Source: Eledone cirrhosa (lineage: Eukaryota). From it: a stretch of DNA of 64,000 nt. The notes under the pieces were generated by a model. It saw only the letters and a program-made list of their open reading frames with translations. It was not told the DNA's origin and ran no database searches. The position numbers and the translations under genes were made by a program. The stretch is from the NCBI GenBank assembly GCA_964016885.1, contig OZ024742.1:265174001-265238000 (forward strand), given 5' to 3'. The stretch's first letter is position 1. Each line of letters starts with the position of its first letter. Of this stretch, positions 1 to 64,000 are shown piece after piece.

Positions 1-1750
1 TATTCTCTCGGCCTGTTCTATCCACCAGTTATTCTGGATCTCCCTAAGATTTCTCTGTAGAGTGCTGTAGATTTTCCTGTATGTCGACATGGTTGACTGG
101 CTATTCGGACTCGACAGCACTTCTCGGTGTGCAGAGCGTTTCTCGTCAATGAGATTTGGATCTCCTCATCATTCTCGTCGAGAGACACACCACTTCTGCT
201 GTTGTGTTTTGCAACGTCTTCTTCAGGTCTTTCCAAACAGTCTCTGGTTCGTGTCGGCAGCTACAATGATATTGAGCTCTTCTTGCAGCTTTTCCTTTAA
301 TTTCCCCTTCAGCAAGGGGAAGTGATCCCGATTAATTTTCTTGAATTATGAGGTTTTTTCTTTACTGTAAGCTTGATCGTCACCAATGGTCAGTGTAGCA
401 GTCAGCACTCGGCATAACTCTGGTATTCAGCACATCTTTCGTATCTCTCTGGCGCACTAGGATATGATCTAGTAGGTGCCAATGCTTGGAGCCTGGGTGC
501 CTCCATGTTGTTTTGAACCTGTTTTTGTGCTGGAAAAGGGTGTTGGTGATGGCCAGAGAGTGCTCAGTGCATAGCTCAAGGAGCAACCGGCCGTTGTCGT
601 TGCAATTGCTTATCCCATGTCGTCCGGCCACGCCAGGCCAAGTGGCATGATCTTTGCCAAACTTTGCGTTGAAATCGCCCTTGATGACGATTTTGTCAGA
701 GTTGTTGGTTTCCTGGATGAGTGAACTCAGTTCACTGTAAAAGGATTCTTTTGCAGTAGAGTCTGCTTGCAGTGTTGGTGCATATACACTAATGATGGTG
801 AGAAATTGGTTGTCTTGCTAGGGACAATGGAGAGACGTCAGTTGGTCAGAGTGACCAAATGGAAGACCTTCAAGACGGTTAGCGATGCTGTTTTTTTATC
901 ATCAAACTCCAGACAACCTGTGATTGTCTTTGGCCCTGCCAGACCAGTATAAGGTGTAGCCTACACCATGTTCTATCAGAGACCCCTCGTTCACGGCAGT
1001 GATGTTAATGCTCAGTCGATCTAACTCCTTGACTACTAATGCTGAGCACCTCTGTGGGCGATCGTTGTCGTCAGAATCCCGCATAGTGCGAACATTCCAA
1101 CATGCCAGTTTGAAGCTTCTTGTTTTTTTAATTATCAACTTGTTTCTACCGTTGTAATGAGATGCCTGTTGGTTACGGTGAGCCAGCCAGGTGAATGTGA
1201 GACAACTTTCTTTAGACCAGTTTTCTTGGTCCATTTCCTTGTGGAGTAAGCAGTACTGTCCCTGTAGAGAGCTGCTTGGTCACCCAGAGTGCGGTCGAAT
1301 GCTGCTGTCGTCTCGTTCATTGGGCAACCAACCCAGACATCTGAGCTGCCTACATGCGAAGTTGTGACTGCGAATTCCAGTCCATCTAGCCCTTTCTCCA
1401 TCGCTGTAGGACTTTTAGACAACTACTTCTCGCCTACGGCCAGTGGTTTTTAAGTGAGAGTCAGTGCGCGGAAACCGATCTCACTCTTTACGATATGGAG
1501 TCCTTTCCCAGGGGCTCAGCATGCTGAGACGACTGGGGCGACTGCTAGTCTGTAGGTTTTACATCAAAGTGTCCTTCTAGCCTCTGGCTCAAAAGCCAGA
1601 TCTCGGAGGCACTGGGCGTTTGGGGTCACAGTTTTCTTCTCATAGGCTGGTTGCCAACCAAGGCTAATATGAGCCCAGCCAGCCCATCGCTCAGTCATAC
1701 CGCTGAGTACCCGTACGCGCTTCATGCAAGCTCTGTAAAAACAGGAGATA
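1..1750 (-). mobile_element. RTE-clade (BovB-like) LINE, 5' UTR and AP-endonuclease region, decayed
   Basis: Minus-strand peptides LACWNVRTM...GYTLYWSG (902-1234) and GRHG...NDNGRLLLELC...NTLFQ...TTWRHPGSKHWHLLDHILVR...TDH (380-631) are APE motifs typical of RTE; frameshifted; runs off the window edge. Confidence 0.88.
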
Positions 1751-2399
1751 CTACGGAAAGGTGTTGCATGTGCGCACAGCAGGCTTCCCCTGCAATCGCA
1801 TCACCATCCTTACTCCCCCCCCCTTATATATATATATTTCAGTTGTTAATCCATGGGGGTTTTTTTTCAGATTCCCAATAATTCACGAAGAACGTATAAG
1901 TAATGTGTTAGGAAAAAACATACAAGGCTTAATTAGAAAAAATATTACTTAATTATACATTTTACACGTGTTTTCTTATTGAATTATGTCATCATCTGCA
2001 GGGATATTAGGAGATATTGAAATTTCTGATCATTCGCACATTACACTAAAGATTTTGCGTCGACAATTCCTCCGAAAATGAATAATTCTATGATATTTGA
2101 TACTAACGAGAGTAATGAGGGAGGGCTGTTAAGTTGACCAATGGGTATCCAGCAATCTCTGGTTCTACTTAAATGTCATTTACCATTGGTTGACAAGTAA
2201 TTATCTATAGACTAAAAGGGATAGTGTGCGCTATGGGAGAGGTTAAGAGAAAGAGATGGGTGATAAAATTATTGGGTATTAGTCGAATCAACTTGACCAT
2301 TATAGTAAGGGTGTGGTAAGGGTAGGAGAATCTTCAAACAATAAATTCTGTTGGAATTGGCATTGCCAGTTTGACAATTGTAAATAATTTCGAAGTAAA

Positions 2400-3180
2400 G
2401 AATAAATATTTGGCATCGCCAGTCTATGTAGTAAAATTTGCTATTTGAAGTAGGTAGTATACATGAAGGTCGGAATGTGTGTAGTTTCTAATCCTGGGTA
2501 AGCTAGGTTTATAATTAGAAAATTTTTAAAGTACTTGTGTTTACAGTTGTATATCCTATCTTGTCTTGAATTCAGTAATTTCTTTCCTATTAATATTTCT
2601 AGTACATCTGTCGCACAAAGATCACAATCCCTTCTTTCGTGTCGTTAGGGTTGAGCAAATCGTAGAATGGACCACGATAGATAATCATTTTTTATTTTTT
2701 TTTATTTATTTAAGTTTCCATATTTTCGTAGCTATAGCGGTAGAAGTTCGGAGTTCCTAATTTTTAAACGAATGGGTATGTACATACCATATTTTCATTC
2801 TTATTTTTTATTGTTGAAATTACTAATACAAGAGCATCGTCTCTATATATCCCACCATGAAGACCAGCAAAATCCTCATGTAGATTATGAGTTAGGCAAA
2901 CTCCAACTAAGTTGGTAACTTGCGTGGAGTTACTGGACCCCCACAGTAAGGTCCAAATTATTAGTTATGTCCCTAAGTGTCCAGATCTTATCGAATATTA
3001 TGACTGAGTGTTTAGCTGATATTACTACGTCACCATAATCTTTAGTTAAGTCAAAACTCCGCATGGCAAAAGCGAGGGACTTGTTGGGGAGAACGAGTGT
3101 AATTAATGTATAGTAATTGTCAATATCGAACTTTGATTTCATGTGCCGGCTGTTCCGTTGATCGAACAATAGGACCACTC
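2400..3180 (-). mobile_element. Penelope-like element reverse transcriptase fragment, decayed
   Basis: Minus translation KFDIDNYY...LDLTVG, then after a frameshift SSNSTQVTNLVG...GGIYRDDALV; matches the Penelope RT at 62930-64000 (FDINNYY, MGASDSAEVTDLIG, LYRDDGL). Confidence 0.75.
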
Positions 3181-3600
3181 ATTGTCGAAAACGACGGAGG
3201 TCAACCAAAATGCTATTACCTGCACCAAACGATAAAATTTAACTACAGGGAATACTCGCCCTACTTCCCTTCAGCCCTTCTACGTCTTCTACACTCAAAT
3301 GTCTCATTGCCATGTAGCATCATCACTGACACACATGCATCACACAGCCTCCTGCTCACCCCAAGAGAGAAGCATCCTTGTTTAAAAACAGAAAATGATT
3401 TCTTATCCATAGCAAACCAGAAGGATACATACCTCTAACAAGCTGGGCATGACGAAAGTGTTTTATAAATTTCAATGTTAATGTTTAGGATTTCAACTGC
3501 GATTGTTATATTGTTAATACCTGTAAGACACCCTCTCGTAGGCCCACCAAGAAACTTACTACAAAGAGGGATTGCAATGAACTACATCCGTCACACACAC

Positions 3601-3684
<84 letters not shown>

Positions 3685-3736
3685 TTTCTGAATTTGTTTA
3701 GTAAGATTCTTTATCTGAAAACGTGTGTTGAAACCG

Positions 3737-4153
3737 ATATTGTTATACTTTGGGAGGGTCATGTTGCCAATAAGAAACACACGCACCAGTTGCTTTCACT
3801 TCAATTTATTATAATAAATTTATAAATTTAGGAATTTATAAATTTCCGGTTGGTTGGTTGGTTCCACAACCAGATGGTTGTTTATATATTGTCCAAGTTC
3901 TTTCGTCACACATTCTGTGACCTCTTCAGTGACAAAAACAAAGAAAAGAATACCCAGTCACTGAAGAGGTCACAGCATGTGTGACAAAAGAACGTTGACA
4001 ATATATAAACAACCATCTGGTTGTGGAACCAACCAACCAACCGGAAATTTATAAATTCCTAAATTTATAAATTTATTATAATAAATTGAAGTGAAAGCAA
4101 CTGGTGCGTGTGTTTCTTATTGGCAACATGACGCTCCCAAAGTATAACAATAT
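3737..4153. repeat. Fold-back palindrome (197 bp arms, 23 nt loop) with a hammerhead motif in each arm
   Basis: 3737-3933 is the near-perfect reverse complement of 3957-4153; minus arm reads GTCA-CTGAAGA-GGTCACA..TGTGAC-GAAA-GAAC-TT-GGAC; flanked by (TA)n. Confidence 0.9.
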
Positions 4154-4228
4154 ATATATATATAAATGAAGTAATTCCGTCGGAAAGGTCCAGGAAAAAA
4201 GAGTGCTCTATGTAGGTAACAGAGCTTA

Positions 4229-4478
4229 ATAGTTATGTAATAAACAACATAAGGCAATTATTTCATTTACCAGTGGTTCCTTAAAAGCAAATAAATTTTG
4301 CTTTCAATCATCACAATGAAAAAATCATGGTGTATTTATTGGCATTGGTTTTTAAAATCCAATGCCAATAAATACACCAGGATTTTTTCATTCTGATGAT
4401 TGAAAGCAAAATTTGTTTGCTTTTAAGAAACCACTGGTAAATGAAATAATTGCCTTATGTTGTTTATTACATAACTAT
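4229..4478. repeat. Fold-back palindrome (about 125 bp arms) carrying a hammerhead
   Basis: Arms symmetric about 4353/4354; flank 4166-4262 is homologous to the reverse complement of 45905-46000. Confidence 0.9.
4386..4446 (+). ncRNA. Type I hammerhead ribozyme, canonical core
   Basis: Stem I TTTCATT/AATGAAA; core CTGATGA 4393-4399; stem II TTGAAAGCAAA/TTTGCTTTTAA; GAAA 4427-4430; short stem III CC(ACT)GG; GUA cleavage triplet. Confidence 0.85.
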
Positions 4479-5155
4479 ATATATATAGAAAATTTAAAGG
4501 TTATATACATATAAACTAGACAGAGCCATATATATATATATGTTTTTGGCAACCATTCACGGTGTGGCTCAATGACGAATTAATTAAATAATTAATAATC
4601 AGAGCAATATATGAAAAATAAGTCCATAGAATCATTTAGATAAAATATATACAGTATTTCTTCTCCCAATCAGCATAAATCAACCACACAAAAAATCATT
4701 TAAATGAGGCTATAAGTTTAAAATATACTTATGAAGAAACAATAGATAAATGATATAGTATCTTATCCGCGATCCACAGCTCATCATTATCTTTGGTAAG
4801 GTGAGGTGAGAGAGGCTCTATGCACAGTACAATTGTCGGTTCATCAGGAGTTTAAAACACCGACAGTTAATGTCCTTGTTGAATAAATAGTTGAATAAAT
4901 AAACACATTAGAATGGGGATTCATATCACAATTTCTCTGTCTCTTTTCCATTTAGCCCTAACTGAAAACTTTGAAGTCTGGCCCTGAACGCTAAATCGCG
5001 CGCTAAGCCGCAATATCCAACCCTAAATCCTATCCCTAACACTAAATTCAAAACCTAAGCAATATATGCTGGATATCTAGAGCCAAACATCTATAGCTGA
5101 ATGGAATAAATTACAGAAAGTAATTTATCTGTAGTATATATATACATACTGTATG

Positions 5156-5221
<66 letters not shown>

Positions 5222-5924
5222 CACATATATACATATAAATCAGGATGGATTCAGTTTAAAACCGGTTAGACTATTATTCAAAAGAGTACTCGATATTTGG
5301 AGTAGTAGAGTATGGTTATATTATAAAGAGTCGGTACCCGACAGCTGAGCTCTTGCCGTTTCAACAGCTAGTTCCAGACTGGAGTCTGTTTTATTAAAGA
5401 CATGATACGGTCATGCAAGTACGACACCTTCGTAGAGGTTCACTAAGCATTTATAACAAGGCGAAATTGAAACACATAACATCATACACCATAGGAGAAA
5501 GCTGTATGGAAAAATGTTAAGTGACAATACATTTGGATTTTTCACAAATTGAGATGGAAGCAGTATTTATATCACAATGCAAGGCTAAAGTAAGCAGGCA
5601 AAGACCATATACACATTATAAAATAAGATGAACGCATGACTGATGACGTATAACGGTCAAACCACAAATTACAATTTACGGTGATAAAGCTAACAGATAT
5701 TCTGGGATAAAGATTTCATAAATATATTAGCCTCCAATAAAAGAAGCAGAAACAAAAAGCCAACACTTCACATTCTGACAATGAGACTGTAACTCTGATT
5801 AGAAACGCTGATTATAGATTTAGGAATTTTGTCTTTCCAGAGCTGCGCAGGATTCATAAGGTAATTTGAAAATTCCTTATAGAAAAGTTAAAACTTTAAC
5901 AAGGTCGTGTCTTTAATAAAAATG

Positions 5925-6130
5925 GTTTCTGAATTAGGCACAAGGCCAGCAAATTTTAGTTAGATTTAATCGGCCCTATTGCATTACTGGTGCTTTATTT
6001 TATCAACCCCGTAAATATGATAGGCAAAGCTAACCTCGCCGGGATTTGGAATCAGAACATAAAGTAACGTAACTATATGCCGCAATGCATGTTGTCCGAT
6101 GCTCTACCGATACTGCCAATCTACCGAAGT
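5925..6130 (-). mobile_element. tRNA-derived SINE, diverged copy
   Basis: Reverse complement of the SINE at 14351 (ggcagtatcggtagag...gataaaataaag...ggccttgtgcc). Confidence 0.8.
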
Positions 6131-6199
6131 GACAGAAACAGGTGGAGAAAAAATTTATAGAGTTGAGGAAGGATGTCTCTCTTGAATCTGAAATAGATG

Positions 6200-6695
6200 A
6201 GAGAACTGACATCAACCCCAACAGGCTTTCCCAGCTATGGACAAAACACAATATCAATCAGGAAACAGATACAGGCGCAGGCGCAGTGACTAAGATTTGA
6301 AAGGAGGGCTAATTTCTTTAAATAGAACAAACTCTTTTCTGAAAATGCCAAACGATTTTATAGAGAGTTAGGCAAGAAGAATGTTTTCCGAGCAAATATG
6401 TGGAAAAAAGCTAAAGACCACAACCCCAATGCCCCATGCCTGGAACATTTGGAAATCCCTGCCTGCACCCAGAAATGAAATGATATCACCTCACATGAAG
6501 TAAAAACAGCTGTCAGAAATGTTGGAAACTGGAGATATCCTGGCAGAGATGGCTTGCAGGATTTATGGCTGAAAAATCTGGATTTGCTCCATGAAGCTTT
6601 GGCTGCCGAATTCTCCAGGAGTCTGTAAACAGAAGAAACACCTGCCAATAGCTTGGAGAGATTACAAGAAGACATTTGATAGCGTAACTCATTTA
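6200..6695 (+). mobile_element. Dong/R4-like RLE non-LTR element, 5' RT part
   Basis: Plus translation NKLFSENAKRFYRELG...ITSHEVKTAVRNVGNWRYPGRDGLQDLWLK...KTFDSVTH. Confidence 0.7.
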
Positions 6696-6714
6696 TATAT
6701 AATATACATTCTCT

Positions 6715-9408
6715 TCTCTTAAGAGGCCGGGGTCACCTTAAGCCAGCGATCTCAGAAACATCATCGTGCGTCGAGCCAACCAGGCCCACCAGCGCTCTCC
6801 ATCACTGGTGGTCCTGCGCCAGCTCCTCTGCAACCTCCAAGCTGATGTTGAGCTTCCGGAAATCTTCTCTGATGATATCCAGCGATCTGGTGCGAGGCCT
6901 GCTGTGGACTGATGCGTGCACGCACACAATACTTTGTTGAAAACGTGGTGGTGCCATCTGATGTTTTTGATGGTCCTCAGGGCTTTGTTATTGAAGCTGT
7001 TGACCTTCTATGAGAAGTTCTTTGTAAGGGGCTACGTTTCTACTCCACAGAGGAGAACGGAGAACACCGATGCATTGTAAATACGGAGCTTAGTTTTCTG
7101 GGAGATTGAGCAGTGGCGCGAAAGGGACTGCCATAGGAAGTGCATGACCCTAGCAGCCAGGCCAAAGCTACGGTTGATCTTCAGGGTCAGTCGAGCCCAG
7201 GTAAATGAGGGAACTGAGAAACTCCATTGCATCGGGGCTAATATAAAGCGGAGGAGGATCCTGGCCACTTTTCCTTCGCCTTGCTTACCTGATGGCCAAG
7301 CTTTGTTGATTCCTCCGGTATAAGGTCACTGCGTCTCTGAGTTGAATGATCGAGTTGCTGAATAAGTTGGTGTCGTCTGCGTACTCTAGGTCGGTTAGGT
7401 GGTAATTCCCGAAGGTAACGCTAGGAACTCGCTCACAGATCTTAGTCATCAGATAGTCGATGACACAGTTGAAGAGGTTGGGGGCAGCCACGCAACTCTG
7501 TCTGAACACGTTGTTGTCCAGGCACGCCGACAAGCAGGGGAATTTTCCAGGTGATGCGTGGTCGACCGTGTCGAAAGCCGCCTTCAGGTCTACAAAGGCG
7601 ACGCAGAGGCAGTGATCTCTACGGAACTTCCGAGATCTTTCAACAATGAGGCGGGGGGGGGGGGCGGGGGAAGAAGTGTGTCGATAGTGGATCGATTAGG
7701 CACGAATCCGGCTTGTGGGCGACGTTCGCTTCTAATGGCGGGAAGAGCATGGGGGAGAAATCTCTAGGTGAAGACTTTGTTTGAGATGGGGAGAAGTGTG
7801 ATGCTCTTGTGATTTCTGCAGACGAGTTTGTCCCCCTTCAGTATCCAGAAGGGGAGGGGTGTGTAATGACTTGGGTCCAGTCATTTGGAAGCCGCTCTGA
7901 CACACATACATGGTTGATTATACGGGTGATACACTGGATCATGTTATTTCCACCCGCCTTCAACATTGTTGCTATGATAGTACAGATTTCAGGAGCTTTG
8001 TGGTTTTTTAACTTCTTCAGGGTGGCCCTGAGTTCATCGGGTGTGACAGTATCGAGTCTACAGGAGTGGTTGGCAGCAGCTGTGTCTGTCGTGAGGTGAG
8101 GCAGGGATTGATTGGGACGGGTGGGTGATGTAGAAAAAGTCCGAAGTGCTCCTTCCATCGTTCAAGGAGGTAGATGGTTTCAGTGGTAATGACGTCGTCA
8201 TCGGTATCCTCCACCAGGCTGTTTTGATCCGGGGACAGACACGGGCTCTGTGGAGGGTGTTGAATACCTGGCTGAAGTTGTTGTTCCTTCCCGCTGTCTT
8301 CAGGCATTCGGCTTCTTCCGCCCAAAATTTCTCCCGGTCATCCGTGGTGGCCTTGTTGCGAATCCGGTTGAGCTGGCGGTACTAATGTCACCCCACAGGT
8401 GAGCCTTTCGGTGACACTTAATTATCTCCAGCGTCCATGGTGAAATCCAGGGCCATTTGGAAAGAGGTCTTGAGTTCACCAGGACGTCGTGCTCAAACTA
8501 GTTGACACTTGATTTAAATATCTCCCAGTTGTCGGTCACGTCCTCGGCCAGAACGCTGAAGTGATTGGCGATGGAGCGCGCAAGTGTAGAAGTGATGTTG
8601 GGATTGTGGAAACAAGATGAGTCGAGGTGGGGCTGGTGCTTGGTGTCAGGGTCCACTTGCAGCCTCAGCCTCAGTGTCACACCAAGCAACCGATGATCAG
8701 TATTGTTGAGTTGGGCTCCTCTGTAGACCCGGCAGTTAGTGACAAACGGCCTACAGCGATGGGAGATGAGTATGTGGTCAATTGCCTTCCGGGTGTAACA
8801 TAACGGACTGTACCAGGTTCAATGATTGATGAGTTTGCGGGAGAACCAGGTGTCGGTGATACACAATGCTTAGGCATTGCCAGTCCGACGTGGCAGAATA
8901 TCGTCCTATCGTCAGTGTCACTCCAGATGAGACAGTCGTCTTCCGCAATGAATTCCCTGCTACCTGGCCAGTCATTCTTGCAGATTCCCGCCAATGTGAT
9001 GATGTAGTGTGATATTTCTCGGGACAGGGACAGTAGGTTTGCTGCTTCGGGGTGAAGGAGCGGCAAAACATTCCATGTGGCAACACGAATTTTATGGCAC
9101 AAATAAATTCCTCGTTGTTGGGAGGCATGCAGGGACCCGTTACGATGTTGGGCAGTATGGTTTCTTCTGGTCGGTTTTGAAACATATTGTTGTTGTTCTG
9201 GGAGGGTTGTTGACCCACCACAAAATAGTCGGGTGATACTGCCGGCGAGCCGACACGCCGAGGGACAGTATTGGTCTGGAACCTCTCCGGGAGACCGGCC
9301 AGCCTAGGGTGGCCCTTCCAAGAGCAAAGCTACAGATGGTAACGCTCTCTCGGATTTACGGAACACACAAGCCCCCTCGTTACGACAAGCCCAGACCCAG
9401 GAGGGGGA
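6715..9408 (-). mobile_element. RTE-clade LINE, internally deleted, nested in the Dong/R4-like element
   Basis: KIRVATWNV (APE), LKKLKNHKAPEIC, RQSCVAAPNLFNCVID...DLEYADD (RT), KTKLRIYNASVFSVLLCGVET; 5' UTR about 9240-9408. Confidence 0.88.
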
Positions 9409-9409
9409 A

Positions 9410-10946
9410 TTAAAGAAATCAGAAGTGTATAATATAGCACCTGATGTCACAATTCTCCTGAAGGTAATGATGACAAAATGGAAAATTACAATGATCCTTC
9501 AACACCACAATCAGTCACTGGAATCGTGGAATATTCCAAGAAAACTCATTGTTCCCTTTACTGTTTTGTATGTCACTTGCTTCACCATATCAGTTCATAG
9601 GGCAGACTATGGAAATCAAGTAGACAAACACACTACAGTTACCTTACCTATATCATTGATATCAAGATATTTGGAAGCAATGATGGGCTACTGGAAGTTT
9701 TACTGCACACAGTCAAACAATTCAGCTATGTCATCCATGTGGAAATTAGACTGGACAAGTGTACAAAAGCCACATTAAAGAAGTAGCCATTAATAACCTA
9801 GCAGTACCAAAGGTGAAGGCAAAAGAGTGCTCCTACAACTAGAAACTGCATACAAAATAGCAACCATTGTATTGGATAGCTACCTCCACTAGAACCAAGA
9901 TGGACGTCTCAAGCCTGTACTCAAACATGAACGGAATAAAAGACTACTCAATAACAAAAGAGGCAAGTAAATGTAGACAAAATCTGAAAATGGAACAAGA
10001 TAAACCCATAGAAGATCAGCACAGGGTGCTACACATCTAGCTATGATTGTGAAGATCAACGCAAAGAAACTTCAAACAGAGGAACTAAACCGAGAATGAA
10101 AGGCATAAAGAACTACATGGTAAATTCCCAGAGCACCATTTTGCGACAAAGATATTGAGCAGCATAGCTCACTAGCCTAGCTGAGAAGTGCTGATCTGAA
10201 AGCAGAGATTTAGGGTCTCTTAGTGGCTGCGCAAGCTTAATTTTTAAATGCTTGGCTTTTTAGACACAGATTAGTGAACGATGGAACTAGCTCTTTTTGC
10301 AGAATATGAAGCAGATGTGAAGAAACAATAGAACATATTATCTTCTGGTATCCAGAGCTGGAAAAAACTGATTATATAGAAAGACACAACCACATTGCCA
10401 AATATGTGCTCCTGATGCTCTGCCGCTCTTATGCTATCCAAATCTCCGCCGAATGGTATGAAGATCGATAAAATACAGTGATTGAAAATGGCAACAAACC
10501 CATTCTGTGGGGTATGCCTGTGATAACTGACCGAGAAATCGCTGCCAACAGACCAGGTGTCACCATAAAAATGAAACAAATAGGACATGTAGCCCGATAG
10601 ATATTGTAGCAGCTGGCAAAAAAAAGCAATGGAAAAACTATCAAAATATAAAGATTTAAATAGATAGATCAAAAGCATGTGGAGGATGAATACAAACACT
10701 ATCTCTGTGGTAATAGGAAGACTATGATTAATACCCAAATCCTCAGACCAGCATCATGGGGCTTGTGCCTGCAGGATCAGCAAATATGAGTTACAAGTCG
10801 GGCTACTAGGATTAGTACACATTCTCAGAAGTGCCCTCCACAATGAAAACATCTATTGCCCTAGGTTCAAGGCCTGAACCCGGCATCAGATCAAAGAAAT
10901 AAAACAGAACCAAGCGAAATAACCCAATAATAATAACAATAATAAT
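9410..10946 (+). mobile_element. Dong/R4-like RLE non-LTR element, 3' part ending in (AAT)n
   Basis: IKEIRSVYNI..MMTKWK continues the RT from 6695; C-terminal RHNHIAK...ILWGMPVITDREIAANRPG...EKLSKYKDL...ISVVIG is a restriction-like endonuclease; (AAT)n at 10927-10946. Confidence 0.75.
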
Positions 10947-10947
10947 A

Positions 10948-11185
10948 GTTTCTTTTATTTGCCACACAAGCATGGGATAGAGGAGGCATTACAAAGCAAC
11001 CTACAATAAGGTGAGGCTTTACACAGAAATAAGTATATCAGTTGGGTATACACATTATATACTATTATATGAGGCATTTTGTCCTATTATAGGAAGCAGA
11101 ACACCTAAGGTTCATTGAGGAAGCCCACAGGTTCATAATCGCCTATAACCACCAAGGGAAAGTGCTCTCTCGCAACTATAATAAT
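10948..11185 (-). mobile_element. 3' UTR fragment of a Tx1/L1-type LINE related to the elements at 23860-35755
   Basis: Reverse complement gagagcactttcccttggtggt...ttgtgtggcaataaaagaaac(tat)n resembles the Tx1 3' UTR gagggcacttgccctggtggt...ttgtggttaataaagaaa(att)n. Confidence 0.55.
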
Positions 11186-11364
11186 AATATTATGTGTGTG
11201 CATATACATGTGTGTGTGTGTGTGTGTTTGCCGGGGTATATTTATGCTTACTGTTCACCTATGTCACGTAATTTAGCGGTTTCTTTTAAATAGAAATCGA
11301 TGAATATATCACTCGGCGGCGATATGATAACTAAAAACATTAAAAGAATAAAAGAAAGAATTAT

Positions 11365-11795
<431 letters not shown>

Positions 11796-11799
<4 letters not shown>

Positions 11800-11931
11800 A
11801 ATAAGTAAGACCCCGACGGCTGAGCTCAAGCCGTTTCGACGGCTAATTCTGTACAGCCGGAGTACAGCCGGAGTACAGAATTAGCCGTCGAAACGGCTTG
11901 AGCTCAGCCGTCGGGGTCTTACTTACTCCTA
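11796..11931. repeat. Short fold-back element containing the 3' half of a hammerhead
   Basis: Inverted arms; GAAA-CGGCT-TGAGCTC-AGCCG-TC-GGGG at 11890-11916; family also at 5240-5390, 38890-38970, 45170-45275, 55345-55510. Confidence 0.75.
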
Positions 11932-12008
11932 TTACCCACTCTACTACCCTAAGTATTGAGTACTTTGGTGCGTTATGGTCCACCTGGTTCCTTACCACTT
12001 TTCCCTCG

Positions 12009-12079
<71 letters not shown>

Positions 12080-12169
12080 TATACATGTACATATATACAT
12101 ATACATATTTACATACATATGTACATACACACATAGATACGCACATACATACATAAATGGTGGCTGCAA

Positions 12170-12680
12170 ATTCTGTTAAGAGTATTGCAATTGCTTGTCA
12201 GATTACATAAAATGGTGCACTTTTAGGCTACAGCCAGCCACAAGAACTTGTAACATAACCTGAACAAGAAGCAATGGCTGTGCTTTGAAGATTTTTTAAG
12301 TGGGGAAAGGCCTTGTACTCGACCAATCCCACTCTCTGAGCATCAAAAACACTACTCAAAAAGGAGAACTGGTCAACATCATTGGATGTTTCCGAAGCCC
12401 CAGAGTTTGCCTCTCCTAGAAAGGTGTTGTGAGAACAACTGGAGGCCTTTCACTCCCAGGTTTAAAAAAAAGGAGTACTATTTGGATGGCCGTTGACTCT
12501 GCTGGGTTCCTCCGCCCTTCGCTGTGTCTTGTATTTTATCCCACAGGGTGTCTAAATATCACTCTCCTCACCAAGCAAGCTCGGTGGAGTTGCCGGTTTA
12601 GTCGTCAACGACCCGACCATGAGACAGGTTGTACTGGGTTACATGTTCTTTTCAGCGGCAGCGACGTGCGTCGTCGTTTT
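12170..12680 (-). mobile_element. Short non-autonomous RTE-related element (also 23255-23370 and 59320-59925)
   Basis: Shared block ttgccggtttagtcg..acgacccgacca in all three copies; the 59.4 kb copy encodes an RTE-type C-terminal finger [17 protein letters not shown]. Confidence 0.6.
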
Positions 12681-12895
12681 TATATTCCAACATACATAAA
12701 TACATACATACATACATACATAACTGTCTTCAAGGGATTTGAGTCAAGTACATCGACCCCAGAATTGTTGTAAATATGTAAGAATGTATGTATGTAGGCA
12801 TGTTTGTGTATATATGTGTGTATTTATGTATGTGCGTGTGTCTGTGTCTGTGTGTGCGCGCACGCGCGCGTGTGTATGTATGTGTGTGTGCGGGC

Positions 12896-13055
<160 letters not shown>

Positions 13056-13410
13056 GTGTGTTTGTGTTTGAATGTTGGAAGTTAAAAAGACAAGAAAAAG
13101 CCCTGGATTGTTTAGTATGTTTTATGTGTGCAGAAAGAGGAAAACTGAAGCACGTTAATATTAGGTTTGAGTGACAGGTGAATAAAGACCAGATAACTGC
13201 CAACACTGACCTCTCTTTTGTATTGTGATATTCTTGTTGATATTCCTCTCCAGAACATGGCTTATGGCCGACATCTGGAAACAATGACCTGAAGCTGTGA
13301 AATATGCAAATAAAAACAAAAACAGACAGAAATATAAACAAAAATAAAACATAAAAAGGTTGTTGATTTGCAATCATTAGAAACACAATGTGTAAGTGTA
13401 TGGTGGTATT

Positions 13411-13867
<457 letters not shown>

Positions 13868-14350
13868 CCTTAGTATAATCCCAATTATACGTTTGGGGTG
13901 CTAACTATACGTATTTTGCGGATAGCCAGTTGTATTATTTTATATGAGACATAATGAAATATATCTCTCTCTCCAAACGATCGTTTCATTATAAGTTTTC
14001 TACAAATTGGGAAAATAATGTCCAGGTTATGTATATATAAATGATACATTCCTACATACATAAGCCGACCCACATATACGCACACACCTACACATTCAAA
14101 CACATATGGGTGTGCGTGTGCTTGTGCATGGCTGTGTTTGTATCTATGTGTGTGTGTATGTGTGTGCGCGCATATGTTTGTATGAGTATATGTGTATAGA
14201 AGGCCCTCTTTATTTCAACACCTTCCCAACGCTATTGCATACCCAAGCCCTGGACATTTTATTCCTCTTTTCTTTGGAGAAGGAGAAACATCTGAAACGT
14301 AAGGATCTTTCCAAGAATTCACTTCATTATATCGTGTAGGTATTATATTA

Positions 14351-14535
14351 GCGGTGGATTGGCAGTATCGGTAGAGGGTCGGACGCCATGCTTTGACGCA
14401 AAGAGTTACGGCCTTTTCCATTATGAGTTCAAATCCCGCCGAGGTTAACTTTGCCTTTCATCCTTACGGGGTCGATAAAATAAAGTACCAGTAATATACT
14501 GGTTATTTGCTGACCTTGTGCCAAAAGTAGAAACA
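14351..14535 (+). mobile_element. tRNA-derived SINE (MetaSINE-like central domain)
   Basis: A-box-like TGGCAGTATCGG, B-box GAGTTCAAATCCC, central gcctttcatccttacggggtcgataaaataaagtacc, ATT-rich tail; superfamily assigned from memory. Confidence 0.85.
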
Positions 14536-14552
14536 ATTATATTAGATTTGCA

Positions 14553-14735
14553 TGGATTGGCAGTATCGGTAGAGAGTCGGACGCCATGCTTTGAAGCATA
14601 GAGTTACGTCCCTTTATGATCTGAGTTCAAATCCCGCCGAGGTTAACTTTGCCTTTCATCCTTACGGGGTCGATAAAATAAAGTACCAGTAATGTACTGG
14701 TGAATTTGCTGGCCTTGCGCCTATAAATAGAAACA
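14553..14735 (+). mobile_element. tRNA-derived SINE inserted at the tail of the preceding SINE
   Basis: Same family; 18 bp TSD attatattagatttgcat at 14536-14553 and 14736-14753. Confidence 0.85.
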
Positions 14736-14802
14736 ATTATATTAGATTTGCATTTCCAGCTTATCATAATTTAGATTACATAGAATCTACTGCACACACA
14801 CA

Positions 14803-14848
<46 letters not shown>

Positions 14849-14937
14849 CACACATATACACATACATATATACATTATGGCTGCCCCCTCGTTATCGAGT
14901 ATGGCCATTGCACGATATAACATTATTAATAATTATA

Positions 14938-15105
14938 GGGCGGTGAATTGGCAGTATCAGTAGCGGGTCGGACGCCATGCTTTCCAGCATAGTTACGTCC
15001 CTTTAAGGTCTGAGTTCAAATCCTGTCGAGGTTAACTTTACCATTCATCCTTACGGGGTCGATAATTGGGATAATTGGTGGCCTTGTGCCAAAAGTAGAA
15101 ACAAT
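14938..15105 (+). mobile_element. tRNA-derived SINE
   Basis: Same family with a small internal deletion; TSD attattaataattat. Confidence 0.85.
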
Positions 15106-15294
15106 TATTAATAATTATTAATTAGTTCTATCGTGCAACGCCTGTGCCTGAAGATTATTTTTAAAGTGAGCAAAGACTATGCACTGAGCCATATACTGTA
15201 CCGATTGTGTTGTTATTTCTGTTTACCTTTAACATAGATATGAATATATATATACATATATCTGTGTGTGTGTTTATATGTATATATGTACATT

Positions 15295-15465
15295 AGATGG
15301 CGTCTCTGCTGTACGTGGAATTTCGAAGCAGAAGTAATGTTAATGACTGCAGCATATGCAGAAAGAAATGTTTATCCTTGGCAGGGATAAAGAGTCATGT
15401 TAGTGCACACAATATATGAATGTATGAAAGAGGAATCAGATGCTGATTCGAGATGCAGCCATCAC
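15295..15465 (+). mobile_element. RTE 3'-end fragment
   Basis: Encodes [19 protein letters not shown] followed by the gatgcagccatca terminus. Confidence 0.55.
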
Positions 15466-15497
15466 ACATACATACTCATACATACACTTACACACAT

Positions 15498-15579
<82 letters not shown>

Positions 15580-15583
<4 letters not shown>

Positions 15584-16750
15584 CAGGAGGCTGGACTGGT
15601 GTAAATCCTTGAAAGGTTTATTATACTATGATCATTTCAATGACCGGGTTCTATATGAATCCGGTGATATCATCAGGTATTGGAATATAACAAAGGAATA
15701 TGTAAAAAGCCATGGGTCCGAGAAACCAGAGACAGAGAGGACGGCTGACCAACTAGCTGACCAACTTCCTTGAGTGCTCGGAAAATTAAATTTCTCCTCT
15801 TTCGGTAAATGAAATTACTCGGAGCGGGGCTTTGCCCAGGTCCCACCGCGCCGCCTGTTTTGGCGCCACATTATACTTGTACCTACAAACTCCAGGTTTG
15901 GGCATAACTATTAGCTGTATCATGCATTTACTGACACGTAAATAAACCCCTAATGTGTGATTTAATAGTATTCGTGGTATAGACGATGGCCTGTCGAAAT
16001 TGTGGAGTTCCCGCTAGCGATCCCGGGGCCAAAGTTAGCTACGTTCCTAGAGTACTCGGAAAAATTAATTTCCATTTCCTTCGCTGGACGATACCACTCG
16101 AGACTGGCTGACTCATGGTGGTGGGTGTGCTGGCTGGGACTCCCAATCGAAATCTTTACTCTATATCCCATCCTAATATCTTATCGAGTTAAAAATGTTT
16201 TTCATGTAAGACTCTCTCCGTAAGTTCATTAAATAAATAAATCTCGCTACCTCTATTTTTCAATTTACCATTTTGCAATTTAATATTTTTAATTTATTTT
16301 AATTTCATGTTATAACTCGCAAGAAAAGTTTAACGTACAGACACCCATTATAGATTCTTTGGGTAGCATTTTTTTCGCGGCATTTTCTAACATGAATGTA
16401 GTTTGACCCTTACACAACACTTCTTTCTCCCTTTCTTTCTTTCTTCTGCTTCTTCTTTGACGGAGTGGTGCTAGTACATTATAAGCCTTCGCCCCATCAC
16501 CAGATATTCACTGGTAGTTTTCAGTTGCCAACACTTTGAGGGCGGCTGGCTGCGAAGCTAGTTGGTCAGCCGTCCTCTCTGTCTCTGGTTTCTCGGACCC
16601 ATGGTTTTTCGGACCCATGGCTTTTTACATATTCCTTTGTTATATTCCAATACCTGATGATATCACCGGATTCATATGGAACCCGGTCATTGAAATGATC
16701 ATAGTATAATAAACATTTCAAGGATTTACACCAGTCCAGCCTCCTGTTAT
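15580..16750. repeat. Inverted repeat pair (15580-15758 and 16556-16750) around an 800 bp spacer; hammerhead in each arm
   Basis: Arms are near-identical reverse complements; the right arm has a short duplication of ttcggacccatgg. Confidence 0.9.
16650..16707 (+). ncRNA. Minimal type I hammerhead ribozyme (mirror copy 15623-15680, minus)
   Basis: ATAC-CTGATGA-tatcACCGG..CCGGTcatt-GAAA-TGATCA-TA-GTAT; palindromic stem III region ATGATCAT. Confidence 0.75.
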
Positions 16751-16901
16751 TTCATTTATAATTAAAACCGTATTCGCACCACCAACTGCACAAACGAAGA
16801 TGGGGGAACTGCACTGCGTTGAGTACTCTTCACAATATTACACCAGGATTGACCATACGGAATGACCAGTTCTATCCAGTGGTGAACCAACAAACCTAAA
16901 G

Positions 16902-16980
<79 letters not shown>

Positions 16981-17382
16981 CATATATATATCCTTTGATA
17001 TAATATATTTTTGATTTAATACATATTTTAATTGATTATAAGCAACATTTAAACTGAATAACGGTCAATTTTTGTTTTGTTTTTTCACCAATCTAATTAC
17101 GTTATATTTTAAATAATTTATTAAACATTTAAACCAACTGTAATTATCCTCCCACTCACGTAACCTCCAGTGTGTTAAGAATTTTTTCTAGTCATATGCT
17201 TGGTGGTCACCAATCTGTCCGGCTCGTTTGGCTACAAGCATCACATGAAAAATTATACATCTCATGTTCTTTGTCTGAAGAGAACATTCTGTTTTATATT
17301 GTACATAAAAGTTTGCATCTTCGAAATATATATAATGAAATAAATAGAGATGATATAAAGTATATATCTTTTGTTTATTACT

Positions 17383-17937
<555 letters not shown>

Positions 17938-17939
17938 CT

Positions 17940-17979
<40 letters not shown>

Positions 17980-19147
17980 GACTTCCCCTTGTGAAATTGT
18001 CTAAAATAAATGTTCAACAGTACAATATATTTACATTGCCTTGAGCATTAAATATAGCACTGCTTGAGTAGAACTGCATGAAAATAGGGCAGTTGTATTT
18101 ACCTCATGACATTTGATTTCTCATGGCTTTGAAAATGAATTATAATCACAAGCTGTACAGATGAGAGCCCCACGGGACACTACCGTACAGAACTTCCAGA
18201 GCTTGTATCTATCGGGCATTGCATGTCTCTATTTGATTTTAAAAATCCTGTGATTTTCCCAAATCACAGGCTGTTTTTCCTAGTTACTGACCGCTGTTCA
18301 TTTTATTCACTATAATATTTGATCATTTAACTCTACTAATGTACAATGATTTAAGGTTCTCTTTTGTGATATCTTGAAATCTCCTTTTTGGTGTGAACTG
18401 GAAACGCTGGCTGAGAAATAATTCACCATGAAGTAATTACATTAGAAAACATGACCCACCCATCTCACATAATCTTGTTACGGTGAGGTTCTATACTGAA
18501 TCAGTCAACCATTTCATTTATTTTGTGTCAGTGGTAAAGTATGTTTAACTCGTGATAAATTTAGTTTCTTTTACTTTTCTTAATAATAATACGTATACTA
18601 ATAACAATATTAATGACTCGTTTAATATACGTCTTCTGGTAGAATATTTTGAGAAATTTGACGTGTTCTCTGTACAGTGTTGATTTCTCACACATATATA
18701 ACAAGTGTGTTGCATCATAAATATAAAGGTGAAAGGTTACAGGTCTTTATAACATCAGACCCATTTTACACGTGTCCCAAACGCAATTAAGGTTTTCTCA
18801 ATCCTCATATTTATCCCAGAATCTGTGAAGCCAGAGATGACTAGGTAGACAAAAGCACGTACTACATCACGTCTGATCCCTTGAACAAATATATACCGTT
18901 CCATATACGGCTACCTTTTTGGTGTAGGTTTAAACAACAACTTAGTTTTCTTTGATATTACGGTATGTTCATACGCAGTAGAAGCGCCGAAGAAGAGGTT
19001 TGTTATTTTCTGATTTTTGTTCTGAGTCATCCATAAGGTCATAATCTTGAGTTCACAAATCGACATGTACAGGTACTTACGTTTTATCTATTTATTGATA
19101 ATTTAGGGATTACCCACCGTTAGAACTGTCCATTTCTCTTTTTATAA

Positions 19148-19195
19148 CAGGCTGAATGAGTTGAAGTAAACAACCCAACGAAACGTATGTACCTG
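19148..19195 (+). ncRNA. Hammerhead-like motif with one extra core nucleotide
   Basis: CAGG-CTGAATGA-GTTG..CAAC-GAAA-CGTATG-TA-CCTG. Confidence 0.6.
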
Positions 19196-19560
19196 AACAT
19201 GTTACTGTTGTAACCTCTATGGACTGAGTGCTCTAAATCCTTGGATATTTGTACCAAAATTTTACTACAGTATACGTATGTATTGCCTGTATTTTTTAAT
19301 GTATTTTTATGTATTTTTTATGTATTTTTTATGTACGTTTTGGTGCATTTACACTTTTTGCTTTTACATTCTGTATTTTTGAGTGCCATCTACTGTATCT
19401 TCATCTTGTTGTATCCAATTGTGCCTTGGTATTTTGCAGTGATGCTTAGTAACTCCAGCATGAACCTCTTTGTTAGCTATCTCCAATCCCCCTATCTTTA
19501 TTCTGATTGTTCGTGTGACTAAGTTTTTGTAGAGCTTATACTCAACACTGTATTTATTAG

Positions 19561-19605
19561 GCTCTGATGATTCCTGCCAAAAGGTGAGGATGAAACATTG
19601 TACGT
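19561..19605 (+). ncRNA. Hammerhead motif with decayed stem I, homologous to 44008-44052
   Basis: GCT-CTGATGA-TTCCT..AGGAT-GAAA-CATTG-TA, followed by AATAAA. Confidence 0.55.
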
Positions 19606-19730
19606 GAATAAAGACTGTTTGAGTATGTAAGCGTTCTTTGGTTTCTTTTGCATATAACGGCTCTGTTTCATGTACATTGAGCTAACACAATACTGCAATA
19701 ATACAGTACGGTGAGTGTGTGTTTATGCAC

Positions 19731-19817
<87 letters not shown>

Positions 19818-20049
19818 GAGAGAGAAAGAGAGAGAGAGGGAGAGAGAGAGAGAGGGAGAGAGAGAGAGGGAGAAAGAAAGAGACATAAACCTTCAATAGC
19901 TTAGTCGATCTAATCGACACACTCGTTTTAAAAATTACTTTTTAAAACTATTTATCGGTCATAAAGAACAGATTTAAGCAGCATAAACGAAAATATAGAC
20001 ACACATATATATTTAAATTAATTTGTGAGTTTTATATTGAATAATAATA

Positions 20050-20237
20050 ATTGTTTCTACTTTAGGCACAAGGCCAGCAATTACCCAGTACATTACTGGT
20101 ACTTTATTTTATCGACCCCGTAAGGATGAAAGGCAAAGTTAATCTCGGCGGGATTTGAACTCAGACTGTAAAGGGACGTAACTATGCTAGAAAGCATGGT
20201 GTCTGACGCTCTACCGATTCTGCCAATCTACCACCCT
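20050..20237 (-). mobile_element. tRNA-derived SINE
   Basis: Same family; flanking duplication tatattgaataataataat. Confidence 0.85.
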
Positions 20238-20462
20238 AGTAACCTTAGTATATTGAATAATAATAATAATATTCGATTCGTTTGAAAGCAAACATGCCTC
20301 ATTACGCTATATTTTTAGATGATCATTGTCAATCTTTTGTTCTGGCGGTGGCAGAGAGAAACAATCGGCAACGTTGTTTCTGGGTTATTGCCCTTTGTCA
20401 GTATTGTGTATCTCTTTCTGTTCCTCCCTAGAACTCTTGAGAATATATAGTATTTTCTAAAG

Positions 20463-20790
20463 CGAGGGTGTGCAACATATTCCATTGGCGGGCCACTTTT
20501 GAACATTGGAACAACTATTAAGGCCATTAATATTTATTAAGCACTATTCCAAAGATTCACCAAAAGTTCTTTCCTTAACATTGGAACTGGGAAATTGTGA
20601 AATTGTAACACACACAACCCTATCAGTGAAGCCCTTTAATATAGATCAACTAACAGAAAATTGTATTATGGTTACGAAAAAAATTCTAAATAAGCTTACA
20701 AGGTAAAAGTTAAAAAGGGTCATCGCGGGCCACTCTGACTTGTCTGGTGGGCTGGATGGTGGCCTGTGGGCCGCCTGTTGAACGCCCCTG
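20463..20790. mobile_element. hAT-type MITE
   Basis: Imperfect TIRs CGAGGGTGTGCAAC / GTTGAACGCCCCTG with subterminal GGGCC motifs; 8 bp TSD ttctaaag/ctctaaag. Confidence 0.75.
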
Positions 20791-20937
20791 CTCTAAAGTA
20801 TACTGATTAGCCTTATTTGCATACCGAGCGATTTTACGGCTGGCTTTGCCGAAAATTAAAACTGAAATTAGAAGTTGGTTTTTCGCTCTACCACAGTGGA
20901 TACGTAAATGTATTTGTGAGTATTATACCGAATAATA

Positions 20938-21123
20938 ATTGTTTATACTTTTGGTACTAGGCCAGCAATTACCCAGTACATTAGTGGTACTTTATTTTAT
21001 CGACCCCTTCAGGAGGAAAGGCAAAGTTAACCTCGGCGGAATTTGAACTCACTCCGTAAAGCGACGTAACTCTGTGCTGCAAAGCATGGCATCCGGCCTT
21101 CTGCTGATACTGCCAATCCACCC
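20938..21123 (-). mobile_element. tRNA-derived SINE
   Basis: Same family, reverse orientation. Confidence 0.85.
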
Positions 21124-21514
21124 TTATACCATTATGCCGAATAATAATGATCATAATATTCGATTCAAACGAAACAACATAAAACTGAGTTACGGCTGTA
21201 TTCCAGACATGAAAATCTTTAGAACACATAAATAAACTAAACTGATTGAAGCTAACTGTACATACAGAAACATAAATGCACCTTCAATTAAATAGTCTTG
21301 TAAGGCTGAAGCGATCATTATAACGAGCAGAAGACACCTCCACAAAACTGAAACATAATATAATACGATATGTTGTGGATATGATGCACTTTAAAGACTG
21401 TTACTTGAATCATACTTCTCCGTGTTGAGTTATAGTAAAACAAAAGAACCTCATATTGTTGAATTTTGTCCGGAAATTGAGATGAAAGGTTTGTCGTTTG
21501 TCTCGCGAGACAAA

Positions 21515-21627
21515 CCACAAACACTCCATCTCAATTATACTTTTGAAAAGCATAAGAACTGTGAAACCGGTAAAGGAAATAAATAAACGTTCTTAAAAAG
21601 ACTCCAGTTGGATTTTCGATTTCTTTT

Positions 21628-21688
<61 letters not shown>

Positions 21689-22025
21689 TAAGAAAGTGAG
21701 GGTTTTTTTTTTTAAATGAAAAAAAAACGAGATCTCCTACACGAGTGAAAGTATAAGGAAAAAAAATAAGATCGAAAATTCAACTGGAGTCTTTTTTAAA
21801 AAGATATATGACAGTCCAAATTACTTAGCAATTCGAGCCACTTTTTTCCATATAAAACAGAAGTAACATTCGAACACCAACCAGATGCGAGAAAAACCAC
21901 AACCCTCCATCTCAATTCTACTTTAGAAAAGCACAAGAACTGCGAAACCGGTAAAGGAACCAAATAAATATATATTTTTTTTAAAAGACTCCAGCTGCAT
22001 TTTCGATTTCATCCTTTTTTCTTAT
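21515..22025 (+). repeat. Direct repeat (about 380 bp spacing) with an internal inverted segment; degenerate hammerhead 3' half
   Basis: 21515-21630 resembles 21897-22025; 21765-21800 is inverted; GCA..TGC-GAAA-CCGG-TA; family also at 48855-49015. Confidence 0.65.
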
Positions 22026-22058
22026 ATATATATATATATATATACGCACGCACACACA

Positions 22059-22132
<74 letters not shown>

Positions 22133-22252
22133 ATATATATATATTTATTTATTTATATATAAATATATAAAAGGTAAACATAAACAATAACACAATCGGT
22201 ACAGTATATGAATGAATATATTAGTTTAACGCTTCAAATAGCAGGAAAATGG

Positions 22253-22288
22253 TCTTAACGTTTCGGACGCTAGTCGTGCATCAGAAGA
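22253..22288 (-). ncRNA. Degenerate minimal hammerhead (family copy at 61192-61230, minus)
   Basis: Composite of the two copies reads TCTT-CTGATGA-A-GGAC-TAGC-GTCC-GAAA-CGTT-AAGA; each copy carries different mutations. Confidence 0.5.
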
Positions 22289-22524
22289 AAGAATTAGAAA
22301 ATAAAGAAGAAATAGAAAGGTTGAGGAGACGGACAGGGCCGAATCGGAAAATAATGTTTTTAGAGAAAAATAACAGGTCCATTCATATTTCCATCTCTTG
22401 GAAAACTGTTATTGCTGGCGTTTTGTGTATGATGTACCTTTTTAGGGGATGAAGGAGCACCTCTATCAGAAATGTAAAAAAAAAACGTTTCATGTATAGA
22501 GCTATATGTGTGCGCGTGCGTATG

Positions 22525-22568
<44 letters not shown>

Positions 22569-22577
22569 GGCGTGGGC

Positions 22578-22616
<39 letters not shown>

Positions 22617-22623
22617 TGTATGT

Positions 22624-22712
<89 letters not shown>

Positions 22713-23088
22713 TGTGTGTTATACATCCGTACGAAGCTAAGAGGATATGTGTGTGTATAAGTAAGTAAAATTGTGTGTGTGTGCTTGTAAGTACGAAGCC
22801 GCGCGCAAAAGTATGTTAATATAAGGAGTATGTCTGTTTGTGTATACAGGACTGTGAAAGGAAACGTAGAAATCTGTTTGCGTATTTAGTTGGTCTGTGT
22901 CAGCAGTAAGAGTATATGTTTCTGACCATAAGTGAGGCATAGGAATCTAGAGGTGAATGTACAAGCGCGTGTGGGAAAACGGACGGAGTAAACGTGACGG
23001 TGGCAAAGGGTTTAGTAAACACGAACATATATGTGTAATATTAAAGAAATTGGGGAAGTAAGTTGAGTCCATGAGTGAAACAGGACCC

Positions 23089-23132
<44 letters not shown>

Positions 23133-23432
23133 TTGTGTGTGTGTATGGCAATATTCGTATGTATGAAAATGGAAACAAAAAAGAGTGCTCAATCGGGAAG
23201 AGAGAAGTAAATATTATATTATATATTCTTTTACCGGTTTTTTTTTCATACAGCATACCATCCTCACCAATAAATCTTGGTGGGGTTGCCGGTTTAGTTG
23301 CCGATGACCCGACCACGTGAGAGGTTGCACAGAGCTACATGTTACTCGTACTACTGAAGAGCGACATGACAGAATTTTATGTTGCGTGTAGAAATGTATA
23401 TGTGAATATATGTGTATGTGTGTGTAGATGTA

Positions 23433-23518
<86 letters not shown>

Positions 23519-23525
<7 letters not shown>

Positions 23526-23860
23526 TTAGTATCAGTGGTTTGAAATAGCGATGTATGTATAAATGAATGTATAGTATATTTAATAATATACTGTATGTTT
23601 ATTTTAAAACATTTTGAAGACCATTTGCTATGAGTTTTAAAGTAGTGGCTATGTCACTTACTTTGCCTCGGCAAAAATAAAGGGAAGCAACCGACAGCTG
23701 TTTCTCGTTTGTTAACGGTTATTAACATTGCTTATCCCCTCGCTTATGCCGAGACTTATCGAAGCTGGATTCTTATAGAATTCCAGTGATGTTTAAGAGC
23801 TGATTAAGCATAGCAATTGCCGGTCCAGCAAAAATTAGAAATTAGTATCAGTGCTCTGAA
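23519..23860 (-). mobile_element. Retrozyme-like monomer (316 bp period) with terminal direct repeat; decayed hammerhead
   Basis: ttagaaattagtatcagtg at 23519 and 23835; circular permutation of the 38965-39635 element. Confidence 0.75.
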
Positions 23861-26800
23861 AAAAATCATGGAAGACTCAGCCACACCAGGCTGACAGCCT
23901 TCCTCACAAACTAACACCTCACACCAACACCACCATTGTAAATATTACTACGTTTGCCAACACTAAAAATATAAGCAGTAGCAATAATTTAAATTTGTCT
24001 CATGCAGAAATTCATTTCCCGCCATTACCAATAACTGCAGGTGTTAAAGCCGCCACCCCCACCACAGCAACAACAGAAACAAAATAAAAAAATAAATTAT
24101 TATCTCGTGACATCGAAATGGATTCACTCAGAATCGACTCTTCCAGACCGAACACCACTGACGCCACCACCACCACCACCACAACTGAAACTAAAAATAA
24201 TAATAACAAAAATAACAATAACAACAACAGCAACAACAACAATGAGAATAACAAGAAAAACATCAACACCACCGCAAATGTGTCGTTTGCCAAAGCAGCC
24301 AAGAGATGCGAAACCATCGAGGTAACTCAGGAGGAATTAAATGAAGCCAAGAGAATGGTAAAGAAAGATGGGTACAGGGTCAGCCTCACCCCCCTCACCT
24401 AATAAAATGGACCATCGGCGCCTATGCACCGTGTCTTATCAGACGATTAACACAAAATCGCGCCGAGTGGAACGGGCATCCGAGTCCCAAAACCAAAAAA
24501 GTTTGGGACATGTGTGGGCGAAAAAACCCCACATCAGACGTGGGCAGAAATATGGAACCGTGGACGTGTTCTGGAACACCACAGGAGGCCAGAGAGCACT
24601 CCATGGCCCCATTAAGAAGCGACGACTTCACACTCGTCCCAAACTATTGTGACCAGAGACTCGTGAAGATCAAGGTGACCCACGTTCCACCGGCCATCGA
24701 AATTCCCTGGCTAATGGCTGCCGTCCTCGCCGGCATCGAGGCCAACAGCAAAATAATTGAAATATCGAAAGAAAAGCAGCTGAACTGGTCCAGATCTGGG
24801 ATGGAACTCCTGATCCAAGCGGACCAAATAAGCAGTGAGGAAATCCCAGAGGTAATAGATCTCACTGACGGCAGCCACCTCACCGTAATCGTCGAGGGTA
24901 GAAGGCCTAGGTGTGTCGTTTCTGGTGAAGGAACCCACCTAAAGACTTTCTGCCCTCAGGCTAAAAAGTTGAGGCCACCTGTCTTACCCACCCCAGTGAC
25001 TCAACCATCAACACCACCAGCAGCAGAAATGGCAGAAACAACTATAGCAGCCACAACAGAAGCAACTGTAGCAGCAACAACCCCAGCAACAGTAGCAAAA
25101 CCAACACCGCGCCAGAACTAGCACCAGCGCCTCCACCATCCACCACGCCACAACCAAAACCAACGGCTGTGGAGGATTTTCCACTCCCCGACCTATCGCA
25201 ACTAGAGACAGATTGTGACAACGAGGAGTGGGAAACTGTATCAGGAAAAAAGAAAAAAAGAAAAAGAAGCCAAAAAAGAAAAAATCCACTTCCTTCCCCC
25301 TCCAAAAACAAAATACAGAGGGAAACAAATAAACTATCAAACAAAAAAGTTAGGACAGCTATGCCACCATCCACACCAGCATCACCAACCCCATCACGAC
25401 AAACACCATCACCATCATTAACCCCAACCACACCAACACCACAAAAGTCATCAAAAAGCGAAACAGAAACAAACCCACAACAAACGCAAACAAAACAAAA
25501 CAACCAAAACGATACACACTACACAGCAGTGGGTTGGCAGTATCGGTAGAGGGTCGGACGCCATGCTTTGACACATAGAGTTACGGCCCTTGCCATTCTG
25601 AGTTCAAATCCCGCCGAGGTTAACTTTGCCTTTCATCCTTATGGGTCGATAAAATAAAGTACCAGTAATACACTGGGTAATTGCTGGCCTTGTGCTAAAA
25701 GTAGAAACAATTATATTTGAACAACAACCAATTATTACACTACATCCAACACAACACCAGCATCACAGAAAAAGACTACACAACAACCCAAAAGTTCACA
25801 CCACCTCCACACATACAAATCACTCGCATCACACAGAAAACGTACACGACACTAAAACAAAAATTCCCCAAAGAAATCGGAGACTTCCGACAAGCACTCT
25901 CCAGGAGGATTTATAAGGACATCCTTCCAGAGGAGGCCACAAGCAGTGAAAAGGATGGAGAAACCATCCTTCGTCTACGAGAAGTAAGGTAAGTGGTCTT
26001 TCCCATCTTTTACATCCTTTTCAACATGACCTCACTCAGATTAGGCAGCATAAATGCGCGTGGCTTGGGGTCGTCATGGAAGCAGGGCCACCTGCTGAAC
26101 GACCTCAGGTCACTAAACATAGATGTAGTGGCCATCAGCGAGACCAGAATGTCCGAAGCACGGGCCTTCGCACCGATCTTCGGCGGCTACGATCTGTACG
26201 CATCAACCAGCCGTCCTGGATCGGGAGGAGGAGCTGCTGTGCTTTTTCGGAGAGGTTTGGATCTCGCCATACGGGCCATCTTCCTGGACCCAGGAGGTAC
26301 CTTGGTGTTGCTTGACGTGACCAGCGGAGACAGGCAAGCTTTCAGGCTAGTGGCCGTCTATGCCCCGACAGGAGCAGGGCGGCCTGATTTCTTCCGACTG
26401 TATGGGATTAGCGGATAGGGGAGGAGGGTGCAAGAGTCTCACCAACCTGCTCAGGCGTTTTGAACTGTCTGACAGGTACCGATTGGATTTCCCGAATGTT
26501 CCAATGTGGACTTGGACAAATCGCATAGGGTCATCCAGATCATATCTAGATAGAGTATTTTGTAGGGAAATAGATAGGTCTAGCATAGGCTGTCCACAAT
26601 TCAAGATAGTCAGCTACACGGACCACAAATTCGTGATCTGTGTGCTTGACTTAGATAGGCTTCATAGATGAGGACCCGGCTACTGGAAGCTAGACGCGTC
26701 CTTACCAGCTCGCAAGGCCTACAGAGACCGGATTAGCGAACTAGTTAAGCGGGCGTTGACGGGGGCCATCGTCAACAACAAGTGGTGGTTTGCTCTGAAA

Positions 26801-29591
26801 TGAGCGATTAGAATAGAGTCCATTAGGTTTAGTAAGGCTTTAGCAATAGAGAAAAATAGAGCAGAGGGAGAACTAGTTAGAAAATTAAACGAGGCGCTTA
26901 GCAAAGGCATCGCGACCGACGTGCTTGCGGCGAAATTGGCCCTTGATCAATTCTTCAATGCAAAGCACGAGGGCTGCGTTGTCAGAGCTAGGGTGCGCGC
27001 TCTCAGACACAAGGGGACAAAAGCCGTTCAATGGGCCCGAGTGGCGGAGGCGCGTCGTGGCAACAAAGCCACGATCCGGTCTTTGGTGGACCACGACGGG
27101 CGCATGCTACTCGATCCCGGGCAAATGTGTGAAGCTTTTCAGCGACACTTCGCTCAGCTGTTCGGGGGCAGCGGTGGGCCGAGTCGAGTCATGAACTTTA
27201 GTGTCTACCTCGACGGACTGCCGCGGCTCTCGGCCACTGAGGCGGAGTGTTGCGAAAAGCCGATAACAACCGCTGAAGTACGGGAAGCAATGACTGGCTG
27301 CACAAGGGGTAAATCGCCTGATTTGGATGGTCTTCCTATGAACTTTACGTACAGATGCCAGAATTGTTCGGAGGCCTCTTGGCGGACATCTACTGCAACT
27401 GGCAACAGAACGGGAGTATTCCCAGATCTGTGAGCCGAGGAGCGGCGGCACTGCTGAGAAAGGATCCGAACAAGGGGGATAACATAGATAATTTCAGGCC
27501 CATAACTTTGCTAAACACAGAGTTCAAGATTTTGGCGAAGGTGCTAGCAAAGAGGTTGGCGCTTGTCGTTGGCAGACATGTGCCATTCCCGACAGATCCA
27601 TCCACGACAACCTCCACCTCATGCGATACATCGTAGAGAGGGAGGCTAAGGAACCTGGCACGGGTGGGTCTTTGATCAATTTAGATCAGTCGAAAGCTTT
27701 CCATAGGGTCGACCATCGTTACCTAGCGGCAGTCCTGAGGGCGGCTGGCTTTGGGCCCGTCTTCAGAGGTTGGATCGCTGCCATGCACAACGACATCTGC
27801 TCTATGGTGAGAGTTAACGGTCACCTTTCGGAACCGTTCAGCATCATGCGCTCGGTCTGCTAAGGATGTCCCCTCTCGTTCCTCTTTTACGTATTGACTC
27901 TCGAGCCATTACTTCACAAACTGGAGACGTTGAGGGGCGTCCCGCGCGAAGTAGGATGCGGAAGATCCGTGTCAGCATATGCGGACGATGTCACCTTAGT
28001 GGTGTCGAACGCCAAACACATCGAGGCGATCGGCACTACACTAAGAGAATACGAAGCGGTGACAGGAGCAATGATCAATCAGGAAAAGTCAGTGGGCCTG
28101 CAGCTCGGCACCTGGAGAGGCAGGTCCATGCCGTCCAACAGCGTCGTCAGACGCTGGACGGACGGACCGGTTAAATTGCTAGGGGTCTGGTTCGGTCCGG
28201 ACCTCCAGACGGACAAAAACTGGGACGAGGTGACGAGCAGGGTGGCTTCTCTGACACAGAAATGGGCGGAGAGGAAGCTATCCCTGAAAGGTCGAGCGGA
28301 GGTGGCTAACGCGTACATCGCGTCTGTCATCTACTACCGCCTGACCGTCGTTCCTTGTCCTAAGCCCCGCCTGACTGCGCTGGAGCGTTTGCTCTTTCGC
28401 TTTTTGTAGAAGGGACGCGCTCCGATGGTCAGGAGGTCCATCTGCTGTCAACACCCGCTACGTGAAGGGATAGGCATGCCGTGGCTGATGATGCGCAGAC
28501 ACGCGCTCAGGCTATGACATCTCCACCTCTTCCTCGACGGTGATCAGGTGTGGTCGCCGTTTGCTAGACACGTATTTCCCCAGCTCGTTTCCTTGACGGA
28601 GCTGCAGTCCTGGGTCATGCGAAGACCGAGAGGGAGCGCTTGGAGACTGGAATGTTTTCAGGCGCTCACAGCCCTCGACCAATCGGGCAATGTGATCGGT
28701 GAAAACTCCACCTCGGCGTTCTATAGAGGATCAGTGGAGGGGAAGAACGACGACGTACTTGGGGACCTCTAGGCGTCGACGAAAATCACCTAGCCAATCT
28801 CTTCGGAAGAACTTTCGGGCCGGGGCCTATGGAGAACTTCCAGAAATCTCTCGCCTGGCAGTGCTACCGAGGAGCTTTGCCTGTTCGAGATAAACTCTAC
28901 AGGCATGGAGGTGCCGTCAGTCGGGAATGTCCGAGATGCGCGCAGGGCGACGAAACCGTCCTGCACGCACTCGTCCAGTGTCCGAAAATTGCTGACTTGT
29001 GGGTTTATGTCGAACACCTACTGTCGCGTGTAGGACGGATCCGGCTATCATCTGAGTCCATCGTGAGGATTGCCCCGCCCTCTTCCTTTAGCCGGGATGG
29101 GCAGGCAGTTTTTATCTGTCTGGTGGCCATGGCGAAAGAGATAGTATGGCGGACACGTTTGAAAGGGCTGAAGACGAGCACTTACCTCTTCGGTGAAGCC
29201 CTGATTGACTTTTTCAAATTTCATTTGAAAAGGAAAATCAGAGTAGAGAGGGAAGTGCTCTCTTCGAAGCATTTTGTTGAAAGATGGGTGAGAGAAGCAA
29301 GTATGGCCCGAGTAAATGGGCCTACTCTGAGTATGTGTCTGTAAATTAAAGGTGGAACACTGGGAGAGGGCACTTGCCCTGGTGGTCAGGTTCACTGTGG
29401 CCTTTTAATGGGCTTTCTCCCCAAATGTCCCTCGGAAGTCTCACCCCTATTGGGGAATTTTTTATTGTTATTTTTATTACATCCTCTGTTTTTTACACGC
29501 AGAAATGCCCATTTGTACCGTCGTGTATTGTTTTGTACTGTCCTTAATGTCTACTTTATGTAAACCCTTGTGGTTAATAAAGAAAGCATTA

Positions 29592-29644
<53 letters not shown>

Positions 29645-29645
29645 G
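23860..29645 (+). mobile_element. L1/Tx1-clade LINE copy 1 (ORF1 and ORF2, disabled)
   Basis: ORF1 with a degenerate zinc knuckle; ORF2 from 26026 with APE (SINARGL, AISET, VYAP, YLDR, TDH), RT (YADD) and C-terminal CPRC..ETVLHALVQC; AATAAA and (ATT)n tail; several stops and deletions. Confidence 0.93.
25529..25711 (+). mobile_element. tRNA-derived SINE inserted in ORF1 of LINE copy 1
   Basis: Variant with tttgacacatagagttacggcc, like the 14351 copy. Confidence 0.9.
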
Positions 29646-31550
29646 GCGACCTACGTAGTAAAACGTATCATCGTGAGCTCCGCAAAGGTTTGTTATTTCC
29701 GTTTGTTAAAAATTGTCATTTATGAAAAATTTTATTGTTAACTGTTTATAAGCACACATACATTGTTTTCCGAAAAGGACACCCAAAAAGATTGGGGCCT
29801 TGTGCCCAAAATTTTAACTTTTATTATTATCAAAAAATTTCTTTGAAAAAAAATGGCTAATTCACCTCTGCACGAAGCAGCTGAAAGCCTTCCTCACAAA
29901 ATAACACCTCACACCGACACCACCATTGTAAATGTTACTACGTTTGCCAACACAAAAAAATATTAGCAGTAGCAATATTTTAAATTTGTGTCAGGCAGAC
30001 ATTCATTTCCCGCCATTACCAATGACTGCAGGTGTTAAAGCCTCCACCACCACCGCGACAACCCCCCCCCCACCACCGCGACAACAGAAACAAAAGAAGA
30101 AAAAAATAAATTAACTCGTGATGTCGAAATGAAATCAAGCAAAATGGACTCTTCCGCACCAAAGACGACTGACGTCACCACCACCACAACTGAAACTAAA
30201 ATTAATATTAACACAAATAACGATAGCAACAACAACGACATTATAAAACCAACCCTCAGTTTCGCCATAGAAGCAAAACAGTTCGAAGCATTTACGGTAA
30301 CTCAGGAGGATTTAGAAAATGCCAAACAAATGGTAAAGAAAGATGGGTACAGGGTCAGCCTCACCCCCCCCCCCACCTAATAAAATGGAGCATCCGTGCC
30401 TATGCACCGTGTCGTATAGAACAATAAATGTAAAATCGCGCCGAGTGGAACGGGCATCCGAGTCCCAAATCCAAAAGGACATGTGTGGGCAAGAAAAACC
30501 CACATCAGACGTGGGCAAAAGTATGGAACCGTGGATGTGTTCTTTGAAACACCAGAGGAGGCTAGAGAACACTTCATGGCCCCATTAAAAAGTGACGACT
30601 TCACACTCGTCCCAAGCTATTGTGGCCACAGACTCGTAAAGATCAGGGTGACCCACGTTCCACCGGCCATCGAAATTCCCTGGCTAATAGCGGCTGTCCT
30701 CGCCGGCATCGAAGCCAACACGAAAATAATAGCAATAGCAAAAGAAAAGCAGGAACACTGGTCCGGATCTGGGATGGAGCTCCTGATCCAAGCGGACCAA
30801 AAAAGCATTGAGGAGATCCCAGAGGTAATAGACCTCACTGAGGGCAGCCACCTCACGGTAATTGTCGAGGGCAGAAGACCTAGGTGTGTCGTTTGTGGTG
30901 AAGGAACCCACCTAAGGGCTTTCTGCCCTCAGGCCTAAAGGTTGAGGCCACCTCTCCTACCCACCCCAGTGACACAACCATCAACACCACCAGTAGCAGA
31001 GATGGCAGCAACAACTGTAGCAGCAACAACAGAAGCAACTATAACAGCAACAACCCCAGCAACAGTAGCAAAACCAACACCACTACCACCACCAGTAAAA
31101 CCAACACCACCACCACCCAACGCTTCAGAACTAGCACCAGCGCCTACACCATCCACCACACCACAACCAAAACTAACGGCTGTGGAGGATTTTCCACTCC
31201 CCGGCCTATCACAACTGGAGACAGATTGTGACGATGAGGAGTGGGAAACGATATCCGGAAAAAAAAAAGAAACCAAAAAAGAAAAGATTCTCTTCCTTCC
31301 CCCTCCAAAAACAAAATACAGAGGGAAACAAATAAATTAAGAAACAAAAAAGTTAGGACAGATATGCCACTATCCACACCAGCATCACCAACCCCATCAA
31401 CCCAAACACCAACACCATCACCATCATTAACCCCAACACCACCATCACCTACACCACAAAAGTCACCAAAATGCGAAACAGAAACAAACCCACAACAAAC
31501 GCAAACAAAACAAAACAACCAAAACGATACACACTACACATCATTAAATT

Positions 31551-31731
31551 TGTGGATTGGCAGTATCGGTAGAGGGTCGGACGCCATGCTTTCCAGCATA
31601 GTTACGTCCCTTTGCGATCTGAGTTCAAATCCCGCCGAGGTTGACTTTGCCTTTCATCCTTACGGGGTCGATAAAATAAAGTACCAGTAATGCACTGGAT
31701 AATTGCTGGCCTTGTGCCTAAAGTAGAAACA
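31551..31731 (+). mobile_element. tRNA-derived SINE inserted in ORF1 of LINE copy 2
   Basis: Variant with tttccagcatagttacgtcc, like the 36561 copy; TSD attaaatttg. Confidence 0.9.
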
Positions 31732-32048
31732 ATTAAATTTGAACAACAAGCAATTATTACACTACATCCAACACAACACCAGCATCACAGAAAAAGACTA
31801 CACAACAACCCCAAAATTCACACCACCTCCACACATACAAATCACTCGCATCACACAGAAAACGTACATGACACTAAAACAAAAATTCCCCAAAGACATC
31901 GGAGACTTCCGACAAGCACTCTCCAGGAGGATTTATAAGGACATCCTTCCTGAGGAGGCCACAAGCAGTGAAAAGGATAGAAAAACCGTCCTTCCCCTAC
32001 GAGAAGTAAGGTAAGTGGTCTTTCCCATCTTTTCCACTCCTTTTCAAC

Positions 32049-35000
32049 ATGACCTCACTCAGAATAGGCGGCATAAATGCGCGTGGCTTGGGGTCGTCAT
32101 GGAAGCAGGGCCACCTGCTGAACGACCTCAGGTCACTAAACATAGATGTAGTGGCTATCAGCGAGACCAGAATCTCCGAAGCACAGGCTTTCGCACCGAT
32201 CTTCGGCGGCTACGATGTGTACGCATCTCCCAGCCGTCCGGGATCGGGGGGAGGAGTTGCTGTGCTTTTTCGGAGAGGTTTGGATCTTGCCATACGGGCC
32301 ATCTTCCTGGACCCAGAAGGTAAGCTGGTGGTGCTGGACGTGACCAGCGGAGACGGGCAAGCTTTCAGGTTAGTGGGCGTCTATGCCCCGACAGGAGCAG
32401 GGCGGCCTGATTTCTTCCGTCGTCTGGAGACCTTTCTTGGAACGTCCCGCTCTTTAGTGTTAGTGGGCGACTAGAACGGGATCTTAGATGCACGCTGGGA
32501 TTGTGTGGGATTAGTGGATAGGGAAGGAGGGTGCAAGAGTCTCACCAACCTGCTCAGACGTTTTGAACTGTCTGACAGCTACCGAATGGATTTCCCGAAT
32601 GTACCAATGTGGACTTGGACAAATCGCATAGGGTCATCCAGATCATATCTAGATAGAGTATTTTGTAGGGAAATAGATAGGTCTAGCATAGGCTGTCCAC
32701 AATTCAAGATAGTCAGCTACACGGACCACAAATTCGTGATATGTGTGCTTGACTTAGATAGGCTTCATAGAGGAGGACCCGGCTACTGGAAGCTAAACGC
32801 GTCCTTACCAGCGCGCAAGGCCTACAGAGACCGGATTAGCGAACTAGTTAAGCGGGCGTTGACGGGGGCCATCGTCAACAACAAGTGGTTGTTTGCTCTG
32901 AAAAGAGCAATTAGAATAGAGTCCATTAGGTTTAGTAAGACTTTAGCAATAGAGAAAAATAGAGCAGAGGGAGAATTAGTTAGAAAATTAGATGAGGCGC
33001 TTAGCAAAGGCATCGCGATCGACGTACTTGCGGCGAAATTGGCCCTTGACCAATTCTTCAATGCAAAGCACGAAGGCTGCGTTGTCAGAGCTAGGGTGCG
33101 TGCTCTTAGACACGATGGGACGAAAGACGTTCAATGGGCCCGAGTGGCGGAGGCGCGCCGTGGCAACAAAACCACGATCGGGTCTTTGGTGGACCACGAC
33201 GGGCGCATGCTACTCGATCCCGGGCAAATGTGTGAAGCTTTTCAGCGACATTTCGCTCAACTGTTCGGGGGCAGTGGCGGGTCGGATCGAGGGATGGACT
33301 TTAGTGTCTACCTCGACGGACTGCCGCGGCTTTCGGCCACTGAGGCGGAGTGTTGCGAAAAGCCGATAACAACCGCTGAAGTACGGGATGCAATGACTAG
33401 TTGCATAAGGGGTAAATCGCTTGGTTTGGATGGTCTGCCCTATGAACTTTACGTACAAATGCCAAACTTGTTCGGAGGCCTCTTGGCGGACGTCTACTGC
33501 AACTGGCAACAGAACGGGAGAATTCCCAGCTCTGTGAGCCGAGGAGCGGTGGCGCTGCTGAGAAAGGATCCGAACAAGGGGGATAACATAGATAATTTTA
33601 GGCCCATAACTCTGCTAAACACAGAGTTCAAGATTTTGGCCAAGGTGCTAGCAAAGAGGTTGGCGCTTGTCGTTGGTGGTCTGGTGGGAGAGGCACAGAC
33701 ATGCGCCATTCCCGACAGATCCATCCACGACAACCTCCACCTCATGCGATACATCGTAGAGAGGGTAGCTAGGGAACCTGGCACGGGTGGGTCTTTGATC
33801 AATTTAGATCAGTCGAAAGCCTTCGATAGGGTCGACCATCGTTACCTAGCGGCAGTCCTGAGGGCGGCTGGCTTTGGGCCCGTCTTCAGAGGCTGAATCG
33901 CTGCCATGCACAGCGACATCTGCTCTGTAGTGAGAGTGAACGGTCACCTTTCGGAACCGTTCAACATCATGCGCTCGGTCCGCCAAGGATGTCCCCTCTC
34001 GTCCCTATTGTACGTATTGACTCTCGAGCCATTACTGCACAAACTGGAGACGTTGAGGGGGTCCCGCGCGAACTAGGATACGGAAGAACCGTGTCAGCAT
34101 ATGCCGACGATGTCACCGTAGTGGTGTCGAACTCCAAACACATCGAGGCGATCGGCACTACACTAAGAGAATACGAAGCGGTGACAGGAGCAATGATCAA
34201 CCAGGAAAAGTCAGTGTGCCTGCAGCTCGGCACCTGGAGAGGCAGGTCCATGCCGTCCAACAGCGTCGTCGGGCGCTGGACGGACGGGCCGGTTAAATTG
34301 CTAGGGGTCTGGTTCGGTCCACACCTCCAGACAGACAAAAACTGGGACGAGGTGACGAGCAGGGTGGCTTCTCTCACCCAGAAATGGGCGGAGAGGAAGC
34401 TATCCCTGAAAGGTCGAGCGGAGGTGGCGAATGCGTACATTGCATCCGTCATCTACTACCGCCTGACCGTCGTACCTTGTCCTAAGCCCCGCCTGACTGC
34501 GCTGGAGCGTTTGCTCTTTCGCTTCCTGTGGAAGAGACGCGCTCCGATGGTCAGGCGGTCCATCTGCTGTCAACACCCGCTACGTGGAGGGCTGGGAATG
34601 CCGTGGCTGATGAGGCGCAGACACGCGCTCAGGCTACGACATCTCCACCTCTTCCTCGACGGTGATCAGGTGTGGTCGCCGTTTGCTAGACACGTTTTTC
34701 CCCAGCTCGTCTCCTTGACGGAGCTGCAGTCCTGGGTCAAGCGAAGACCGAGAGGGAGCGCTTGGAGACTGGAATGTCTTCAGGCGCTCACAGCCCTCGA
34801 CCAATCGGGCAATGTGATCGGTGGAAACTCCACCTTGGCGTTCTATAGGGGATTAGTGGAGGGGAAGAGCGACGACGTACTTGGAGAAACTCTAGGCGTC
34901 GACAAAAATCAACTAGCCAATCTCTTCGGAAGGACTTTCGGGCCGGGGCCTATGGACAACTTCCAGAAATCCCTGGCCTGGCAGTGCTACCGAGGAGCTT

Positions 35001-35466
35001 TGCCAGTTCGGGATAAACTCTACAGGCATGGAGGTGCCGTCAGCCGGGCAGGTCCGAGATGCGCGTAGGACGACGAAACCGTCCTGCACGCACTCGTCCA
35101 GTGTCCGAGCATTGCTGACTTGTGGGTTTATGTTGAACACCTGCTGTCACGTGTAGGACGGATCCAGCTATCAGCTGAGTCCATCGTGAGGATTGCTCCG
35201 CCCCCTTCCTTTAGCCGGGAAGGGCAGGCAGTTTTTATCTGTCTGGTGGCCATGGCGAAAGAGATAGTATGGTGGACACGTTTGAAAGGGCTGAAGACGA
35301 GCACTTACCTCTTCGGTGATGCATTGATTAACTTTTTCAAATTTCATTTGAAAAGGAAAATCAGGGTAGAGAGGGAAATGCTCTCTTCCCTGCATTTTGT
35401 TGAAAGATGGGTGAGAGAAGCAAGTATGGCCCGAATGAATGGGCCTTCTCTGAGTATGTGTCTGTA
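32049..35466 (+). pseudogene. ORF2 (APE-RT-zinc finger) of LINE copy 2
   Basis: Colinear ORF pieces 32049-32474, 32505-33896, about 34055-35068 and 35120-35466, broken by three stops and one frameshift. Confidence 0.9.
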
Positions 35467-35710
35467 AATTAAAGGTGGAAAACTGGGAGAGGGCACTTGC
35501 CCTGGTGGTCAGGGCCACTGTGGTCTTTTAATGGGCTTTCTCCACAAATGTCCCTCGGAAGTCTCCCCCCTATTGGGGAATTTTTCTTTGTTATTTTATT
35601 TCAACCTCTGTTTTTTTTACACGCAGAAATGCCCATTTGTACCGTCCTGTATTGTCCTGTACTGTCCTTAATGTCTACTTTATGTAAACCCTTGTGGTTA
35701 ATAAAGAAAA

Positions 35711-35746
<36 letters not shown>

Positions 35747-35849
35747 CATTATTACACTCTGCTTAATACAGCACCAATATTCCTACTGGAAAATACGCAT
35801 CGAGTACTCACTTTGGTGAACCCACGGTAGCTGGATGTTACAATCCTTA

Positions 35850-35943
<94 letters not shown>

Positions 35944-36099
35944 GTTAAAGTGTACATCTACATATGTATACGGAAGTACTAGTATGCATATAAATACACA
36001 CATGTATACATATATATATATAGTTTAGTGGACGAGCGCGCGGTTAGCATGTCGGGAGTGGGGGTCCTTAGGTCCTTCTTAGAAGGAAAAAACTGATGT

Positions 36100-36770
36100 A
36101 AAATCTGCAACTCCATGGCATCCAATAATGTTGACCTGTTCTTCCTTTTGCATACTTGTCACTGTTGTTTAGAGAGTGGGATTGGTTCAGTGCAAGGACA
36201 TTCTGAACTGAAAAAGTTTCAAGTACAGGCATCACTTGGTTTAAACGGCTTACACGTGCAAGCATATGCAGAAAGGAATATAAGTCCTTGACAGTAAAAA
36301 AGTCATGTCCGTGGCATCCATTTGTGAGAAAAGTGTCAAGTAATGGCAATCATCGAAAGCTATATGCAGCCATCATCTATGCAAATATGTGCACATATTC
36401 GCACATATTTGCATAGATGATGGCTGCATCTAGCTTTCGACGATTGCCATTACTTGACACTTTTTCAGTTCAGAATGTCCTTGCACTGAGCCAATCCCAC
36501 TCTCTAAACAACAGTGACAAGTATGCAAAAGGAAGAACAGGTCAACATTATTGGATGCCATGTGGATTGGCAGTATCGGTAGAGGGTCGGACGCCATGCT
36601 TTCCAGCATAGTTACGTCCCTTTGCGGTCTGAGTTCAAATCCCGCCGAGGTTGACTTTGCCTTTCATCCTTACGGGGTCGATAAAATAAAGTACCAGTAA
36701 TGCACTGGATAATTGCTGGCCTTGTGCCTAAAGTAGAAACAATTATTGGATGCCATGGAGTTGCAGATTA
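36100..36770. repeat. Fold-back of an RTE-related 3' fragment; right arm deleted internally and interrupted by a SINE
   Basis: 36100-36392 is inverted at 36401-36770; the right arm lacks about 36218-36330. Confidence 0.8.
36561..36742 (+). mobile_element. tRNA-derived SINE
   Basis: Almost identical to the 31551 copy; TSD attattggatgccatg. Confidence 0.9.
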
Positions 36771-36889
36771 TACACATATTCTTGCATTCTTTCAAGGTAT
36801 ATAATAATATATAATAACTGTATGTGTTCGAGATATATAGAAATATGAAAATAACCCCCAACATCCCTCCATTGTTGTGTCTGTGTGTC

Positions 36890-36926
<37 letters not shown>

Positions 36927-37105
36927 TGTATACAGTTGTATATATATGTGTGTGTTTATGCATGTATATATCTATATATACACACATATAAATAAATATA
37001 CACACACACACACTCATATATATATATATATATTTATATGTGTGTGTGTATATATTTATATATATACATATATGTATATATATATATATACATATTTTAT
37101 GTATG

Positions 37106-37188
<83 letters not shown>

Positions 37189-37241
37189 TTATGCATGTAT
37201 ATATCTATATATACACACATATAAATAAATATACACACACA

Positions 37242-37345
<104 letters not shown>

Positions 37346-38071
37346 TATATCTATCTATGTGTATGTGTCTGTGTGCGTACGTATGTTCTAATAGACTCGC
37401 TGCAATACTTAAGTGGTGAAGTTTTTCGTTTATCTATTTCTCTCTCTCTTTCTATCTACCTATCTCTCTATCTATCTCTCTATCTATCTCTCCTTTTTTA
37501 ACATTCTCCATTACAAAATACCATTTCAACTCGCTGCTTTACATTTCCCAAATGTCACACGTGGTTCAGCTCTTTTGCATTCTGTGAGAAAAACAAGACT
37601 TGCTGAAACCTATCTTTTCGTCGTCCATTCTTCTCTCTTTCTTTTTCCCTCTTGTAGTGATTTTTCCCTTTTATTTGGTTTCTTTAAGTTATTTTTTTTA
37701 TTTTTCAAACATTATTCATGTATTTGTCGTTTATATTGTTTGTATCTATTTATTTATCTAGGGCGCTGTTTATGGCAGATGGTTCCAGGGACACTTTAAC
37801 AACTGCTTAAAATATTCATATAGCCCTCGTGGCTCGAACAGATATAGGTTCAATTCTTACTGTAGACAAATGAAGCTCTTGGTCATCCTTAGTTTATAAA
37901 AAAGTTAATGTTATATGAAAAAGATCTTTTGCTACGACAAAAGCATTTGCACATACATGCACATGCATGCACACATATATACACACACATACGCACACAT
38001 ATATATACACACATACGCACACGAACACACCACCAAGTTGCCTAAACCAACCAATGAAATACCTAATCAGT

Positions 38072-38215
38072 GAAGACGCATGGCTTAGTGGTTAGAGCAT
38101 TGGGTTCGCAATCGAAAGGTTGTGAGTTCAATTCTCGGACCGGGTGATGTGATGTTTCCTTGAACAAGACACTTTATTTCACGTTGCTCCAGTTTACTCA
38201 GCTGTAGAAATGAGA
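38072..38215 (+). mobile_element. Second SINE family (tRNA head, CORE-like domain)
   Basis: A box TGGCTTAGTGG, B box GAGTTCAATTC, then ccttgaacaagacacttta...cagctgtagaaatg. Confidence 0.7.
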
Positions 38216-38522
38216 TGATAGGACTGGGGTCCCTATCACTAAATTACCCAAGACACTTCCAACGATATATACCTCGGAGCAGGCCAGATAAACCTGCATG
38301 GGTGTGAGCTGTCACATACACACTAATCAGCATGGTCCCGAACTCCATTCTCAATCTTTTCCTCTCTTTCACAAATGATAATTAAGGTGTATTTTCCTCT
38401 TGAAATCGATGTTAGTAAAACTGTTAATATACGAACTCAACATCCACAGTACGTGTTGATTGCTCCTTTCTTTCGTTTGTACGCAGATATTAAAAAAAAA
38501 TATACACACACACACACACACG

Positions 38523-38616
<94 letters not shown>

Positions 38617-38670
38617 AGAGTAAGTCTATAGAATCATTTGATAAAATATATACATTATTTCTGCTCCCAA

Positions 38671-38705
<35 letters not shown>

Positions 38706-38750
38706 GTGACGAAACATAAGTCAATTGCATGAACTCATAATCCTTTATTT

Positions 38751-38806
38751 ACTGCTATATATATTTCGATGATAGCCATTGAATGGCTATGACCTCATCA
38801 GGCAGT
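38751..38806 (-). ncRNA. Type I hammerhead ribozyme
   Basis: ACTGC-CTGATGA-GGTcATAGCCAT-tca-ATGGCTATcATC-GAAA-TATATA-TA-GCAGT. Confidence 0.8.
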
Positions 38807-38964
38807 TAGTCAGTTCTTAGATATGCCAGCTCTGTGTGTATGATGTTGATGGTATCAGAGCCTTGGGACATATATATATATATATATATAGGAAAATGTT
38901 TAACCCCGACGACAGAACTCAAGCCGTTTCGACGGCTATTTCTGGGCCGGGTCCAGAAATAGCC

Positions 38965-39635
38965 GCCGAAAATTATAGAAGCTGGATTCTTATAGAATTC
39001 CAGTAATTATCAGGAGCTGATTATACAGAGCGATTGCCGGTCCAGCAAAAATTAGGTATTAGGATTGGTGCTCTGAAATAGCGATGTATACATGAATGTT
39101 TGTATAGTATATTTGGCAATATACCGTATGTTTAATTAAAAACATTTGGAAGACCATACGCTATCAGTTTTAAAGTAGTGACTATGTTACTTACTTCTTT
39201 TCGGCGAAAGAAGGGAGAGAAGCTGACAGTCTGTTTCACGCTGGTTGGCGTTCATCAGAGCCACGTAATGTTTTTAATTAAACATACGGTATATTGCCAA
39301 ATATACTATACAAACATTCATGTATACATCGGTATTTCAGAGCACCAATCCTAATACCTAATTTTTGCTGGACCGGCAATCGCTCTGTATAATCAGCTCC
39401 TGATTATTACTGGAATTCTATAAGAATCCAGCTTCTATAATTTTCGGCGGAAGCAGGGGAGTACGTGGCTCTGATGAACGCCAACCAGCGTGAAACAGAC
39501 TGTTAGCTTCTCTCCCTTTTTCGCCGAAAATAAGTAAGTGACATAGTCACCACTTTAAAACTGATAGTCTTCTAAATGTTTTTAATTAAACATACGGTAT
39601 ATTACCAAATATACTATACAAACATTCATGTAAAC
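38965..39635. mobile_element. Retrozyme-like element: one inverted monomer plus a 1.2-mer tandem (308 bp period)
   Basis: 38965-39267 is antisense to 39268-39635; atgtttttaattaaacatacgg recurs at 39268 and 39576. Confidence 0.85.
39468..39507 (+). ncRNA. Type I hammerhead ribozyme (mirror 39222-39261, minus, with GUC site)
   Basis: GCT-CTGATGA-ACGC-caacca-GCGT-GAAA-CA(GAC)TG-T[T/C]-AGC. Confidence 0.85.
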
Positions 39636-39878
39636 ATGTGTGTGTGGGGGGTGGGGTGCATGTGTGCAAGTGTTTGTTCATGTATTTTTATATGGACGCT
39701 AAGATGAGAAGTGGTTATGAAGTTCGCTCCCACTATGTGACAACCTGAGGAAGTATCTCTTGCCATAGCAATACATCAGAGATCGTCACGGTAAAAGCTT
39801 CACTATAAGCCAGAAAACACTTGTAATACTTACACTCTACGTTTCGAAAGTATTGTGTACTAAACTGAAAACATTCCA

Positions 39879-39987
<109 letters not shown>

Positions 39988-40391
39988 AGAGGAGATAGGC
40001 AACAATCAGTTCGTAGAATTGGATTCTAGTCTGATGGGTCTCTTGAAAAGCAGTGGCCTCACTTGCATTACTGCAATTCGGCAGATCCTTTGAGTAAGCG
40101 AGACGTTGGCCGGAGAACGTTGATTTAATACCACCGATCTTCGTTACTTTTATATATATATATATATAAATAAATTATAGCAATGAGAGAAGTCACATAA
40201 ATTATGTCAGATAATATGGGATAAAGTTCATAGGGGATTTATTGAGAGTTTCTAACTCTATATTTCAATTTGATTTATTTGGGCCCCTAATTTATTAATT
40301 CATATAGTTTAACGGTCTAAAAGCATATTCAAGCTGCCCTGGGCTAACCCATATGCAGTTCATCGGAACCATGTGCTTTCGGAGGTTAGTT

Positions 40392-40472
<81 letters not shown>

Positions 40473-40553
40473 TGTGAGACCCATAAGAAGCAGGTACACC
40501 CGCTGAAAAGCTCCGGCGTGTATTATGATTCTTCACATTTTTTATTGCGAAAC

Positions 40554-40631
<78 letters not shown>

Positions 40632-40894
40632 TATGCCAATATATGTATATGTAGAGCGCATATCTTATGTTCGGGAGTATGTACACTTTGATTATTTTAT
40701 TAATATGTTTTTACCGCTCCATCCGTAGTTTTTATGTGCTTTACCAGGGTAGAAGTTTATCCCCTATTATCTAAATTGATTTTTGTTGTGACTTCTCTCA
40801 TTGTTATGATTTATGAAGAGCTCGGTCTCTCTTCCTTGAGCTCCCTTGATCATAGAGGATTTATTGTGAGTCTCTAACTCCATATTTTAATTTG

Positions 40895-40928
<34 letters not shown>

Positions 40929-40931
<3 letters not shown>

Positions 40932-42885
40932 AATTAATAAAAATAATGAATAAAAACAAAGAAACAGTTCCTTATATTAAAAAATTCATCACTTTACGAT
41001 CGTTTCTAGGATATATATGTGTGTGTGTTGGTATGTATATCATATAGATCTATGTAAAATTTTTACAAACTATCAGAGGGAATATACATAATTAATATAC
41101 ATAATTAATATACAAATTAAAGATAATATACGTAAAAAATTTTTTTACTATCCTAGAGAAAAACTTCCCGCCAAACCATAAATACCATCAACTTTTAAAT
41201 TGATCAACGGTTAAATTCTCCTACTCAACAACCAAAAATATACAACAAAATATAAGTGCCTATAATGCATATAAATGTAAAAAAAACCATGAATATACCA
41301 CCAATACATCAAACTAACCATAATACTAAAATAAACCACAGCAAACCACCATCTCTTTCACATACAACAAGTCGTGAAAATTCCACACCTAATTTCACTA
41401 TCTCCTCTGATACAGCATTCACGAAAGGTTGTAACTGTAGAAACAAAGCAAATTGCCCATTAAAAGGAAATTGCCTTATTAATAACATAGTATATAAATG
41501 TAAAATTAACACTAAGGACTCAACTTATTCATATATAGGAGCTACTTCTAACCAATTTAAAGTAAGATTTAATACCCACAAACAGTTTTAAAAATGCCGC
41601 ATTAGCTAATACAACATCCTTAGCTGAAATAATTAATAATTATAGAAAAAGGAATATAGATTATAACCTGACCTGGAGTGTGCTTATCAAAATAATAGAT
41701 ATGAATGTAGATTATGTTCCCAGGAACTTTTTGAAATAATGAAATCTAAGGATATCCTATTAAATAAGCGACAGGAATTAATTATATCATGTAATCATAA
41801 ATTGAGAAGAACTTTTAAATATTATAAACCTAATTAATATACACTTTACAAATTATTATAATAACATTTGTTTTAAATTAGTTAACCTATAATTAATATT
41901 CTACTACTAATGAACTGCATAGTTTTATTTCCCTTTTAAAGCTATCTTTTCCTAAAATTTATACCAATAAGTGTACATATAAACTATTTTAATTTCAGGT
42001 TATGAATCTATATTCCTTATAATCTGCATAAATTTGTTATTTCTCACTAATAAATCCCCCCCCCCCCCCAATAATAATAATAATTATTATTTTTTTATTT
42101 TCCCTTCGTTTTTAACAGCACTCTTCAATTACATCTAACTCTTATTTATCATATCTATATGAATTAATATAAATTTATCAATATAAATATACCTATCAAT
42201 TTAATTAATTTATTTTCTTTTTATAGATGTAAATTCCTTATATTTTAATTAAGATTGATTTTTTCACTAACACATTTATCGTAAAATTTTATTCTCCTTA
42301 GATATTTACATTAGCATTATTCTTTTATAACATCAATTGTTCGTGTACCTTTTACCGACTTAACCTATTTTCATCCCCAAAATAATCTTTTCATTCATTA
42401 TACTCTTTCCATTCAAAACTGAAATCTGCTTTCCTCTACCCCTAAATTAAAGTTCTATTACTACTATTCTACCATCTTGACCACTTACTACCTTTCTATT
42501 GGTCAATTCAAAACCTGTTCCCAAACAGACCTATTATATTAAATCTTTGTTGGTTTTTTTAAATAAACAAATATCATTATTTCAGATGTGTAGGTATGTA
42601 TATTCCCTCTGATAGTTTGTAAAATGTTTACATAGATCTATATGATATACATACCAACACACACACATATATATCCTAGAAACGATCGTAAAATGATGAA
42701 TTTTTTAATATAAGGAACTGTTTCTTTGTTTTTATTCATTATTTTTATTAATTTATCTTGACTCTGTTTTCATGTATTTTTCATCGAAAAAATTTTTTGA
42801 ATACATCTCTTTTCATGATATTCGGATTACATTGAGTTCTTCATACGGATTGGACACTACCGTACATTTTGGTAGATTTATCTAC
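40929..42885 (+). mobile_element. 5'-truncated Penelope-like element (GIY-YIG region) with an inverted copy of its 3' terminal segment at the 5' end
   Basis: FPPNHKYHQL..TVKFSYS, CNCRNKANCPLKGNCL, VYKC...YIGAT..FKVRFNTHK; 40929-41090 is the reverse complement of 42595-42756; 3' boundary approximate. Confidence 0.85.
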
Positions 42886-42938
<53 letters not shown>

Positions 42939-42942
42939 GTGT

Positions 42943-43126
42943 GTGCGGTATCAATAAAACAGGGAAAAACCACCAGTGTATGGAATCTATAACCTATGAA
43001 AGGCAGATTATAGACACGATAATTAAAATTTAATTTAGATTTTTAATTATCGTGTCTATAGTCTGCCTTTCATAGTTTATAGATTCCATACACTCGTGGT
43101 TTTTCCCTGTTTTATTGATAGCGCAC
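42943..43126. repeat. Fold-back palindrome (about 88 bp arms)
   Basis: Near-perfect inverted arms next to (TA)n; no hammerhead core seen. Confidence 0.85.
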
Positions 43127-44007
43127 TGTATATCTCTCTCTAGTGTGTTACCTTTTCAACATATTGTATTTTAAAGAGCTCAGGATTTCTTCTCCTTTGA
43201 GCACATTATTTACAGGGAATGGTGAATCTGCATTGGAATTTACGAACTTGTGCATCTGCTGTGGTGTCAAAAACAAACGCACATGACCGCACAGATAAAC
43301 AATGGACTATGCCATGTGGCTTGAACCTGTAAGTGAATTGAAGGTTCTGTAACTCTGATATACAGATTATTTATTATTAAGATGTATAAACTTGACAAAA
43401 CTATTATCATCTTATATTCTCTCAACTAATCACATTTGATCATATTTCTCTATCCCGTTTTCTCCCCCCATAATTATAATATTTTTATTTGAAAAAAATC
43501 GGTTTTTTTACATTGTGTTTTCCCCTTCAAATACTTGCTTATATTTCTTTATATATTCTCTATATATTTTTTTTAATATATACATGTTTTATCTTTATTC
43601 TTATTTTCACTTTTATCCTCCTTTATATTTTACCTTATTCTTACTTTTATACCTTATTATAGTGTAATCTTCCCCATGCCTTATTATACATTTATTACTC
43701 TTTTTCCATTTCTAATTACCTCATGTACTTTCTCCTCCGTTATATATATATTGTATGCCCTTTGTGTGTGTCTAGCCTCTGCACACACTCTGCACCCTAC
43801 TATCGACGCCACCCCATCTATGGTTCAGCTAACCATTCGACTCCCGGGAATGAATATGACCGCAGCTAGTAAACAAGGACCCACACCCCACCCTCCCGCA
43901 CCAAAATTAGACTTATCGTCCCCTACTTTTGCTCTTTACTCTCTTTACTCTTTGTTCTTGAATGTTTGGTTGGTAGAGTCCATAACACCAATCAAACCCC
44001 TTTTATA

Positions 44008-44052
44008 GCTCTGACGAATCCTACGGTTACGTAAGGAAGAAACATTGTAAGC
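44008..44052 (+). ncRNA. Minimal type I hammerhead ribozyme
   Basis: GCT-CTGACGA-aTCCTACG-gtta-CGTAAGGAa-GAAA-CATTG-TA-AGC, followed by AATAAA and (TA)n. Confidence 0.75.
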
Positions 44053-44094
44053 CAATAAAAATCTTTTGATGTTGTAGACGCTCTTGTGTTCTTT

Positions 44095-44174
<80 letters not shown>

Positions 44175-44176
44175 AG

Positions 44177-44470
44177 AAAGTACGTCCATAGAATCATTTG
44201 ATAAAATATATACAGTATTTCCTCTCCCAATCAGCATAATCAACCACACAAAAAATCAATTAAACAGGGCTATAAGATTAAAAGGTACCTATGAAGAAAC
44301 AATAGATAAATAAACGATAGCTATTTATCCGCGATCAACAGCCACAGAATATTTACCCAGTATTTCGAATAGCTCGTGGAAATCGATTAGATATATTGCC
44401 AACCATACACAATTTTTTCTTCTAACTTTGATTTTGTACCTAATTGTGTGTGGTTGGCGATATATCTAAT
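44177..44470. repeat. Dispersed TA-anchored repeat (copies at 4620-4780, 38620-38670, 53830-54100)
   Basis: Shared gtccatagaatcatttgataaaatatatacagtattt...; this copy ends in a local inversion at 44414-44470. Confidence 0.8.
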
Positions 44471-45062
44471 AAATGTTCGGTGAATCCATACGTACATATA
44501 TATATCTGTGCATGTATGTATATATATATACATACTACTGTACGTCTCTATACATATATGTATGTACGTGTACATACTTATATTTAAGTAACAGACGTAC
44601 TAAGAGTGGGAAATGAAATTTCGTTTCATTTTTTCCGTTTATCGTTTCCGGTGCACCCGGCCGATTAACCCACTCGATATGCAAATTGGGCTACTCAGCC
44701 GTTAATATGCATAAGGTAAGTATATACGTTCAACAATCTGGCAGGAAGGTATACGTTGCTGACGATAGCTAATAAGCTTGAAACTAGTACAGCGTTCCTT
44801 TGTCAGTGTTGAACAAACGAGCAACGATGGTTGCTAGACACTACGGCTTAATACGGGATGTTTGTTTACAAACACACCGAGCATTATAATAAATGTTCGG
44901 TGAATCCATACGTACATATATATGTGTGTGCATGTATGTATATATATATACATACTACTGTACGTCTCTATACATATATGCATGTACGTGTACATACTTA
45001 TATTTAAGCAACAGCCGTACTAAGAGTGGGAAATGAAATTTCGTTTCATTTTTTCCGTTTAT
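44467..45062 (+). mobile_element. Retrozyme-like 1.4-mer tandem repeat, 420 bp unit
   Basis: taataaatgttcggtgaatcc at 44467 and 44887; one hammerhead in the unit. Confidence 0.85.
44754..44794 (+). ncRNA. Minimal type I hammerhead ribozyme
   Basis: CGTTG-CTGACGA-tAGCT-aata-AGCTt-GAAA-CTAG-TA-CAGCG; palindromic ACTAGT. Confidence 0.85.
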
Positions 45063-45069
45063 ATATATA

Positions 45070-45118
<49 letters not shown>

Positions 45119-45581
45119 TTATATATATATACATTTAATGTATATATATATATATAAATATATATAACAAAGGAGGTGTGGTAAAGAACCAGATGGACAC
45201 ACCAGCGTACTCAAGGTCCAGAAATAACCGTCGAAGCGGCTTGAGCTCTGCCGTCGAGGTTTAACATTTTCCTATATATGTATAATCTTCATTGTTTATT
45301 TTTTTATTTATTTACTTGTTTGTATTTTTTTTTTTCAGATTGCTTTACAATAGAGAATTTCTTTCTTATCAACCTAGAAACATCGTTCCTTCCTTAGAAT
45401 TTAGACATCAGTAAGGGAATCTTATATGGAGAAGCATACATATATATGTACTTCCGTAAATATTATTGCCTGGTTGAATTGGTTTTGACTTTTATACACA
45501 CACACACAAAAACCCACACACATAACTATATATATTTGATTATATATATATATATATATATATATTGTTTATTACATATAT

Positions 45582-45639
<58 letters not shown>

Positions 45640-45642
45640 ATA

Positions 45643-45932
45643 TATGTAATAAACAACATAATATAATTATTCCATTACCCAAGGTTTCACGAAGTTAGAC
45701 GACTCTAACAGAAACATATGATATCGTTCATCATAAGGAATCTTTATCTGGATATAAGATATGAAATTAAAATCTATTACCTATTAGGTAATAGATTTTA
45801 ATTTCAAATATATGTATATATATCCAAATAAAGATTCCCTCTGATGAACGATATCAGACGTTTCTGTTAGAATCGTCTAACTTCGTGAAACCTTGCGTAA
45901 TGGAATAATTATATTGTGTTGTTTATTACATA
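45643..45932. repeat. Fold-back palindrome with a hammerhead (45834-45906, +) that has an extended stem II
   Basis: ATTCCcT-CTGATGA-ACGA..AGACGtTTCT-gtt-AGAAtCGTCT..TCGT-GAAA-CCTTG(C/G)G-TA-AtGGAAT; central palindrome at 45762-45806. Confidence 0.8.
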
Positions 45933-46019
45933 ATCAAATAGTTCTGTAATATACATAGAGCACTCTTCTTTCCTTTACCTTTTCCACGGAAATACTTAAC
46001 ATATATATATATATAATAA

Positions 46020-46063
46020 TAATAAATGTCGGGACTAAAATGCGAAGAGGGCTCGATAAGGAT

Positions 46064-46094
<31 letters not shown>

Positions 46095-46270
46095 TATAAA
46101 TATTAAAACCCGTAGAGCAAATATATATTAGAGGAACCGATTAAAGTTTAAGCAAAGAATCGCTGCTTTCACCCTTACCTGGATCTTCTGAAACTGAAAA
46201 AAAATCAATCTGTGGGCGCAGAAGTACATATTTCAAAAAACGTTACAACCGAAGGAAAACAGGAAGACGA
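46020..46270 (+). repeat. Dispersed TA-anchored repeat (copies at 48695-48806 minus, 60605-60780, 60955-61100, 62860-62925)
   Basis: Shared gattaaagtttaagcaaagaatcgctgctttcacc and aaaatctgatgagggctcgataaggat blocks. Confidence 0.75.
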
Positions 46271-46565
46271 TACGTTGGTTCGGAAGACGTTCCCTGGCGA
46301 TTGACGAAAAATATACGTGGATAATTACGTCTTTTATGTGGAGCAAGAAGAACAATTTCTTGCAAAGACAAAAACACATTTATGCTATAAAAGAAATCAT
46401 TGGATTAATACTCTATTTAGAATAACAAAACGATTTCCAGCTCCGAATTTTGAGAATAATGTAAATAAAATTATTAAATGCAAATGACAGAAGTTATTAT
46501 CAGTAATAAGAACATTAAAGTATTGCTATATGATTTAGGCCCGTGCATAAGTATGCGCTTACGCA

Positions 46566-46604
<39 letters not shown>

Positions 46605-46643
46605 GGGAGTCGAACCCACATCTTTGGTTATCCAGACCACTGG

Positions 46644-46682
<39 letters not shown>

Positions 46683-46736
46683 CATACATACACGCATACG
46701 CGTAAATATACATATACATATATGCTGCTGACGTCA

Positions 46737-47510
46737 AGTCCCCACAAAGCGTATGGGATGCCATCCAGTGCAGCCACATTGGTGCCTGGCTCCATGTCTT
46801 GCCATCCTTCTCCACTGGCACGCAGCTGGATAACGACAGCCTGCGCATCGGCGTTTCCTTGAGGCTTGGACTCTGGATCTACGAGCCACATAAATGTCGC
46901 TGTGGATCCACCGTAGACTCTTTCGGACTCCACCCGCTTTCCTACCGCTACAGTGCCGGCCGCCTTCCACGTCATGCTGCTGTCAACGAGGTCATTAAGC
47001 ATAGCTTGGACGCTGCAGGATTCCTCTCCCAGCTCGAACCTGTGGGGCTGGACCGAGGGGATGGCAAAAGGCCAGACGGTATGACCATCTTCCCGTTCCG
47101 TGGTGGCAAACCCCTGGTCTGGGATGCTACTTGCAGCGACACTTTCTACAGGAGCAACCTGGTGCAGTCTGCGACTAACCCAGGTACTGCTGTACGTGGG
47201 GCTGAGGAGGCCAAACTCTCCAAGTACCGATCGCTCTCCGACAGGTTCGCGGTCGTGCCCTTGGCAGTGGAGACTTCTGGTGTCCTTGGCCCTAGGGCTA
47301 CCTCCCTATTCACCTCCATAGGCGCTGAGCTAGCCAGCCGCAGGTGTGAGCCTCGCGAGTTGAAATGGTTCTTCCAGCGCATCTCCCTTACCATCCTCCG
47401 GGGAAACGCCTTCTCCATCCTGTCCGCCGGGGCTGCGGGAGGCCAGCACGTGGGACCCCATCTGCTCACCATAAGGATTAATAGGCAAAGTTATCAACTA
47501 TTGTAAATAA
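46737..47510 (+). mobile_element. CRE-clade-like non-LTR retrotransposon 3' fragment (zinc finger and restriction-like endonuclease)
   Basis: ORF 46799-47506: LRLG..CRCG...H...RHAAVN...EPVGL...KRPDG...LVWDATC...K.SKY...VPLAVETSG; uninterrupted and GC-rich. Confidence 0.8.
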
Positions 47511-47696
47511 ATAATTATTAGGTAATAAAAACCATCTCAGTTATAAATGCAAATTATAAGTTACATAAACGTACGAATGCGCATATACCACTCGTAGATG
47601 GTCGATAAGCGCATGCACATACACGTACCTGTGCGCACTCCTTGCAAAACGTAATAAATACACCTATACACAAACACATATACGTATATACAGTCA

Positions 47697-47765
<69 letters not shown>

Positions 47766-48382
47766 TATATATACATACATACATATATATATATATATGC
47801 AATTTTTATTGATATATGCTTTCCCTTTCGCTGTGACCTGTCTTTTTTATCTTCCCTTACTGCTATCCTCTTTCTCTCTCCCCCTTCTCTCTCTTTCTCC
47901 CTCTTACTTTCACTCACCCCCTATACTAGTCACCCTCTCTTGGTTAGCCTCTTTCTCGCACTTTCACTCACTCACTCTCTACTACTCACTCTCTCTCTCA
48001 CTTCCTCCATCGTCCCACACCGTATAAGATCCTTTTCCTCGCTCACACCCGTACGGCTAAGATGTGTCTTTACCTTCTCGTCAAAATTCGCCTGTTCTTA
48101 TGATCGAAATGAATTATTGACTTGATCTTTTCATTTGTTCCCCTCTTTACGTTGCCTCACCATTCGTGTCTGTTTACATGTCTCTCTCTTTCTCCACACA
48201 TCTCTTTTTATCCCAATAACTTAATTTAGTTATTGTATCGCCCTAGGTGGAGGTATATTGTCCGTAATGCGAAGAAATACCTATGATGGCTAGTAGACAA
48301 CTGATGACGGATATTCCTAACTTCTATTTCTAATACTTCATTTATCATACTTAATTGGAACAACACAGCTCGCCATTCTTTA

Positions 48383-48427
<45 letters not shown>

Positions 48428-48804
48428 ATATATAATCTGTATATATACCCATACATACAAACACACACACATACCATATATATATATAAATACACACATA
48501 CACAAACATACGGACACGGTGTACATACATATACTAATAAATAATGGTATAAAAATGAAATGTACTTAGCTACCACTTCATAATGTATATTATCTACATA
48601 TTGTCTGTACTATCCGTTAGGGTATAATGTAGGGGTGTAATACAGGAAAATTTTATACAGTCTGTGCTTACAAGCCGAAAATGCCTCAGATTTTTTGTTT
48701 TCCTCCGGTTGTAACGTTTTCTGAAATATTTACTTCTGCGTCCACAGTTTCAGAAGATCCCGTTAACGGTGAAAGCAGCGATTTTTTGCTTAAACTTTAA
48801 TCTG

Positions 48805-48861
<57 letters not shown>

Positions 48862-49118
48862 GTGAGGTTTTTTTTACAAAATGAAAAATAACCGAGGTGT
48901 CCTACACGAGTGAAAGTATAAAGAAAAAAAGCTGAAATCGAAAATGCAACTGGAGTCTTTTTTTTATATATTTATTTGGTTCCTTTACCGGTGTCGCAGT
49001 TCTTCTGCTTTTCTGACGTCAGCAGCATATATATATAGAGAGAGAGAGGGAGAGGGGTAGAACACTGGAAAGTAATATCCATAGTGGTAGAGCACTCAGT
49101 CCATGAGACGAGTTTGGT

Positions 49119-49327
<209 letters not shown>

Positions 49328-49422
49328 TTTTGAGTTTATGTTGGTTGTATACCAACACCTCAGTATGCAGGCTGGAGCACTCGACGAAGTGCGCAGGTTG
49401 GTTTGGTTACTCCGGAGTAGTG

Positions 49423-49835
49423 TAAAATAAAGTTAAATAAAAGTCAAATGATTAAAATTTAGCTTCGTTTATTACTGCTATATATATTTCAGTGACAGCC
49501 ATCTTTGGCTGTGACCTCTTCAGGCAGTTTGAATTAGTATGGTATAGACAAGTACATATGTTGTTTAGGTGTATGATATTGTCAATACTCTGATATGCCC
49601 AGTTCCTTGTTGGGTTGTTAATTCACTGGGAGTGAATTAACAACCCAACAAGGAACTGGGCATATCAGAGTATTGACAATATCATACACCTAAACAACAT
49701 ATGTACTTGTCTATACCATACTAATTCAAACTGCCTGAAGAGGTCACAGCCAAAGATGGCTGTCACTGAAATATATATAGCAGTAATAAACGAAGCTAAA
49801 TTTTAATCATTTGACTTTTATTTAACTTTATTTTA
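49423..49835. repeat. Apparently perfect 205 bp-arm palindrome with a 3 nt loop; hammerhead in each arm
   Basis: 49423-49627 versus 49631-49835, loop GGG; no mismatch found by eye. Confidence 0.93.
49730..49784 (+). ncRNA. Type I hammerhead ribozyme (mirror 49474-49528, minus)
   Basis: ACTGC-CTGAAGA-GGTcACAGCCA-aaga-TGGCTGTcACT-GAAA-TATATA-TA-GCAGT. Confidence 0.82.
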
Positions 49836-50329
49836 TATATATATATATATATATTAAGCAAGTGTGCTCCCCTCTGGATTCTCTTTGGGGACTCGGGATA
49901 CGCAACGTTTGTGCGTCCATCCCTTGCCTCCCAGGACAGGCCCATCACAAGCTTTTGCAGCGTAGCATAGAGACTTCAATATATTTTTCGAACAAGCCCC
50001 TCAACCTAAAGCCTGAACACGTTATTTGTTAGCCTGCGCAAATGACGATACGGTATTAATGTTTTAATTGCATCTGGCCATATTACAGTGTTTTGGTGGT
50101 CTTATTCACGCCAGTCACCGATTTGGTACTAGATATTTTTAGGTGTGGCCTATAGTCTCTTCGTCGTAGCTACATCACTTGGTTGTGAGGGTATTCTTGG
50201 GAGTTAACAGTGTCACTCATTACTCCATCTGCCCTAGTAGTTTAACGCTGTCGGTCCGGGGTTGCCTATTCGTCCGACAGGAGCCAGCTTAAATCGCAAC
50301 TAATCCTCATATCTTGTGGCTGTATCGCA

Positions 50330-51025
50330 ATCCATCACCTGCAACCTGTTCTCTAGCAGGAAAGCTCCTGTACTTTATCTCAAAGAAGCCTGCGCAGTGC
50401 TCTCTACACGTGAGTGGTGTTCCACAGAAGGAGGTGGAGTAGTTCAAGTTGCTCGGAGGCGTGTTTACAAATGATTGAAGGCAGGGGGTGAATTAAGTAC
50501 AAGACTTGCAGGAGCTGGTGCAGTAATGCACCAGTTTCCGCCCTCGGTTATCCGACGAAGGAAGGTAAGTGTAAAAGGCAAACGTACTATAGCCAATTCA
50601 GTATTCGTGCCAACCCTTACATATGGTCATGAATCCTGGATCGCAAATACAATCGGCTGAAATAGGGTTCCTTTGAAGGGTCTTTGGAGTAAGGTTATTC
50701 GATAGGGTGCATAGGTTGGAAATCAGGGAGTCTCTCCAGGTAGGGCCACTACTTCTCCGAATTGCGAGGTCCGATACTATGGACATGCGGTCAGAATGTC
50801 TAAGACAAGAATTTCTGGATAGATTTTACGTGCAAAACCAGCCGGCAGGAGACTCAGGAGTAGATCATGAGCAAGATGTTTGGATAGCATCCATGAGCTT
50901 AGCTGGTCACGCTTGGGGATCCAGCAGGTTCAATTGCAGACAGTGGCTTCTAACAGGACCCACTGGAATCTGCTTGAAGACTCTGCCCCACGAGCTTTTC
51001 AGGAATGAGTTGGCAAAGAAGATAT
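50330..51025 (+). mobile_element. RTE-clade (Rex3/Expander-like) LINE 3' fragment; further 3' piece at 52790-52975
   Basis: ELSTRLAGAGAVM...SVFVPTLTYGHESW...AEIGFL...EIRESLQVGPLLLRI. Confidence 0.75.
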
Positions 51026-52415
51026 ATTAAGAAATTTATTGAAAATTCACTTGGAATCTTTAGTTAGTTTCATTTTCCGTTGACTCATTACAACTTTGGC
51101 GTGATACATTTCGGTTTCATGAGTATGATGCCTGGGTTTGGAATGTAATGAAATAAGTTTAAATTAATAAAGTTAATTTTTTAAATATCATAGTTAACAT
51201 AATATCAATATAATTAAATTTAACATCATCAACTAGCTGAGCGTGGCCGGATTGTTTGACTCATTCACGTAACCCACTTCTGGAGCCCAGCAGGGCAAAA
51301 TCCCGTGTCTATACAGAGCTAGTAGACGAGGGTTTTTGTTTGACGGCCGTGTGTCCATGTCAGAGCATATTGCCAGGGTTCCTGCTCAACTCTCCAGCAA
51401 TGCTCTGCGAAATACATGCTTTTCCCTCTAATGACATCAGTGATTGCACAAAGATTGCCGTACAGTCTTTGTTTGATAGGAGGCTCTTTTCAGGAGGTAT
51501 TTAGAACGATCCGTAACGGGTGGGTTTAAGCACTATCAAGCATTGCTTACAAGTGTTTCGAGAGTGTCCAGTCAAGTGGACCCGTAGAATAGAGGCACAG
51601 AAGCTTTTCTTAAGATTATCTGATATTATTGACTTGCAGATCACACTGAGGCGAAAGAGTAATTCATTAACCAACGATGACACTCGTATGATACTGGACA
51701 GGGAAAACTATGAGATGACTAGATAGGAATACCATATTTTCGAAGAGTGCCACTACTAGCATCTATAGATATGGCTGCTACCGAAAGGTTTTAAATGACA
51801 TTTCATTAAAATCAGATCATTATTTCGCATCATTATTTCGCATCACCTGTCACGCAGGTAACGAAGTAGTGCTTTCTGTTCTTTTTTTGGTGATAACTCC
51901 AAGATATTATAATCTTAATATAATCCTAGATACTCTTTCGATAATGGGATGCAGAAATCTATAATGACTTCGATCAGAGTTCTGCTTGACCACAGAGGAA
52001 TCTAGGCTAAGCAACAAGAATGAAAACAACACGTGTAATTGGGTAATTGTTAAACCTGTCCATTCTTGGTTTCAATTACATACCTGAATCTAAGTTATGA
52101 ACGAAAGCAAATGAACAGATTGGAAAGAGAAGAGTATCTTGTATTACTATTAACATTTATTAACTCCTCTAGTTTTAAGTGATCATCATAATTTATTAGC
52201 TGGTAGAAAACCCAGAAAACAAATACAAGAAAATTACAAAACCCATATAAAACCTATTCTAAATATAGGGGGAAATAAATAAATTATACAATAAAAAGGG
52301 TCAGCTACTTATAAATTTCGTCCTATTGGTGATCCTACAAACTGTAGTTCCAACAAAATGGCGAAACGTACAAGAAGCTATAATTTCTATGATATCATGC
52401 ACACACACACACATA

Positions 52416-52583
<168 letters not shown>

Positions 52584-52973
52584 GTATATATATTCATAGT
52601 AGGACAAGGACAACGGAAAAAAACAACAGCAAGAGGGACAGTCATCCACTGAAAATCCTGGTTTCGACGACTAAGGGTCGATAACGTTCATTCCAGTGCA
52701 CATAAGGACTTAACAGAACAGGAAGAGACAAATTATGCGTTAAGGTAAACTACACAAATATAGAGTGCGCAAGGGCTTAAAACAACCGGCAATAGACCAG
52801 GGTTAGACCTAGAACAAGATGGATGGATAACATCCATGAAATCAGCATGTCTCGCATGGGGATCCAGCCGGATCAATTGGAGACGGTTACTTCTGACGGG
52901 ACTGGTTGGAAGGCATGCTTGAGGATTGTGCCCCCGTTACCGTCCCAGTAATAAGTGGACAAAGAAGCAAAAG

Positions 52974-53047
<74 letters not shown>

Positions 53048-53107
53048 ACATATATATGTGTGTGTATGTATGTCTCTCTCTCTATATATATATATATACA
53101 TATATAT

Positions 53108-53801
<694 letters not shown>

Positions 53802-54726
53802 CCCGTAACTATATATATATATATATAAGAAAGCGAGTCCATAGAATCATTTGATAAAATATATACAGTATTTCTCCTCCCAATCAGCATAATTAACCAC
53901 CCAAAAAATCAATTAAACGAGGCTATAAGTTTAAAATGTACCGATGAAGAAATAATAGATAAATAAATGATAGCTATTTTATCCGCGATCAACAGCCACA
54001 GAATATTTACCTAGTATTTCTAATAGCCCGTAGAAATTGACTAGACACGTAGCCAACCATACACAATTAGGTACAAAATCAAAGTTAGAAGAAAAAATGT
54101 ACATAATCATACCAAAATTATGTTTCTACCCCATGAAATTTCATTCGCTTTTTGGAAATATCCGATCATGGATAAATTCACGAGTTTCGAAATCATCAGG
54201 AAACAAACTCAATTGGACAAAGATTTTTCTTAAATGATCCCCGCCATATATATGCATATAATAATTGCTATTAAATTATACATGGCCTGGACAAATACTG
54301 GCCGGAAACTTTCAAAGTTATATAGGGAGGGAGCAATGGAAAATGTGTGAGAAATGAAACGAAAGGCACAAGAGAGAGAATTTAATGAGAAAATGTTTGA
54401 AGGGAGAAAGGGTCAGAGTAAGTTGAAGAAAAGGGTAACTATCACGAGTGAAAGATGGGCTGGTGTGAGACGAAGAAGAGAAAGAGAAACGAGAAGGAGG
54501 GAGAAATGTCAAAACTCATGAGAGAGATAGCGAAAGAGAATAAGAGAAAATAATTTTTTGGTTTCACAGGGAAGGGGTAGTAGAAAAAACAAAAGCTAAT
54601 AGAGTGGGAAATGAATAGAGAGAGAGGCGGGTGATAGGATTGCTTATGTTTATTTATGTTAAAGTACATATGAATGCGTATGTATGTATGTGTGCCATGC
54701 AAAGATGTTCACACATATATGTATAA

Positions 54727-54859
<133 letters not shown>

Positions 54860-55303
54860 CGTATATAAATATGTAAATAAACATGTATGTATGTGCGCGC
54901 GTGTGTGTAAATTTGTGACAACACAGTTATCTATTTACATTTGTGTATCCGTACAACACTTTATTATTTGTATAGTGTATGCGTATGTATATATATATAT
55001 ATATATATAAATACTTACATGCACACATATATACCTATATAGATGCATACATGTAACACACACACACAAACACACCACACACACGCATACTAACAGATAT
55101 ATATATATATATGAGTGAGTGTGTGTGTGGTGTGTGTGTGTGCGTCTGTGTATGTGTGTGGGAGACAGAGAGATTATGTATGTACATAGATATATTCAAT
55201 TAATTTTAAAATAGAAATATATCAATATGATATGCAACAGGTACGAAGTAACATTCTGCCAAGGAAAAATTATGGTGTACACACACACGTGTGTGTGTGT
55301 ATT

Positions 55304-55336
<33 letters not shown>

Positions 55337-55509
55337 ATGTTAGAGAGCCGGGGCCGGACGGGACGGCTGCGTTCTTGCCGTTTCGACAGAGTCTGGAATT
55401 TGCTGTCGAAATGTCAAGAGATCAGCTGTCGGGCTTCGACTCTCTAATATATTTACAATCTACTATCCCAAGTATTGAATCCTCTGCTGAGACCGAATTT
55501 TTTATGGAT

Positions 55510-56190
55510 CCAAGGGAACAAAACCTGCCGAAGATGGGAATTCCAGTTCAATCATGGAGATAAACGCATGATTTGTATATGCTTTATGCAACTTGTGTTG
55601 CAACTCTGAGAGGTCCCAGAAACATATCGAGGATTTTTATTGATTTCTATCGATTCTAATTGATGGTCCACTTTAGTCTTCAACCTTTTTGTATATATCG
55701 TTGTTGTGGTATGGCCACTGCATTCGGACGTTTTTCTAGGTGTCACACTTTTCAACTGTTTTGTTTTACTCTGGACGATAATGTTTAACTTCCCGGTCCA
55801 TTGATATTTGTGAACTGGTCGGACTATACACCTCCCTGAGCAGACTGTATAGGAGCTTTCTATCATGTCTATCTGAGGCCTTCTGGATTTCATCAGCCTT
55901 TTGGCTCCACCAGGTATCCTGCATGGCTCTCAATCGATGTTGCACACGTGCCTTGGTCTGGCTGAAGGTCTGGTCACTCCTGTCAGAACGTGTCTCACAC
56001 AACAATGATGTCAGCACTTTCTGTTTCTCTTCAAGCAAGGTCTGGATCACTACATCATTTTCATCGAACCAGTCTTTATGCTTTCTATTGGTATGACCCC
56101 AAACTCCAGCACTAACATCATAGACGGTTTTCTTCAATGATTCCCAAGTGTTTTCACATTCCATGGACTCATTGTAATATTGGGGTTGAT
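55510..56190 (-). mobile_element. RTE (BovB-like) LINE internal fragment
   Basis: WESLK...KHKDWFDEND...LRAMQDTWWSQKADEIQ...LREVYSP. Confidence 0.8.
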
Positions 56191-56699
56191 TCTTCCTCTG
56201 TATTTATTTCTCACTTCTTTTTTCTCCCTCTCTATCTATCCTTCTCTGGTAGAAATCGTCCTTATTCAGGCCTGGAAAGGAAGTTGGCTTTATGAAACTC
56301 CCTCGGGAGTTACGGGTCTATACCATACCATATATCATCTTTAGTTCGGAATACAATACGTTTCAGACGTGTAGGTCATGAATTCTCATCAGTTGTGAAA
56401 TGCAGGACTGAATATAAGCGGCCTGCATCGGCATTTACTACAGAATTACAGAAAACAAAGAAAATTAAGCAGAGCACAGAAATCAAAATGAAATACTGTT
56501 CTATTGAGATTGTTTACAACAACGAAAAGCTTGTGATTCATAGTAAGCATCTCAAATTATCTAACACCATGGTATTTTTCACTGAAAGTGTACAACAAGA
56601 AATTTCAATTTAAACGAAAACCTATCGTCATTACTCTAATATTTCTTTTGAGATCCCCCACAACCTGTTAAGTAAATTGTTGATCCTGTTCTTGAAAGC

Positions 56700-57780
56700 C
56701 TTACGTGCCAGAAACGACATGTTCGGCTTCCAGTAACCAGGTCCTAACCTACGGGTCTTATCTAGATCGACCATACATATCACAAACTTGTGATCTGAAT
56801 AGGCGACCATTTGAAAGAGTGGACAACCTTTACTATACTATGCTAGTCAGACAATTAGAACTGGCTGATCAGGTACTTGAGGGATTTGCACTCCTCGCTC
56901 CTATCAGCTACTCTCATACAATCCCAGCGTGCGTCTAAGATGCCGTTCCAGTTCCTCGCTAACAGCAAAGGGCGAGACGTTCCCAGAAAGGCTTCCATGC
57001 GCCTAAAAAATTCCGGCCGTTCAGTCTAAAGACACCACCTTCACTATTGTTCACAACCAAGACCACCGAAATATCGAAATATTGACCTTACCTCGAGATC
57101 CAGGTCTTTTCCAAACAACACTGCTACCCCACATCACATTCCCAGCTGACTAAGAGTTGCGAAGATCTGATAGTCGTTGAATATAGGTCTAGTGCGCGCT
57201 TGTCAGAAATTCTGGTCTCTCTGACGGCAATCACATCCATATCTCGTGACATGAGGACGTTCAGTAGGTGACCCTACTTCCAGGATGGCCCAAGGCAACG
57301 AACATTTAAACTTCCTACTCTTAGAATAGCCATGCTGGCATGATAAACGATAGAGGAAAGAGGAAGTGTCAATTTCTGAGTTTGTAAGTGTGTCTGTGCT
57401 TGTGTTTGTGTTTGTGTCAATGTGTGTATTTTGGGTGAGGGGAGAAATGGGAGAGCTTTCCTCATTTTCCCCCTGATTGGCAAAAGTTGGTGGTGAGGTT
57501 TCCGCTGGTTTTGTGTTGGTGATGTTGCCGGTGCTGGTGCTGGTGATGGTTCCCGCCCCGGTGCTGGCAACAGTGGAGGCTTATGACTCCTTGCATTTTT
57601 TAGTTGAGAGCAGAAGGTTCTCAAATACAATGTTTCGCCGCAGATGAGACAGTATGGCCTGCCCTCGGTCATTACCTGCAGAGACGGATGTGGTCCAGGA
57701 TTTTTCCTCTGGTTTTCAGGCTTCATCTGATACGCGTTCACTCAGATGGCAGCTTCGTGTGGTGCAATGAAGTTTTCCAT
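56700..57780 (-). mobile_element. Diverged L1/Tx1 fragment (ORF1 end and ORF2 start)
   Basis: EGRPYCLICGETLYLRTFC and MAILRVGSLNVRCLGPSWK*GHLLN...DVIAVRETRIS, homologous to the tandem LINEs. Confidence 0.8.
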
Positions 57781-58164
57781 TATCCAAGATAACGTTAGGG
57801 TTTTTCTATTTCATTGTGTAAGATAGACTATGTGAGTCCCGCCTGATGAGCAACTTTATTTGCTTGGCTTTCAAAATGTTTTTACTATCGTTATATATGC
57901 TTGACTGCAAACTTTATAAATTACCTGGTAGCATATTGAACATGAGAGAGAAAACCCTATTGTCACGCCTCTATGTCTTCACGCACTTCTCCATACTAAT
58001 GGCCTTCCAACCACCAGTTAAGTTAAGTATAATCAATTCCCCACATCACAGGAAAATATGTCTTTTGACGTATAAGACTTTATCATGCCAAGGAAATATT
58101 ATGCTCTATATTTTCAATTAACTATCTTTATTATTTTTTTGTCAACTGTTATTATTTTGCGATA

Positions 58165-58351
58165 CGGCGGTGGATTGGCAATGTCCGAAGAGGGTCGGAC
58201 ACCATGATTTGCATCACAGAGTTACACCTCTTTACGGTCTGAGTTCAAATCCCGCCGAGGTTAAGTTTGCCTTTTATCCTTACGGGGTCGATAAAATAAA
58301 GTACCAGTAATACATTGGGATATTGCTGGCCTTGTGCCAAAAGTAGAAACA
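58165..58351 (+). mobile_element. tRNA-derived SINE
   Basis: Same family as 14351; ttattatttt on both flanks. Confidence 0.85.
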
Positions 58352-59034
58352 ATTATTATTTTGTCAGTTGCTATGATTGTTAATTATTTTAAGTGATTAA
58401 AGAAGTAAAGTGTAATTCACTAACAACATCCAGAAACACTAAATGAACATTTTAAATTTCGTATGACTTCAAACATTACATACACCCATGCTGACAACAT
58501 TAATTATCTATACGAATTAGATAGAAATACTTATAGTAGTTTGTTATTGAGCAACTTAAAAAACGCATACAAGAAAAACAAGGAAATATACATACAACAC
58601 AATAAATGACGACGTGTTGACTTACTTGGCGACACGTTTAAATGTAGCAGATTGAACTGAATGTCTCAATTAAGGTAGACATTACTTGAAATTAAAAAAA
58701 GGATCACAGAGACAACTACTCAACTCTTCCAAAATACAAAAATTCAATAAAAAAATGTATATATGGACTCGTAATCCTGATAGAGCCTTGGGCTTTTTAA
58801 ACCTGGTAAAACTCAACTTTTGTTCAGATATGAGATGTTTACTCAACCTCGAAAGTATAAAAAGCAAAGTTCACCTCAGTAGGTTTGGAACTTAGAGAAT
58901 AGACAGCCGGAACGAATACCGTAAGTGATTCTAGCCGACTTTCTAACAATTCTGCCAATTCCCCGCCTAAATACATATATATGCTTATACACACTCACAG
59001 ATAATCAAATCCAGACACACACACACACATATAC

Positions 59035-59321
<287 letters not shown>

Positions 59322-60835
59322 TGGCTGCCAACTCGTTTTCGAGTACGGCCACTACTTTATATCCATGTTGGAGAACTCCTACCGATGCGCTGAACGAATG
59401 TGACTTTAGTCCAGCCAGCGACTTGAAAACTCTGGTACAAACACTACACTTGTGACAATTATTGACACATAGTGCTTTGCCTTTGGTACCATGTGATGAC
59501 AAGTGCAGAGAGATCTCCAGATATAAAGCAATGCCTGTGCCGTGAAGCTTTTATAGTGAGCAAAGGCACTGCACAAAGCCAGTCCCACTCTCTTAACCAA
59601 GATGATATTTACCAAAAAGAAAAACAAGTCAACATCATTGGATACCATCAGAGTTGCAGGTGTTATATCAGAGTTTTCCTTCTCCTAGAATTCTGCCTTG
59701 ACAAAGGCTAAGGGGTCATCTCTCCTGGTGATTTTGGATGGCCATTGACTCTTAAGAGCTCATTTGCCCTTTGACAGGTTTTGTTTTTAGTCCTGCAGGA
59801 TGTCCAAAGTCACCCTCCTCACCAAGAAACCTTGGTGGGGTTGCCAGTTTAGTCGCCAACGACCCGACCATGGTACAGGTTGTACTGGAATACATGTTAC
59901 CAGTAGCACCAAGTGGTGACCTGACATATATATATATATATATATATATACAGTAGTACAGCATATTCGAAGTTCGATCAGCAGCCAAGCCAACGAATGC
60001 CTTCAGCAGTGGAGCCAAGCACTTGACAAGGAATAAACCTCAGAGTAATAACATACAGTTTAAAAGGGTTGCAAATTGAAAAATTGAAAATACCGACCGC
60101 TAATTCAGCCGCGTGATCTGTAGCAACGAAAGAACTGACTAGTGAGAAAAGGAAATACACACACACACACATACACACACATATATATATACATATAAAA
60201 ATATACATATATACATACATATATGCACATATCTGTATATATAACATACCTGGATCGTCACTTGGAAATTAGTGAATATCAAAGTGAGGTTTCTGTAAAT
60301 CCGAAATCAACAAAATCCACTTGTGGTGTATACAAGTCAGGTTTCTGGAAGATCGAACAGAGGAATTTACTTTCTCAACAGGCTTTCGTTCTAACCCAAA
60401 ATCCGGTGTGAAGCACATGTTACTCCAAAGGGAGGTAACCCCGGTTTCTGGCGGTCAATTCAAAATTTATGGGTAATGTAAAAAATTCCATACACAAACT
60501 GAATTAAGCACTCAATCAGACCGTTATTAAACAAATTAAAATAATTAACCAATCAATGGAATTGTCAAATTAAATTAATCAATTAATCAATTATATATAT
60601 ATATAGTAATAATAAATGTGAATACTAAAATCTGATGAGGGCTCGATAAGGATTATATATATATAAAATATATATATAAACCCGTAGACCAAATATTTAA
60701 CCCTTAACGGGATCTTCTGAAAATCAGTAGATCCCGTTAAGTGTGAAAACAGGGATTCTTTGCTTAAACGTTAATCTTTTCTTATAATAAGGTGAAACAA
60801 TTGTTCTCGGTATGGTGAACTAACTGTTGTTACTA

Positions 60836-60924
<89 letters not shown>

Positions 60925-61345
60925 TATATGTATATATATATATATATATATATAGTAATAATAATAAATTTGAAGACTAAAATCCAAAGAGGGCTCGATA
61001 AGGATAAATATATATCAAATATATAAGAATCCCAGAGCAAATATTTATTAAAATAACAGATTCTTTGCTTAAACTTTAATCTGTTATTTTAATAAATATA
61101 TATATATATACTTATTTATAGAAAAGTTAAACGGAAACAACAAATCAAACGAAAGAGATACATTAGTTTAACAATTGATATAGCAGGAAAAGAGATTTTA
61201 TGTTTCGGTCTCTAGTCCTTCATCAGAAGATAAAATGAAGAATAAAATAAAAATTAAATGTGAAATACAAAGATAGAGAGAAAAGAATCAGGAACGGAAA
61301 CAAGTTTTTTTAGAAACGGCACACACACACACATACACACATATA

Positions 61346-61454
<109 letters not shown>

Positions 61455-62345
61455 GTGGTGACTCTCGCACCCAGGCTGTTCTAGTAGGGTTTGAGTATCG
61501 CAAATGTCAATCTATAAATTTCTAATTAATAAGAACACGCCGTTTATTTCTGACTTGGAATTCTTGGTCGGATCCAAAGCATTACTTCTACTGACAAATT
61601 TCTGCATGAAGAATTAAATATGATTTCCGAATTATATAAATTTACTATTCATCAACGAACTATAGCATTGCTTCAAGTTAATGGCTAAATTTTGCAGTTC
61701 ATAATAATATTATCTCGGTTTGTTCGGGTTCAATTGAATGAGATCAGAAAAACGATCAAACAAGCTTTCCTTCTTCATTCTAATAAGGTGTCTAGGGCTA
61801 ATACATTTCCGATCGAACTATTAAGAATAATCTTAAAAGGCTCAAGTGCTTTTCATTCACTAATGTCAAGGAATATAGCTTCTTTATTCAAATTGTTAGC
61901 TTAAATAAATTTTACTGTTCATAATTAATGTTATATGAAAGAAATTTAATGAAGTATTTTGGGCTGAATTAGTTTTGTTCGATTGAAAGAAGCAATGTGT
62001 AATGGATACTAGAACATTATTCATCAAAAGAATCCTAAAGTGAGAATATTTGAAAAGCTGTATATATGGACCAGCGTGGTATATCTTTTATATCATATAT
62101 TTTATCAGCATTTGCAATGATACATTTCCGATGGCGTACTCACGATTATGCTGATGGAAGTTTTAAAACTTGGTTAAAAGTTAAAGCTGGAAATGTTTTA
62201 ATAATGTCTTCCAGTGTCATGGTTCTAATGAATAACGTCAGTCAGGATAATTTAATAGATTTTCTATAGAAACGTAATGTCATTTCAACAAATAGGAATT
62301 ATGTACAAAAAATAGTTTTATCAAGATAATCATAATCTCCATCTC

Positions 62346-62512
<167 letters not shown>

Positions 62513-62780
62513 GAAAAATTATTAGGAAATACATAAGGAAACGCAATCGGTGGGAAGACACTAACCTGTAGTTATGGCATTAATAGTTCATTTATTTCAT
62601 TTTAGTCTCAAATATATAAGGCCGTGAAACAATTGTAGAAAGTTATAAGGAAATAAAGAAAATACATCACATACATTATTATTGTAATAATTACATTCCC
62701 CATGCATGCCCCAACTAAATATGATTTGCATATATCTAATGGAGCACGCCTGAGAAGGAGAGGTTATATCACCATTTCCG

Positions 62781-62859
<79 letters not shown>

Positions 62860-62929
62860 ATTAAAATAACAGATTAAAGTTTAAGCAAAGAATCGCTGCT
62901 TTCACCCACAACGGGATCTTCTGCCTGTT

Positions 62930-64000
62930 TCTCCCCACTTTACCCCGAAGGATCCCAAACCTAATTTCGCTAACAACCCTTCTATTCGGCTAATTAACTC
63001 TTCGAAGTCTGATTTAGCTTTAGTAAAAGGATTTTAGATAGAATTATACCCGAAATTAGAAGCTTGGCCCCTCTTGCACTGTGGAATAATTCTTTCGCGG
63101 GATAGACTGGTTCAATGGCATATGCAACAAGGAACATTGCCGTTTTATCCATTTCGACATCAATAATTACTACTCCTCCATCACTTCACCACTTCTTCTT
63201 AGAGCTATCAATTTCGCTAAATCGCTCACGGTGGTTAAGGATTTCGAAGGATGTCATCCTCAATGCCCGTAAGTCGGTGATTAATTTCGACGACTCTATT
63301 TAGATTAAAAAAATCTAATAGCACTCCATTCGACGTGAGTATGGGCGCTAGCGATTCGGCGGAGGTTACAGATCTTATCGGCGTTTTCCTTCTTTTCTCT
63401 ATCAAGGAAGAATTCCCTAATATGGGTCGTTGTTTGTACCGCGATGACGGTCTTTTGACCATGACAAAGTGCGGTCCCGGCGCTTGCGAAAGGTTTAGAA
63501 AAGAACCCACAGCCTTCTGTAAAGGCTTCAACCTCACCATACAGGTTGAGGCAAACCTTTCGGTCGTAAGCTACCTCGACGTTACCCTCAAATTGTCGAA
63601 TGGCTTGCACTACCCGTATAGAATGCTGAATGATACGCTTAATTATATCAGTAAGCATTCTAACCATCCTGCCAGCATAACCAAGAACCTGGTAAGAAAC
63701 GTTTCTATCTACAAACGAGTATATTTTCACCGACCATTCCACATAATACAATGAAGCTCGATCGGAGTGGATTTGTCGATAAGGTAACATATACTAAGTA
63801 TGAGCATAAACCTAGGAAAAATAGATCCCGACGCATTATATGGTATAACCTACCCTATAATATGGCGGCGGCCACACCATTAGCTAAGATCTTTCTCTCC
63901 CTTATTAAGAAGCATTTCTCCTCAGCACATAAATATAACATTTTAAAAAATAGAAATACCATTAAAATATCTTACTCCACGACTCCTAACTTTGCACATA
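62930..64000 (+). mobile_element. Penelope-like element RT and linker region, decayed, truncated by the window end
   Basis: IRLINSSKSD, FDINNYY, MGASDSAEVTDLIG, LYRDDGL, YLDV, HSNHP, RRIIWYNLPY, NRNTIKISYS. Confidence 0.9.

Follow-up and report, generated by a model that had tools for sequence, protein, structure and literature searches.

The locus considered here lies within a 64,000-nt stretch of the Eledone cirrhosa genome (the window; contig OZ024742.1, positions 265,174,001 to 265,238,000) and consists of two back-to-back arms of one repeat, at 38963-39267 on the minus strand and at 39267-39637 on the plus strand. No open reading frame of at least 150 aa overlaps it, and each strand carries a single hammerhead core. 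The repeat belongs to a dispersed family, here called A, which has a sister family, B, in the same genome. The features of the locus, together with a second copy in the window, are as follows.

38890..38971, no strand assigned: what remains of a further small repeat, two-armed and TA-targeted, which meets the inverted arm in an 8-of-9-nt microhomology
38963..39267, minus strand: inverted arm with 305 nt of the unit, its 5' side at the head-to-head junction
38963 side, minus strand: 3' end of the inverted arm, atypical, at unit position ~264
39225..39258, minus strand: type I hammerhead core of the inverted arm, with CUGAUGA, a 4-bp stem II and 6-nt loop, GAAA, a short stem III and GUC
39267..39637, plus strand: sense arm of 1.2 units, with a truncated 5' end, the short 3' end of family A and (TG)n beyond it
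39324..39358, plus strand: copy, inside the arm, of the ~30-nt 'tail' that separates the two 3'-end sites, the short one at about 39329 and the long one at about 39356
39441..39530, plus strand: long basal stem around the sense hammerhead, its pairing kept through compensatory changes between families A and B
39471..39504, plus strand: hammerhead core of the sense arm, with CUGAUGA, a 4-bp stem II and 6-nt loop, GAAA, a short stem III and GUU
39576..39637, plus strand: terminal redundancy, which copies 39268-39329 (62 nt) at 97% with a period of 308
23518..23861, minus strand: older, diverged single-arm copy, 77-80% identity, 1.1 units, with a long 3' end in (TA)n

The initial annotation had described a circularly permuted monomer of about 310 nt with one canonical hammerhead per unit. 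The periods it gave, 308 bp for the sense part (39268 and 39576) and 316 bp for the older copy (23523 and 23839), were reproduced, as was an inverted monomer with a GUC site, which proved to be a 305-nt near-monomer (38963-39267) with its core at 39258-39225. A length of about 310 nt fits the sense lap of the window (308 nt; one 7-nt and one 1-nt gap relative to the inverted arm), whereas the usual unit measures 316 nt, with periods of 306-316 among 23 tandem dimers. Canonical hammerheads are present in both window arms, but the cut triplet of the sense copy is GUU, a common family A allele (46/157 laps), rather than GUC, and the catalytic core of the older copy has decayed. Likewise, the sense 'tandem' has the terminal redundancy ascribed to it but comprises only 1.2 units with one hammerhead. 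The differing permutation of the two window copies is apparent only and reflects a short end (39637) in one and a long end (23518) in the other, combined with different truncation points.

The hammerheads were called by direct inspection of core and stems, by conservation and by compensatory changes; at gathering thresholds, Rfam returned no match in the window. Compared with shuffled sequences, the plus unit folds with a z-score of -5.2 and the minus arm with one of -3.7, and none of 100 shuffles folded as well. In the inverted arm, cleavage is predicted between 39225 and 39224, and the 5' strand of stem I is shortened by the head-to-head junction, which leaves only 9 nt upstream of the core. 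With one hammerhead in a 1.2-unit sense arm and 9 nt upstream of the inverted core, double cleavage could not free a monomer at this locus. The arms differ at the GUC/GUU site, a discordance seen in only 4 of 31 inverted comparisons in family A, and divergence between their overlaps is uneven (2 differences over 183 nt versus 7 substitutions and 2 indels over 184 nt), which is not the even divergence expected from one circle. The locus is an old two-armed insertion, an ordinary decayed member of family A. Its junction with the small TA-targeted repeat likely explains the atypical end of the inverted arm, through a later deletion or a template switch.

Several other repeats share the window. 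The small repeat next to the inverted arm is abundant (window positions 38890-38965, 11787-11930 and 45215-45290; 65 matches in 50 loci); it also inserts as inverted pairs in (TA)n and is likely another element mobilised by Penelope-like elements (PLEs). Two tandem LINE-like copies of ~5.8 kb, 86-94% alike, with a reverse transcriptase (RT) domain and (ATT)n tails, occupy 23890-29644 and 29880-35754, with the older retrozyme copy some 30 nt away from the head of the first. By tblastn, pieces of a PLE-like family, F8, were detected at 2516-2680, 41132-41849, 48613-48699 and 63620-63999, and a dispersed SINE-like repeat of ~195 bp at 14350-14746, 20047-20226, 20935-21121, 36562-36746 and 58164-58361. 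In addition, 34 hammerhead-like motifs unrelated to A or B fall into several groups (near 4392 in the window, and at loci L061, L070, L147, L263, L052, L358 and others); some of them have canonical stems and may mark further retrozyme families.

Ends, lengths and variants in families A and B

Family A is spread throughout the 3.0-Gb genome, where exact matches to a 26-mer number at least 1,697; a pattern for the 34-nt core matches 172 times, and the cleavage motif occurs as a tandem pair 23 times. Its 316-nt unit has a GC content of 0.36-0.39, successive laps read through seamlessly into one another, and the core positions are conserved in ~140-157 laps. The first 100 matches of the 26-mer anchor on C1 yielded 150 distinct arms; the exact anchor is present in 96, and unit positions in these were counted from the predicted cut. 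The 3' ends of these 96 arms cluster at positions 136-142 (48 arms) and 164-175 (31 arms), with nine at 121-135 and eight elsewhere. The free permutation of units proposed initially, which was to be judged by mapping ends onto the unit, therefore does not hold for the 3' side, where 79/96 arms stop at two fixed sites; only the 5' ends vary, and they do so by truncation. At the 3' flank, (TA)3 occurs in 63/96 arms, compared with 379 of 4,400 random positions. A head-to-head partner accompanies 51/96 arms and a tail-to-tail partner just one. Among 73 head-to-head pairs from all A loci retrieved, 36 combine a long with a short end, six are short with short and none long with long, while 31 include an atypical end.

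The 5' ends show no trace of the cleavage site. In 63 of the 96 arms the sequence crosses the predicted cut, 32 arms stop short of it and a single one ends within 5 nt of it; 27 arms exceed one unit, the longest reaching ~2.6 units. Indels are not in excess at the cut (1/207 and 0/207 at the two flanking positions). The suggestion that copies arise by reverse transcription of circular or multimeric RNA is supported by this read-through. The GUC/GUU allele is concordant between laps in 22 of 23 genomic dimers (p=3e-6). Divergence amounts to 6.2% between laps within an arm, 5.9% between the two arms of an insertion and 8.7% between loci, indicating that family A is old; as a test for mixed multimers, the within-arm and between-arm values (6.2% versus 5.9%) do not discriminate. 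The rate at which arms stop rises after one lap, from about 0.16 to 0.35 per 40 nt. Three alignment columns that had appeared diagnostic were dropped as artefacts of a 3-nt insertion in the scaffold.

Two pairs of A loci deserve separate mention. At L086:1807-2563 and L118:1481-1956, related insertions with a hairpin and a CTAG end split the unit at nearly the same AT-rich position; in these features they resemble non-autonomous Helitrons. The copies at L063 and L072 have their 5' junction in common, along with 205 nt of flank that match at 99%, which reflects either a segmental duplication or a transduction. Both A and B units are also present in contigs from three sequencing runs, of unrecorded kind, of one sample.

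Family B was encountered in the flanks of A copies. It is 68% identical to A and collinear with it over the whole unit (210/307 aligned positions). Of 20 predicted pairs in the basal stem and stem II, eight are changed on both sides between the families (16 sequences), and stem I is, by inspection, kept. The idea that this relative might be an old, decayed subfamily was rejected, the sequences being young; family B is probably still active (examples at L252:1068-5336 and L264:1066-6490). Exact patterns located it genome-wide, giving 9,448 core matches, many in runs with an exact period of 310 bp, the length of its unit, and 654 short-type ends in TA. The sample studied in depth comprised 109 stretches of C1, of which 14 were the first core matches and 95 had been picked for a short end; they hold 113 insertions with 199 arms.

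The pairing of ends is stricter here than in family A. Of the 86 two-armed insertions, three are cut by the edge of the stretch; among the other 83, 80 combine a long and a short end (at about 160-172 and about 139, respectively) and three have an atypical end, with neither short-short nor long-long pairs. In the 14 stretches unselected by end type, the pairing holds in 11 of 11 cases. The 3' flanks are TA in 188/196 cases, and the scan of the 109 stretches revealed one clear target duplication, of ~14 bp (L261), others being obscured by (TA)n. Arms have a median length of 2.4 units and a maximum of at least 19.9, their laps being near-identical, so that arms with up to ~20 identical laps lend further support to copying from circular or multimeric RNA. 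The fraction of arms stopping per lap stays at 0.20-0.31 over laps 0-8 and is 0.44 at lap 9 (7/16), and of 178 5' ends only 3 lie 5 nt or less from the cut, where 6.9 would be expected. Across subfamilies, median arm length declines from 3.3 through 2.1 to 1.1 units from young to old (3.3 versus 1.1, p=7e-7), either since arrays collapse with age or since older variants were copied less far; a collapse with age, if it occurs, would explain the 1.2-unit arm in the window.

Variants private to single insertions bear on the number of templates. Among 75 young B insertions with threefold cover, 14 hold private variants in every lap, and 13 of the 15 such variants are found on both arms. A set of 65 longer young insertions resolves into 28 haplotypes, and variants present in only some laps accounted for just 12 of the 200 calls made on the first 54 stretches. 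The all-lap variants are enriched in A>G changes (8/23 versus 5/90 among single-lap variants, p=6e-4; a post hoc comparison with one site of unclear polarity omitted), and at unit positions 20 and 276 such changes recur on several haplotype backgrounds, in six insertions each; single-lap changes lean towards T>C (17 versus 5). RNA editing or template recombination could possibly account for the recurrence at the two positions. Judged from these sequence patterns, it is conceivable, though doubtful, that RNA circles undergo A-to-I editing before they are copied, fixing the edits in the genome; another reading of the enrichment is tolerance of G-U pairs in the stems.

Penelope-like elements and the relation to known retrozymes

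A link between family B and a coding element is provided by locus L309 (904-1870), where a short-ended B arm stands head-to-head, with 6 nt between, to a 5'-truncated copy of a PLE family, F10. The F10 arm ends in TA at its long end, and the PLE does not continue beyond the far side of the B arm. This chimera is one among 113 B insertions and the single such case among 27 unpaired B arms. F10, for which a first look gave 35,373 candidates, has 150 scored copies at 96% amino-acid identity or more, several of them with frames of 1,226-1,240 aa, and its median nucleotide identity of 99.7% among 18 copies marks it as very young. Its ends follow the pattern of the retrozymes: of the 32 ends seen, 17 are short and 15 long, the two sites being separated by ~57 nt, and the five matched head-to-head pairs each join a short to a long end. 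The tail thus delimited (~57 nt) is longer than that of the retrozymes (~26-30 nt). In F10, A and B alike, the short end immediately precedes a CG, in the context AT-CG...TTTCA, a resemblance that we treat as a lead only. On this evidence, there is an even chance that F10 drives family B. In family A, one of 95 unpaired arms stands head-to-head with the PLE-like family F8, and the piece of F8 tested had no Pfam match.

The unit itself was not found as part of a coding PLE. Among 50 GIY-YIG loci (30 + 20) compared with A, none used the unit as a terminal repeat, and homology to A was limited to insertions lying nearby at L150 and L221 and a weak fragment at L154. Comparison of A 5' flanks brought up host repeats only; neither the 95 A nor the 27 B 5' flanks had a shared coding extension upstream, and no frame with RT and GIY-YIG domains between pseudo-LTRs (pLTRs) was found for the unit in the flanks and loci tested. 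PLE fragments occur in 18/171 A stretches, at a density like that of the window and, by inspection, outside the terminal-repeat position. Thus, in the samples examined, the unit does not always form the terminus of a coding Penelope.

Judged by its sequence, the element is a member of the animal non-LTR retrozymes, a known class. Like the elements described from coral, mussel and axolotl (Cervera and de la Pena 2020; PMC7229834), it has a non-coding tandem unit in the range of 150-450 bp with a GC content below 45%, a single canonical hammerhead of type I, with a short helix III, in each unit, and a self-paired predicted fold, and it shares its genome with PLEs. No LTR arrangement was seen in the retrozyme insertions. 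Tandem hammerheads are present in the family (23 A dimers and many B arrays), and the window locus has one core per strand. Unlike those elements, the one described here is known from its sequence, with cleavage and circles as predictions. It also differs in that its insertions resolve into back-to-back arms whose 3' ends sit at two fixed sites in (TA)n: the part of PMC7229834 that names PLEs, and only as candidates, gives no such end pattern. A plant LTR retrozyme, with type III hammerheads in two LTRs and a 4-bp duplication, is ruled out by the type I topology, the tandem units and the TA targets.

The manner of insertion is that of the Neptune and Nematis PLEs, which carry a C-terminal endonuclease and share with the retrozymes the 5' truncation, the inverted 5' copy and the targeting of (TA)n (PMC8557442; PMC11167929), a one-ended tail (30-40 bp in PLEs, ~26-30 nt here; PMC8557442) and two internal RT start sites downstream of the hammerhead (PMC11167929). 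In contrast to these PLEs as described, the retrozyme has no ORF, reads through itself for up to ~20 laps, carries a canonical rather than a minimal hammerhead and shows no homology to the PLE terminal repeats tested (50 loci). Chlamys PLEs such as MRC1 are likewise non-autonomous and insert as multicopy head-to-tail arrays, but they share 3' sequence with an autonomous partner, and most of the clade is described as lacking canonical hammerheads (PMC8557442). Li, Clavereau and Pollet (2026; bioRxiv 10.64898/2026.07.22.740005) also regard retrozymes as PLE-dependent, non-autonomous derivatives; the basis they present is co-occurrence and pLTR similarity, and they discuss arrays as products of local amplification after insertion, whereas our case rests on insertion anatomy and favours arrays made at insertion. 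In the literature searched, which left aside most subscription journals and the repeat databases, we found no description of this family or of a long/short end rule for retrozymes.

A rolling-circle model and its alternatives

In the accounts available, both the enzyme that spreads animal retrozymes and the use of the circle as a template are left open (PMC7229834, PMC7761336, bioRxiv 10.64898/2026.07.22.740005). Animal retrozymes are reported to yield abundant RNA circles (PMC7229834), and a purified PLE from anole nicks and extends both target strands, the limits of the tail being set by two internal start sites on the RNA (PMC11167929). Recognised features of PLE insertions include the tail, inversion and a TA bias (PMC8557442), and the two fixed internal 3' ends, the one-sided tail, the inverted 5' copies and the TA targets found here are marks of the same process (PMC8557442). 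We therefore regard the element as very probably a retrozyme mobilised by a PLE. By analogy with the anole enzyme, the short and long 3'-end sites that flank the tail would correspond to two start sites of reverse transcription (PMC11167929).

Our preferred reading, to which we assign a probability of roughly 0.7 on the sequence evidence, is that a PLE-type enzyme primes both target strands and rolls round one circular RNA, and that the window locus is such a retrozyme insertion. A genomic multimer would be transcribed and cut into monomers by its hammerheads, and a host ligase would close the monomers into circles, as has been shown for other retrozymes. The PLE RT-endonuclease would then nick both strands of a (TA)n target, and DNA synthesis would begin for each strand at a site of its own, the two sites within the circle being separated by ~30 nt. 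Each strand would roll round the circle until it stops at random, and the two products would join at their 5'-truncated ends, giving rise to back-to-back arms. In this scheme, we infer cleavage, circle and enzyme; a circular template, in particular, is predicted with good but not overwhelming confidence. The insertions themselves display two fixed 3' ends, the pairing of long with short, TA targets, random 5' ends, read-through of the cut, identical laps and variants common to both arms. Most of the mechanistic evidence comes from sister family B and less from family A. The identical laps, the constant stop rate, the unmarked cut and the private variants on both arms fit one circular monomer read by both primed strands. 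More specifically, F10 and family B may form a currently active pair, in which an enzyme dimer would prime both strands at two set sites on a single circle and copy up to 20 laps, although we put this forward as a tentative proposal with the odds slightly against it.

The main competitor retains the same element and a PLE enzyme but takes as the template a linear multimer, transcribed from a genomic array and left uncleaved, a reading that we consider unlikely. Stem III is weak and near-palindromic, and such hammerheads are slow as monomers (PMC4209133); moreover, uncleaved RNA was the main template of the anole PLE in vitro (PMC11167929), and both the rising stop rate of family A and the uneven divergence of the window arms fit finite templates made of unlike units. 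On the other hand, up to ~20 intact ribozymes would have to stay uncut, even though tandem copies favour dimeric cleavage, and the all-lap private variants of 14 insertions, along with 28 haplotypes among 65 insertions, would call for frequent single-unit bottlenecks. The rarity of some-lap variants (12/200) and the constant per-lap stop rate of family B also speak against a linear template.

A circle would be superfluous if the RT copied cleaved linear monomers and rebuilt concatemers by jumping from end to end. Such jumping is known for the R2 RT, which offers a precedent, and it likewise predicts identical laps and a monomer bottleneck. However, it also predicts stops, and gained or lost bases, at the cut, where just 1/96 (A) and 3/178 (B) 5' ends lie and indels are not in excess, so that this very improbable route is largely refuted. 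Slightly less credit still is due to a birth of satellites, in which short insertions were later expanded into arrays by DNA slippage or unequal exchange. A few arrays with variants confined to a block of laps (L283, 3 or 4 of 21) do fit local duplication, but the youngest B arms are the longest (median 3.3 versus 1.1 units, p=7e-7), those of the old family A do not exceed ~2.6 units, and private variants span both inverted arms. Least probable of all is that the unit represents the pLTR of an undiscovered coding Penelope seen as 5'-truncated fragments: the insertion hallmarks are all PLE-like, frog retrozymes share homology with pLTRs (bioRxiv 10.64898/2026.07.22.740005) and only some of the many PLE families in the genome were sampled, but a lap is preceded by a further lap, by an inverted arm or by unrelated sequence (no common extension in 95 A and 27 B flanks), the PLE fragments near 18/171 A stretches are, by inspection, not in terminal-repeat position, and the hammerhead is canonical rather than of the minimal PLE type.

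The value of these observations lies in the pattern of the family rather than in the window locus itself. The anatomy of the insertions points to PLE enzymes and a circular template in the spread of animal retrozymes, and it suggests a simple rule of PLE integration, in which one strand takes the short start and the other the long one. This rule would explain both the one-sided 'tail' and the inverted 5' copies that have long been noted. As the genome harbours both a retrozyme family and an intact PLE of young age, the rolling-circle model is directly testable in vitro. If borne out, the pair formed by F10 and family B would constitute direct genomic evidence of rolling-circle target-primed reverse transcription.
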